Assembly (NCBI GenBank): GCA_951406725.2
Contig: OX597830.1
Location: 682,001-746,000, forward strand
Source of the DNA: Octopus vulgaris
Taxonomy: Eukaryota
Length of the DNA: 64,000 nt
Reading direction: 5' to 3'
In this document: positions 1 to 64,000 of the stretch, in pieces
Layout of the letters: every line of letters begins with the position of its first letter
Position numbering within the stretch: position 1 is the stretch's first letter
The notes under the pieces: model-generated
What the model was told of the DNA's origin: nothing
The model's database searches: none
The model's input: the letters and a program-made list of their open reading frames with translations, nothing else
Position numbers and translations under genes: made by a program

Positions 1-27
1 GAGTTGAATTGAGCAGACACTATATGA

Positions 28-248
28 GAGAGGTTTTCTTTAAGTATTGGAAATAGTTTTTGAAAAAGTTCTTTGAAAAAGTTTTTTTTAGCTGCTATTT
101 CTAATGAGTTCAGTATGCGGCAAAGTAATTTATTTTACTAAGCCCTTTTATATAATGTAATAATTTGAATTCGCCTTAAATGGTCCCTTTGTATACTGAA
201 TACTTGGTGAAATTGATTAATTAATTAATTTTACCCTCAATTGTTGAA
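28..248. mobile_element. Terminal fragment of a (TA)n-inserted, hammerhead-less repeat family (PLE pseudo-LTR-like), internally inverted
   Basis: 28-145 is the reverse complement of 42489-42592; 178-248 matches 42615-42686 directly; ends in (TA)n. Confidence 0.65.
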
Positions 249-1029
249 ATTATATATATATATATATATATACATACATATATATACACACGTATGTATG
301 GGATACATGTTTGTATGATGGTGAAAGATAATGTTGGCGAATCAGAGACGCATCAGAAAGTGGCATCGAATGCCTCACTCTTTCTTCTGCCTCAAACTAA
401 ACTCCCCTGACCTCAACGTTTCCTTTTCCTGTTTTGCTTCTTCGTCTTCTTTACGGCCTCTTCTTCCTCCTCCTCTTCCTCCTACTACTTATTTTTTCTC
501 CTTCATCAACATCACAGTCTTTTCTTTAATGCATATACACTCACGCGAACACACACATACATACACACTCGATTACACTTATATACATACACACATAGAA
601 ATGTGTTTTTGTATGCAAGTATACACGCATGCACACATATCTGTATGCATGTCCGGATGTGTATATATAAGTGTATGTTAGTGTGTGCGCGCGCGAGCAG
701 GTGTTTATATATATATATATATATACAAGTTCAGCAAAATTTAGATTCAAATGAATATAGTACTTAAGTTGCATGCACCAGCATTTTGTATGGTGTTATC
801 CATATAAATCCATGGGGTGATTATAATCACAATAAGCAACGAGAATATCTTCGGTAATTTGGTACGATCGTTTCTCGCTACATCATTTTATTAAACATGT
901 TGAGCAATCATCAGCCATTTACAGAAGTTTTCCATTAATACATAATTTTCATATTAATTGATAACATTATAGAGAGGGTAAATATATAGACAGAGATGTC
1001 GATTTGAATTTTAAGAACATTAAGGTAGT

Positions 1030-1260
1030 AGAATTTATCTTCTGACGGAAGAATATTCTTTAAGTTATTTTGAACTGCTAGAAGGTGGAGAGGTATATTC
1101 AGTTGAATGGAGACAAGAGATTTTCTATTTATAGAAATAGGGGTGAAATAAATGTGAAAAGTTATTCCTAAAGAAATTAAAGTAGAGAGGGCGTTATAAT
1201 GCCCTAGAAGCTGTTTACTGCTATTTGGCGAACAAATTTTGTATCAAGAAAACAAGGTCA
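1030..1260 (+). pseudogene. Very degraded RTE-like reverse transcriptase remnant
   Basis: Reads IKVERGV..P*KLFTA, resembling RGVRQGDxxSPKLFTA; heavily decayed. Confidence 0.3.
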
Positions 1261-3229
1261 ATGCTAGATGGTCAAAATGATCACCTATATACCAAAAAGT
1301 TATAGAGAATACAGAGATTCCTTTATACTTATATAGATCAGAATTATACTTAGCTAGTATTATTTTGATACGTTGGATTAAAGGAAAAATTTTGGAGAAA
1401 AATCGATCATTTATTACGAGTAGGCATAATACTCAATAACTGTGGACAAAAGTCTTATTAAGAAAGTGAATATATTAGGAGTCAAATTTTAGAAAAAATG
1501 GAAAAGGAGTAATCAAGATGAATAATTTTCTTAGGTTTAATAGAAGGTGATTTATTTTTATGAAGAGAAGTAATCAAGAAGAGTAAATTTCTCAGATTTA
1601 GTAGATAGTGAATTGTTATTAATGAATTAAATTAAAGAACCTGTTAGACATAATATTTACTACCCGCGGAGAAAAGCTAATTAGTTAGGTAAAAAATATC
1701 CTGGGTTAATGATATATTAAGAAATGGAAATGAGGTAATCAAGATGAACTGAGTAGTTTCCTAAGGGACATAGAATTTATACTATTTAATATAGGAGATT
1801 ATCAAAAGAAAAAAAAAGAGAATGTAATTCTAAATATGCAATGAAGTTATTTAGTAATCTATGCGTGTTGTATATATATATATGTATATATATATCTTTT
1901 CGAATGTGATTCTAACAGTTTTTACCATAAAACACCAAATATCTGGAATCATCTTTGGAATCGCGCTTCCCCTGGCAATTATTTGGCGATTTCTCTGTTA
2001 TTCTCGTCGGTAAAATTTACTAAATTTGTTGAGAAAGAACCACAGAAGAAAATATTTTATTGCAATGAGGAAAGGAAGTCAGCCGTATTAATTCGGCCTC
2101 CTCACTCTCTCGCTCTTCTCCTTCCTCTTTCTCTTCCTCCGCCTACTTCTCCCGCATTGACAAAAAGTAATTAATTACAATAACAACAAACATAAAAAGC
2201 CCGAAGAGAGAACTACCACATGTAACAACAGCAACGGCGCATAAGCTGCTGCCCAAAATATGATTAACCAGATTGTTTGTGGTTCCGTTGCTGTTGTTCT
2301 TTATAAGTCACCCAAACTCTAATTAATACGTTGGATAACGCTGTTGTTGTGTAATGGTGGGGTGGGCGCGGTGTGTGAGAGCAAGAATTATTCAGGTGAG
2401 GTGTCTGTCTGTGCTTCACGTATGCAACTTGTTGATAAAGACAGCAATACCTTTAGACATAGGCTGCTGTGTGGGGCGGTCTATTCTTTCCGTATGCAAT
2501 CACAATATATATCTACATAAACAGTTTACAGTATATACCACATGATCTTCTCTGTAAATAACAGTATCTAATGACCTTATGCAATATGTAATCTCACCAA
2601 TATTTATATGTAGCTATATAAAATTTATTTTATACGGCAACTTGTGATCTATAGTAACGTTGTTTACATGTCTGAAGTTTTTTTGTTTGTTTACGGTATG
2701 GTGTGGCACAGGAATTTACATGTAACTTAGTGCAGAACAAATATCACGAGTCGTGTCCCCCACAAGTGGAGCATGACCGGGGATTTGTTATTCCCGCGGA
2801 TATGCATCAGTGAAATATGCATACACACACACACACGCGCGCGCGCACACACACACACACATGCACACGCACACACATGCACACACACACACACACACAT
2901 GCACACACATGCACACACATGCACACACATATTTATGATGACACTCGCAAAGTTTTCTTCAGCAAAATCCTTTTCCCAATGCAATGAATAACATGAACCT
3001 TTGATAGAAGTCACTGGTGACACACGGTGACATCAAAACCTGTGCCGAATCCTTTTTGCCACGCAAATATTACTTCCTCTTGTATAAAATTAAGTCACAA
3101 TCACTGATATATGAGAAGAAAGTAAATATAGCAGTAAAAGAACATTTGATGCATTACACGATTCTAAAAATGTGTTCTTGAATTAGTAATTGAAGCTAGG
3201 TCAGAGCATGGCCCTCAACTTTGTGTTGA

Positions 3230-3395
3230 GAATTACGTGGGACCTTGGGCAAGTGTCTTCTGCTATAGTATTGGTCAAACCAAAGGCTTAAAAATCAAAT
3301 AAGTTCTGGAGACGATTCTTTCTACTAAAATTTTTCCAAGGTGGTGTCCCAGCATGGCCGCAGTTTAATGACTGAGAAAAGTAAAAAGTAAAAAA
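3230..3395 (+). mobile_element. Deleted copy of tRNA/CORE-type SINE (family of 18821-19220)
   Basis: ccttgggcaagtgtcttctgctatag core plus ccagcatggccgcagtttaatgactgagaaaagtaaaa tail. Confidence 0.75.
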
Positions 3396-3766
3396 CGTAA
3401 GATCACATTTATTTATATGTTTGGTTTATTATTTAGATTTTAGCTGTAATTTGACTGAGGTTGGGCTGTAGTCTTCATCTGGTTGTGCGATCACAAACAA
3501 AAAGATCCGACGTTGATTTGCCCTAAGCAAAAGACTTTCTGATGGGTTACTAGAGTTGCGCATATGACTCTCTGGGGTGATTCTCTTAAATAATACACAT
3601 AAGAAGGTTGATGGACGTGTCGTTTGTATGTGCTGATAGCTTTATATTGTACTGATAATAGAACAACAGAATACACATTTTGTTAAGCAATAAGAGGTGA
3701 GAGTTAAACACTTCCAGATATTTCAAATTATGTTATATAAAAACAGATGAAAAAGAACAATGCACA

Positions 3767-5008
3767 CAGACATGAGAGAAGTAAATAGACACCCCATAAA
3801 ACATCGTTATGTTTATTTTAACTTAAAAAGGTTTTCATTGTTTATTAATTGACTTTTTATGTTTCAGGGTCTATATATGACTGTTTAATCATGTCCACAT
3901 ACAAGAGAAACCTTGGAACTGACCGAAACTCCAAGGGGCCGTATTGTGGGTTAATTTGAAGGTGGACTTAGTCAACGTAAAATCACAGGAAATATTGGGA
4001 TCCTACCTTCTACAGTTAACAGAGTGATTGTACAATTCTCCAGAGAAGGAAAGGAGTCCGCACCACATTGTCCTGATCGACCAGGGCCCTTTAACAAACC
4101 TTTCAAATTGTTAAGAGAAGCGTGGAGTATAAACCTCGTTGCAAGACCTATAGCATAGCCAAACATCTTGATATCAGTCCCCGAACAGCTGTCAGGTATC
4201 TTCGCAAATTTGGCTACTATAGCAGAGCAGCAAGAAGGAAGCCACTTCTTCAACCAGCCAATGTGAAACGGAAAAAAAGTTTGGGCCAGTGAGATGGTGC
4301 AGAGGTCATTAGCATTTTGAGACACTGCCATATTCTCTGATGAATCCAGATTTGCTGTACTTCCTGACAGTAATCGAGTGTGGGCCTGGAGATTGACCAA
4401 GAAACTGATGTGAAAAAGTTGCAGCCAACAATGGAACGTGGTGGCCATTCTGTGATGGTCTGCGGAGCAATTTGGAGCAATGGTCGATCAGAGCTGGTGG
4501 AGTATGAGAGAAAAATAAACTCAGATAAATATGGGTCCATATTGCAGAAAGGGCGCCTCCCAATCTTCTACAATGGTGAAATTATTAAAGAAAACTCGCT
4601 CTTTGTGGTAGATGAAGATTTTCATATAGCTTAAAAGACCCAAGATTGGTTTGAAGAGAATGGCATTAGAAAGCTTCCATGGCCAAGTCAGTCACCAGAT
4701 GAGCCCTAGTGAACACCGCTGGTGCAAAATGGACAGGACACTCCGTAAAAAGAACAAGAAAATATCCTCAGGTTCGGATATTTTGAGACTATTGCATGAA
4801 ACATGGCATGAAATTCGTTAAGAGAATATTCGCCATTTGATCAGTAGAATGTCTAATAGGGTCCTTGCACTAAAATAATGCAAAGCTCATGTCTACTAAA
4901 TATTAGATATTCACATTATAATAATTAACAAATAATTTGAATGCATAATTTCAGATTTAAATAAATTTTAACGATTATAAGGTTGTCTATTTACTTCTGT
5001 TATGTCTG
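3767..5008 (+). mobile_element. Full-length decayed Tc1-type DNA transposon (about 1.24 kb)
   Basis: 25-bp TIRs cagacatgagagaagtaaatagaca (3767-3791) and tgtctatttacttctgttatgtctg (4984-5008); TA follows the right TIR. Confidence 0.9.
3891..4907 (+). pseudogene. Tc1 DDE transposase pseudogene
   Basis: HTH RGRIVG..GLSQRKI...STVNR, IFSDESRF, SVMVCGAIW, WPSQSPD and terminal STKY*; frameshifts and stops. Confidence 0.9.
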
Positions 5009-6243
5009 TAAATGACTAACTGCATTAATGATTATCGATAGTAGTAGCATCAGCAGCAGTAAAAATGCAACTACGCCGACTACATAAAATTCCACGGTAA
5101 AGTAAATCCTGATTAATTTGCGATAAATTAACACGCTAATTGGGGTCTCCTACTAGTTACCTGGATTACAATAATTTGCTCCCTGTCCTAAACAAGAGTT
5201 TTAAAAACAGCACAGGAACGGATAATATGGTAATGTCGCCCAAGATATAGAAAATATACGCAATAGTGATGGAATGGCTTTCATCATATCTGGTTCATCA
5301 CGGCTAACCTGGGGTGAAACAACACAATGACCACATATCAAATTTCAGTTCTCTCATATTGTTTTTCAGAGAACCAATATTGACTCACATTAATTACAAA
5401 CATATGTAATTCTCTCTTAACTACTTCAAGACCAGCGTAAGGCATTGTGTGATAGGATTGAAACTGGGATCAGTTTGTTACAAAGAGGCTTTCTTAATCA
5501 CAAGGCAAAAGCTATGATTTAGTTTTTAATACTTCCACATAATTCTTTATTTAGGAAATGTTTGGGTTCAGAAAAATCTTTTATTTATTTGGTTCAGTGA
5601 AAATATTTTAATTTACAGAAAATTCTCATTTGAGAGTTGTGTTCTTTGAGATGTGGTTTCGTAAATAAGCAGAGAAAATACTCGTACATAGGTGATTAAC
5701 AGGAACACGTTGACAGATTTTTCAGAGATTTTCATTTCGTCTTCTCACTGTTGTTCAAAGTATTTTTCTTTGAAGCTAAAAATGATTGGAGAATTGCTGT
5801 TTCTGTTTCCAGTATATCAAGTGTGGTGTACGATTGTGAAATTTCCTGAGAATTGTTTGTATTGGCGCTCTTTTTTTTCCAATTGATGTGGTAGTACGTA
5901 TGATTGTACATACAATGACACGCACGCACTTACCCATCATATATTTACATGTGAAGTGGAGATGTATACACGTATACATACACTTATAAAACTATTTTAT
6001 ATATGCCTGTTTCTCCATCACCCTCTCTTCAGTTGTGTGATATATACACACATATACTCATTTCAATCAAACATGTATATATATATATATATAAATAAAT
6101 ACACACATATATATATGTGTGAGTGTGTGTACACACAAATACGCACGCGTGTATATATTTTTGCATAGGTGTATAAATGTGCGTTTGTAAGTGTGCGTGT
6201 GTAAATGCATTCACAAACCGTTACACAGATGTACCTGTTATAC

Positions 6244-6284
<41 letters not shown>

Positions 6285-6833
6285 CTGCTCACAAACGTAC
6301 CTATTGTAAATAATTTAGGTCGGGTTTACTGAGAGGGAAAATAACGAACGATGAAGGCAACTAAAGCAACTGATGTATTATTTGTCTCTCTCTGGCGTAT
6401 TTATTTGGTCGAAATATCTTTTATTGCCAATTTTGGCACCAATATTGTCTGCAGCATTACCAAGTATTTGTATTCTATACCTTTATTGTGTTCTCTTTAT
6501 GAAATCTCATTTTAACAGGAAGAATTTCGCTTTTTATTTTGTGTGTGTGTGTTTTGAATTTCTTTCTCTATGTTTTTAACACTGGGATTTCTATGAAACT
6601 AGTCGAAAATCTGGTAGACTGGTTCATTTTATTCCTGGGTCAAGAGTTCATGACCTATTCTACTGCATGTATTGTGTTCCTGAGTAATGGTTTTGTAATA
6701 TATCCTGGGTATTGGACACATTTATATTAAACTTAGATTGTTCATAGCTTTAGAAAAGAAATGCAGCATGATTGAAATGGCAGGGTACTTTATAAATAAT
6801 GTTTCTGCTCTTTGAGTGTGTGTATATGTGTAT

Positions 6834-6865
<32 letters not shown>

Positions 6866-7062
6866 TGAATAGTTGTAAAGAAAGAAGTTATATTTTATAT
6901 ATTAGAAACATTAATGTGAGATTGAAACGGTCAAAATGTGCCTGACTGATGTGTTCCTCTCTCGATCGAAAATGGAATTCGTTGTTTTCAAACGACAGTA
7001 TATTATTGTCGTGTACACAAATGGTTACTTAATGCATAAATACAAACGCACATACATAATTA

Positions 7063-7138
7063 TACATACACACATACATACATACATACATACATACATA
7101 CATACATACATACATACATACATACATACATACATACA

Positions 7139-7172
<34 letters not shown>

Positions 7173-7190
7173 CATACATACATACATACG
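7063..7190. repeat. (TACA)n microsatellite
   Basis: Direct reading. Confidence 0.95.
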
Positions 7191-7543
7191 CATATAGAGA
7201 TATGTGTGAGTGTAGATGGATAGGTAGACATGGCTAGTGATAGATTGACTGATGCATGTAATCAAACATCCCACTTTCTGTATAAATATCCATATAAATG
7301 CATTTATGTGTGTGCGTGCGTATTTACATATTTGTGTGTGTGTGTATGTATAAGTAAGTACTTATTTGGACTTTGGGTATATGGGGAGTAGTATGCTGAT
7401 TAAAACACTTCCACTGGTTAGGAACCTGATGTCATACACAGTTTTCATATGTCACTGGATCTACCTCACAATTCCACACTGCTCCTTTACTTTATAATGA
7501 ATGAGGGAAATGGAAAACAGAGTTCATGAGAATCCTTATTCAT

Positions 7544-7625
7544 CACTACGATCGTTTCGACCCATTTTCTATTGATCTCTTGCGGGTGGGATACTGTACA
7601 ACTGGTTGTTATGCATCCTCCGGTG
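7544..7625 (-). ncRNA. Degenerate type I hammerhead-like motif
   Basis: Minus strand cac-CGGAGGA...GAAA-cgatcg-TA-gtg; palindromic helix III; core U4 mutated; helix II unclear. Confidence 0.35.
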
Positions 7626-8021
7626 CAGATGCATAGTATCAGGTATCCTGGTTTTAACAACCTACTGTCAACAACATGTCAAATGAAAGCGAGTATATTT
7701 AATGAGGTAACTTCTTTCAAGCAAGACACCTGGTGAGGTGCAGCTACACAAGATAAAGTTCCAAATGTCTGTATTAGTACCTATCCTGTTTCTTATTTCA
7801 AACCTTCACGTTTCGGGAAATTCCTTTATCATCAGTAAGTGTAACACAATGCATACTGTCTTGATGAAATTTGTAGTTCCTTAAAAAGTCACACATCTCA
7901 GGAAGTATCTCTTCGAAGGCGGTAAATATCCAGATTACAATATAATTTTGATAACCTGGTGAGGTACGTTTCAGTAGTTTCTTTCAAAACTGAATCTTTT
8001 AGTTGTGAATATAGACAAAAG

Positions 8022-8190
8022 TTGGCGGACTGGTAGAACCGTTTCTGCGCCAGGCAAAATGCTTAGCAGCATTTCGTCCACCTTTATGTTCTGAGTTCAA
8101 ATTCGGATGAGGTCGACATTAACTTTTTTCCTTTCAGGTTCGATAAAATGAAGTACCACTTGAGCACTGGGGTCGATGTAATCGACTTAC
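8022..8190 (+). mobile_element. Meta-domain tRNA SINE, diverged
   Basis: gttctgagttcaaattc B-box region; tcgataaaatgaagtacc...ctggggtcgatgtaatcgactta. Confidence 0.85.
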
Positions 8191-8329
8191 ACTGTCCTAT
8201 GGTGATTATATCTAATCTAATGTTATTACTCTGAAAGTCAGGCTGTTGGGGAACCTGAAAATAGTGCTGACTGTTACACGGGTTTGTTGCAAAAACGAAT
8301 TGTTCGATTCAATCCTTTACGTTTCATTC

Positions 8330-8712
8330 CGTTGCTAATGCTTTTAATTACGTTGCCAATGCTTTTAATTGCGTTGCCAATGCTTTTAATTGCGTTGCTA
8401 ATGCTTTTAATTGCGTTGCAAAAGCTTTTGCTAATGCTTTTTAATTGCATTGCAAATGTATTTAACTGCGTTGTTAATTCTTTTCAATTGCGTTGCTAAT
8501 GTTTTTTATTTGCGTTGAAAATGCTTTTAATTGCGTTGTAGATGTATTTAATTGCGTTGCGAATGCTTTTGATTCAGTTGCTAATGCTTTTACTTCCATT
8601 ACTAATACTTTTGCTTGTATTACTAATGCTTTAATTGCATTGTTAATGCTTTAATTGCATTGTTAATGCTTTTAATTCCATTGCTAATGCTTTAATTGCG
8701 TTGCTAATGCTT
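8330..8712. repeat. 21-bp tandem minisatellite (cgttgctaatgcttttaattg), about 18 units
   Basis: Direct reading; units abut without spacers. Confidence 0.9.
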
Positions 8713-10384
8713 CCGCTACCGGCATTCTAGACTTGAAAGTTCTGTGAATTGTCGTCGTTTATGTATTTTGTACTTTTAAGCGCTGGTTACATAATTGGAA
8801 AGAAATCCTTCAATGTATCGGTGTCTCTTGCATTTCAAGCTTTCATTATTTGTATTTTTTGTTCTTGAGGGTTAGGGTGTGTGTGAATATATATAAATTG
8901 AAATTAAAAGGAAATTAATGAAATTAATATATACACATATATATACATGTGTATATACACCGAGAACTGCGTTTGTAATGTTGCAATGTTACCGATGTTT
9001 TCCAAAAACATTAAGAACTTTAAAGATATTACTTCGAATTTAATAATATAAAACACATTTCAACTAATTTCCTGTACTTTTGATGATACACTCTGAACAT
9101 TTGTCTATTATCGAAATGTGTATCGAGACGCATTTTTGAGATGGCGCAGAACCTTTGCATTAAAATGCATTTGATTCCCTTTGCCGTATAAAATCACTGA
9201 TATTTTAGTGGTGGGTCATATGGGAACAAACAAATCGGCTTGAACTAACTCTGGACAAAAGAGAACAGTTGAAGCACGAGAGTTGTTTCACGCTTTACCA
9301 ATATGTCACGGTTATGGAGTGGCGCCGCGTAATCCGGGGTCTTTTTGTAGTGTATCATGCGGGTAGTGGTAGTGCATGCCACGTGACTCTTCCATTACAT
9401 TGACGTTTTTATTCAGCTCAGGATTCCAAATAAAATTCCTTTTTGATCAATTGCTTGGAAAAAACTCACTCATTATGAACGACAACTCACACGTGAGCGC
9501 AAACACACAGGCTCAAATACGTTCACATACACTGGCAAGCTCACAAATACACACATATGTATATTTATATATGTACACACACATTCACACACATTCAGAC
9601 ATGTATATAATAAGAGACAAATGGAGCTGGGGAAGCAGTTGACTATATTTGGCCTGACACAACGATGGCTTTTTTGAAAGAAGTCGTTGTCATAGCATAC
9701 GAAGTGTTACCCATTAATTTTGCAATTTCTTTTATCGAACATGAAAGATTAACTGATAAAGAAGACAATTGTACAATTAGAATTGAAAGAAGAGTTGATA
9801 CGGAGTTAGACATAATATGAAATATTTAGTTCAGTGTGAATAACAAACTTTAAGTACATAAGCTAAAAATGCTTGTGGTAGAGTGAAAACCATATCTATA
9901 GTGAATAATATTATACCAGCAATACGGTTTCAAATCCTCACCGAGGTCGGCTTTTACATTTGTAATAATCTATGAAGGCGTATAAAATAAGAACATGGTC
10001 GACTTCCACGTCTCAGTATTTCCCGAAATTGTTGTAAACGTTGTCTGTTCGACGCAATATTAATAAATTAGCACAAATTTATGTGTTTTCATGTCAATAT
10101 CGTTCTTGCATTACTTACTTATGAATGATACAATTTTTCTATAATTATACTGCCTTCACAGGTATTTTGGCTTGTATAGAGGCAGGAATAATGTACTAAT
10201 ATGGTTCCAATAAGAAAGAAACATTTCTGGGTCTATTATGAATAGTTGTCTATCAACAAAAATATTATTCCTTAACTACTGGTTTTCTTATCCTCGTAAT
10301 ATCTTAATTTTCAGTTATCGTTTTAATGCGCCATACATTTTTTTGATTTTAAATCTAATTTCCTTGTTAAGTCTACTAAAATCT

Positions 10385-10960
10385 GAATGCCATAGACGCT
10401 GAAACCATTTACGTTTCCTTGTAAAGACCCGAGGATAATATTTCTAACGCAGACAATTGTTTATTTCATCCTATTAACTTAAAAGCATTTATATTATTGA
10501 ACACTGGAAATAAAACTACAGATCAGATCTGATTGAGTTTCGATCGAAGAAATAAATACTCAATCATAGTTTCTAGACAGTAAGATATGACCAATTATAA
10601 GAATATAATTGAATAATTTATGGCGAATACAAGAACATGCGTAGAATGAATATTGAGGAGAAATTACCTAAGACAGCGCGAGAAGTTTCTTATCTAATAG
10701 TTAATATCGATGATAGGATATAAACGAAGAATTTTGGCAAAATGATGGCGAAAACCTAATAACGTCTGAGAAGACTTTCACTCCTGAAATTGCTTATCTA
10801 TGGTCACGAGAAAGTTGGAACAAGATCCAATATATAAAAGTGGTTATTTAGGCAAAAGGAGCTACAAGTAGTTAGGTCAGTAATTAAAGATTTGGCAATC
10901 ATATGTGAAATCTGAGATGATCGACTTTAAAATTATACGTCAACTTAGACTGCAGACGCT
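10385..10960 (+). pseudogene. Possible hAT (Buster/Charlie-like) transposase remnant
   Basis: Fragments REVSYLI and GENLI resemble the SYxxAxxIA...GExLIxP motif; very degraded. Confidence 0.3.
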
Positions 10961-11016
10961 ACGTATTAATTGTCATTTCTCTTTTACAATATAAAGACTT
11001 ATTAGACTTCTCCTGT

Positions 11017-11118
<102 letters not shown>

Positions 11119-11214
11119 TATGTGTATGTATGAGTGTATATCTGTGTGCTGGTATCAATATTTATATAAATATTTTATGTATATGTATATATATATGTGT
11201 GTGTGGGGAGGGTG

Positions 11215-11495
11215 TACAAATCTCCTCTAACTCTTTGGCCTATATGACTGCGTACACCTTTCAATGCAATGTGTGCGAGAAGGCTTGCAAATCTAACGGA
11301 GGCCTCAAGAGACATTTTAAGATCCACAAATGTCGGAACTTATTTGTAGCTTTTGGTGGTCCAAATCGGAGGAGCAATTTATGTGGGTGTCTTTTCAAAA
11401 CATTGTCTGGCTTTAAAAGTCACATCAGATGCAATGATGGTTCTAAGGTGTAGGTACACGAGGCAGTCAAACTCTGCATAGCGAGTAGACAACCA

Positions 11496-11498
<3 letters not shown>
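11215..11498 (+). mobile_element. 3' end of an RTE-type LINE with two C-terminal C2H2 fingers, ending in (TA)n
   Basis: FQCNVCEKACKSNGGLKRHFKIH...CGCLFKTLSGFKSHIR*, short 3' UTR, then (TA)n at 11499. Confidence 0.65.
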
Positions 11499-11547
<49 letters not shown>

Positions 11548-12353
11548 TATTATTACAAATTTGGTATTTTGCCAATAGAACTGAAATTCCTATTTAAAGA
11601 TAAACTTATTGTATGGAATACACATAGAAAGTTATATCCAATAAAATAATATAAGCATTTAAAAAACCTACTATAAAATACGATAAATTTATTTGGAAAA
11701 ATTTAACTTACCTGTTACTAGTCTGTGGGGAAAGAAGGTATTTCTAATCAACGCTACACTAGAAATAAACCAGAGTGGTGACCGAAATTCGTCTCATCAT
11801 GCCATAATTATTAATCCTTCAGATTTATTGTTAACCAAAATTTAAGATTGAAAGGAAGGGGTTACCAATTACTTAGTCTTTCTCTCTATATAACTGGAAG
11901 CTGTTTAATGAACCAGAGAGATATAGAGAAACTGAAGATGATTCAATCGAAATTTGAACTTGAGAAGAAAGGAAGACAGACTTATGCAGTCTGGCATTTA
12001 TTCTGGTATTCTGCCATTTCTGATATTACATCACTAGAATTATTAACAATAATTACAACAAGCATCGCATTGATATTTCGATACAAATCTCGTCATATCG
12101 TAACGTTTACAAATATAGAGAAAAACACTAGCGCGTAAACTTGCACGCATGCACATATAAATATAAAAACATATACACACACGCACATGCACGCATGTAT
12201 GCCTGCATACACACATTCACACACAAACAAACACACGCATATATAAACAAACATATATAAACATATGCATATATTCATATATGTATATATATATGAATAC
12301 GCATACGTACATATGCTTACAGAGAGAGAGAGAGAGAGAGAAACACGTGTATA

Positions 12354-12404
<51 letters not shown>

Positions 12405-13589
12405 ACTTTCATTGATAGATCAGCAGATGCATATGCTACTTGCGCAGCTGAGCAATAAATCTTCACTTTGTTGTGCTGTCTGCTAATCGTATGTTACCGT
12501 TCATATACAATACAATTAGATAATATCAGCACCGATTTCGCGCGACATTATTACTAATAAGACTGAGGTCAGATTTATATGCGAGATTTTTAATTTGTAT
12601 TTATATTTTTCTGTTACTGCTTCAGCTTGACTATTACGCACCGTAATTTAATAGAAACCTGTTCAAAGGGAATATTTCTGCTGTTTGCCATTGCTTACTT
12701 CTTACAATACATATTAGTTTTGATTGAATTAGTTTAGCGCTCGGTTTGAAAAAGAAAAATTATATGCAAGATATGTCTGCCATTTTGAGTGTGGAAAGAT
12801 ATTTGTTTTTTTTTTTGTCTTTATATTTCTTTGTCTCGTTTTCTTTAATATTACGGTTTTATTAGGAAGAAAGTCAACGCATAAATTTAGTAGGTGAGAC
12901 AAAGCTAATAATAAATTGATAGCGTGGAAAAAATTTATTTCAATTTTCCTGTTGTTTATGTTAAGGCTTCAAATAATCAGATTTATAGAGAATGTAGGTT
13001 TAGCACTAATTTGTAACTGAACATTCTCTTTTAAACGAGTTCAGGTGTATATATTGCAGTAGGTGTATATATTGCAGCTTTAAATCGAATATCTACGAAT
13101 AAAGAGGAATGACAAAAGTAACGTAAACAAATCTAAGCAAAACATTGAAGGGTCGCATTTGATAATAATATTGCTAGCAATCTCCTTCCGATAATTAGGT
13201 TTCACTTAAACAAAATACGAAAGAGAAAGTAATTCAGTTAATGATATAAGTGTTGAACATTAAAAGTATATGTAAGCTCTAATCAGGCTGCATCTGCGAG
13301 AAGATTTCAATTCCAAGTTGCGCCTGATTATGTTCCAGTACTATTATTTGGAGATGCTATTGTGATAAACGAACCATTCAATTCATTCTCCGCCCTCACT
13401 AAATGTGATATTATGTCATACATAATATAAGAGGTGACAGGTTACAATTAACCATGCTTGTCTTGTATCAGGCGCTCGGGCAACACGTAGTCCGTTCGAA
13501 TCTCTAAGCTGTGATTACTTTGTATGACATTGTCCATCCAATCTGAATAAGAAAACGAATGCAATTACAGATGAATATTACAATAAAAA

Positions 13590-13805
13590 TAAGGCAGCGA
13601 GCTGGCAGAGTCGTTAGCACCGTGGACGAAGTGCATAGTTGTATATCGCCCGTCGCTACGTTCTGAGTTCAGATTCCGCCTAGGTCGATTCTGCTTTTCA
13701 TCCTTTCGGGAGCGATAAATTAAGTACTAGTTCTACACTTGGATCAATGTAATAGGCATATCCCTTTCCCCAAAATGGCTATCCTTATGGCAAAATTTGA
13801 AACCA
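13590..13805 (+). mobile_element. Meta-domain tRNA SINE
   Basis: aaggcagcgagctggcagag head; catcctttcggg..gataaattaagtac domain; caaaatttgaaacc tail. Confidence 0.9.
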
Positions 13806-15229
13806 AAATTACAGTAAAAAGTATGCTTCTATGATTAACATCATATTACAAAGTATTTTACCGTTGTGTAAAATTAACCGAGCTTTACAAAACACCAAAC
13901 GACTGCTGCTGCTATTACTACTATTAATTTTAATGATCCATAAACGCCCGGCCCTCTTTACTCCGAAAATCAAATGTTGATGAGTTAATCGGAGATACAA
14001 GAGCCAGTGAAAGTTGGATTAAATAATTCTCGTATCAGTAATGCTTGTTCTTCAGCCTTATTAGTCAATCGAGAGTTGGCTTCACTTTTCAATGGCTCTC
14101 TCCAGCATTGATGAAATTGGTATCAAATATTCATTGCAGTTTCATCTATGAGATGTAGAATGCTGCACCCATATCAGAATCAATGCAGGTAGCGGACAAA
14201 AGAACATCCAAGATTGCAGTAAAACAAAAATCACTCACCAAAGAACTTCAATCAAAGGTCCGTCCTCACTCTGCATTTTCTACAACAATGGACAATATTA
14301 AATAGAAGTTGTTGGTCTCCTGCAAATTCTGTTCCATCTCATTATTGCCGCTCCACACTCATATTTTCTCCATTTGCCGCCAATATGGTCATTTTCCCAA
14401 ATCACTGCATTAACTATTTTGCTCACTTCTTTCACACCAAAACTATATCCCTCTGAAATTTTCTACATGGCTTTGCTGGTTTTTGCTGCAAACTTGCAAC
14501 TGTCCTGAAGAACTATCGAGCACATTTATTTTATGTGTTGTTTGCTTTTACTTGGTTATGAGGGAGGTGTACTCTAAGAGATATCAGCAAAATGTGAGTA
14601 TGGCTTCCCTAGAAATTTCTGGAGATGTGACAGGAAGACCAAAAAAAACCCCCACAAAGCGTCCTTATATAAGTTTGTCACGTGAATTAAAAACAAGGAA
14701 ATTATTCTCGTTTTGTATTCAATTAACAATGAAACATTTTCTATAGGTTTACAAGTGCAACTAAAATGATAAAAAATTAAACCTCACTAAAACAGAAGCG
14801 ATGAAAACGGGTGTATTCAATTAGGCAATAGTGATTTGATTGATTTTATTTTGACAAGTTTCGGTATTGAAGTTGTGAATGATTTGGAGATTTTCTGCTG
14901 TCTGACAAGATATACGGATAAATCCATAGTGTTAACTTTAAGAGGCATTGATTTTTAGTTTTACTTTTACCACTGACATCATAGATTGTACATGGTTAGA
15001 TTAGAAAAAAAATCAATTGCGTAAACTTGATATTACTGGAATGAATAGTCTAAAGAAAATTAGTAATCTACGTGTTTTTCCTCCAATTTTCCCCTTGTTT
15101 GCTTTCCGTGTGGATTACGTTCAGGCTTCAAATATCTATATTCTATTTAGTTCTGGCTGTTTCTCTTTTATTTGGAGCCATAGATTCTTGCCAACGAATT
15201 CTTATAAGTTATTTAACGATTTTATAGCA

Positions 15230-15520
15230 GAGTTGTATGCTTGTAAAGCTGTCTTTTTTCTCTGCTCAATAGTCATGCCTTTATAATCAATCGGCTTCCG
15301 TATTTGGACCCATCAAACGTTGCTTAGGATGAAAACCGCTGCCGAACACTTCGTGCAGATACATTGTCTCATAGACTCGGGTTGATCAAACGGTTCCAAA
15401 GGAAGTTCTATAGACACAAAATCGGTGACAATTCGCGAGAGTAATCGATCCTGTTCTTGACTGGCAGTTTTGTCACGTGGCTTGTCAGCATCACCTTGCC
15501 ATTAAGGTTGTCGTTGTTCC
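15230..15520 (-). pseudogene. Possible Tc1 transposase N-terminal remnant
   Basis: Minus-strand fragments KTASQEQDRLLSRIV and MTIEQRKK resemble the Tc1 HTH region. Confidence 0.3.
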
Positions 15521-16194
15521 TCTAGAAGTCTGGAGAATAAAACAAGATCCAATCAGTTTTTTATTTAATGAATGTTGATGAAATATGTTGTTAATAATGC
15601 ATAACACATTCGCCCATCTACCAGCTGATATACTCTGTCCAGTCACTGAGCTATTACTCAGATAAGAATACAAGTTTAAACTGGGATTTTGCTAAATAGT
15701 TCTGTTTGTTATGTACCGGTCAGCCTTGGTCAAGAATTTGTAGAGTGAATGTCATTGTTGCTCCGAAACACCGGAATCTTGTTCTTTTGTCCATAATTAG
15801 ATTATCTAGAGTTTCAGTTACTTTACATGATGGTGGATGGCTAATGATGTTTCTAAGAGATCGATCAGGTGGGCAGCGACCCATACCATATTGCATCGCA
15901 ACTGTAATATAATGTAGTATAAAAATCTACAGCAAATATCTCTTCTTCAGCTATTTCCAGCCTTACAATACGAAAAGCTCGGTGATGAACAGCTCTCTTC
16001 ATTTCTTCATCTTCTACCATGTACATTAACTATTTTATACAGACATATACATATGCTTTAATGATGTGTATGTATGTGTCTGTACACACATATATGTGTG
16101 TATATATATAAATATATATGTGTGTGTGTTTGTGTGTCTGGATTTATATACCTACATATTTATATACCTATATTCACATATACATACAAATCTA

Positions 16195-16208
16195 TATATT
16201 TATGTGTC

Positions 16209-16278
<70 letters not shown>

Positions 16279-16361
16279 TGCGTGTATACGTATATATATA
16301 TATATATATATATGTATTTATATATATATATATATATACGGATATATATATATATATATAC

Positions 16362-16400
<39 letters not shown>
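16195..16400. repeat. Long (TA)n microsatellite, representative of dozens in the window
   Basis: Direct reading. Confidence 0.95.
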
Positions 16401-16404
<4 letters not shown>

Positions 16405-16512
16405 CATACATTTATGTGTGAGAGAGAGAGAGAGAGGAGATATATCCAATAGAAGGATGTAAGCGGAGAAGGCTGCAAGAAAAAATAATAAGTAATATAA
16501 ATCAACAAACTG

Positions 16513-16571
16513 TGATTGGCTGAATGCTTTTTGGCGCATGCGCACTTCGACGTTTCTATCTAATGACGCAA
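16513..16571. promoter_or_regulatory. Promoter-like cluster: inverted CCAAT, NRF1 palindrome and CRE/ATF-like site
   Basis: tgattggct 16513-16521; GCGCATGCGCA 16534-16544; TGACGCAA 16564-16571. Confidence 0.45.
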
Positions 16572-16589
16572 ATAGCAAAATTAACTTGA

Positions 16590-16632
<43 letters not shown>

Positions 16633-17090
16633 GAGTTTGTTAAATTGTGTGACGTTATAAACAATGTTTTCAAGTTTTCCACAAATTGGCCGTGAAATTA
16701 TTATTTTTTTTGCTTGTTGAAGTCATTCAGTGAGAAGAGTTCATAGGGAAATCATGTCAGATGGGTCTGGCAATAGCCAACAGCAATTACAGCAATGGGA
16801 GTGAAACTACAATAACAAGGAACTCTACCAAAACAATAACTAAGGCAATCAGAACGACAACAGCAGCCGCAACACCAGTAACAGCAATATAGTAACAATA
16901 ATAACTGAACAAATTTTAGCGCCGCTACCATAACTAGAACTGCAGTGGGAACAACATGGAACACACACACACACACACACACACATACACACACAGACTC
17001 ACATAAATACACATATGCATATATTTATATGTATGATAAAATAGTTATATGTGTGTCTGTTTGCACGTAAGCATATGTATAATGTAAATT

Positions 17091-17323
17091 AAGGCGGCGA
17101 GCTGGCAGAAATGTTAACACGCCGGGCGAAATGCGTTGCCGTATTTCGTCTGCCGTTATGTTCTGAGTTCAAATTCCGCCGAGGTCGACTTTGCCTTTCA
17201 TCCTTTCGGGGTCGATTAAATAAGTACCAGTTACGCACTGGGGTCGATATAATCGACTTAATCCGTTTGGCTGTCCTTGTTTGTCCTCTCTGTGTTTAGA
17301 CCCTTGTGGGTAGTAAAGAAATA
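17091..17323 (+). mobile_element. Full-length Meta-domain tRNA SINE with 17-bp TSD
   Basis: TSD atatgtataatgtaaat at 17073-17089 and 17324-17340; gcctttcatcctttcggggtcgattaaataagtaccag. Confidence 0.95.
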
Positions 17324-17950
17324 ATATGTATAATGTAAATAGCATGAAAAGAAATGGGCGGGGATGGCGATGTCTAGTAACAACCAAGAACAACATTACA
17401 ACTCTTAACAATATGAACGTCAACATTATGAAAAATACAAGCAGAAAAAAGACAGCCAAGAAATGAAAATGCACCAACAGCAGCAACCAGTAACGACATC
17501 AAGAATATCTCTGCCAATAATAACACATGGACAATATTACCGAAACCCCCCTCAATACAACCCCACCACCACAACACAACTACAACCAGCCACAGTTCTA
17601 TAAAAAACAATTACAACAACAACAGCAAAAACATCTACAGATGTTTATTTTTCGAATCAGTATTTTATTTTTACTGTTTCTTTCTTTACTTCTTTTCTTA
17701 TTTATTCGCTTTATATTTTTTTCTTTCACGCAAAAGCTTCAAGAAAGAAGTTTGAATTCTGCTCTGATTGCAACATCAAAGATGTTCATTACACTTATTA
17801 TTTATACATATTACATATAGCAACACATGTGTAGATAAATATGCATCTCTATGTGTGTAGATACGTGTTTTTATGTGCGGGAATGCGTATAACTCCTCAT
17901 AATACACACACACACACATACACACATATATATATACATGTATTTATCTA

Positions 17951-17995
<45 letters not shown>

Positions 17996-17998
17996 TTA

Positions 17999-18055
<57 letters not shown>

Positions 18056-18820
18056 ATGTGCATGCATGTAGACACACAGACACAGATACACACACACATA
18101 CACACTCGCACATACGTTTCTACATATTCAAATTATATCTTCAAGATATACGCTTATCTTCACTTCTCTGCTTGTGCATTTTCTTTCTATTTCCTGATAT
18201 TTTTCTTCACATCTTCTTCATCCTCCCACCTTCATCTTGTTTTCAATTCATCCATACGAATGAACAACTCGAAATAATGTGCTGCCGTCAACTATTTTTT
18301 TTTTAATCTAATTCTGATATTTTTTTTACTTAATTCTACTTTACCTATATTACCTCAGATAACCAATTTAGTGGAAAACTGATACCAGATAGTTTATGAA
18401 GAATGTTCTGTAATTGTTTCAGATTTTATTTTTAATTACTTAGTCATTAATTGAAGCATAAGGGCTTGTAACTATTTTCAGGATGTCATGATTTGAGGTA
18501 TTACTCTTCACCTCAGAGATTCGGCGTGAAACGTTTCATCAGAGTGGTCTCCGTCGTTCAAACAAACTGTGGTCAACAATCGCTATTACTGGGCGTAATT
18601 TTCAAATGGAAATATGTGATTTAATTCCCTTTCGCTTCTTCCCATGTGAATTCCCAAAGAAAAAAAGGCTTATTAATAGTTATTCTCAGTTCTGGATATT
18701 CTAAAATATATAATCGAAATACCGACCTGTGCCTATTCACTATTATATTTCAAGAAAGAAAATATTATGACTCTATACAGTATATTTGATAAATATTCGG
18801 AAACATTTTAAAAAATCAAC

Positions 18821-19220
18821 GCAGGAGTGGCTGTATGGTAAGTAGCTTGCTAACCAACCACATGGTTCCGGGTTCAGTCCCACTGCGTGGCATCTTGGGC
18901 AAGTGTCTTCTACTGTAGCCTCGGGCCGACCAATGCCTTGTGAGTAGATTTGGTAGACGGAAACTGAAAGAAGCCTGTCGTATATATCTATATATATATG
19001 TATGTGTGTGTTTGTATGTCTGTGCTTGTCCCCCTGGCATTGCTTGACAACCGATGCTGGTGTGTTTACGTCCCCGTAACTTAGCGGTTCGGCAAAAGAG
19101 ACCGATAGAGTAAGTACTGGGCGTACAAAAGAATAAGTCCCGGGGTCGAGTTGATCGATTAAAGGCGGTGCTCCAGCATGGCCGCAGTCAAATGACTGAA
19201 ACAAGTAAAAGAGTAAAAGA
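18821..19220 (+). mobile_element. Full-length tRNA/CORE-type SINE with internal (TA)/(TG) microsatellite
   Basis: A box tggctgtatgg, B box gggttcagtcc, core tcttgggcaagtgtc, tail aaatgactgaaacaagtaaaagag. Confidence 0.95.
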
Positions 19221-19479
19221 GAGAGAGAGAGTATCAGTATAATCAGTGAGTGAATGCAGCGTGGACAATCTGCAAACACATAATTTTGTTTCTCGTTGTA
19301 GAGAAATGAACTGCACTCCTATACATCAATTCTGAAGATCTAGCGCTTCACCTGCATTTAGATGTTAAAATATGATTGTAGCTGTCTTACAAGGTTTTCT
19401 ATCATATTATCCAACAAAAGGCTTATACCACATATTAGTACAGATATTTTATACCCATTTCTATATCTATGTTTATATA

Positions 19480-19547
<68 letters not shown>

Positions 19548-19548
<1 letters not shown>

Positions 19549-19833
19549 GGAATAAACACACAAATGTGAAACAAGGTGGAAAAAAGAGTACTCAAATACC
19601 AGTGGTAGAGTAATATGCTTTATTTTAAGCAGCAGAAAATTCAACAAAATCTGTTACTCTGAGTTTCTCGTTGCCATTCATCAGACAGTTTTTGCTAGAA
19701 TGGAACCGATATATCAATTCAATCTAGATTGAATTGATATATCGGTTCCATTCTAGCAAAAACTGTCTGATGAATGGCAACGAGAAACTCAGAGTAACAG
19801 ATTTTGTTGAATTTTCTGCTGCTTAAAATAAAG
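19548..19833. mobile_element. PLE pseudo-LTR fragment forming a spacer-less 216-bp palindrome between (TA)n tracts
   Basis: 19618-19725 is the exact reverse complement of 19726-19833. Confidence 0.85.
19757..19810 (+). ncRNA. Minimal type I hammerhead motif (mirror copy on minus strand at about 19641-19694)
   Basis: ctgt-CTGATGA-a[tg gcaa cg]a-GAAA-ctc a gag-TA-acag. Confidence 0.8.
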
Positions 19834-19880
<47 letters not shown>

Positions 19881-19892
19881 ATGTGGGTGTGT

Positions 19893-19961
<69 letters not shown>

Positions 19962-20747
19962 CGAGATGAGAGACAGATACTCTCCGTATGGAATGCTCTT
20001 TGTAGTACTCAAGCTATTTAAATTGGCGCAGGTAGGGGAGTAAATATAAAGACATGCAAGTTAACCACAACGATATACAAAACATATTAAATACATTTAA
20101 TACAAAAAAATGTACATATGTTGACATATAGCGGTCCGTCTTACGCAGAATAGAAATGATACCAGGAATGAAATGGGTTGAACAATAATGTCAGGAATTT
20201 AAGGAGTTGAATGAGAGTTTACCCTATTTCTGTTGTTAAAGTGTGCATAATATTTGGGTTCCTTCAGTGTTTTATAACTTGATACTTCGTTTTAAATAAT
20301 TAGAACAGTGACGGAAGCCAAACAAATAAACGAACAAACCAATGTTACGCACGGAAACATGATACGCACGGAAACAACGGAAACATGAAAAATTCCCCAT
20401 AAAAGAATAATAGCAATGAATTCGGTCAACAAACCGCACTGATTAGGAGCTGACCACTTGTTGGTTTCAGAATTTATTGAGGAGAGTACCCCGTCTTGAA
20501 TGAAATAGATCAAGGAAATGGACTACCATCCTTAAATCTGCTGAATGGATGACCATCCATAAAATCTGTAGGGTGAATAACAAATAAATCCAACTCCATC
20601 AGACACACCTCCAGCCCCATATTACTATCATTCCTTCCTCCACTCCGATCACCTGCCTCCCACTACCAAGTACACACAGAAATATCCACAGAGCTATCAC
20701 TGGCAAGAAGTGATGAACATCTTTCTGTGATTCATTCACTAATGCGG

Positions 20748-20875
20748 CATCGCCTGATGAAATGGATCAATGATGATGATCAACCGGATGTCCACGGATA
20801 ATACAGACTTTACTGTATCATCCCAACGATACGGACTCTCATGTGATGTGATTTGTGGAAACGCGCGTAGCGATG
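20748..20875 (+). ncRNA. Type I hammerhead motif with about 95-nt helix II domain
   Basis: catcgc-CTGATGA-a atggatca...tgatttgt g-GAAA-cgcgcg-TA-gcgatg; perfect 6-bp helix I. Confidence 0.8.
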
Positions 20876-21274
20876 TATTAGATATCTATAAAGTCCATCC
20901 TAGAATTATTATTATGATACACACACACACACACGTACATACACATACATACATACATAGATGTACGTATGTGTGTATATATTGCCTGCAGACTACTGAA
21001 GTCACTCAAGACCCAAGTGGTTGGTGTGTGAGTTATAAAATGTTTAGCCGTACCATCGCAAATCATTATATGTCCACCAAGTTACAAATCAAATTTTTTT
21101 GCAAGGAATTTATTCTTATATTCGCAGCGTGGTAACGCTTTTAAAAATTATTTACTTGTATATCCACACGTCTAAACATACATGTATGCATACACTCATA
21201 TATATCACATCCATCCATACATATATACATACACACACGAATATATATATTAACACACAAATGCACACATTCAG

Positions 21275-21386
<112 letters not shown>

Positions 21387-22466
21387 CGATCGAGGAAACA
21401 GAATACAATTGATTACGTACATATTCATACTGCAAATTTACTCTCTTGTTAATCAAATATAATAAACCACATTTAATTTCTTTCTTAATATTTACTTAAC
21501 TTAATTACGGTCCAACTTCATTATTTACTCGTCTGCTATTCCTAGACAGACTCTTCAACATGGTTTTGTCTTTTCGGTGCGAACTAATTCCTTTCGTATT
21601 AATTATATTACGTTTCTAAAGAACCAACTAGACGAAAATATAGAAAAACTGAGTCCGATCAGTAGAAATATTTCATTAAAAAATTATATCTTTTATAAAT
21701 TATCTTTTTCAGGCAGAAAGGGGTGGGGTATATTGATATTCATCGTCATTATTTTAGTTTCTTAACAAACAATCCAATGTATATTCCGAGCCTGGCATTA
21801 GTTACCCGGGCAATTTTCTGTAGTGAAGTGGTCCATGGAAACGAGTTTTATTCCATTTAGTCTGTCTGGTACGAAGTGGCATCATGGTTCCACGTATTTT
21901 CTTCTATTAGCATTTTTCAGTGCATACCAAATTTTTGAGTTATGTTTCACTCAAAAATGATTCGGTGGGATTTCTATAGTATTGAACGTTCTTTTATTTT
22001 TGTTTATCAGTAGAGTCACACGCGCATCTATGTGTATTTTTTAATTAACACTATTAGTTTTTATAAGCAAATGGTTTCATGCTATGAAAACGACACAAAC
22101 AGCATTTTATAGCATGTCTGGTGCTTTCATGCAATCTTTAGGCTATGCCGACATGGTACACACATGGTAAAGCAGAATGAGAGCTTAAGAGAAAACACGA
22201 GAAAAGGGCGATAAGAAGGTTGATGTAAAAGATAAAAGGCAGAACAAGTCGGAAAACGAAAGGAAAAGAAACTATAAGTAGCTCATAAGAATATGTACTG
22301 TGTTCAATGAACAATATTTGTTTCACCAAACGAAGTACTATGTTTGTTGATCCTACATTCACTGAACTAAATAATGTATATATATTATGCAGTTCAGTAT
22401 AATCCCTACACATTTATATACACACATTTATATACACACATGTATATATATATATATATATATATC

Positions 22467-22546
22467 GTTGAGGTTTATAGAAAAAACAAAAGACGAAGTC
22501 ATGTGTATGGATAAAAAGTAAATGTATTTGTTTGACGCTCGGGAAA
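22467..22546. mobile_element. Short PLE-tail-like fragment next to (TA)n
   Basis: gaggtttatagaaaaaacaaaagacgaag...gtttgacgctcgggaa recalled as a cephalopod repeat; no ribozyme core retained. Confidence 0.35.
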
Positions 22547-24049
22547 TACACACGCACACTCACAAACATAAATAAGTTTTAACATAGAGCAATATACAAG
22601 GTACAAATGCTGGGCATTATTAATCGATAGAGCAAGTGAGTAAACTTATCAGTAAGAAGCCTATGATAATTACTGGAAATAGCTGTAAGCCAAACTGAAT
22701 CCATTAAAGGAAAAATATGTAATGACCATTACATATATGTTGTCTTCTATCTCTGTCTGTTTCTCTCTCTCTGTCTCTCTCTCTCTCTCTTTCTCACACA
22801 CACACATACGGTATTTCTCTCTCAACAACATTTTCTCCTCTCCTTTTCCATCCCTAGAATAGATGTTACGAAGAGAGACTATAGCGAAAACACTACCACT
22901 ATCTATCAATTTATATTTCACACACACACACATTCTCTCTCCCTCTCTCTCTCTTCCTCTGTCTCACACACACATACACACTCATTGGATCTAGCTTTTT
23001 ACATTCGCAAAATAGGCATTTTTTAAAAGAAAGTAAAATATCTGAAAATCGGTTATAATAATATAGCCTTCCAATCTCATTGCAATGAAAGCATGAAGTG
23101 GAAAAAAAAGTTGGAGGGAAAAGTTACAGGGATTTAATAGACTGTATTTTTAGCCAAAAGCGAGACAGAAATTGTCTGCGTTTAGCGGAGCGATGTCAAC
23201 TTGAAGGTTGTACTCGGCAAACTTTATAGCTTAGCGTCTGTATCAAGACTGTCCATTGCAGGTTTCGAAATAAGCAGAAATACCCAATAAAATCAACATA
23301 ATCATCCTACTGTTTCTTTTGTCTCTTCATTGATTGTATGTTTTTATTATTTTTTAAATTTGTTATATTAAATATTGGTCTGCACGTGTTTACTTTATGT
23401 GTAGTTCAGTATTATGTATACCTGCCATGTATTTATGTACGTCATTAATATATAAGTGCATGTGAATGTATGTATTCATATATAAGTTTCTATGTACATT
23501 CATGCATTCATGCGTGTATGCGTGTGTGTTTGTGTGTACGTATGTCGCCAAAACCCCAAAGTTGAGTAAAAGTTTTCATGCTTGGATTCGTAAACTACGA
23601 TAAAAATAACACTGGTCAACAAAGAATTTGTCCCAAGAAGAAGAATACCTGTATCTTATACGTTGTTGCATGCAGAATTCAAAAATGTCAAGCTATCTGT
23701 ATCACCCAGAGTTTCTCTGTTCCACGATATCCCTTTCAGTTCCTGTTAACTGGGCTAAATTTCAGTTAAGCTGTTGAAATGTGAAGCTAATGGTTTATGA
23801 AATACTCCTAATTTAAATGCTTATGAATAGAATTAACCAAGTGAAATCATAAATCAAGCTATCTGAATCAATGAGTCCCTGAATATGTATGAAAAATAAA
23901 TGAAATGACAATATGTAAAAATACTAACACAGAGAAAAATTAAAATAAAACACGCGGTTGAAAAGAATCTCGTGGTGTGGAGAATCAAGCGTTTTAAATC
24001 AGCATAGAACAACGCGCGGCACAGACAGTAAACCACAGTACAGCGTGTG

Positions 24050-24100
24050 GTTGTCATGGTAACAACAAACTGCTAATGCCACACTATCTGCTGATTGGCT
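24050..24100. promoter_or_regulatory. RFX X-box plus inverted CCAAT box
   Basis: GTTGTCATGGTAAC 24050-24063; ctgattggct 24091-24100; CpG-richer flank. Confidence 0.5.
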
Positions 24101-25023
24101 ACAATTAACCACATTTTCTAAATTTAATTCCAAATAACATCAGATTCTTTCATTTACGAGAAGAAGTTGATAGTAATCCAAATTCAGAGTTGCATCGATA
24201 CACCAAAATTGAAATCAATCTGATCACAATAAAAGGGGACTCAGTTATGCGAATAAAAAAGACTTGATCCCACTCATTTTTTCTCTCAACAACTTTTTCT
24301 AACTCCTTCTGAAAATACACCGAGGCCCATATTTTATTCCTTCTCTTGTTTCACCCCCTCTTTTAGATACTGTGACGGATGGACAGACACAGAAATTTGG
24401 TTGTCTTTTATAATACATGATGTTTCTGTGTGTGTGTGTATGTTTGTGTGCGCGAGTGCATATGTGTGTATGAGAGTGTATATATCAATGTGTATAATTA
24501 AATGTTTTTCAGCGGAAATCACAATGAAAGTAATGTGATTTTAGCGCATGATCGAGCGACGTGGCAGAATATTTTAATTATCCATCAAAATAATTAGAGA
24601 AACAACAATTTTTGTAAATACAGCAGAATATAAACTGTATTTCGATCTTACACCTTTTTTCCGCCAAACGATAAATAGTTAATCTTATACAGGAGATAAA
24701 ACAGTAAATTGTTTTCAATGAAGACGGCAGAGAGTTAATAGAATATTTCACTGATGGAGGAGAGTACGTAAGTATATGCATTACACACACACACACACAC
24801 ACACACTGATAAGCCTGGAAACATTTTATCATTTTATGGTTGGTAATAACAAATGAAAACTGATTATATCTCGATACGCGTGTATAAACGGCAATCATGT
24901 ATCACGATATAACCTTTAATATGTGTGTGCCTGTGTGTGTGAGTGCATGTATATATATATATATATATACACATACTCACATATATACTCATATATATGT
25001 ATATATATTTACACATCTAACTT

Positions 25024-25087
<64 letters not shown>

Positions 25088-25415
25088 ATATATATATTGG
25101 TATGTCAGTAATTATCGCAAAGAATGTAGAATGAGGAGGATAACTATACAAAGCGAGAGAGAGAGTGGCTGTAATTAAGTGTGGTGTCTTAACTTCTCAA
25201 TCCTCACGATACTATTCTACATCTGTGATATATAATCAATTTTAATAACTGTTGCAATCAACATGACAACTTCAATTACTGGGATTGTTATAAATTGGGA
25301 CAGATAATTGCTTGTATGTATGTATGTATGTATCTATCTATCTATCTATCTGTTTGTATCCGTTTATCTTACTTCATCTCCCATTCTCTCTGTATGTATG
25401 CATTATGTATATATA

Positions 25416-25470
<55 letters not shown>

Positions 25471-25544
25471 ATGTGTGTGTGTGTGTATGTGTGTGTGTGT
25501 GTGTGTGTGTATGTGTGTGTGTATAAAATTCAAAACCTACATAA

Positions 25545-25870
25545 CTTAGATAAGTTTCATCCAAAATTTGGCTCAGGCCACGTCCAACTGAAAAGCACCA
25601 CCAACTAATATCTGTTAAGTCATTTTTAAATCACGGTTTGTGCTAGGATGGTCCATTCACGTAAGGAATTGTTGTTGACTCTGATGTATCCAAGAGTATG
25701 TGGCATACTTGGTATACCTTGAATTAATTTGTCCAGCTTCCGTTTAAAGGAGATGATATCCTTTTCTTTGATTTCTTATAGGATAACCTTAAATAGAGCA
25801 GCGCCTGTTGAGGAAAATAAACTCCTATAGTGAATTTGTGTTGTGATCTTGAATTGCGTAGGGGACATGT
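25545..25870 (-). mobile_element. CR1/L2-group LINE 3' end
   Basis: GAALFKVIL*EIKEKDIISFKRKLDKLIQGIPSMPHTLGY..NNSLREW followed by a short 3' UTR. Confidence 0.7.
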
Positions 25871-25879
25871 ATATATAGT

Positions 25880-26088
25880 TTTATTCTTTTACTTGCGTTA
25901 GTCATTTGACTGTGGCCATGCTGAAGCACAGTCTTTAGCCGAACAAATAGACGCTAGGGCTTATTCTTTGTAAGCCTAGAACTTATTCTATCGACGTATT
26001 TTGCCAAAATGTTGTTACGGGTACATAAAGACACCAACATCGGTTGTCAAGCGATGTTGGGGGGACAAATACAGACACGCAGACATAT

Positions 26089-26137
<49 letters not shown>

Positions 26138-26255
26138 AACCGCTTCTTTCAGTTTCCTGCTACCTGATCTACTCCCGAGGCTATGCTAGAAGACACTTGT
26201 CAAAGGTTCCACGAACTATGTGGTTGGGAAGCAAGCTTCTAACCACACATCCACG
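25880..26255 (-). mobile_element. tRNA/CORE-type SINE
   Basis: Reverse-complement match to 18821-19220, including the internal microsatellite. Confidence 0.9.
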
Positions 26256-27374
26256 CTTCTTTACATACATATGTACACATATGCATATATATGATATATA
26301 CGTAAATATTTATATATGCATATATACAAACATACTTACACACATATATATGCCAGTTGGACCCTTGGCAAATCTCAGATACTTACATGTGTCCAAGTCA
26401 GAATCATTTACAGATTTTCTTACAAGAGTTGCTATGGAAGCTGGGAGTAAATGATAAACGCAGACTGGATCCGAATACGGTTCGCTACTTAACCACAAGA
26501 CAAACTTGATACAGCAACTGAAACTTAAGTGTACATACCTTCGTCTTTGTTCCACCTACTCGATGTGGAAGAAACGGAGTCATAGTATTTCCCAACCCAC
26601 TTATAAAGTATTCCGCTATCGTTATTTACGATGATGCCAGCTGACTAGAAGTAGCAGTCATTCCCCAACAATTTAAAAAGTAAATAAAGACAATAGTTCC
26701 TCGCCTTCATAAAAAAAATATTAAGACACTAAGGGAACGAAAGCAATATAAATGCAAACAATGCACTCATTCTCCAATAACCGCATTGAAGTTGATATTT
26801 CTTCGTAAAGCCAAACGAAAAGTGACGTTAAATTTAAACCGTATTACACAACCATTTCGGTGCGGTACAAATTTATAGCATCCCCACAGAATAGTCTCTA
26901 TTTGAAAGAGTTATGCAGACGACAGGATTCTAATAAATATACGAACGTCAATTTTGATGAAGAAGTATCCTTAATCAATTAAGAGAACATGGCTCATTTC
27001 TGTCTACTCTGAACCCAAATTATTCCCGTGAACTCTTAGAGTGCTATCAGTCACGATCACAGCGGTACGAAACCGGATGTGACATATGTCAACGTTTTAC
27101 ACTCATATGTGGGAAGAGTGAATTATTTGCTCTTATTTCCCTATCAATAATAATTAATTACATTCATTTAATTACTTTGAGTTATATTATTTTTGGCTTC
27201 CCCAAATAAGTTCCCTTCACTTTATTTTCATGCAATATGAACTAGTGACTTGCATAGTTACTCCATCATATTTTACGCGATAAATTGTACGCATAGAGGA
27301 GAAAATAGAATAGATTGTTATAGTCATCAACATTAGCATTATCATCTTCATCGTTTTAGTTGCTTTTGTTCCTG

Positions 27375-27835
27375 CCGTTGTTGTTGCTGTTGTTTTTGCA
27401 TGTTTGGCTTTTGCTTTGTATTTATGGAAGTTAACTTCGAGAATCATCCAGAAACCTCAAGGGACAACAAGTTCAATTTGATGTTATGCCTAGAGTGCCA
27501 AACATTTGGTTTTGCATAAAGTATTGTTCTGGAAAAACAAAAGAAAATTAGGTGGTCGTTTTAAAAGCAATTTGATTATAAGATGATAGCCTGATGTTAA
27601 GATGACAGTAAAATGTGCTTGCTTCTATGTACTTCTAAACGTATTTTGATATTTTTACGGATTAAAATATTTTGGGGATTACATAGACAATATTTACGTT
27701 GGATATGGACAATTCCAATGAGCTGTATTTTTTGAATTTCTGCCATTTTTGGATTTCCTGGTATCTCAGCTACATAGTAATCAGCCCCTTTTGCTATCAT
27801 TCCTAGGGCACCAATGACGACAGGTATTGTTTAAG
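27375..27835 (-). mobile_element. R4/Dong-like RLE LINE 3' end
   Basis: TIPVVIGALGMIAKG..IPGNPKMAEIQKI.L.G..HI.RK, then 3' UTR and (CAA)-rich tail. Confidence 0.8.
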
Positions 27836-28089
27836 TCTTGCTCTCTTTGGTTATTTGCCATTGAGAGGCATTTCCAGCCTTTTATCAATAAGAATATCTA
27901 AAGCAACAGTTTTAGCACGGGTTTTCACACGCTTAACATTTTGTGTGTTTGTTTCAAGTACAATACCTTATTGAGTTCCAATGTGGAACTACAAGGGACC
28001 GCATTGTTCAACTGGTGGAAGACTGTGAGGGCTTGTCGAAACTCTAGGTGCCAAGAGCCCATTTTTGGTCTCTGCATGAACCAGGACTG

Positions 28090-28942
28090 TGTAGCTCCAT
28101 CAATTAAAAGACAGGGGCCATAACTCCTTCCCGTAAAGGAAACGCTAGATATGTCGCAGCCTCAGTTATCCTTAACCATAACATGCCCATCCTCCATTCA
28201 GAAAAGGGAACGTCTGTCTAGCGGAACACGTCCCTTCCACAGGAAGCGGAAGAACAAGTGCTCCAGCATGATCAGTCAATAAGTAGGGCAATGGACGACG
28301 GTCAAGTGGTAGATTACAGAAGCGATATATGCATTTGCCACCTCAGTGTGACCTTTCACGGACAGCTCTGTGTCAATTTCCCGGTGCGACGGGCCACTCT
28401 GCTCATCATCTTACCCTAGTTCTTGGCTCACCTGGAGGTCCGAACCAAACCAGATCCTGAGCAATATTAACGGCCCTTCCACCCAGCACCCAATGATGCT
28501 GTCGGTTGACTTGTCCTGCCCCCACCCAGATGCTGAGCTGCACGGCCATCAACCTCCGGTTAATTTTTGCTCCTATCACATCTTCATACTCACTTAGTGC
28601 AGTGACGATCACCACGATGTCCGAGATTTCTGACACCGTTTTACGGCGATGTCGTCCGCATTAACCAACTCTAACCTTCCGCGTCCTAGTGCACGCAAGA
28701 TACCCATCAAAGAATCCAACTTCCTTAACAATGACTCGAGAGCTTGCAAGTACAGAAGGGGCGATAGTAGACATGTTTGAGGGACCGAACGTGCGACGCT
28801 AAGCAATTCCGAAAGCTAGCCATTTACGCTGACCACCGAACAGGTGACACTGTACACTGCAGCGATCCAACCTCTAAAAACGGGATCGAAACCGGCTGCT
28901 GCTAGGACAGTCTCCAAGTATTAGTGGTTGAACCTATCAAAA
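28090..28942 (-). pseudogene. L1/Tx1-clade reverse transcriptase remnant
   Basis: FDRFNH*YL..VL...GF..VFRGWI...VNG*LS...ARSV.Q.C.LSPLLY..ALE.LLRKL...NADD. Confidence 0.85.
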
Positions 28943-29894
28943 TGCAGTTATGCATCGTTAACCAGCTAGAGCAGATGTCCTCTTAGGTTTAAAAGATCGC
29001 AGTAGAGTCCGTTCGAACGGACAGCCATGTTAAAGTGGCTACGAATACTCCTTGTCAGTACAACTACTGCGTTGATCTCTGAGAGGGATTTTAGAGCCAG
29101 CATTTTTTATGTCAAACCTGAAATATTGCAAATTGAACAGTATCTCAGATTCTGGTCTTCCCGTACAACATATCTGTAGTGGTTAAGTGTGTATGTAAAC
29201 AAATACATAAACCGATATATGATTGAAAGGCATTTATTTATAGTGTTAGTTTAGTGATTGGTCACTACCTACAAAATACAGGCAACTGCTACGAGTTGCT
29301 TGAATAGAGTACATATTAGAAATGAATATGTTTGTGTGTGTGTGCGTGTGTGCGTGTTTCATTCGAAACAGTAGTCGATCGGCACTTCGAACATTTCTCT
29401 CTGTCTCTGTCGTCTGCCAAAAACTTGGGTCGTAGATAGATCTATCTCATGTGTCTGCTCCCGTCTCTGCTGAGATTGTCTGCCTCTCTGTTTCACCCTT
29501 GTATTTATAATATTTGTGACAGCTAGAAAAACAGACATACTGCAGCAGAGACAGTGCCTAAGTAGGTCAGCAGTTGTCCAGTTGAACTTCGCACGACATG
29601 GCTGAGGTCGCAGGTCAAAGGGAGATGATCAATCACTTTTTGTCAGAACAAAGCAAGCCTTCTTTTCGCGCCTTTGGTTGTCGTGGTTTGGGCGACCGAG
29701 GATTCTAGGATTCGGTTTCGAATCTAGGCTTAGAGAAGGAAGTGCTAATTCTTACACATCATTGATATTCATAAATAATCATAAACGCCCAGCTTGCTGT
29801 TACTTGATATCTCTGGTTGATATTGGGAACAGCTCGTATAAAACAAGTCAATGATAGCGTAGACAACAGCAACAATAATAACAACCCCAAACAC

Positions 29895-30005
29895 TACCAC
29901 CACCACCACCACCACCACCACCACCACCGCCGCCGCCGCCGCCGCCATCGCCAACGCCACCACCACCGCCACCACCACCACCACCACCACCACCGTCATC
30001 ACCAT
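29895..30005. repeat. (CAC)n/(CGC)n compound trinucleotide repeat
   Basis: Direct reading. Confidence 0.95.
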
Positions 30006-30269
30006 CTACATCTTCAACATCGTCACCTTAAACAACATCAATATTCACTTATTTTTGGAACTGTATAACTAAATTCTTATTGCGTTACATTTCTCACCTA
30101 CTCCTGGGCCCTGAATTATTCCGTGTCTGAATGCGCCACTCTCAGCTGGTGTCACACCTTATGAATCTTGCACTTTTGCCCACTTTCACCGTTCCAAACG
30201 GTCCAATCATAATCTCTCATCTCCAACAACTGACTTAGCACCAGACTAAGAACACCTGCTTCCCTCTGT

Positions 30270-30410
30270 TATTTACGTTCTTAGGTCAAATTCCGCTAGA
30301 GTCAACTCTGCTATTCATCCTTTCGGGCTTGATAAACAAAGTATCATTTCAGCACTTGGGTTGATGCCCCGAAACTGCTGGCCGTTTGCCAAAATTTGAC
30401 ACCGATATTA
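30270..30410 (+). mobile_element. Meta-domain SINE 3' half
   Basis: caaattccgc..ttcatcctttcggg..gataaa..ccaaaatttgacacc. Confidence 0.75.
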
Positions 30411-30413
30411 GTG

Positions 30414-30500
<87 letters not shown>

Positions 30501-30674
30501 ACGCATATACATATAAATGTATACAAACAAACAAACACACACACATATATTTGAAACTGTGCTTCCTACAGTTCTCAGAATTGTAACCCTTATCTCTAAC
30601 AATATAACTGCTACCTAGCACCCCCATTCACAATTAGTGATGATTGATTTTTTTTCTTTTGGTTATGATGGACT

Positions 30675-30945
30675 CACTCGTCGTTAAATGACGTACGAGG
30701 GTTCGACAATTTCTTACCGAACAGATGATGTTTTTTATAGTGATCAGATGTTTGTGTAGACATAAGCTCACTCCCTCCATCCGATTAACATTACCTGTCC
30801 AGCTGCAATGAGTGTCACGTGTTCGATATCGAAATGATCGCAGAGCAACGTGAAACGAAGTGCTTTGCTCAAGAACGCAACGCAACGCCCGGTCTGGAAA
30901 TCGAACCCACGATCTATCAATCGTGAGTGCAACACCTTAACCCCT
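30675..30945 (-). mobile_element. tRNA/CORE SINE, third family, internally deleted
   Basis: Minus strand ggttaaggtgttgcactcacg..gggttcgatttcc..ttcttgagcaaagcacttcgtttcacgttgctc. Confidence 0.8.
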
Positions 30946-31545
30946 TAAGACTTCTTTTGGTTATATATACACACACATGATCGCTCACGCAAACACATGC
31001 ACGCACATAATTTTTCCACACCCACAGCTCTCGAAAATTGTTACTCCTGGGCATATCTAGTTTCTGCAACGATCATAATTTGGTTTTCAGTATAACTTCC
31101 AAAGTCGTACAGACGAAATGAACAGAACAGATATACAATGCCAACTGATCTATAGATGGAAAATAGATAAACCTTGTTATAGGTATTTGTTCTTTTTAAA
31201 TGCGATTTTAGAATGTTTGAACAAAAACAAAATCTTCAAACTTATTTTCTTCGTTCTGTGAATGACATGAATGACCAATCTTGTGGTATTGAAAAAAAAA
31301 ATAGCCGCATCGTCATAATCCCGCGTAAAAAACCAATATAAATTCACAAGTAGCTGTCCTCCATTGAAGAATAAGATCAATGTTCTCTTCAATTCTTACA
31401 AAGCCTAAAAATGTGCAAAATGTCCCCTGTGATAGAAGAATGTATAATGATATACATATGCACATACACATACTTCTATACACACAGATACATATATAGG
31501 CGCACATACACATGCTTATGCATGTATATACATATATGTGTATAT

Positions 31546-31591
<46 letters not shown>

Positions 31592-32285
31592 CATTTGTTG
31601 CTCTTGACTTATGGGAAAGCACATAAGAGGGGGAAATAAATCAGTGCAACCGGTGTCTAAGTGCAATTTGTCACGTGTTTTAGTTGAGTTTTCCCCAAGT
31701 TTAGCAAGCTTCTTAGCCCATAAATGCATTTGTCTTATTCGTCCAAGCTAAGAAACTCAGCTCAAGAAACAACTAGAGCAAGTAAACAGAGAAAAAAGAA
31801 AAAAAAAACAATGGATGATAGTGTCTAAGCTTCTTAACTTCGACTCTTTAATATTTTATCATAGAAATGGTAGAACCGTTCCAATAAATGACTGAGACAG
31901 AGGTATAATCCTGCGGTCGCTACACCACTGACATATATTATTGTGTATATTGAATCAGGCAGAATTAAAAGATAAATATTGAGTCAATAGTAGTAGTAAA
32001 TTAATCGATTATTACCATACTATATTTAAAAATCAATATTATTGATAAACAACAGTTTCATTGAATGTAGTTTTACATATGTGATAACTCACTTCCGTTT
32101 TCATGTTACTCTGGTTCTATTTCTGTTTCGACTAAAATTTATGTTCTCACGGGGCCATCTCTGTTACCCGACTTTCTTCTCGAAGTAGTTCTAGTTTTTT
32201 CCTATAACTGTAGTGTTCAGTTTGAATCTCAAAGTTATCCTGTTTCCCCAGATAAAACTGAGAAGGGTTAAACGTATTTAACGTA

Positions 32286-32499
32286 AAGGCGACGAGCTAG
32301 CAGAAACGTTAGCACGCCGGGCGAAATGTTTTGTGGTATTTCGTTTTTCTTTACGTTCTGAGTTCAAATTCCGCCGAGCTCGGCTTTGCCTTTCATCCTT
32401 TCGGGGTCGCTAAAGTACCAGTTGCATACTGGAGTCGATCTAATCGACTGGCCCCTTCCCCCAAAATTTCGGGCCTTGTGCCTAGAGTAGAAACGAATA
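32286..32499 (+). mobile_element. Meta-domain SINE with 11-bp TSD
   Basis: TSD tatttaacgta at 32275-32285 and 32500-32510. Confidence 0.92.
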
Positions 32500-32774
32500 T
32501 ATTTAACGTATTTCCGTTGCTGCACTGGGTTTTCATGTATCAAACACAAGGATAAAGTTATCTTGAATTAATAATTAAGGAGTATACTTCTGTTTTGCTG
32601 TTGTCACTGTTGTTGTCTTTTAATATTTTTCCAGTAGTGTAAGGAACATAGGATCGAACTTTTGTTAGCCGTTACAATCGCAGGAGTCCTTTTCTATAAA
32701 CATTTATCAGTAAAACAACACAAACATAAAGACCGATGGTACTTTCATGAAGGTCGACAATGCAAGATTCAATG

Positions 32775-32838
32775 AAAGGCTCTATGAAAGATTGATTGAG
32801 ATATTGAAATCTCTCTATCAATCTTTCATAGAGCCTTT
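32775..32838. repeat. Inverted repeat with 22-bp arms plus adjacent 14-bp direct duplication
   Basis: aaaggctctatgaaagattgat / atcaatctttcatagagccttt; gagccttttgggtg twice. Confidence 0.85.
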
Positions 32839-33073
32839 TGGGTGCTGAGCCTTTTGGGTGTTGTGCCAACTGCATTTCACAGGAGCAATTCTCATCAACT
32901 ATATTTTCATTTTACTGACTTTGTACCGATATTTCTCAATTCTCTCGATTCCTTTGCTACCCAACATTTTATTTTATAGTAGTGCAAATAATAAAACCTT
33001 ACACTGCTGCATGTTGTTTTATCCTCTAGAATTATATCCGATCATCTTTCTTCAATATTATGGTTAGTTTTTA

Positions 33074-33225
33074 AGGCGGTGAGGTGGCAGAAGCGCTAGC
33101 ACGCCGGGCGAAATGATTAGCGGTATTTCGTCTGTCATTACTTTCTGAGTTCAAATTCCCCGGAAGTCGACTTCGCTTTTCATCCTTTCGGGGTCGATAA
33201 ATTAAGTAACAGTTGCGTACTGAGG
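33074..33225 (+). mobile_element. Meta-domain SINE, 3'-truncated against a mariner fragment
   Basis: Head and Meta domain intact; tail absent. Confidence 0.9.
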
Positions 33226-33813
33226 TTGAGATGCATATCGCAAATATTGATTCGTTGTGTTAAGTGAATCTCTTTCAATTTATGTTGAACCCAGATATCG
33301 AGCTTTTTAACGAGTCCAAGACATTTTAAGTGAATTTCAATTGTTGTGTGTGATACATTTAAACTCTCTGCAATCGCTCGAACAGTTATATATCAATTAG
33401 ATTCAATTATGGCTTTGATTCGGTCATCATAAACTTCAGTAGGTCGACCAGAACGTTGGTCATCTTTGAGTGAAAAATCTGCAGAACGGAACTTTTTAAA
33501 CCAATTCTGGTATCTGTGCATTCTGTTAAGCAATCAACACCATAAACTTCACATATCTCTTTGTGAGCCTCAGAAGTTTTCTTGCCTTTATGAAAATAAA
33601 AGCAAAATACGGCGAAAATGTTCGCTATTGCACTCCATATTAAAATAGACCCAAAACAGCTGTAAACAAAATTACGCGCAATTTGCTACTAAACAAACTA
33701 AAAGTAATGGCTATCAAATGCCAAGAGGAACAAAATCATAACATTGAGAAAAGTTATTAAAAAAATGGAACTATCTATTTGCGAAAAACGAAATTAATTT
33801 CTTGCCAACCCAA
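33226..33813 (-). mobile_element. Mariner transposon 5' half (TIR and N-terminal transposase)
   Basis: TIR TA-ttgggttggcaagaaatt; MECNSEHFR...NWFKKFRS...RSGRPTEV...IWVQHKL (WVPHEL motif). Confidence 0.9.
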
Positions 33814-35185
33814 TATTTTGATCTGTGCTTCATTTTCATATTTTGTTTGGTTGGGTGGATAATTTACAAATGTATTTCATTTTTCTATGATTTTCTATAT
33901 CAGTGATATGCTAAATTTTCCAAGAAATAACAGGAACTTTGGTGGGTTTCAATGGTGATTTGGGAAAATCTTTATGGAAGTTGAAGGTCTTTCTGAATAT
34001 TTGGTTTCCGTCTTATATCGTTTGAAAGTATAAAAGCCTACCAGATATTTGATTAATTATTAATGAAAAATTTAGAAAAAACAGGAAAATGATTAACCGA
34101 TGAGGTCGCTGACTGCAACCAAAACCTTTTTACCCAGACTGACGTGAAAAACCTCAGAAGTTTTATTATATTTTTTATAAATTAATAACATATTTCTTAC
34201 TTGGAAGATGGTTTCGATGCCCAATGATTTTGATGGTGTTATTGCATACGCATTCACTTCTGCATTCGTTATTAAAGCACTAACTCGGTGATTGTAGATT
34301 AGCAATCGCCAATATTGAGTTGCAATCAAATATCGTTGCCTTGGTCACTTCAATTATTGAAGTGGTATTTTTCAATATAGAGATTTGAGATTTAATTTTA
34401 GAAACAATATAATTTCTTATTGATTTCATTAGGTTTCCAGCATCGGCCTACAAATGATTGTTAAATCTGGTTGTCGATTGAATCAAACAAATTGATTATG
34501 AACTTTTATTTCTATACAGGGTACTTTGAGTTTTAAAATATTAGTTCTCTCATGTGAAAAGAATGTAGGTAAATTTAGCGGTTGTGCACAGGTTGTTCAA
34601 TGTTGCAGGGAAAATATTTTATTTGACCTTGAGATACTCGGGACTATGTTATACGTCAATTGAAGGCAAGACGATTTCGGTCCAGGGATACACTTGTTTT
34701 TATCCGATTGGAGGAACTGTTAGTTGTTGCCATCTATAACTTTGATAGGATTTGGCCAGTATAGGCCCAATTCGTTATCTTTACGAGTTTTGGATTTTCC
34801 ACACGGTGAAGGACTTATTTCCAAAATCTTTGAACAAACAGCATTTATCTTTATAATTTTTTCCAATCTCTAGTTCTTTGTTTTCCGTTGATTTTAGTTT
34901 ATTTATTTATATTTTTGAGGTGATAATATCTTGTTTTAAATAGGGTGTGCTTTTGCGTAGTAAAACTTTTAAGGAGAACGTTCTACAATGTTTTATTGTA
35001 TATTTTTACTGAAAGTAATATAACTTACAAATTTATTATTTGCATAACATTCGGAATGAATCATCGCTAATAAATATTCCAAGAAGCCATCAAATACTAT
35101 CTCTAGTAAAAAAAACAAAAACAAATTGTATGATATTTATGTGCACATAAAACATTCATACGTTCATATATACATATGTATGCAT

Positions 35186-35855
35186 GTCAGGTCACTTTCG
35201 TGTGCTACTGGTAACATGTAACCCAGTACAACCTGCTGCATGGTCGGGCCGTCAGCGTCTAAACCGGCAAGCCCACCAAGCTTGCTTGGTGAGGAGGGTG
35301 TTTGTTGAACACCCTGCGGCATGAAAAACAAAACCCGTCAAAAGGCGGAAAAACTCTTGAGAGTCAACGGCCATCCAATAAACGTGAATTTTTTTTAAAG
35401 GCTTAATGCTGTATCATGCGCGGGGACAAAGAAATAATCGGACTGAATACCCGATCGCGCGGTTAAACCATTGGGAGTGAAGCACTCCTAGCCTTTGTTA
35501 GGGCATCCTTCTAGGGGAAGGTAACTCAGGTAACTGGGATAACTCCGACATAAAACCTGCGGCTCAGTGGTTTCCGGTGATGTTGACTTGTTCTTCTTTT
35601 CAGATTATGGCTGCTGTTGCTTAGTGAGTCGGATTGACTCAGTGCACAGCCTTTCCTCACTTAAAAAAAAATCTTCTTGCACAGGCATTGCACGATAGCA
35701 ACATTGTTCATGATTGTTGCTAGTGCTGTGCGTCTCAACTGAATGGCTGGCTGTAGCCTTAAAAAGCAAATAAAACTCACATTCGATCTCAGCACCAATA
35801 ACAGTTAAGCTTCGTGCAATGGCCATACTTGATAACGAGGGGGCAGCCATCATCA
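35186..35855 (+). mobile_element. Non-autonomous bipartite RTE derivative (5' UTR joined to 3' end) in a (TGTA)n context
   Basis: gggcatccttctaggggaaggtaactc resembles the RTE 5' UTR motif; short 3' stem-loop tail like that at 11460-11498; no RT coding region. Confidence 0.65.
35188..35267 (+). ncRNA. Possible 5'-truncated HDV-like ribozyme remnant
   Basis: caggt(P2)-cac(P3)-tttcgt-gtg-ctact-GG-taacatg..catg..-CTAA-accgg(P2'); 5' strand of P1 missing. Confidence 0.4.
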
Positions 35856-36019
35856 TGTATGTATGAATGTATGCATGTATGAGTGTATGTATGTATGTAT
35901 GTATTAATATATGTATGTATGTGTGAATGTATGTATGTATGCATGAATGTATTTATGCATATATTATGTATATATTTATTTGTTTGTGCATATATGTATA
36001 TATATATATATATGTATAA

Positions 36020-36675
36020 AGGTAGGACACTGTATAACGAAATCCGTCGAAAGGATAACCCGAGAACAAAGAAATAAGAATCCACAGTATGCTGGAAGCC
36101 ATCGCCACTGATGATAAAAAATAGAACTGGTGGAATGTACCAGTGAAAACCTCAATGAAATGTAAACACAATAGAACTGATATAATGATTTGGGATCGAG
36201 AAGAGAAGCTGCTCAGTGAATGTAAACATAAATCTGAGGATCAGTGAAAATGAGAATGCCGACGCTAAAATACACTACCTAGATTACAAGTTCAGGTTTA
36301 TACCTGTAATCATTGGGGCCCTGCGATATGCAAAACCCTACCTAAACCCCAATCTTGGGAAATGAGGTTTCTCAAAACAAGAAAGGAGAAAGCTGATTCG
36401 AAGACTATAGACTCAATTCATCACTGGAATTGCAAAAGTGTGCAAAACTTTCCAGAAATTTATCATTTAAGTATATATGAGCATATCTAGATATGCAGGT
36501 ATATCCATGAAAAGACATACATAGAAAAAACCATACACATCTGCATGTATAGATATATGCATACATAAATGCATATATACATATATATGTTGAAATTCCA
36601 ATGCAGGAGCTTTGGGTTAGAAACCGACTCTCTTGGTTGGTAAGAAATCTTGAAATAAACTGAATAATGACATAA
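36020..36675 (+). mobile_element. R4/Dong-like RLE LINE 3' fragment
   Basis: WWNVPVKTSMKCKHNRTDIMIWD...FIPVIIGAL...GIAKVCKTF, then 3' UTR. Confidence 0.8.
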
Positions 36676-36690
36676 ATACGTACATATATA

Positions 36691-36748
<58 letters not shown>

Positions 36749-36944
36749 AAATGAGAGAAATCAGAAGATCGGATGGTCCATATTATAGATATTTATTTAT
36801 ATACTACATTTTTACATATATATATCATATCATTCAGATCATATCATTCAGATTATTAGCGCTTTCTCCCATTCTAGTGGGGTTTTTCAAATCAAATTAA
36901 TTCCTTTGTGGGGAATTTAATCATTTTATAGAGTTTCGTAGTTG

Positions 36945-37309
36945 TAGGGAGGTTTTTGTCCTGTCGTCTACTGTTTTTTATGCTATATTTGTTTAATATG
37001 TTTTTCATTTTGGGGCTTTGTAAGGCTATTGGTAGGTTTGAATGTATGGTTTGGAAGATGTTGGTAACTCCAGGGTTGTGTGTGTTTATAAAAGGGATAG
37101 TGTTTTCTTTGTTTTTTGTTTTGGGTGTCCTGAGTTGTGCAATGTCTAGTTTTAATGCTCTTGTGATTCCATTTTCTATTAGATTAAGGGGGTATTTTGC
37201 TCTAGGAGGAAGATTTTGAGTTCATCTAGTCTTATTAGTTGTATTTGTGAATCAGTTACTATGCTACATATTCGTCGTGCCATACTATATGGGATGTTTC
37301 TTTTTGTGT
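36945..37309 (-). pseudogene. PLE RT thumb/linker fragment
   Basis: TKRNIPYSMARRICSIV..YPLNLIENGITRA..IPFINTHNP..SRRQDKNL with one frameshift. Confidence 0.85.
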
Positions 37310-37387
37310 CCGAAGAACGACACCTCCTTCAGGAGGAATATGGAAAAACATTTCATAGCTAAGTTCTCCCCCAAATTAAATGCCTGA
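37307..37387 (+). pseudogene. GIY-YIG endonuclease C-terminal end
   Basis: RRNMEKHFIAKFSPKLNA* matches RxxxExxFIxxFxPxLN. Confidence 0.75.
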
Positions 37388-37403
37388 AACTTTACTCAAC
37401 ATA

Positions 37404-37673
37404 CATTGAAGGACAAATCTTTCGATTTACAATATAATATAGTAGAACATTTAATATATGTGTATATATATATATATATATATAGGTGTGTGTGTATATA
37501 TATGTTACCTGTTATACACATTATATTGTTTTTGTAATTTACTTGATCTTTACTTGCCAATTGTCATTCTAATTTTAACCTTCCTATGATATGCAATTTT
37601 CAAGATGGTGTAATTTGATTGTTCATTTTGATTCGAAAGAAGGTGGGTTTTTTCTAATATTTCATGTGTAAGC

Positions 37674-37712
<39 letters not shown>

Positions 37713-37985
37713 GTGACATTGAAGGACGCATCTTTCGATTTACAATCTAATATAGTAGAATATTTAGTATATGTCTGTATGTGTATATATATATATCTGT
37801 GTATGTATATATATTGCCTGTTATATACATTACATTATTATCTTTATAATTTACTTCCATCTTTACTTTTTAATTGTCACTTTAATTTTAACTTTCCTAT
37901 GATATACAATTTTCAAGATGGTGTAATTTGGTTGTTCATTTTGAACCGATAAAAGGTTTTTTCAAATATTTTATGTATAAGTCTG
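37404..37985. repeat. Diverged tandem duplication (about 270-bp unit) in the PLE 3' region
   Basis: acattgaaggac..tctttcgatttacaat..caattttcaagatggtgtaattt occurs at 37404 and 37716. Confidence 0.85.
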
Positions 37986-38759
37986 TGTATATATATGTGG
38001 TAGTATAAATATCAACACAAAAAAAATTTTCTTCTCCATTTCCTCCCTTATTTTTATTTTTTATTTTTATTTTTATTTTTATTTTCCCTTTTCTCTTTTT
38101 GTCTCTCTCCCCTTCTCCAAACACACACACACACAAACACACACGGACACACAGAGACACACACGCACACCTCCACAAAACGATCATACAAAGTAGAAGA
38201 GTTCAGAGACCCCAAATGGCATCTGACCATCCTCAAAATCATAAAAGGTGTAATTTATGGCCTGCCTACCCACCAACACACACTCAGTGACACCAGAATG
38301 GACAAAAAGCTAAAATTCTTAGAACTCCCTTGGGGGTCCAGCAGGCCAAAGGAAATCCTCCTTCTTCTTCTTCCCACTCCCTTCCCCTCTTTCTCTTTAG
38401 CCTCAGATACAAACGCACACACACACACATACACACACATACACACACACATACACACATGTTCTCTCTCTCACTTCCTCCTCATCCACCTCACCCTCTT
38501 ATACTGTTTTGTTCCTCCCCAAAACTACGAAACTCTATAAAATGATTAAATTCTCCACAAAGGAATTAATTTGATTTGAAAACCCCACTAGAATGGGAGA
38601 AAGCGCTAATAATCTGAATGATATGATCTGAATGATATGATATATATATGTAAAAAATGTAATATATAAATAAATATTTATAAATATGAACCATCCGATC
38701 TTCTGACCACCTCATTTCTTCTAATATATAATACCTGTACATCATCTCCAAACCCTCCA

Positions 38760-38811
<52 letters not shown>

Positions 38812-39091
38812 GTATATATATGTGTGTGTGTGTGTGTGTGTAAATATGTATACACATACATAGATAGGGATAGGGAAAGAACGGTAAGAGACAATTAATA
38901 GAGAAAGAAAATTTATGAAAATACAAATAGTATTTCCATAAAATAATTTTGTTCATTTTCTCTACCTAAGGTGTCAATCATTGTAATAACAATTTGTATT
39001 TATTTAGGATGAAAATATTCAGTTATTAAGGAAAACAAATGAAAATTTTCCGATGAAGGTGACATACACTCTCTCCCCACATTACAATACA

Positions 39092-39152
<61 letters not shown>

Positions 39153-39220
39153 CATACACACACACATACATTCATACTTACAGATGTGTGATTGAGTGTC
39201 CGTGTGACACATGAAACACA

Positions 39221-39261
39221 GTCACTGACGAAGTCAGAATGTGTGACGAAAGAACTTTGAC
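39221..39261 (+). ncRNA. Minimal type I hammerhead motif
   Basis: gtca-CTGACGA-a[gtca gaatgtg tgac]-GAAA-gaac-TT-tgac. Confidence 0.75.
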
Positions 39262-39397
39262 AGATATATTAACTAAAAGCACTGCGAATAAATATTTAAA
39301 GTGGAGATTAATATTGCGTGTGTTTGTGAAAACAATGGCCATCTCCAAGAATAAGTATATATATGTATATCTATGTATCTATATTATATATCTATAT

Positions 39398-39467
<70 letters not shown>

Positions 39468-39479
39468 TGTTTATATATG

Positions 39480-39520
<41 letters not shown>

Positions 39521-39521
<1 letters not shown>

Positions 39522-39746
39522 AGAAAAAGGGACAGGCAAAACAGGTTGCTTGACCGCATACCGAAAAAATAGAAATAGCAGTCAAGAATGTGTAATTCAC
39601 ATATGCAAAACATATGTTTTGCATATGTGAATTACAGGGTCTGTCATGCCCGGAGTCCAACTTTGATAGAAATAAGCATTCTTGACTGCTATTTCTATTT
39701 TTTCGGTATGCGGTCAAGCAACCTGTTTTGCCTGTCCCTTTTTCTT
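39521..39746. mobile_element. Hammerhead-less fold-back element in (TA)n
   Basis: 70-bp arms 39521-39590 / 39677-39746 enclosing a 46-bp perfect palindrome 39591-39636. Confidence 0.85.
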
Positions 39747-39872
39747 ATATACAATATATATACTGAACTTTACAGAAGTTCCTGCCGGTAATCGGCTATA
39801 TTTACATACCGAATTCTACCAGTAAATAATTGTTTTTTTTTAAAAGCCTTTATAGAAATTATTTACTCTTAT

Positions 39873-39911
<39 letters not shown>

Positions 39912-39915
<4 letters not shown>

Positions 39916-40181
39916 AATATATTACAATAATATGTTACATTACTCGATAGTCAAGATAAAACTCTGAGTTTCAGATGCCGAAGTGGAAATCCACAACACC
40001 ATCTCTTCGGTTATCTGGCTAGATAAACGAAGAGATGGCGTTGTGGATTTCCACTTCGGCATCTGAAACTCAGAGTTTTATCTTGACTATCGAGTAATAT
40101 AACATATTATTGTATAGATAAATTTCCTCTATTTACATAATATTGAGGTCTCTTTCTTTCTTTTGTTATCTTACCGTTTTA

Positions 40182-40185
<4 letters not shown>
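39912..40185. mobile_element. PLE pseudo-LTR fold-back (96-bp arms) between (TA)n tracts
   Basis: 39923-40018 versus 40019-40114 with about 4 mismatches; unpaired tail to 40185. Confidence 0.85.
39954..40016 (-). ncRNA. Variant hammerhead motif (CCGAAGA core); plus-strand mirror 40021-40083 has C3 to A
   Basis: agataa-CCGAAGA-[gatg..gtgg attt ccac..catc]t-GAAA-ctc a gag-TT-ttatct. Confidence 0.7.
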
Positions 40186-40242
<57 letters not shown>

Positions 40243-40255
40243 ATCTATCTATCTA

Positions 40256-40502
<247 letters not shown>

Positions 40503-41400
40503 CTGTTTGTGTTGGTGGGTAAAACAATGCGTAAAACGTCTATACAATCGCTATGTCTCCCGCAAATAGTAGAGTAAGCCTTTTTTAATACTACCACTGA
40601 GAAGTATTTGACATGTTTGTTTTAAATTCTTGTTGATTACAAAAGAAAAAGGTCTTGTTTATTTGGATCTCGGTGTTTGAAAAGCCTTCACTGAAGGCTT
40701 TTCTGTGCCGTTTTTAAAATAGTTATCAACACAAATAAAACCATTACATCTTTCTGATTTTAACTTCTGCACATCTCTCAGATGTTATATCATTCTAGTT
40801 TTTACTCTTCACTTCACACGGCAGTTATGAATGCCCAATTCCCTCAAATCACACTTTAAATAAACTTTCTAATTTGATGGCAAAGCAATTTACTTTTAGT
40901 AATCATAAAAAAGTTCATATTTATAATCTACAGCATTTTGTAATTTTCATTTTCTTTGCTAAATTTAACGAGCTTTTCCCCCTCCAGGAAGTGCAATTTA
41001 AAATTTCATAAACTAACTTAGTTATGTATTTCACTTCGTATATATATTGGCAACTTTTATGGAGCTTCTAATGTCGTTAAATATAAAAAAGAAACCTGCT
41101 TTAATGATGTTATGGTTGAAGAACATTAAAACACAGAAAAATCTTTCAATGCCAAACCTTTTACTAAAATCTAATTCAAAAATACTTGGGCTGTAACTTC
41201 GAAAAATTTTTAACTTAACATTTTGTAATTTTTCATTGAAGCTTCTGATTGGCAAGAGAGATTTTATTTTAAGAATTTAGGTTCACTGTGACATTTTCCA
41301 TTATATATTCTGTGGTATATTTATATATAATTTCATTATACAATGTATAATATACATTCTTAAATGTACGCACGCATATATTCGTACACTGTTACACATC

Positions 41401-41457
<57 letters not shown>

Positions 41458-41483
41458 ATATGTATATATGCATGTATACAGCT

Positions 41484-41690
41484 TTTTATTCTCTTACTTG
41501 ATTCAGTCTTTTTGACTGTGGTCATTCTGGAGCGCCGCCTTGAAAGATTTTAGTCGCACAAATCGACCCCAGGACTTATTTTCCTAGCACTTATTCTATC
41601 GGTTTTTGTTCGAACTGCTAGGTTACGAGGACATAAACACACCAGTACCGGTTGTCAAACAGTGGTGCGGAGACAAAGACACAAAGAAAG
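41484..41690 (-). mobile_element. 3' half of a tRNA/CORE SINE split by a PLE
   Basis: Matches the reverse complement of about 19020-19220. Confidence 0.85.
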
Positions 41691-41698
41691 ATCCCCTC

Positions 41699-41727
<29 letters not shown>

Positions 41728-41729
<2 letters not shown>

Positions 41730-42168
41730 CTGCCCTGATAAAACCACCTGCCCCCTCAACAACAACTGCCTACAGAGGGACCTAGTATATACATGTGAGG
41801 TAAGATCAGACCCTGACGATAACAGAAAATCCTACATCGGAATGACGTCAAACAGCTTTAAGACCCGTTGGTACGCACACACACACTCGTTCCGGCGACC
41901 GGATAAATCCAACCAAACTACCCTCGCCACCCACATCTGGTACCTTAAAAGGAACTCCATCCCCTTCAAGACCAAGTGGAAACTACTACAGAAGGCGCGT
42001 TCGTACACAGGAGGCCATACCTGCTGTGACCTTTGCATTTCGGAGAGCCTAGAGATCTTGTTCGCCAAAGGCCCTCTCCTTAACAAGATCTCAGAACACT
42101 CCCCAAATTGCATGCATAAGAATTATGCAAACTACAAGAACTATAGACCTACCCGGCAACCAGATTGA
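41728..42168 (+). pseudogene. GIY-YIG endonuclease domain of a 5'-truncated PLE (Hydra-clade-like)
   Basis: Open frame CPLNNNC...LVY...YIGMT..FKTRWYAH.HSF..T.LA.HIW.LK..W..C.LC..E..LN..SE..C.H; starts directly after (TA)n. Confidence 0.9.
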
Positions 42169-42370
42169 TGACACCCCACCCACAAACCCCCCAATCCCAC
42201 CGTTCCCCTAGCACCCCCGACTACCTTTTCTCCTAAGACCTTTCACATATTGTATGTGCACGCTTGTATATGTGTATCGTATATATGTATAGAAATGTAT
42301 GGGTATAGTAGGAATATACGCATGTATTATGTGTGTGTGTGTATGTATGTAAAAAAAAAATATATATGTA

Positions 42371-42402
<32 letters not shown>

Positions 42403-42488
42403 TATATGTATATATGTGTGTATGCATATGTATGTGTATATGTATGTGTGTATGTATGTGTATGTATATATAAAATATTATATAATTA

Positions 42489-42683
42489 GGGCTTAGTAAA
42501 ATAAATTACTTTGCCACATACTGAACTTTCTAGAAATAGCAGCCAAATACGTTTTTTAGCCTTTTCCACTACTTAAAGAATATTTTCTCTCAGACAATGT
42601 TTACTCAAAAAAATAATGGTCCTTTTACATACTGAATACTTGGTGAAATTGATTAATAACTAATTAACTTTACCCTCAATTGT

Positions 42684-42686
<3 letters not shown>
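42489..42686. mobile_element. Hammerhead-less (TA)n-inserted repeat terminus, same family as 28-248
   Basis: Two ATACTGAA boxes; ends taccctcaattgttga then (TA)n. Confidence 0.7.
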
Positions 42687-42749
<63 letters not shown>

Positions 42750-42828
42750 ATATGTATGTGTATGTGTGTGTGTGTGTGTATATATATATGTATATATGTG
42801 TGCGTGTGTATATATATATATTTATTTA

Positions 42829-42861
<33 letters not shown>

Positions 42862-43045
42862 GTGTATATGTATGTGTATGTGTATATATATATATATATA
42901 TATGAGTGTACGCGAGTATGTCGATGTATATGTAGGTATGTAGAGTTATGTGTATGTGCATGTATGTGTGTGTATATACAGATTGTAGATGGGTATATAT
43001 ATGTGTGTGTATATATACATATATATATGTATATATATGTGTGTG

Positions 43046-43079
<34 letters not shown>

Positions 43080-43386
43080 TATGTATATGTGGGTATGTAG
43101 AGTTATACGTATGTGCATGTGTATATGTATATGTATATGTATATGCATGTGTATGTGTATGTATGTACATATATATGTGTGTGTGTGTGTATGTGTAGGT
43201 GTGGGTATATATATATGTGTGTGTGTGTATGTATGTGTATATATATATATATATATATATGTGTGTATATGTATATATATATGTATATATATATATATAT
43301 GTGAATATGTGTGTGTATGTGTACATATGTGTATGTGTGTATTTATATGTGTGTATATATATGTATATATATATATATTTATATGT

Positions 43387-43430
<44 letters not shown>

Positions 43431-43581
43431 AAGTGTGTGTATATATGTATATGTAAGTGTGTGAGTGTGTATGAGTATGTATGTATGTTTGCACACATGT
43501 ATATGTGTATGTGCGTGTATGTGTATATGTGTATGTATGTGTGTGTGTGTATATATCTATATGTATGTATGTATATGTATG

Positions 43582-43630
<49 letters not shown>

Positions 43631-43711
43631 ATGTATACGTGTGGGTGTGTGTATGTGTGTATATATGTATGTATGTATGGGTGTATGTATGTATGTATGT
43701 ATGCGGATATG

Positions 43712-43758
<47 letters not shown>

Positions 43759-44434
43759 ATGTGTATGTATATGTGTGTGTATATATATGTATGTATGTAT
43801 TTGTATGTAGGTGTATATGTATGTGTGTATATATATTTATTGGTGTATATGTATAGACTAGTCTTCTAAGATTGTAGACATGAATCTGTAGGTACTCGTA
43901 CGTATGTGTATATACGTGTATGTATGTAGATGTCTGTATGTATGAATATAACGCGTGCGTGCGTGTATGTGTATGAGTGTACGAATGAGTGAGTGTGCGT
44001 GCTAATGAGTGTGCGTGCGTGAGTGAGTGCTTGTGCTCAAGTAGAAAGATAAAAGGGACTAGCTGTCGTAGCCAAGATGCTTGTGACCAGCGGTCAAAGA
44101 TAACAAAAGTAATAAATGAAGATAATAAAATTAAAATTAGGGAATGGGTTTGTATTTGTATGTATATATGTGTGTATGTGTAGGTATGAATAGGTACACA
44201 TATGTATGTATACATATACATATATATATGTATATATACATATATGTGTATATGTATATATGAGTATATAGGGACTTGTGTGTTGTGTGTGCATGTGTGT
44301 ATGTGGATATATGTGTGTGTATGTGTGTATGTGTATGTGTGTGTATGTATATATTTTTTGTGTATATGTGTATGTGTGGTCGTGTGTGTGTATATATACA
44401 TGTGTGTGTGTATATGTATATGCATGTATATGTG

Positions 44435-44472
<38 letters not shown>

Positions 44473-44590
44473 GATATATGTATGTAATATGTATGTGTGT
44501 ATATATATATATATATATGGGTGTGTGTGTATGTATGTGAGTATGTATATGTGTGTGTGTGTGTATATATGTATACATATGTGTATAGGT
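42687..44590. repeat. About 1.9-kb compound (TA)/(TG)/(TATG) low-complexity expansion
   Basis: Direct reading. Confidence 0.95.
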
Positions 44591-44816
44591 ATAAGTGAGA
44601 TTTTCCTTATTTACCTAAAACTCTATTCTTCTATATATTTTTTTATTCTCCTTTTTTTATTCTTTTATTTATTCTTCTATCTAATTTACCACTGACTCCT
44701 TGACCACTCCCCCAAGTATGATTTTTTTGCGCTATGCCTACCCCCAAAAAGTCCCCCCACCACCACCCCTTTAAACCTGCCTAAATGTATAAATGCCAAT
44801 ACAATTCTTGTTAACT

Positions 44817-44867
44817 AGCTTCCTGAAGATTTCTCTTGAATGAAACAGTTCTAGTCCTGTAGAAGCT
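44817..44867 (+). ncRNA. Type I hammerhead motif, probable 3' pseudo-LTR of the 41728 PLE
   Basis: agcttc-CTGAAGA-t[ttc tctt gaa]t-GAAA-cag ttctagtc ctg-TA-gaagct, then aataaa and (TA)n. Confidence 0.85.
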
Positions 44868-44881
44868 CCTTCTATATAATA

Positions 44882-44926
<45 letters not shown>

Positions 44927-44929
<3 letters not shown>

Positions 44930-45090
44930 CGGGTTTCTTTCAGTTTGCGTCAACCAAATCCACTTGCAAGGCTTTGGTTGGCCCGTGGTTATCGTAAAAG
45001 ACACTTGCCCAATGTGCCGTGCAGTGAAACTGGACCTACAACCATGCGGTTGGGAAGAAGCTTATTACCAAACCACCACATCTGCACCTA
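44927..45090 (-). mobile_element. 5' half of the split tRNA/CORE SINE
   Basis: Matches the reverse complement of about 18821-18982. Confidence 0.85.
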
Positions 45091-45102
45091 TATATATATA
45101 TA

Positions 45103-45352
45103 GGGTCCGGCAGTGGGTGGTGGCGAACCCTGTGTATTGTTTCACCACAACTTTCCCTCACTCTTTCTTCATGTTTCTGCTGTACCTGTGTTTTCAAAGG
45201 GCCGGCCTTGGCACATGATCTCCCCGAGAATTACGTTAATGGTACACACGCCTGTGGAGTGCTCAGCCACTTGCACGTTAATTTCACGAGCAGGCTGTTT
45301 CGTTGATCGGCTCAACTGCAACCCTCGTCGTCGTGACCGGAGTGAGTACGGC
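45103..45352 (+). mobile_element. SINE central/3' domain fragment
   Basis: aaagggccggccttg..gagtgctcagccacttgcacgttaatttcacgagcaggctg..ccctcgtcgtcgt; its end is related to 30675-30710 on the minus strand. Confidence 0.65.
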
Positions 45353-45365
45353 ATACACACATATG

Positions 45366-45399
<34 letters not shown>

Positions 45400-46129
45400 T
45401 GAATACATATATATATATACATACATATGTATATATATATGTGTGTGTGTGTCTATATATGTATACAAACGCACATACACACTCACACAAACACGCACAT
45501 TCACACATACATATTTATTTCACCGGCAATTATATAGAAAGAGTTTAATGATACACGTAAAGGTTAGCTTCTGTAAATGTTATTCAGTCGTAGAAGGAGA
45601 GGACAGAACATATGAATCTCCTTTCTTTTGTGCAGTCGTTGTTTGCTGTCCATTCTGAGTGTAAATATTTCCTCGTTTGTCACCAAGCTGTGCAGGTGGA
45701 ATTTCATTCTAAAATGTAATGTTCTTTGAAGATAATTCATCAAATACTTAGTTGAAAATTATTGCACTGAAGCTGAAATGAGTCGAAAAGGCACAATTGG
45801 GCTAGAATTCGCTGCGTCTGCTAGACAACTTGCTTATCCAGTGGAGACGCTGTTGTAGAATTGACACAAAGTATAACGGGAGTTTCAAAACCGATTATAG
45901 TCACGTGTTGCAAGGATGCTGGATAAAATCTTTTAGCTGCAAACTTGAATATGCCAGCATTATTTGTTTATATTTTATATTTCGTTTTAAAGATGACAAT
46001 CACCTCTTTAGAAACATTATTTGACATCTACACGAACATCTTGTCTTGGAGTCGTATCTGAATCAATGTTATAGACCTGAGGTCACCGTGAAAGATCGTG
46101 AGATGCTATAGTTCTATATTTACTTTATC

Positions 46130-46405
46130 TAACCACTATGCCATAAGACCTCGAGCATATGGCGTAGTGGTTAAGAGTGCGGGCTACTAACCCCAAGATT
46201 CCGAGTTCGATTCTAGGTAGCGACCTGATTAATAATAATAATAATAATAACAACAACAACAACCTCAAAAAATACCTGAGGAATGAGAACCCAGGTTCGA
46301 AATTTCCACAAGACACCTGAAGAAGGCTGGAGGGTATATCAGCCGAAACGTTGTGTTAACAACAAACAAGACGAGGACAAATATCCGTCGAATGTAAATA
46401 ATGTA
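46130..46405 (+). mobile_element. tRNA-headed SINE with hammerhead-bearing PLE-like tail and short 5' inverted duplication
   Basis: A box TGGCGTAGTGG 46160-46170; B box GAGTTCGATTC 46203-46213; (AAT)/(AAC) linker; hammerhead; 46130-46145 is an inverted copy of 46158-46173. Confidence 0.8.
46312..46357 (+). ncRNA. Minimal type I hammerhead motif
   Basis: gacac-CTGAAGA-a[ggctg..cagcc]-GAAA-cg-TT-gtgtt. Confidence 0.85.
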
Positions 46406-46657
46406 TCGTGAGGTGTGTAGACAGATTTTGAAGCATTTCCGTTCAATATGTACTGCTAGAAAATCGGAACGATTTAAAGAAATAAAGCAGTATGATTAAT
46501 TACTCTTGGATGCCACTGACATGAAAGCAATAGTTTGATTATTATTGAGAAGTTTAAAGTGGTCGCAATACGGTTAAACGATGCAATTGCAATAAATTAT
46601 ACAAAGAGAAAAGTGTAATATATTGTGTACTTGATTTCTGCAATGAGAGGAAACAAC

Positions 46658-46694
46658 CACGTATGTTTCACTCTTATTAGACCTCATCAGTAAA
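46658..46694 (-). ncRNA. Decayed hammerhead motif
   Basis: CTGATGA-gg[tct aata aga]gt-GAAA-catacg-TG; helix I and cleavage base lost. Confidence 0.4.
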
Positions 46695-48298
46695 GCATAT
46701 GTCACCGGAATGATCAATAGAAAGTAATATTCCCTCATCGATATTCCGACTGAAATTTGTTGTTCTCTTCGAAAAAATAATACGATTGTGTGTGTCGTGT
46801 GGAGATTTCATGTGTTTGTGTGTGTTTGTGTATGTGTGTGTAGGTGTGAAAAGAGAGAGGGAGTGAGAGAGAGAACTAAAGAGAAAGGGAGAGAGAGCGA
46901 AAGAAAAAGAGAGGGGTGGAGAAAATTGACTGGAAAATAATTTTTATTTGGAAGAGGTAATATGTTGGGCGTGTAATTCAACGTTGAGGCACTTAGCAGT
47001 TGAATGTGCGCTGTGCAGGCGGAATGACTTGGCATACGTTGAGATGATGCCGGATTAGAATTCAGTGCATTTACATTTACTAGAGTTAATATTTGGTAAC
47101 TGGTGTATGTAGCATAGAAATGAACGTGTCAGTGATAGTTATATAATGTTTATGTAGTCCCGTATATAAGGGGCAGTAAATACAATACGTTTAGCGCAAG
47201 GATTGCTTTCTGAATAACCTTAGATTTATAAGAACACGTAGAGAGATTCAACAAATTCAGTTACGTGAACAACCTCGGATGAAAGAGCTGTGAAGTTTTG
47301 TGCTAAAGCTAATCACCATAGACTTTAAGGAGTAGAAAACCCATGCAGAGTGTTAAACGATTCAGAAACAGAGTTTATTGAGAGATACACCTCTGTGCAG
47401 TGGAGTAGACATTCTAGTATCAAGATAGAGTTTTAGTTTGGGGTTGGGGAGAAGAAATCAGTTCGATAAAAGTATATGTTTCAAAAAATGAAGGATAGTC
47501 ATAGGTTCCACTTTTTGCTATCCTGTGGAAGGCAGTTGATTAGCGAAAAAGTGTAGCCGTTGCCTTGTAGAACAAAAACTGTAAACGATCAGTGAAAAGT
47601 TATCGTCTGTTACTCTTGCCTTTCCTTTCGATGCTTGGTTTCATGTCTTTCCAAAAGAAAGAGTGACAGTGTATAAAGACTGCCGGTAGACATACTATTT
47701 ATGATATTAATAGAATAATCCTAAATGTATCAAAATTAATTATCCACGCCATTATATCGGCAATAATTTATATTAATCTTGCATAATTATCTCATCACTA
47801 AAAGCTGTAATGTACTGAAAGGGAAAAATAATTCAGTTAGTATGATTGCATAATATTGTCATAAACGTTGATACTTTGATATCATTTATATCTGAATCAT
47901 ATCAGGCCTGTCACATGTACATACTTTCACACTCTATTATCAGATAATTTTCTTTTTTCCTAAATTTTTACATAATCTTCAATCTTTGTCTCTGCATTAT
48001 TCTCTGCAACTGTATCACATCTTATTTTTAAAACTTGATTGTTACTCTCCAACATACCTGCCAATAACTTTCTTTTCTTTATAATACATAAATTTGCATA
48101 TTGACTTCCAAATTATTCTTATTTGTGGTAACCCCCAAAATCTCAAAACTACCAATAAAATTTTATGTGTGTATGTGTGTGTGTGTTTGTGTGCGTATGT
48201 GTGCCTATGCATGCTTGTGTTTGTGTGCATGCTTATCTGTGTGTGCGGGTCTTGTTTCTATACACAAACCATATCCCCGACTCGCTTTTCTCTCTCCC

Positions 48299-48366
<68 letters not shown>

Positions 48367-48369
<3 letters not shown>

Positions 48370-48520
48370 CTACATATGTGGGAAATTCTGTCTGTGGATG
48401 TGTTTGTGGAGTTGTTCGCTAACTCCTGCATCGTTTTATAGATTTTGATGAAACTTGACACGTGAATAGAACTCATGTCTAGAAACCTCATGGCATTCTC
48501 AGATTGTTGAAATAAATCTA
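48367..48520 (+). mobile_element. Possible non-autonomous Helitron/Helentron (DINE-like) 5' part
   Basis: tctgtctgtggatgtgtttgt followed by gattttgatgaaactt motif. Confidence 0.3.
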
Positions 48521-49182
48521 TAATAGTGCCCCTGGAAGGAATCCTTATATATATCTGATATATTTTATTTTAATATCCAAGGGAAATAACCCATTTATTT
48601 TCCTAAATTATTTGGTAAAAATGAAATTGAGTATGCCTATTTCTTAGTATTTGAACTATTTGAGTTATTTTCGAAATTTATGTAGTACAACCCCTAAACA
48701 AGTACATATTGGTTTCCTAAACAATCAATCCACTTATTTCGGTTAGTGATTATTCACAAATATACCAACACTAGCACCCTTGAGGGTAATATTCTTTGGA
48801 AACACACAAAAGACCTTTTCAGAGTTATTTACTTTGAATTGTTATTATCTCATATCTGATTAGCTTGTTATTACGTAACATGCTTCATGATTTTAGTATA
48901 GATACCTTATTACTATTTCCTCCTATGTTCTATAGACTCTGGGAACGCATTAAAGCCCTTTTCGGGGCTACTTTATTTGAATTATTACTATCGGGTAACT
49001 AATTGCATATTATTACATAACTGACTTCACAATTTGGGTATTCATAACATATTGGGAATTCCTAAAAGCAAGATCCTGTGTAAGAGAGTTCGGTATTCTC
49101 TGTAAATTCACAAAAACCGTTTTAAGGGCAACATACTTTGTATTTTTGTTGTTGGATTGGCGAAACAATTACGAGAACGGAA

Positions 49183-49229
<47 letters not shown>

Positions 49230-49233
<4 letters not shown>

Positions 49234-49860
49234 CAAAATAAGAAAATGGAGAAATACAGCTTAATCAATAATCAACTACCAGATAATAGCCATTCACATA
49301 ATTTATTAACCAACTACGTATGAACATCAAGGACAAACATAATAGTACAGAATAGTACAGAACAAAACAGTGCACATCAATGAGTAATATGATACAATAA
49401 GTACAATATGTATAAATAAATATAAATAAATATAAATATAAACTATATCTTACAGCTGTTTCAGCCATGTAGATATGAGTATCTCATTATTCTCATATTA
49501 GCCAGGTGTGTTAAGTTAATATGTGGTTATAAATGAGACACTTACAAATATATCCCAAGGCCTCTTCAGAGATTATAAAGTACAATCTAAATATGAATAT
49601 CAGAGAAGGTACACCCATACAAGAATGAATACATATACATAATATATAATATACACATACATATAAGTGTATATACATATGCACCTAACTATATATACGC
49701 ATATACATAATAATATATAATAATATATATACATATATATAAGGTTACAGTTAGTCAAATCAATATATTAGAATATTACAATATACAAACATACACATAT
49801 CCATATGCAAATGTACATATACAAAGTCAAGAGTTCATTATAATAAGTTACAAAATGCCC
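49230..49860 (-). mobile_element. PLE pseudo-LTR fragment ending in (TA)n
   Basis: Contains the hammerhead below; abuts (TA)n 49187-49229. Confidence 0.65.
49447..49573 (-). ncRNA. Type I hammerhead motif with about 100-nt helix II domain
   Basis: atct-CTGAAGA-ggcc...ggct-GAAA-cagctg-TA-agat. Confidence 0.8.
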
Positions 49861-49864
49861 TTAA

Positions 49865-51010
49865 TATTATTATTATTTTATTATTTTTATTATTATGTTT
49901 TTTTCTTCTTTCAAATTTGCTTCCATTTCTTGCCGAGTGTCTCCCGACTCCTAGGGCAAAGAAACTCGTAGTATACATTGGTAGGCCATTAAACTAAACT
50001 CAATAGTTCGTTCATTTTTTTTTTTTTAGTTAAATTAAAGTACATGGGTAATAATGCTCTTCTCAATACGTGTGATGTACCAGTTAAGACAATCTTTTGC
50101 ACTTCTTGCAGGGATGGTAAGCCAGGGATCACTCTCATATAATTTTCGGTTCCCTTCTTGATCATTCTTAGTGCTCCTACGATCACTGGTATTGTAACCG
50201 CCTTGAGATGCCACATTTTCTCAATTTCAATGAGTAGGTCTTTATATTTTCTGAGCTTGTCAAACTCTTTCGCCGAGATATTATGATCACAGGGGATGCT
50301 CATATCGATCAATAAGCAAACTTTATTGTTTTGGTCTTTCACAACAATATCTGGTTTATTGGCTTTGATGGTTCGGTCTGTATGTACTGGAAAGTCCCAC
50401 AGAATCGTTACACTTTCTCCTTCAGTTACACCTTCAGGATGGTGATTATACCACTTGGCGGCAGTTTTGATATTGTAATGCCGACTTATTAGCCAGTGGA
50501 GATATTGGCCAACTCTGTCATGTCTTAGATTTATACATCCAGAGATTAGGTGTTCCACTGTTTCAATCATGTCATTGCAGAATCTTCATTTTGGGTCTGC
50601 TCCATTTTTCATTACATTGGCATGGTAGTTCCGGGTTAATAGGCTTTGATCTTGAGCAGCCAGGATGAAACCTTCACTCTCTGCTTTTAGCCCTGAGCTC
50701 CGTAGCCACTGATGGGTTTGCTTCTGGTCAACATCAGCTTGTTTGCTGCGGGCCACATATTTGCCGTGCAGAGGTTTCTCCTCCCACCAGCCAATTGCTA
50801 GTGCGCTTTTTCGTTGCCATTATTTTCACCTTCTTTGCAGCAATAGTTGCCGTACTTCCCTCGGGTTGTTCAGTTTGGTTATCCTGCACGAGATCAATAG
50901 CAAATTTTTTGCTTTCCTTTATTATAGAATGAAGCTTCTTTCGTCTCTCGTGATTTTCCACGAACTTTAGCATCCAGTCATTAGCTATTTGAAGATATTT
51001 GGCCAGTCCA
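49865..51010 (-). mobile_element. R4/Dong-like RLE LINE 3' part
   Basis: LHGKY...AAQDQ, decayed CCHC (ETVEHLISGC), RHD, KPDIVV..IDMSIP..K..KY, IPVIVGAL; (AAT)-rich tail. Confidence 0.92.
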
Positions 51011-51230
51011 AATTGAAGGCCTATTGCGCACTGTGAAAGCATTCAGTGATGACATTGGGATGGAGTTTGGGCTTGAGAAGTGTGCCAAGGCCACTTTTCA
51101 GAAAGGGAAAGTGGAGACCACAAATTTAGTCGTGTTAGATGTTGACACAGTCATAAGAGAGCTTGAGCAAGTACAAACCTACAAATATTTAGGGATAAAT
51201 GAAGGCTCTGGTATTCAGCATGCAAGCATG
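51009..51230 (+). pseudogene. Inverted RT segment of the same LINE type
   Basis: QIEGLLRTVKAFSDDIGMEFGLEKCA...YKYLGI on the opposite strand, abutting the LINE body. Confidence 0.88.
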
Positions 51231-51355
51231 TTTGTGAGTATATGTAAGTGTCTATATTATTGTGTGTACTTGTATATGTGTATAAGGTTATATGTGCATA
51301 TATGTATCTAAGACGTTGTATCCATTCACCATTAGAGGTGGTGAGAGAGAGACAA

Positions 51356-51394
<39 letters not shown>

Positions 51395-51884
51395 TATGCT
51401 CCAGTGAAGTGACTGTTATCAAAACTCTTATGTGTATGTTCCCCAAGATAACTGATCAGCTCTCCTTATCATTAATATTTATTTCTATTAACAGTAATGA
51501 CATATTGTACAGGGCTCTTTGATTTCAAAATTTCAATTCCTCATTAATTTATGCCATTAAATTCGTTAGCTTATGCATTCTAAATTTTCTTTAATGCCTA
51601 GAATCACATTAAATACACTAGTTTCCAATAATATTTTAATTGCATGAAATTCACCTTGTTTTTGCATTTTGTGTTATTTTGAATTTTAAAAAAATATTTT
51701 TAATTATTCATTAAAATACGATACAGGTAATGAAAATTTATTAATTTAAATATCTAAATTTTACAATATAATAGTTGCGTTTCACAACCCAGTTTGCTGC
51801 TGAGTTCATGGCATAATTTGAATTTTGGTAAAACTATTAGTGCATCGAATGGTTGTATACTGTCAATCTAACGTGAACGTGACA

Positions 51885-52415
51885 GTAGGGGGTTACATCA
51901 CCGCTGTTTAGCCCTAGGAAGCATCGACGCTTCTTGCTGGCTTCGACACAGTTTTCCTGTGTTCTTATATACATTTACGAAGGGAAGACAAACACCTCCA
52001 GCAGCCAGGCCTGCATCTAGAGACACGCATGTTTCAGGATCATTGTCCATCATCGGTCTGGAGTATATAAAAAATTTAAAGGACTGGCCAGTTAAAGTGG
52101 ACGGTCAATATGCTAGATATAGACGTCAAAATCGCTATTTTCCACGAAGAATGTGTTCTCAAGAAAAAAATAACTCAGCACAAAACCAAAGTGTAAAAAA
52201 TAAGCAAGACAAATGAAAATATATGAAATAATAACGAAATAATAGGTAATCGTTATTATTTCGTATATTTTCATTTGTCTTGCTTATTTTTTACACTTTG
52301 GTTTTGTGCTGAGTTATTTTTTTCTTGAGAACACATTCTTCGTGGAAAATAGCGATTTTGACGTCTATATCTAGCATATTGACCGTCCACTTTAACTGGC
52401 CAGTCCTTTAAATTT

Positions 52416-52416
<1 letters not shown>
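51885..52416. mobile_element. PLE pseudo-LTR fragment with 167-bp fold-back ending in (TA)n
   Basis: Arms 52071-52237 / 52250-52416 with 12-nt spacer; hammerhead adjacent. Confidence 0.85.
52016..52062 (-). ncRNA. Variant hammerhead motif (CCGATGA core)
   Basis: tccaga-CCGATGA-t[gga caatga tcc]t-GAAA-catgcgtg-TC-tctaga. Confidence 0.75.
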
Positions 52417-52477
<61 letters not shown>

Positions 52478-52532
52478 CATATATATAAATATATATATAT
52501 AGATATGTATCTTTGTATATATATATGCGAAT

Positions 52533-52750
52533 GGGGGAGCTTGGCTTAGTGATTACGTTGTTGCACTCGTGAAATAAGATTGTGCTTTCAATTCCTGGAC
52601 CGAGTGATGCGTTGTGTTCTTAAACGAAAGCTTTCATTTCACGTTGCTGAAGTCCATTTAGCTGGTTAACATTAGCAATCCTAAGAAGGGCCGGTGTCCC
52701 GTCGAAGAGCAGGGGAATATATACGTCACAGACCCGAGTGACCGGCCTTA
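52533..52750 (+). mobile_element. tRNA/CORE SINE (family of 30675-30945), diverged
   Basis: tggcttagtg A box; gtgttcttaaacgaaagctttcatttcacgttgctg. Confidence 0.75.
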
Positions 52751-54009
52751 TATATCAATGGCTGGCGAAAGACCTGTGATCGTTTTCATATATAAGGACA
52801 GACAGAGAGTAAAATACTAGAGATGAAAGGAAATGGTGTGGCGAAATTATACATGTGCACACGCATTCGTACGTACATACGTCTAATGAGACATGGTTAA
52901 TAATATATGTAGACAACCATATACATACATACATACATACGCACACACAGACACATAGATAAAGAGAGGGGGAGAGAGAGATAAAGGAGAGAGAAAATGG
53001 ATCAAGAAAAGATTTGAGAGGGAAAGAGAAATAGTACGAATGGGAAAGAGTACAAAAGAGTTAGAATTAGAGGAAATTAAAGTAAAAGGAGAAAGTGAGA
53101 GGAGACAGAATTTGGGGTGAGAGGCGAGATATGTGACAGAGAAAATTAAATAAACTGTGATGACCGTTGCGAGAGGGAAAGAGAGAGAGACAAAGAGAGC
53201 GTTAGTAAGAAAGCAGGCTACAAGTGAAATGTTCCTCTTCTCGTTAGTATAATTGATATGTGCAGTGAATATTGATGTATTTGATAACATTCCTACAGTA
53301 ATTAAAGGCTATTGAGAGATTAAAGGAAAAAAAAAAGGTCGGATTGGTTAAGAACCATTTCGGTATGATTTAAAATTTTCAATTTTATGCAATTTTATGC
53401 AGAATATGTCGAGGCATGATGGTTGCCGCTCATTGTTTTTGTTGTTATTGCTGATGTCATTAATCTGTACGTCAGCTCGGACTAAGTAAATATATCAAAG
53501 AACATCTTACCGTTGTGACCATACTGTCCTTTTCAGTGTTTAACACAGCATTATTGGATGCGTCCATTTTAGACGACATGTTGTACTCTGAGAGATTTCA
53601 CGTATTTCATATATATCTATCTATCGACTATTTAGCTTTTCTACGTATAGGACTTCTATATTTGTTATTGTTGCTGCAGTTGTTGTCTTGTCCTATTTAG
53701 TTTCTGTGGAAAATATCTTTGATCAAAATCAATCTAGCCATATCCATTTACTCTCACACTGATTTCAGAGTGTGCCGTTGCCAACATTTTAAGGCGGAGA
53801 TCAATATTTCTAACGGATCAGCTGTCAACGTCCATGCTACCTTATTAAGTGAAACTCATATTTCAATTAATGCCAACAAGATTGCTTAATTAATGTTGAT
53901 TGATGCGGATTTGGCAGTTTAAAATTCTTTATAATTTAACTGCAGTAAAAGTCTTGTGTATCAAGTTAGGAAGCATTAATATGTTTCTCCGTAAATATCT
54001 TTATCTATT

Positions 54010-54090
54010 TATACTTTATTTCTTTCAGTCATTGGATAGCGGCCATGCTGGGGCACCACCTTGAAGGATTTCAGTTGAATAGATCAACCC
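54010..54090 (-). mobile_element. SINE 3' tail fragment
   Basis: tttcagtcattggatagcggccatgctggggcaccaccttgaagg. Confidence 0.75.
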
Positions 54091-54525
54091 TCACCCTCAG
54101 TGAATTGGTGAAGTCAGATATAAAGAGGTTCTGAAATTTATAGAAAGGACTGATGCAAGAACACCACAACATCCCGTCAGCGAAAAGAAAAGGGCAATCA
54201 CAGCATTAAGATGTTGCTGTTGGCATTCATGGCTTTGGCGATATGAAGATGTATTAATGTCCGTGTCCTTTTCTATTCTCTGAAGTGGTTTTACCCATCA
54301 TCATATATTCATATATTATTGATATCGACTTAGTCTCTGACCTCTCTGAGTTTCACGTGCAAATGCACACGAAATGATAATTTGCTTGAAAATCTGTGTA
54401 CCCCCAGAACAAGTACCAGAGTGGACCAAAATAAAACGTAACGGTATTTGACACTATATTACCGTTAGTTAAAAACTACACACACAGAAACACACACAAG
54501 CACATACAAATATTAAGAGAGAGAA

Positions 54526-54560
<35 letters not shown>

Positions 54561-55578
54561 AAGACAGTGAGAGAGAGAGAGAGACAGAGAGAGATACATT
54601 CATACATACGCCGAGGGTGTTCCTATATTGTATGAATGTACACACGCATAAAGGCTTATATTCACATATATGTTCGACATATTTTGACAGTGAGTCTATG
54701 TGAATGAGCAGTAGCTTGTATATTATATATTAAATTATGCGTACTTTGATAGAAATAATCTGTTGAGGACAAATGGATGAATAAATATCAGTGCATGTGC
54801 GTACCGTGTACGCGCCTACATGTCTGTGCGCATGTCTTTATTTATAAATTAGAACTGATTCAGAATTATTCGTGGAACTTTAGGATCCAGAGCCTTCTGT
54901 TTTTTTGTTTTTTTTTACCGTAAGATTTTGTCATTGCCCATTATATCGATGTGGTATTGGTGTTGAGAAAACTTGATGCAACATTGCCCTTGACATAGTT
55001 CAGGAAACACATGTTACTTCTAGTTTTTGCTGGTGTTCTACTTGGACTTCATTTATGCTAGGAGATGACCTTCAAATGTTTTACTGGACCATGTCGACTA
55101 CTGAATATATCTAATACTATTGTTATCGATCTTTGTTGCTTGCTGGGAAACTACTGATGAAGTGTTATAGATCTTTGGTTTTGCTTTACTTCAGAAAGCA
55201 CTCCTTTATACTTATTCCATTAAAGACTGACTAAAAGGTTCTTAATATTCAATAATATTCTAACAGATCTTCTCTCTGATCACAACCGCCCTCTTTCGCC
55301 CTACATATACTTGTCCATTAGCGGAAGATTAAATACTTCGTTGAAGAAATCTTTCTCTTTCATTCTATGCAAAAGTCTTTGAAATACTTAGTGATCGAAT
55401 TTCTCATCAGTCTCTCGTTCTTTCTCTCTCTCCTCTGAATATGTATTTCCAAATACAAACCTACACACACCAACACGCCTAACGTTTCTACATTATAATA
55501 AATAAATATCGTTCTGTCAGATCTTTTGGTTAAATGCAAATATCTTTGGTATCATCACAACAAAATTCATTTTCTTCC

Positions 55579-55639
<61 letters not shown>

Positions 55640-55641
<2 letters not shown>

Positions 55642-56080
55642 CGTAAAGTATACTAGCCTTCTCAATATGGCTAACCACTAAGGGTGGGTGTTACTGTAGC
55701 TTTTATCCCCAGGAGATCATCGTCTCCAGCTGGCTTTAGGCACACTTTCTGTGCCCTTATGGTATTTGGAAAGGGAGGTCATCCCTCTCTCGTAAACCTA
55801 AGCGATACGCACGGACTGCAGTTTCGAGGTAATTTGCCTCTTAACGTACGGTAATCACCGGTTTACGATGAAAGGAAGACCTGTTTGCAAATACTTATGG
55901 GTTTTCTAGTAACTTCCGTCACTGATTTCGAAAAACTGTCTGCAAGCAATAATAAATCTCTAAACGAGATGTAAACAGTAACCGCTCGACAACGTAAAGT
56001 ATACTAGCCATCTCAATATGGCTAACCACTAAGGGTGGGTGTTACTGTAGCTTTTAGCCCCGGCTAGTATACTTTACGTT
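55640..56080 (-). mobile_element. PLE pseudo-LTR with partial tandem copy and 19-bp inverted end
   Basis: 55640-55710 repeated at 55991-56061; 56062-56080 is the reverse complement of 55991-56009; abuts (TA)n. Confidence 0.85.
55808..55850 (-). ncRNA. Hammerhead motif with damaged CUGANGA box
   Basis: cgtacg-ttaa-[gagg caaatta cctc]-GAAA-ctgcag-TC-cgtgcg; helices intact, first core box deleted or mutated. Confidence 0.6.
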
Positions 56081-56084
56081 GGCT

Positions 56085-56455
56085 ATCATACAATGAATTG
56101 GCCTTTCCTATTTTCTTCTTAGTCCTTTCAATGGTGTTCCATGACTTGCTCCTATACAGTGGGTAAATCCCATTCCTATCGTTATGTATGATAGTTTCAA
56201 ATTTCCTCATGGCTCCTTTGTATACTCTGATACTTTCTCTATCTCAAAAATTGCATGCGGTGAACGAAATGTTGTATGTGTCTCTTTAACTCTGTAGGCT
56301 CGCATATGCGGGACACATTTCGCATTACTCTGACGAGGTCTGACATCAATATATTGCATTTGGCATTGTCTGCGATAGCTGAGTTCCGGTCGATTAGGTA
56401 TTTGGAGGCCACTGGTTTGGCATAGTGTGAGTGAAGGATTCAGGTTTTATTATTT
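56085..56455 (-). pseudogene. PLE RT thumb-domain fragment
   Basis: ILHSHY.KPVASKYLIDRNSAI...KCNILMSDLVRVMRNVS...HFVHRMQF...DRNGIYPLYRSKSW...R.KKK. Confidence 0.75.
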
Positions 56456-56505
56456 TTTTATTGGTTAAACTAGCAACATGACCATCCCCAAATACAATAT
56501 ATATA

Positions 56506-57432
56506 TGGAACAATCTCGAGTATAACCAGCCAAAATTGCAAAGATAATCTGGAATTCGACTGAGGAAAGAAAACTTTGAATGACCCGTCCTTGTTTTCTT
56601 TGTATCGTCTATCTGGATGTTTTGTTGTCCCTTTTTTGTCTGGATGTTTTGCGTTGTTGTCCCATTTTGTATTTTTTATATATAAAATATATAGCGGCCT
56701 ACGTACACTTTGGTCTCTTATATGTAAGTATATATTTATCTAAATCTTGTACGACTCTATTCTTTCTATCATTCTTTCCTTCTTTCTATCAGCCCTTTCA
56801 CGCTTACTTCGTTCATTCCACTCTTCGTTATTTCGTTCCCTCTCTCTCACATTCCCTTGCCTTCTCTTCATGCTCACTTTCCCTCCTCTTTTCACTTCAC
56901 ACTTTTCTCGCCCCTCCTTATTTCTTCTGTCCCTCTGCCTCTACCTCTCTCTCTTCTCTCTCCCCGTGACCGGTGTTCGGGCAAGTCTGACCTTTCTTTC
57001 TTGGTTCGGCCGCCGTCCGTCCAACATCTGTATTCCTTCCCGTGCCTGTGAAATCCTGTATCTCTGCCGTAAGGCTTTACTTCCACACACGCCAATTCAA
57101 TTTAATTCGTCCTTAGTCGAAAGATACCGGTTGTTATGTCCTGTTATTTGTATAACATTCTCCGTTTTTCCGTCCTTGTTTTCGCTGCTTTCTTCCAAGG
57201 AATCTAATGCTCTTAGCTTAGTTTTTCCTTGGGGCTGGCCAGATTGGAGCAATCTCGAGTATAACCAGCCGAAATTACAAAGATAATCTGGAACTCGACT
57301 GAGGAAGGAAAACTCCGAATGACCCATCCTTGTTTCCTTTGTATCGTCTATCTGGATGTTTTCTTGACCCTTTTTTATATCATCTGTCTGGAGGTTTGCG
57401 TTCTTGTCCCATTTTTTTATTTTTTATATATA
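56506..57432 (+). mobile_element. Non-coding element with about 180-bp terminal direct repeats (pseudo-LTR-like)
   Basis: 56506-56685 is repeated at 57245-57432. Confidence 0.75.
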
Positions 57433-57446
57433 AAAAATAATATATT

Positions 57447-57447
<1 letters not shown>

Positions 57448-57520
<73 letters not shown>

Positions 57521-57540
57521 AAAAAGAAGAAGAAGAAGAA
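57448..57540. repeat. (AAT)n(GAA)n compound microsatellite
   Basis: Direct reading. Confidence 0.95.
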
Positions 57541-58799
57541 GGCGTCAATGCAGTCGAACAGCCTACAATGTATAACAACCAACTTTTCTTTGATAGACCC
57601 AGCAAACTTAAGATTATGACAGGGTTGTTTTGTCATGAACAAGACGTCCTTGAAAATTATCTACCTCCTCTCTTATGATATTGATGTGTTACATGAAATA
57701 ATTGTGGCGGGTAATTATTTGTCCGCTAACCAGGATTGTTCTAACTCTTAAGAATTTGAACCTTATAATACTTAAAACACTGCTCTATTTTCTAACAAAA
57801 CGCATTATTAGCTAAAATTCCTGATAATCTACATCATTTTCTTACAAACTGCCTCGTATTTTTTTAGACAAATATTGCATATCTTACATCTATATTTCCT
57901 GACACACTACCATATTTTCTGACGAGCTGTCGTATTTCTTAATATTATGCCCTACTTACTAGTAGACACCAATATTGTCGTGCAAGCTGTTTTCTTTCTT
58001 AACAACATCCTATAACTTCTAACAGTTTGCAAGATCTGTTAATAAAATGCAATATTTTTTAAGAGATTGCCAAACGTAGCTTTCAGACAAGCAAATATAT
58101 TCATATATATCCTGTAAGTTGTTTAATGAACGGCGATAATGCCCCACTTACAGAAACCACTAGTTTCTAATCTTACTTGTATTCCCTCAGCAGAACCATT
58201 CCTGCTTATGAACATTGCGGTAGTAAAAGTGTTAAGAATGCTATACTATTTCATATCAGTCAATTTATCATATAATTCTCAGCAATAATGTTTTCTAGCA
58301 GACTTCTAATGTAAAATTGATGTTATATAATTTTAAACATACAATATTGTTTATATGTTAAACAGTTTTAGGCAACAAAGATTTACGTCACGTCGATTAT
58401 ACATTGTAGAAAAGACATATTTTTATAGAACAAGACGGAAATCTGTTAGTTATTAATTTTCCTGCAGCTATATCATATCAAGTTGGGAAATATTTCTATA
58501 TATGTAATTATGTGTATAGGGAGGTAGATGAGATGTTCCCTGCAATTCACATCATTTTATTTCTTGTCTGTGCCAATTGTAGCCTTGTGTTTCCTTCACA
58601 TGTTCTCATATACTTTTACATTCTTTCATAGAAATTCTATGACAAAACAATTTTATTTCATTTGTCGTTTTCCCTAACTACATATAAGTCAACGCATCCA
58701 CCGTGGTGGGCGAACAAAGCTCTCTTCACTACTTTATTTAAAATTCCTTATGAGCTATATTCTGATGATGAGGGTGATGGCGATATATATTTTTGTATA

Positions 58800-58885
<86 letters not shown>

Positions 58886-59455
58886 TGTGTGTGTATGTAC
58901 CTGTGTGTATGTTCATTAAGATGAAGTAGTTGTAATGAAACATTTTGTGATATTACTCTGAGGATATTTATTGTGAAAGGCCAAAACAACGCAACATGGT
59001 AGAAAGTAAACTAGAAAAAGAAGGAAAAGGAAAAAGAAATAATGTTGCAGTTTCACTTTGCATTTCTATATTTCGGATCGCCTGCTGTGTAGGTTCAGTT
59101 GTGCTCTCATCGAAATAGGGCAGTTTCAGGAAGTACATTCCATATGTCGGGTTAAGGGCCTACTTATGTAGTTTGTTCACTTTGGTGTTTTGTAGATGCA
59201 GTCGTTTGGCTGAAGATGGTGGACAGTCGCTGTGTGTCATGTTCTTTGGGATCCTTTTCGTATTCGTTACTTTGTCAGCTGTATCGCTGCCTCTGTGGCT
59301 TATTTGCGTGATTTCATTTCGCATGTATATGGCTTCAGATCTGGTTGGTAGGGCAGACCAGTAATGTACGAACAGGCATACAATGTGCCGTCCTTAAACT
59401 ACCCTAAATTGATGATAGTTGAGTAGTTTAAGTTCCATCACTGAGGAAATGCAAG

Positions 59456-59492
<37 letters not shown>

Positions 59493-59863
59493 GCGCGCAC
59501 ACACACACATGTTTACAAAAGAGATGCTCACCTGGAGGTGGGGTAAATAACTTTAACTAAATACAAAATAGAACAGTGATCGTTAACTGAATTTGAAACT
59601 TCACCGTCGACTTTAATTATTAGAAAGGTTATATCAACCCCGAAACGAAATAAAAAGTCTCTATCACTAAATATAAAACAATAGAAATGAAAACTAACGC
59701 ATCGAGTAAAATCTACAAAAATTTCGTATTAACCATACTGCATTTATTTTTATATTCCTGTAAATCACTGGAACTTTCTCCACGGCACCTTTCATCTCTC
59801 TGAAGGCAATTCTTGTCTGCTACTTCACTTTGTCATGTAAATGCTATTTTTATAATAATAATA

Positions 59864-59896
<33 letters not shown>

Positions 59897-60454
59897 CACA
59901 TCAATATCATAAGAGAGGAGGTAGATAATTTTGTTGGAATTGTTAACAGCTATGATTAACTATTATTATATATTATTGAGTGTAAAAATATGACTTATTT
60001 TTCTCAGCACAAAATATAAATAATATTGGAAATAAATAGACGGCATAATAGGAACAATGAAAGAGGATGTCGAAAGAAAAATACTAATTCAATGAAAAAA
60101 CCAGACGGTGAGGTTTTTTATCACAAAGATTAAGAAGTAGTACTCCGATGTTTACGAATCTAATTGGTCTTTGCTAATGAACTCAGACTTGTATGGAATA
60201 CATGAAGAGAGACTTGTACATGGCGACAGCAACACGATATGTATCAATACTGATACACCGGTAAGAATTATTCGTGGAGAAGTTATTTTAAATCCAATCA
60301 AATAATTTCACGCGAAACAATTTGAATGTATGTTTACTGGGGTCGCAGTTACAGAACATGAAAATCATATTATAACATTTACTTTATGAGCGCAAACATT
60401 AGGGTGCTTCAGATTTATGTAAATTAAAAAAAAAAAAAAATTGAACATAAAAAC

Positions 60455-60501
<47 letters not shown>

Positions 60502-60629
60502 GTATTGGTATTCACATGTGGAATGTGCCTAAAGAGACCCTCCAGATATTAACTCATAACTCACCACAATTACTCCAACAAAACGAGGGATTCAGAACTT
60601 GTAAACACAAATTTTTCCGCACATTAAAA

Positions 60630-60960
60630 TTTTTCCCAACTGTCAACTTATCCTTCGTATTTAACGCTTACTTGCATATTTCCATGGTCGTTATAATATA
60701 CTTAGGTCTATCCCCTCATTATCTTCATCAACATTAGTACCTTAGAAGATAACTGTTAATTCTTTACTTTAATCTGCGTGTTTTAACTTAATCAACTGAA
60801 CTTTAAAACTCAACCTCTTAGATCTCCAAATCTTCAATTGTAACTTTTATTCCTAAAGAATTAAATATTTAACTGATTTCTTCATTCACCCTTTAATATA
60901 TTCATACCCTCATAGGTAGGAATATATCTATCCTTACTGATCAGGACCAACTGGAATTTC
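60630..60960 (-). pseudogene. Possible highly decayed PLE RT remnant
   Basis: SLGIKVTIEDLEI*EVEF resembles GLKITIExNLxxVxFLD. Confidence 0.25.
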
Positions 60961-61570
60961 ATCGATTCAACAGACACAAATATTTACTGCTTGACCTCTT
61001 GCTGGTCACTTATCTATTATTCTCTTTATTTCTTTTCCCTTTCTCCTTGATCCTTTTTATTTTATATTTTTTATCCTCCATTATCTTCCTCCTCTCTTCT
61101 TTTATCTGTACCCTTATTCTTACAATTCATTCTTATTTTTATTTCTATTTTTCTATTTTTATTTTTATATTGTATTTTTTTACTTTTTACTCTATATTTT
61201 TATATTTCTTCATTTTTGTTCTTCTAACGAATCCTTGCTAATACTCTTTCACTTACCTTCCTCCTCTCTTTATCTCTCTCTCTCTCTCTCTCTCCTCATT
61301 AACCTCTCTTTTCCTTTCTTTATCCTTCTCCCTCCACTTTGTTCAATAGCCACTTTTATGATCTCACAAACAAGTCATCACAATATGAATACACCATTCG
61401 CAATTCCGCCAAAATATTGCCTCAATACTGATGCTGTGAACCTAATATGGATCCATAGCTCTCGTCTCAATCACGAGTTTGGAACCCTGATAATCCGTTA
61501 TAGCACTTAGCGTACCTCTTCGTTTAGATCGCCAGTGAACTAAACTCCCATATTATATATATATACACGT

Positions 61571-61608
<38 letters not shown>

Positions 61609-62147
61609 GCACACACAAACATACAAAACGCGCGCACGCAGGCACACATACACACACATACTTTAGTTTTCTCGTTCAATTTTCCTATATTTTTCTCTCC
61701 CAGAGTAACGAATGTTTGCACAGATATACTATGCTCGAGTTACTTCCCTTACTCTGTACTTATATTCCTACTGCCGGTTTCAAAGGGAACGTTTTAAACT
61801 TTAATCACGTTTGTCCAGAGAAAAAAGATAGTATCTGAATGTTCCTGGAACTACACCAATCAGATGTCACAAGTAATATTTTCATCGTCCATTCAAAGCA
61901 TAGATAACTGTTCACTGTTAATATTCCCAACAATATATCCATTTCGCTATTCACTTGAAAAACCCGACACAATAAAACACAATGTTATCAACACAAATAG
62001 AATTTACTCCTCTACAAATTAGTATTGAGTCATTTTATTTACTTTGTGGTCTTTTTCATGTAAATAGGTAGGTGTGTGTGTATGCGCACGCCCACATACA
62101 AACATGCATAATATATAGATATGTGTGTGTGTGTGTGTGTGTGTGTG

Positions 62148-62187
<40 letters not shown>

Positions 62188-62659
62188 CACATATACATAT
62201 GAACACTGACGCTACACAATATAATAGCATCCATTACTTGCAGTTCTAATTAACTCGCCACACAAACATAACCTGGAGATAAATTGTCAATTGTCTAATG
62301 TGTGTATGTTTGGTTTATTTTCATGTTTCCATTGATGAGTGTTGTATTTGTTGGTATAGAGTTGTGCATGTGTGTGATACTTCGATATTATCTGAGGCAA
62401 TGATTCAAAATCATTGCTAACTGCAGTCACTGTATATTAGATCCATAAAATATATTGCCTCGGTATGTAATAATGACGGTGATTATTATAACTGCTTTAC
62501 CTTTACTTTAATTTATACAATTTGCTCTAAAATTGCTGCTGTTGTTGTTGTTGCTGTTATCATCATCATCGTCAACATTAACAAAAATAATGATAACAAT
62601 CACAATAAAGATGAAAATGACAATAAATCCTTAACGATATTATTGATAACCTCCTGCCT

Positions 62660-62820
62660 TTTGTGATAGGTGAGTGGATTACATTGATCCCAGTACACAA
62701 ATGGTACTTAATTTATCGACCTCGAAGTGATGGGAGGCAAAGTCGACCACAGCGGAATTTGAACTCAGAACGAAGCGGCAGACGAAATACCCGGCGTGGT
62801 AACGATTCTGCCAGCACACT
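62660..62820 (-). mobile_element. Meta-domain SINE
   Basis: Reverse-complement match to 17091-17260. Confidence 0.85.
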
Positions 62821-62844
62821 GTCTTATGCCGACAACAATGTATA

Positions 62845-63101
62845 CGATAAGGAAGAAAGAAAAGTCGATAAATATGACAGATTAAGCAGTTGTGGTCGAT
62901 GAAAAATGTGGTAGTAGTACCAATAATTGTCGGAGCCCTGGGAGCAGTGAATAAAAATCTTGAGAAGTACATGGAACAAACAGGAGCTGCAATAAGGGTG
63001 GAGCACTTGCAGAAAACAGCACTTCTTGGAACCGCTCGAATACTCAGGAAGGTGCTTGTAAAATATGGTAGTGAACAGCTGACACCGTATTACACAATGG
63101 C

Positions 63102-63169
<68 letters not shown>

Positions 63170-63186
63170 TGATGATAATAATAATA
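62845..63186 (+). mobile_element. R4/Dong-like RLE LINE 3' end with (AAT)n tail
   Basis: KVDKYDRL..LWSMKNVVVVPIIVGALG..LQKTALLGTARILRKVL; (AAT)n 63102-63186. Confidence 0.88.
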
Positions 63187-63390
63187 AGCCTTCCTAACAG
63201 AAATCACCAAAAGCACATAATGAAAAGAAATACAAGTATCTGCATAATATGTGGTGATGGAGAAGAAATAATAAATCATATTGTGGCTGAGAAGGAATAT
63301 ATTCAGAGACATCACATAGTTGGGACCTATATAGACTGGAAGCTATGGCAATACTATAGAATATCAATAGAAAAAGAAAGACTGCGATGA
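63187..63390 (+). pseudogene. Second RLE LINE fragment (CCHC/RH region)
   Basis: CIICGDGEEIINHIV..EYIQRH..VGTYI.WKL..YY. Confidence 0.75.
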
Positions 63391-64000
63391 AGGTGTAATA
63401 GTGGTAATGCACAACAGAAGTAGCGGTTGGAATTGGTAATTGGACCGCAGCGAAGAAGATGATGATTTGAAGAATATTTAGTTGCTGTTGCTAGTCCCGC
63501 GTTAAGTGTCACCGTCCTTTTCTGGTGAGGATGACGTTGTTCTGATGATTATGATAAAGTTGCATTCCTGCATAAATGATTGTGAGAGAAAGAAAGTGAG
63601 AGGAAAAGAGTGAGAGAAAGAGAGAAAGAAAGTGAGATAAAGAGGGTGAGAAAGAGAGAGAGAGCGAGAGCTGCAAGAGTAATTTGTATGTAATCGCCAT
63701 CATGTGATGGATGCCATGTAAACATGTATGGAAATATCGAGGATTGACCACACCTCAACCCAGAAGATTTATCACTTAGTGTTGAGAGGCGCAGCAGTTT
63801 CCTAAACATAGATTGCTATTTATATGTGTATAGAAAGATTACAACACGAACAGGAGGAAAGAACTGTATGTCTGCAGAGAGACACTCATGGAGACTAATT
63901 TAGAAAGACGGGGGAGAATGTTGCACCTATTGCTATATTTTTCTCTATTGTTATGTATATTTCGTTCTCTCTTTCTATCTCTCTCACTCTCTCTCCCCTC

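Follow-up and report, generated by a model that had tools for sequence, protein, structure and literature searches.

A window of 64,000 nt from the Octopus vulgaris genome, with 34% GC across its whole length, contains a short inverted-plus-direct insertion of a pseudo-LTR that begins with a tRNA-derived A/B-box segment. The direct arm, on the forward strand, consists of the tRNA-derived head (46153-46228, with its A box at 46160-46170 and its B box at 46205-46213), an (AAT)n(AAC)n linker whose length varies from copy to copy (46229-46261), and the 3' part of the pseudo-LTR (46262-46404), which stops at the more upstream of two preferred 3' ends. An ATG at 46283 opens a forward frame that reaches the reverse transcriptase (RT) ORF in full-length copies. 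Element positions are counted from the first G of the tRNA-like head (position 0 = 46153). The inverted arm lies on the reverse strand in two pieces: the inverted copy of the 5' end of the head with a decayed palindrome centre (46130-46152), and the end of an approximately 30-nt Penelope extension that corresponds to where the ORF body begins (46107-46122). The copy is palindrome-centred, with an internal jump within its inverted arm. An 11-nt target-site duplication (TSD; 46095-46105 and 46405-46415, forward strand, one mismatch between the copies), supported by the direct repeat and by a family-wide TSD test, encloses the whole. The initial annotation had recognized the A/B-box head, the (AAT)/(AAC) linker (both present at 46153-46261) and the 16-nt inverted copy of the 5' end, which is confirmed by its folding (z = -3.43; none of 200 shuffles was as strong); the second inverted piece, which is the family's 3' extension in reverse complement, and the TSD are added here.

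The head possesses both the A box and the B box by which tRNA-derived SINEs are recognized, the B box being preceded by A instead of G. Its score against the Rfam tRNA model is 16.3 bits, below the 29-bit cut-off, and ARAGORN calls no tRNA at the head; in a comparison with 20 tRNA genes of the same genome, covering six amino-acid types, two Arg genes tied.

The tail contains a minimal type I hammerhead motif (46312-46357, forward strand) with a predicted cut after 46352. Helix I (46312-46316/46353-46357) is followed by the core CTGAAGA (46317-46323), an extra A (46324), helix II of 5 bp plus one G-U pair (46325-46330/46339-46344), and GAAA-C-G-T-T, with the GUU triplet at the predicted cut. 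Rfam reports no hammerhead family at the locus. The motif, already proposed from its CTGAAGA, 5-bp helix II and GAAA, was read by eye against the features given for PLE minimal hammerheads in the part of PMC4209133 available to us (core boxes, an extra base between 9 and 10.1, G10.1-C11.1, palindromic 15.2-16.2, and a short helix I), and all of them are found. The hammerhead is probably weakly self-cleaving and dispensable for insertion. Only 2 of 55 non-anchored arms have 5' ends at the predicted cut (position 198), which is not significant. A 3-nt in-frame deletion at this site (positions 194-198; window 46350-46354) occurs in about 10% of arms at many loci and in both haplotypes (10 and 8 arms), while other tail positions reach at most 4%; it could be due to short-repeat slippage or be a scar of cleavage and rejoining.

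The repeat family and its coding element

The genome searched comprises 2.8 Gb in 227 contigs. First-look candidates numbered 1401 with the head and 1416 with the tail, and an exact hammerhead 25-mer occurs at 3921 places (reversed control, 0). As family copies differ by about 5% at non-CpG positions, the true number of arms may be roughly 20,000, a rough estimate. Counted by eye, head and tail co-occur at 23 of the 29 other best hits anchored on the head and at 21 of the 29 others anchored on the tail. When loci were collected in genome order by an exact head pattern, the tail accompanies the head at 15 of 20, and the remaining five lack it within 600 nt. The head-linked loci sampled show no other tail in common. 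Head and tail thus form the multicopy unit presumed in the initial annotation, and are linked at dozens of loci rather than at this locus alone. As at L003, L007, L133, L320 and L333, the (AAT)n linker is often interrupted or followed by other repeats (including LINE-like coding sequence), and these separate the head from the tail. By eye, the end of the tail (positions about 236-255) shows a 9-nt unit of varying number, whose length keeps the ORF frame.

The apparent SINE is almost certainly the pseudo-LTR of a protein-coding retrotransposon of the Penelope/Poseidon type. Five family loci have a common upstream extension whose translation is the end of an RT/endonuclease ORF, and in BLAST searches the head lies about 30 nt past the ORF stop codon in 27 of 29 other endonuclease-anchored loci, the two misses having internal deletions. 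On the other side, 13 of 26 junction-side alignments of N-terminus-anchored loci show the pseudo-LTR passing without a gap into the beginning of the ORF, the frame from tail to ORF being open from an ATG upstream of the hammerhead; exact 18-mers across this pseudo-LTR/ORF junction occur 137 times genome-wide. Full-length copies therefore carry the head-linker-hammerhead unit on both sides of the ORF, as a partial tandem, and the majority sequence of the element unit measures about 2.65 kb. All sampled copies are decayed, and the longest listed open frame has 569 aa.

The ORF protein matches RVT_1 (E 2e-6, just below the curated cut-off) and shares 37% identity with an 836-aa Anolis protein over a stretch of 568 aa. 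The Pfam GIY-YIG profile is unmatched; the C-terminus aligns with the GIY-YIG-type motifs of homologues, including P0070 (PF01541). A zinc-finger linker between RT and endonuclease is described as a Neptune/Nematis feature in the portion of PMC8557442 at hand. Such a linker is present in the L094, L097 and L105 families and absent here, which on that description places the element in the Penelope/Poseidon type. The tree separates the element from L094 and L097; it contains no labelled clade references, and its deep forks are weak.

The search for an autonomous PLE sharing the tail therefore ended with a coding PLE that carries head, linker and tail alike. What stands of the proposed SINE that borrows PLE machinery is the Penelope-type tail and insertion by Penelope machinery rather than by a LINE; the distinct SINE with a borrowed tail does not, because the whole unit is the pseudo-LTR of the coding PLE and the short copies show no variants in the body that are theirs alone.

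Other GIY-YIG PLE families were also considered as partners and rejected: 54 loci, retrieved by way of Pfam GIY-YIG and representing several zinc-finger-linker families, have no tail sequence in common with the unit, and the one tail match among them (L101) is a separate copy of the unit 2 kb away. Among these families, L091-L094 (e.g., L094 1437-3782, reverse strand) is a young one, with intact 781-aa RT + GIY-YIG ORFs, a zinc-finger linker, many near-identical copies and tandem repeats in the 3' UTR; a simple scan found no hammerhead in it. A second zinc-finger-linker family (L097, L095, L099, L112, and L113) carries a hammerhead-like motif of another kind, seen by eye in the 3' UTR about 480-540 nt past the stop codon.

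Insertion structure and 5' ends

Insertion structure was studied in 89 loci, i.e., 90 of the first 100 listed exact hammerhead places with one duplicate removed, all on contig 1; a few have common flanks (e.g., L220/L222 and L205-L208). An inverted partner is present at 53 of the 89 loci. The 3' ends fall near 248-255 or 277-279, two sites about 30 nt apart, and among 49 pairs with both ends defined the approximately 30-nt extension is on exactly one arm in 46, on neither in three and on both in none. Both preferred 3' ends lie inside predicted stem-loops, the second of which uses bases of the ORF start. TSDs of at least 10 nt, with one mismatch allowed, flank 39 of 70 units (35 of 47 pairs and 4 of 23 solos), against 1.2% for 600 shuffled flank pairs; the test omits 19 loci with fuzzy or broken ends. 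The initial annotation had asked for inverted ends to be counted against TSDs and had regarded ordinary TSDs as contrary to PLE insertion. They are abundant, yet compatible with it, since TSDs of 8-10 bp are reported for Penelope in the accessible part of PMC3846280. In PAc of Anolis carolinensis, RT begins at two internal sites, which determine the extension, and elongates both DNA strands (PMC11167929); by analogy, the insertion anatomy matches this mechanism. Head-to-tail tandem arrays, which characterize retrozymes, do not prevail: head-to-head pairs and solos dominate in the 89 loci, and short head-to-tail tandems are rare (L200 and L264).

About two thirds of the copies that reach the tRNA segment end exactly at its 5' end. 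Among the 88 arms of the 89-locus sample that reach the head, 25 end within it, 45 at -19 to +4 (40 of these at -8 to +3) and 18 in the ORF, with no end between -65 and -20. Of arms still running at +4, 40/63 thus end within -8 to +3 and 45/63 within -19 to +4, which corresponds to an end rate per nt of 0.074 at the head start; within the head the rate is 0.0043, and in the ORF 0.0022. The pattern recurs when only non-anchored arms are counted (12 of 18 end at the head start) and in a head-anchored sample (12 of 15, with two further arms at -20 and -26). Genome-wide, exact 20-mers number 943 at about -190, 1027 at about -36 and 5148 at +28, that is, an 8% loss over 155 nt followed by a 5-fold step.

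The head start coincides with a hairpin (-14 to +9, -11.6 kcal/mol) that is the second strongest of the element. The strongest stops 2 of 7 arms, while ORF hairpins of -9.7, -11.0 and -10.0 kcal/mol stop 0/22, 1/25 and 1/22, respectively (2/69 in total). In 15 of 17 short arms that include -7 (arms without ORF continuation, one coding-type arm having been removed by eye), position -8 is A, as in a palindromic leader, where the coding element has T. Split by eye, nine of these 15 arms keep 1-5 nt of the leader and six form full palindromic junctions. Either an RNA start near -10 in a copy with a palindromic 5' side or cDNA fold-back with a quick jump explains this leader. Three full-length loci have an upstream pseudo-LTR with a head, and two of them (L285 and L288) run past the presumed start, which indicates that longer tandem templates exist.

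Origin of the short copies

A start 17 nt ahead of the A box is in keeping with a tRNA-type Pol III promoter. On balance, we favour the reading that the tRNA segment is an internal Pol III promoter responsible for the short copies, which constitute no independent lineage. Transcription would begin about 10 nt upstream of the tRNA-like G, at a distance of 17 nt from the A box, and so set most template 5' ends. The element's RT/endonuclease would nick AT-rich DNA and prime inside the RNA at two sites past the hammerhead, as does anole PAc in vitro; two cDNAs would then reach the RNA 5' end, run off it and be joined head to head, leaving inverted arms within one TSD. PAc RT needs RNA to +172 of its ORF (PMC11167929). 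If the octopus RT likewise needed RNA past the start sites, solo short copies would be dead ends unable to reseed, and the templates would be the pseudo-LTR/ORF junctions of full-length copies; this condition is taken from one homologue.

A stronger version, in which a coding retrotransposon has switched to a tRNA-type Pol III promoter (with its start in the upstream pseudo-LTR, no T4 in 2.65 kb and its own RT) and now yields mostly SINE-like short copies, is held only tentatively. If true, we would here be seeing the birth of a SINE within its autonomous partner, and the first PLE-mobilized Pol III element whose partner is known. The 2.65-kb majority sequence has no sense-strand run of four T, against 4.7 expected by base shuffle (P 0.005), 2.6 under a first-order (P 0.08) and 1.4 under a second-order model (P 0.25), and 1.6 + 0.4 under a codon shuffle; two other PLE families have eight such runs each and a third has one. 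With no such run, Pol III could read through the element, but the deficit loses its significance under models that preserve dinucleotides or codons. The element protein may come from Pol II or read-through transcripts.

In three RNA-seq runs of a related organism, placed on L219, the family is present with its extension, at equal depth in both directions. Depth is higher in the tail than in the head and higher in the head than in the ORF, a profile resembling copy number, and the fragmented reads show no sharp ends; 79-84% of the placed reads continue into unlike sequence, which points to many embedded copies. Such RNA-seq fits the presence or absence of Pol III RNA alike and neither shows nor excludes it.

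Ordinary Penelope 5' truncation is a less probable explanation, albeit one that deserves weight. Here the tRNA segment would be a captured passenger in a Pol II RNA, and the cDNA would fold back on the palindrome at the head start and then jump. The strong hairpin at -14 to +9 and the palindromic leader of the short arms suit this explanation, and the excerpts of PMC3846280 describe 5' palindromes in A. vaga Penelope pseudo-LTRs and report no tRNA segment in them. The strongest hairpin does stop 2/7 arms, yet those of strength similar to that at the head start stop only the 2/69 given above, and 26 of 45 ends in the BLAST alignments fall at -4 to +3, before a cDNA hairpin could close. Palindrome-centred junctions, as fold-back predicts, are found in 6 of 53 pairs, but this amounts to only 6 of the 36 units with a head-start end. 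The leader mostly stops after 1-5 nt, so that a fixed RNA end fits better than processive self-copying, even though no RNA ends were seen in the fragmented RNA-seq.

That short genomic copies are themselves transcribed and mobilized in trans by the PLE, as a self-propagating SINE lineage, appears improbable. There are about five short copies to every ORF-linked one; the short copies possess a 5' leader of their own and contain no internal T4 terminator, and their heads are slightly less divergent (4.8% vs 5.8%), all of which such a lineage would lead one to expect. However, a comparison of 45 short with 71 ORF-linked arms yielded no diagnostic site among 257 after correction (best P 0.005, uncorrected), and both haplotypes of three linked sites are found in both classes (17 and 9 short, 9 and 11 long). 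These subfamily alleles common to short and coding-linked copies suggest, for this modest sample, that no independent SINE lineage is seen; a non-autonomous family distinct from its partner and with its own source copies, by which a SINE is defined, was likewise not found among the 45 and 71 arms. Moreover, among 68 extension-bearing arms of a genome-order sample none goes further than 18 nt into the ORF, whereas the PAc RT requires RNA far beyond that point. A chance meeting of head and tail here, by insertion of a PLE fragment into a SINE microsatellite, would account for the five of 20 head-anchored loci lacking a tail, but is refuted by the genome-wide co-occurrence, the head after the ORF stop in 27/29 loci and the linkage and junctions, which are constant in the coding element and at dozens of loci, and has practically no probability left.

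Relation to known elements

The comparisons in this section, apart from that with SINE2, refer to the available parts of the papers cited. The octopus element resembles PAc (PMC11167929) and Adineta vaga Penelope (PMC3846280) in its single ORF with RT and C-terminal GIY-YIG-type domains, in a pseudo-LTR that overlaps the ORF start and includes the hammerhead, and in two 3' ends about 30 nt apart, an inverted 5' arm and TSDs. Unlike theirs, which are described with Pol II-type features (TATA/Inr, intron) or none, its pseudo-LTR has a tRNA-derived A/B-box segment at its start. PLEs are already known for hammerheads in their pseudo-LTRs and for inverted arms, extensions and TSDs; unusual here are the tRNA segment inside a coding element's pseudo-LTR and the fact that most copies end at the tRNA 5' end.

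The schistosome SINE-like elements SM-alpha and Sj-alpha also combine a Pol III-type promoter and a following hammerhead in a short repeat; these are non-coding tandem repeats for which no coding partner with the whole unit is described (PMC6765202), whereas in octopus the copies are dispersed in head-to-head arrangement and have the same sequence as a coding PLE's terminus. Non-LTR retrozymes are likewise non-coding hammerhead repeats derived from or mobilized by PLE pseudo-LTRs, but they form head-to-tail tandem arrays and no tRNA head is reported for them (PMC7761336; bioRxiv 10.64898/2026.07.22.740005). TRIMp3 elements (Cassandra, Helenus, and Ajax) share a small-RNA-derived Pol III promoter within the terminal repeat; they are non-autonomous LTR elements whose author expects autonomous partners without such repeats (PMC10886601), whereas in octopus the coding element itself carries the putative promoter segment. 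With tRNA-derived SINEs (SINE2), the unit has in common a tRNA head with A and B boxes, a microsatellite and a 3' part recognized by RT; it differs in that no independent lineage is seen, the partner is a PLE, and the whole unit, beyond the tail, belongs to that partner.

No PLE with a tRNA-headed pseudo-LTR was found in the open literature, while Repbase, Dfam, supplements and subscription journals lie outside that search and may catalogue the family; the portions of cephalopod repeat papers, the squid genome paper, SINEBase and the Repbase review that were available contain no coding PLE of this kind. In the literature searched, as far as its accessible text goes, SINEs are described as LINE-dependent, and terminal repeats with Pol III promoters are described for non-coding elements only. 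A coding Penelope element whose pseudo-LTR has a tRNA segment exactly at its 5' boundary would provide a route by which a SINE could arise within its partner, and makes it possible to test whether Pol III can supply a PLE reverse transcriptase with RNA. Thousands of natural insertions agree with the two-start-site mechanism of PAc in vitro. Such pseudo-LTRs are also prone to mis-annotation as SINEs.

The window contains further repeats. Long palindromes of 64-360 nt, 80-99% self-complementary (19613-19838, 32775-32838, 39504-39762, 39923-40114, and 52064-52423), are MITE-like or fold-back elements. Another dispersed repeat of 100-180 nt is present in seven copies with 70-85% identity (8024-8189, 13586-13767, 17086-17268, 30265-30365, 32286-32449, 33071-33232, and 62670-62826).

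What the first reader, a model, noticed from the sequence alone, without database searches (positions are those of the whole stretch)
51903..55760. Covarying two-hairpin module at an identical offset downstream of the hammerhead in two divergent elements
Seen on the minus strand. 51968-51903: ATAAGa-[acacag GAAAA ctgtgt]-cGAAGCCAGCaa-[gaagc gtcgat gcttc]-ctaGGGCTAAA. 55760-55699: ATAAG-[ggcaca GAAAG tgtgcc]-tAAAGCCAGCt-[ggaga cgatga tctcc]-tgGGG(A/C)TAAA, with C in the duplicate near 56057. Stem sequences differ but pairing, stem length and loop length are kept. AGCC/GGCT closes an outer helix. Both modules start 48 nt from the end of the hammerhead. Inference: a conserved RNA element I cannot name, perhaps an RT-binding or template-boundary signal, a stability element or a second ribozyme.
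Basis: partly seen in the sequence, partly recalled or inferred. Interest (0 to 1): 0.75.

Follow-up and report, generated by a model that had tools for sequence, protein, structure and literature searches.

The report
Conserved RNA fold beside retroelement hammerheads
Two related jumping-gene remnants, likely from an octopus genome, carry the same small fold, predicted as two hairpins, 53 bases after their hammerhead ribozyme cut site; it likely serves as the handle by which a Penelope-type reverse transcriptase picks up the RNA, but that role is untested.

Summary
The module is real. In both elements ATAAG starts 54 nt after the hammerhead cut site, and the 60-nt modules are homologous (z 7.8; 0 of 1000 shuffles). 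The covariation is smaller than first read: hairpin 1 is mostly a register shift, leaving 3 double changes among 15 pairs, plus a third pair type in public contigs. Element E2 is a 351-nt, high-copy, head-to-tail, non-coding hammerhead unit with a 5' inversion, a TA-rich target and two candidate 3' ends 50 nt apart: a non-LTR retrozyme or non-autonomous Penelope-like element (known kind). E1 is a truncated copy of a diverged sister family. The module lies between the hammerhead and the first insertion end, the interval that the one Penelope-like element studied in vitro needs. Best reading: a cis RNA element recognised by the Penelope reverse transcriptase (0.5). No Rfam family reaches threshold and seven literature searches showed no description. 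Limits: two families only, no genome, folding strand undecided, no link shown to an autonomous partner. The scan's notes held no look-alike; one note describes other hairpins in a Penelope-like element.

The parts
52016..52063 (-). E1 type I minimal hammerhead (core with C at position 4; near-palindromic stem III; cut site after 52022). 5'-truncated: only about 7 nt of stem I lie upstream before the palindrome at 52064
   Evidence: sequence; not scored by Rfam
51969..52021 (-). E1 53-nt spacer between cut site and module
51964..51968 (-). E1 ATAAG at +54
51946..51962 (-). E1 hairpin 1, 6 bp, 5-nt purine loop
   Evidence: pair probabilities 0.70-1.0
51910..51942 (-). E1 outer AGCC/GGCT helix enclosing hairpin 2 (51933-51918, 5 bp, 6-nt loop)
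   Evidence: outer helix 0.64-0.81, hairpin 2 0.95-0.99
51855..51896 (-). E1 downstream part: GTAAC at +126, a third hairpin, GTATAC at +162; weakly alignable with E2 (z 1.65)
55640..55990 (-). E2 monomer, 351 nt, 43.6% GC, non-coding; head-to-tail unit of a high-copy family
   Evidence: 71-nt duplication at spacing 351; joints 55990 to 55640 or 55643 in contigs of 3 of 4 runs; GC
55808..55850 (-). E2 type I hammerhead (palindromic TGCA stem III; cut site after 55814); core lacks 3 nt in this copy
   Evidence: bases put in behind 55842 in contigs of 3 of 4 runs
55762..55894 (-). E2 predicted rod of about 45-50 bp (55894-55845 with 55813-55762) with the hammerhead at its tip; its 3' arm is the 53-nt spacer
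55739..55760 (-). E2 ATAAG (+54) and hairpin 1, 6 bp, 5-nt purine loop
   Evidence: pair probabilities 0.94-1.0
55705..55735 (-). E2 outer helix (broken by A55706 in this copy) enclosing hairpin 2 (55727-55712)
55640..55700 (-). E2 3' part with two more hairpins and the first inferred insertion end (55643/55648, +171/+166); a TA run follows at 55639
55944..55990 (-). E2 candidate 'tail': the second inferred insertion end at 55944 lies 50 nt beyond the first in tandem order
   Evidence: AT-rich loose ends at 55944 in 2 of 4 runs among the rows shown; distance
55991..56061 (-). 71-nt partial second copy of E2, starting at the 3' strand of the module's outer helix (equivalent to 55710)
   Evidence: 97% identity to 55640-55710
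56062..56081 (+). 20-nt inverted copy of the E2 3' end, a head-to-head junction
56076..56451 (-). Broken fragment of a Penelope-like ORF (region after the RT core) abutting the inversion; not shown to be E2's partner
   Evidence: 84% and 76% identity to P0001 residues 571-638 and 644-698; clade features

Best explanation
The module is a homologous stretch, predicted to fold into two hairpins, shared by two diverged hammerhead-bearing repeat families, and it is likely the cis RNA signal that a Penelope-like reverse transcriptase would bind before it starts copying further 3' in the same RNA. Shown: position, homology, tandem 351-nt unit, 5' inversion, TA-rich flank. Predicted: the fold. Inferred: the unit is transcribed as a multimer or circle; an autonomous Penelope-like protein acting in trans docks on hairpin 1 and the AGCC/GGCT-closed hairpin 2, nicks AT-rich DNA and begins cDNA at +166/+171 or +221 from the cut site; cDNA then runs back through the module, often stopping or flipping at its 3' edge, or on round the unit to give partial tandems like the one in the window. 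Only RNAs that keep the fold are copied, which is why the module is conserved while the spacer drifts.
For: Module z 7.8 against z 1.0 for the spacer and 1.65 for the part after it. Three double changes among 15 homologous pairs; rough chance 0.005, or 2e-4 if each must also stay paired, on an alignment chosen by eye. A subfamily in contigs (loose end at 55724: 18 contigs in X1, 1 in X14) has G-C at the fifth pair of hairpin 2, where E2 has A-U and E1 C-G. Of the 9 variant rows shown in 55701-55760, one restores the outer helix, six fall in loops or linkers of the stated structure, one keeps a pair as G-U (55740, 33-50% of depth), one breaks a pair (55755, at most 1.5% in the three DNA runs, 32% in X14 from one contig). 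Tandem joints, AT-rich loose ends at 55643/55648 and 55944, and loose ends at 55704 in 36, 35 and 9 contigs; the window's own partial copy starts at the equivalent of 55710. In the anole element, reverse transcription starts inside the RNA 85-92 nt after the hammerhead cut, the active RNA spans from about the cut site to 146 nt past it, and the two start sites bound the tail (PMC11167929). pLTR sequence alone sufficed for mobilisation in trans in a rotifer case (PMC3846280).
Against: Only two families; no formal covariation test. No autonomous element carrying the module was found: the one related Penelope-like locus fetched, L076, has a different hammerhead-like core and no module in the roughly 120 nt that follow; none of the 18 motif hits in the Craig 2021 supplement shows it. 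Eight other hammerhead-like cores inspected in the window lack it. Folding does not pick the sense strand: E1 module z -3.83 on plus against -3.45 on minus, E2 -2.48 against -2.46. The minimum-energy circular fold of the window's E2 copy omits hairpin 2 and the outer helix, though hairpin 2 holds 0.66-0.76 in the ensemble. If the predicted seventh G-U pair of hairpin 1 is counted, the variant at 55738 breaks it. Variants in the rod are not protected: 6 keep and 6 break a pair, unphased. 29 of 69 variant rows and 479 of 503 loose-end rows were not shown. The loose letters at 55704 are only 9-10 long, so they may be chance matches to another repeat. The tail is 50 nt against 30-40 in print, and the first end is twice as far from the cut site as in the anole element.
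Confidence: 0.5

Rival explanations
1. The fold is kept for the RNA's own life cycle and not for the reverse transcriptase: it stabilises or compacts the cut linear or circular RNA, or binds a host protein, and keeps the hammerhead rod folded.
For: The E2 monomer folds well as a circle on the sense strand (z -4.26, 0 of 200, against -2.56 on the other). Animal retrozyme circles are abundant and predicted to be self-paired (PMC7229834 passages).
Against: General stability would not need invariant unpaired letters (ATAAG, AAGCCAGC, GGGCTAAA) or a fixed offset.
Confidence: 0.17
2. Shared ancestry only: E1 and E2 descend from one pLTR, the module simply diverged less, and the few paired changes arose from fold-back copying errors typical of these elements rather than selection on an RNA fold.
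For: Hairpin 1 is largely a register shift; the outer helix never varies; ten of 15 pairs are unchanged; Penelope-like elements make palindromes readily (PMC3846280).
Against: Three pair types at one position of hairpin 2 and a sharp contrast in conservation between module and flanks.
Confidence: 0.13
3. The structure acts on the opposite strand, in the nascent cDNA or an antisense RNA, as a fold-back or second-strand priming signal or an endonuclease site.
For: E1's hairpin 2 extends to 8 bp on the plus strand through G-U pairs that are A-C mismatches on the minus strand. Antisense templates and self-priming have been argued for these elements (PMC3846280). The window's inversion joins at the module edge.
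Against: Among E2 variants, four keep a pair only on the sense strand (55740, 55762, 55788, 55847) against two only on the other (55785, 55894), my reading; the hammerhead is on the minus strand.
Confidence: 0.09
4. The module is an internal promoter read as DNA; ATAAG is the end of a TATA-like box.
For: E1 reads TATATAAG there. Penelope has an internal promoter (PMC2377424 abstract) and a rotifer pLTR has a TATA-like box.
Against: E2 lacks the TATA-like run, a subfamily changes ATAAG (loose ends at 55757), and a DNA promoter does not explain paired changes.
Confidence: 0.06
5. The module is a second, new self-cleaving or ligating ribozyme.
For: Conserved unpaired letters around a closed helix; a GGCTAA stretch recalls the J4/2 strand of HDV-like ribozymes (recalled, from no call).
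Against: No ribozyme family appears in the Rfam scan to E 10; no pseudoknot was evident by eye; the recurrent junction at its edge is explained as truncation.
Confidence: 0.05

Closest known systems
Non-LTR retrozymes of animals (Cervera and de la Pena 2020, PMC7229834; Li et al. 2026, 10.64898/2026.07.22.740005)
   Same: 170-400 nt head-to-tail non-coding units with a type I hammerhead and GC under 45%; mussel units are 350-390 bp; related to pLTRs of Penelope-like elements.
   Different: The passages read describe no conserved structured module 3' of the hammerhead; expression, circles and cleavage are not shown here; window copies have broken cores.
pLTR and tail of endonuclease-positive Penelope-like elements (PMC4209133, PMC8557442, PMC3846280)
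   Same: Hammerhead with short palindromic stem III, partial tandem, inverted 5' piece, TA-rich target, optional 3' extension.
   Different: No ORF inside the unit; extension 50 nt rather than 30-40; no autonomous partner shown.
RNA region needed by the anole Poseidon protein PAc (Frangieh et al. 2024, PMC11167929)
   Same: Internal reverse-transcription start 3' of the hammerhead, with the required RNA lying in the same interval as this module.
   Different: That region is coding in PAc and the binding motif was hypothesised, not mapped; start sites are 85-92 nt after the cut against 166-171 here; I could not see the PAc sequence, so likeness of fold is untested.
Telomerase RNA binding and template-boundary helices (recalled)
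   Same: A structured element 5' of the copied region, read by a related reverse transcriptase family.
   Different: Analogy only; no sequence or Rfam match, and cDNA here often passes through the module.

Membership tests
Non-LTR retrozyme (E2) | Head-to-tail unit of 170-400 nt | tested here: met
   351-nt spacing; joints going back 351 in 6 contigs of X2 and 5 of X9, back 348 in 3 of X1, none in X14
Non-LTR retrozyme (E2) | Type I hammerhead in the unit | tested here: inconclusive
   Stems and GAAA/GTC present; core lacks 3 nt in the window copy; contigs supply bases behind 55842, but one listed form still departs from the core; no Rfam score
Non-LTR retrozyme (E2) | No protein coding, GC under 45% | tested here: met
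   43.6% GC; stop-to-stop frames over the unit reach at most 59 codons
Non-LTR retrozyme (E2) | Expressed as linear and circular RNA that self-cleaves | not testable with these tools
   Only contigs were available
Non-LTR retrozyme (E1) | Head-to-tail unit | not tested
   Single truncated copy in the window; the one read-laying run went to E2
Penelope-like element derivative | Partial tandem with inverted 5' piece and AT-rich target | tested here: met
   55991-56061, 56062-56081, TA run at 55639; AT-rich loose ends
Penelope-like element derivative | Optional 30-40 bp tail between two 3' ends | tested here: inconclusive
   Two candidate ends 50 nt apart, from contig loose ends
Penelope-like element derivative | Sequence homology to the pLTR of an autonomous element | tested here: inconclusive
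   An ORF fragment abuts E2 but L076, the one related locus found, lacks the module
Poseidon-type pLTR (PAc) | ORF starts in hammerhead stem II and runs through the region | tested here: not met
   E1 has a 51-codon frame from that point; 10 phmmer hits, all multi-stretch; the 4 inspected look unrelated to Penelope proteins. E2 has no ATG there
Known small ribozymes and RNA families in Rfam 15 | Covariance-model match at gathering score | tested here: not met
   0 hits in 64 kb; of 12 hits to E 10 in 51500-56600, one overlaps the E2 module, a pestivirus UTR model at 34.7 of 90 bits driven by the TA run
HDV-like ribozyme | Nested double pseudoknot with P1, P1.1, P3 ahead of the J4/2 strand | tested here: inconclusive
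   No Rfam match; inspected by eye only, no descriptor search run

The most novel reading that the evidence does not exclude
The module is a telomerase-RNA-like domain of Penelope-like elements: it docks the reverse transcriptase, sets the start site at a measured distance and acts as a boundary where cDNA stops or flips, and it is what lets hammerhead retrozymes hijack the enzyme. It would be a transplantable tag for Penelope-driven insertion.
Probability: 0.2. Interest if true: 0.75.

Novelty: new variant of a known kind. Interest (0 to 1): 0.42.

Why it matters
How Penelope-like reverse transcriptases, the closest relatives of telomerase, choose their RNA is open: the one in vitro study narrowed the needed region but did not map a motif, and retrozyme mobilisation by these enzymes is a proposal. 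A 60-nt non-coding module kept in two diverged families gives a concrete target for binding and mutagenesis tests, free of the coding constraint that clouds the anole element. If it is only a stability fold or shared ancestry, the finding is an ordinary retrozyme annotation.

Tried and rejected
No genome is held for this window, so no genome-wide alignment. Rfam: nothing at threshold. Pattern scans for homologues: viral contigs, 69 loci and 47 distinct matches, of which 1 (L056) reached 6 and 5 pairs by a loose count; metagenome contigs, 6 loci, none with the fold or a hammerhead on inspection; viral contigs with hammerhead plus module, 0 of 27 with a hammerhead core; an E1/E2 profile found nothing at E 1 or better in L001-L076. 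No further copy in the window by nhmmer, a sequence-only Infernal model (RNAalifold gave no pairs) or descriptors; the relaxed descriptor gave 2 extra hits against a mean of 1.9 in resamples. Related Penelope-like loci: none in viral contigs, 1 of 84 candidates in genome contigs. Pfam on 100 of 215 candidate frames found no RT or GIY-YIG in the window. E1 coding N-terminus rejected. Sequencing runs: no RNA holder listed; X14 is RNA by guess only. Summed contig depth falls 5' of the E2 cut site, but contigs cannot show ends or levels and the window's 3-nt gap lies there, so I do not use it. The bacterial promoter scan does not apply. Papers seen: PMC11167929 parts 1-2 of 4, supplement search empty; 10.64898/2026.07.22.740005 parts 1 and 3 of 5; PMC4209133 parts 1-2 of 4; passages of PMC8557442, PMC7229834, PMC13282606, PMC6765202, PMC3846280; abstract of PMC2377424. 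Lunse 2016 not held. Supplements not seen that may bear on novelty: PMC7229834 (unreadable), the preprint's, PMC13282606 (listed, not read), the PAc sequence file. Repbase and Dfam could not be searched. 'Not in print' rests on searches.
Full report
Setting. The window is AT-rich, full of microsatellites and without long ORFs. A broken frame at 56451-56076 is 84% and 76% identical to P0001, which its source names a reverse-transcriptase-domain protein of Octopus vulgaris, so the host is likely an octopus (inference). No genome is held.

The observation. Both modules are on the minus strand as described. Counting from the hammerhead cut site (after 52022 in E1, after 55814 in E2), ATAAG starts at +54 in both, AAGCC at +79 and +78, the GGGCTAAA motif at +108 and +105 (A for C in this E2 copy), GTAAC at +126 and +120, GTATAC at +162 and +161. 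The downstream regions align with score 53 against 18.4 +- 2.8, 0 of 2000 shuffles; by segment the module gives z 7.8 (0 of 1000), the spacer z 1.0 (165 of 1000) and the part after it z 1.65 (56 of 1000). The modules fold better than shuffles: 4 of 1000 as good for E1, 10 of 1000 for E2. Hairpin 1 has pair probabilities 0.70-1.0 in both, hairpin 2 0.95-0.99 in E1 and 0.66-0.91 in E2; the outer helix has 0.64-0.81 in E1 and at most 0.13 in the window's E2 copy, where A55706 breaks it. The duplicate has C at 56057 and contigs of 4 of 4 runs read C at 98.6-99.7% of depth.

How much covariation. Hairpin 1 shares a CACAG/TGTG core; aligned by descent it differs by one double change, one inserted G-C pair and one broken end pair. 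Hairpin 2 has two double changes. The outer helix is invariant. Three doubles among 7 changed positions in 15 pairs has a rough chance of 0.005, or 2e-4 if each must stay paired, on an alignment chosen by eye. Contigs add a subfamily with G-C at the fifth pair of hairpin 2, where E2 has A-U and E1 C-G (loose end at 55724, 18 contigs in X1 and 1 in X14). Of 9 variant rows shown within 55701-55760, one restores the outer helix, six are in loops or linkers, one keeps a G-U pair and one breaks a pair; 29 of 69 rows were hidden. In the long rod 6 variants keep and 6 break a pair, unphased (which used 35 of the 40 rows shown). The equal offset is not gap-free: TCCCTT lies at +37 and +38, and ungapped identity over the spacer is 14 of 53.

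What the elements are. E2 is a 351-nt unit (55990-55640) preceded by a 71-nt partial copy and a 20-nt inverted copy of its own 3' end, and followed by a TA run. In four public runs from four studies, 4196, 2831, 1529 and 102 contigs were laid on it; one of the DNA runs may be the window's source. Joints from 55990 back to 55640 or 55643 stand in 3 of 4 runs, bases are supplied in the hammerhead core behind 55842, and AT-rich loose ends gather at 55643, 55648 and 55944 (24 of 503 loose-end rows shown). I read these as two 3' ends 50 nt apart, at +166/+171 and +221. The unit is 43.6% GC and folds as a circle with the hammerhead at the tip of a rod of about 45-50 bp (z -4.26, 0 of 200). This matches non-LTR retrozymes (PMC7229834), recently tied to pLTRs of Penelope-like elements (10.64898/2026.07.22.740005), and the tandem, inversion and tail anatomy of those elements (PMC8557442; PMC3846280). 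E1 is a 5'-truncated copy of a diverged sister family next to a 174-nt-arm palindrome; whether it is tandem was not tested. Its 51-codon frame found 10 weak multi-stretch hits, and the four inspected look unrelated.

The neighbouring ORF piece belongs to a clade with a C-terminal GIY-YIG-like domain and a cysteine-rich linker, which fits the Neptune or Nematis type as described; I did not build a tree. It abuts E2's inversion, but nothing shows that it is E2's partner. The one related locus found, L076, has a different hammerhead-like core in its 3' UTR and no module, and that core resembles two plus-strand repeats at 56506-56691 and 57245-57439. E2 may have landed in an older element.

How it most likely works. 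In the anole element PAc, purified protein starts reverse transcription inside the RNA, 111-118 nt into the ORF, with the hammerhead cut at 26; active RNA begins no later than +20 and extends to +172; the two start sites bound the tail; hammerhead cleavage is not needed (PMC11167929). The module here lies in the matching interval, between cut site and first insertion end, is the best-conserved part of a non-coding unit, and has junctions at its 3' edge: the window's partial copy begins at the equivalent of 55710, and loose ends at 55704 occur in 36, 35 and 9 contigs with one opposite-strand joint. I infer a cis element bound by the Penelope-like protein, confidence 0.5. Binding, expression and start sites are inferred, not shown. 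Rivals: RNA stability or host-protein binding (0.17), shared ancestry with fold-back copying (0.13), action on the opposite strand (0.09; E1 folds slightly better there), internal promoter (0.06), second ribozyme (0.05).

Comparison and novelty. Rfam has no match at threshold, and the one weak overlap is a TA-driven artefact. No homologue turned up in viral, metagenome or prokaryote collections, in the rest of the window, or among 18 motif hits in the Craig 2021 supplement; these collections hold little animal DNA, so this says little about range. Eight other hammerhead-like cores inspected in the window lack the module, so it is not universal. Seven literature searches showed no description of it, but several supplements, Lunse 2016, Repbase and Dfam were out of reach. 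The scan's notes held no look-alike sequence; two notes on other genomes concern other Penelope-like structures and were not checked. Verdict: a known kind of element carrying a real, apparently undescribed structured module; new variant of a known kind, interest 0.42.

Noticed in passing
window 52064-52423: Palindrome with 174-nt arms, 99% complementary, 12-nt spacer, set between a TA run and the 5' end of E1; looks like a young fold-back insertion.
   Followed up: no
window 19684(-)/19767(+) and 40010(-)/40028(+): Two back-to-back pairs of minimal hammerhead-like cores, fold-back Penelope-type insertions ending in TA runs; no module downstream.
   Followed up: partly
window 46317(+), 46690(-), 7835(-), 914(-): Further hammerhead-like cores of other repeat families, without the module.
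   Followed up: partly
window 56506-56691 and 57245-57439 (+): Two 87% alike repeats with a CTGAGGA hammerhead-like core of the type seen in the 3' UTR of L076; possibly the pLTR of the ORF fragment at 56451-56076.
   Followed up: partly
L076 11-2295: A Penelope-like ORF with a purine-rich 3' UTR fills a 2.7-kb contig of a bacterial metagenome-assembled genome; likely animal DNA binned with it.
   Followed up: no
window 55894-55886 with 55771-55762: In E2 the base of the rod is a near-perfect inverted pair once the majority letter at 55769 is considered, and ATAAG occurs on both arms at its foot (also near 55897).
   Followed up: no
window 55696-55690 with 55982-55975: A long-range helix joins the part after the module to the candidate tail in the tandem or circular RNA and encloses the first insertion end.
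   Followed up: partly
window 25986-25930 (-): A repeat that I recall as a cephalopod SINE carries ATAAG, AAGCC and GGCTAAA in similar spacing but without the two hairpins; taken as chance.
   Followed up: partly
window 11100-11450 (+) and 33410-33685 (-): A C2H2 zinc finger match and a Mos1 transposase HTH match in Pfam.
   Followed up: no
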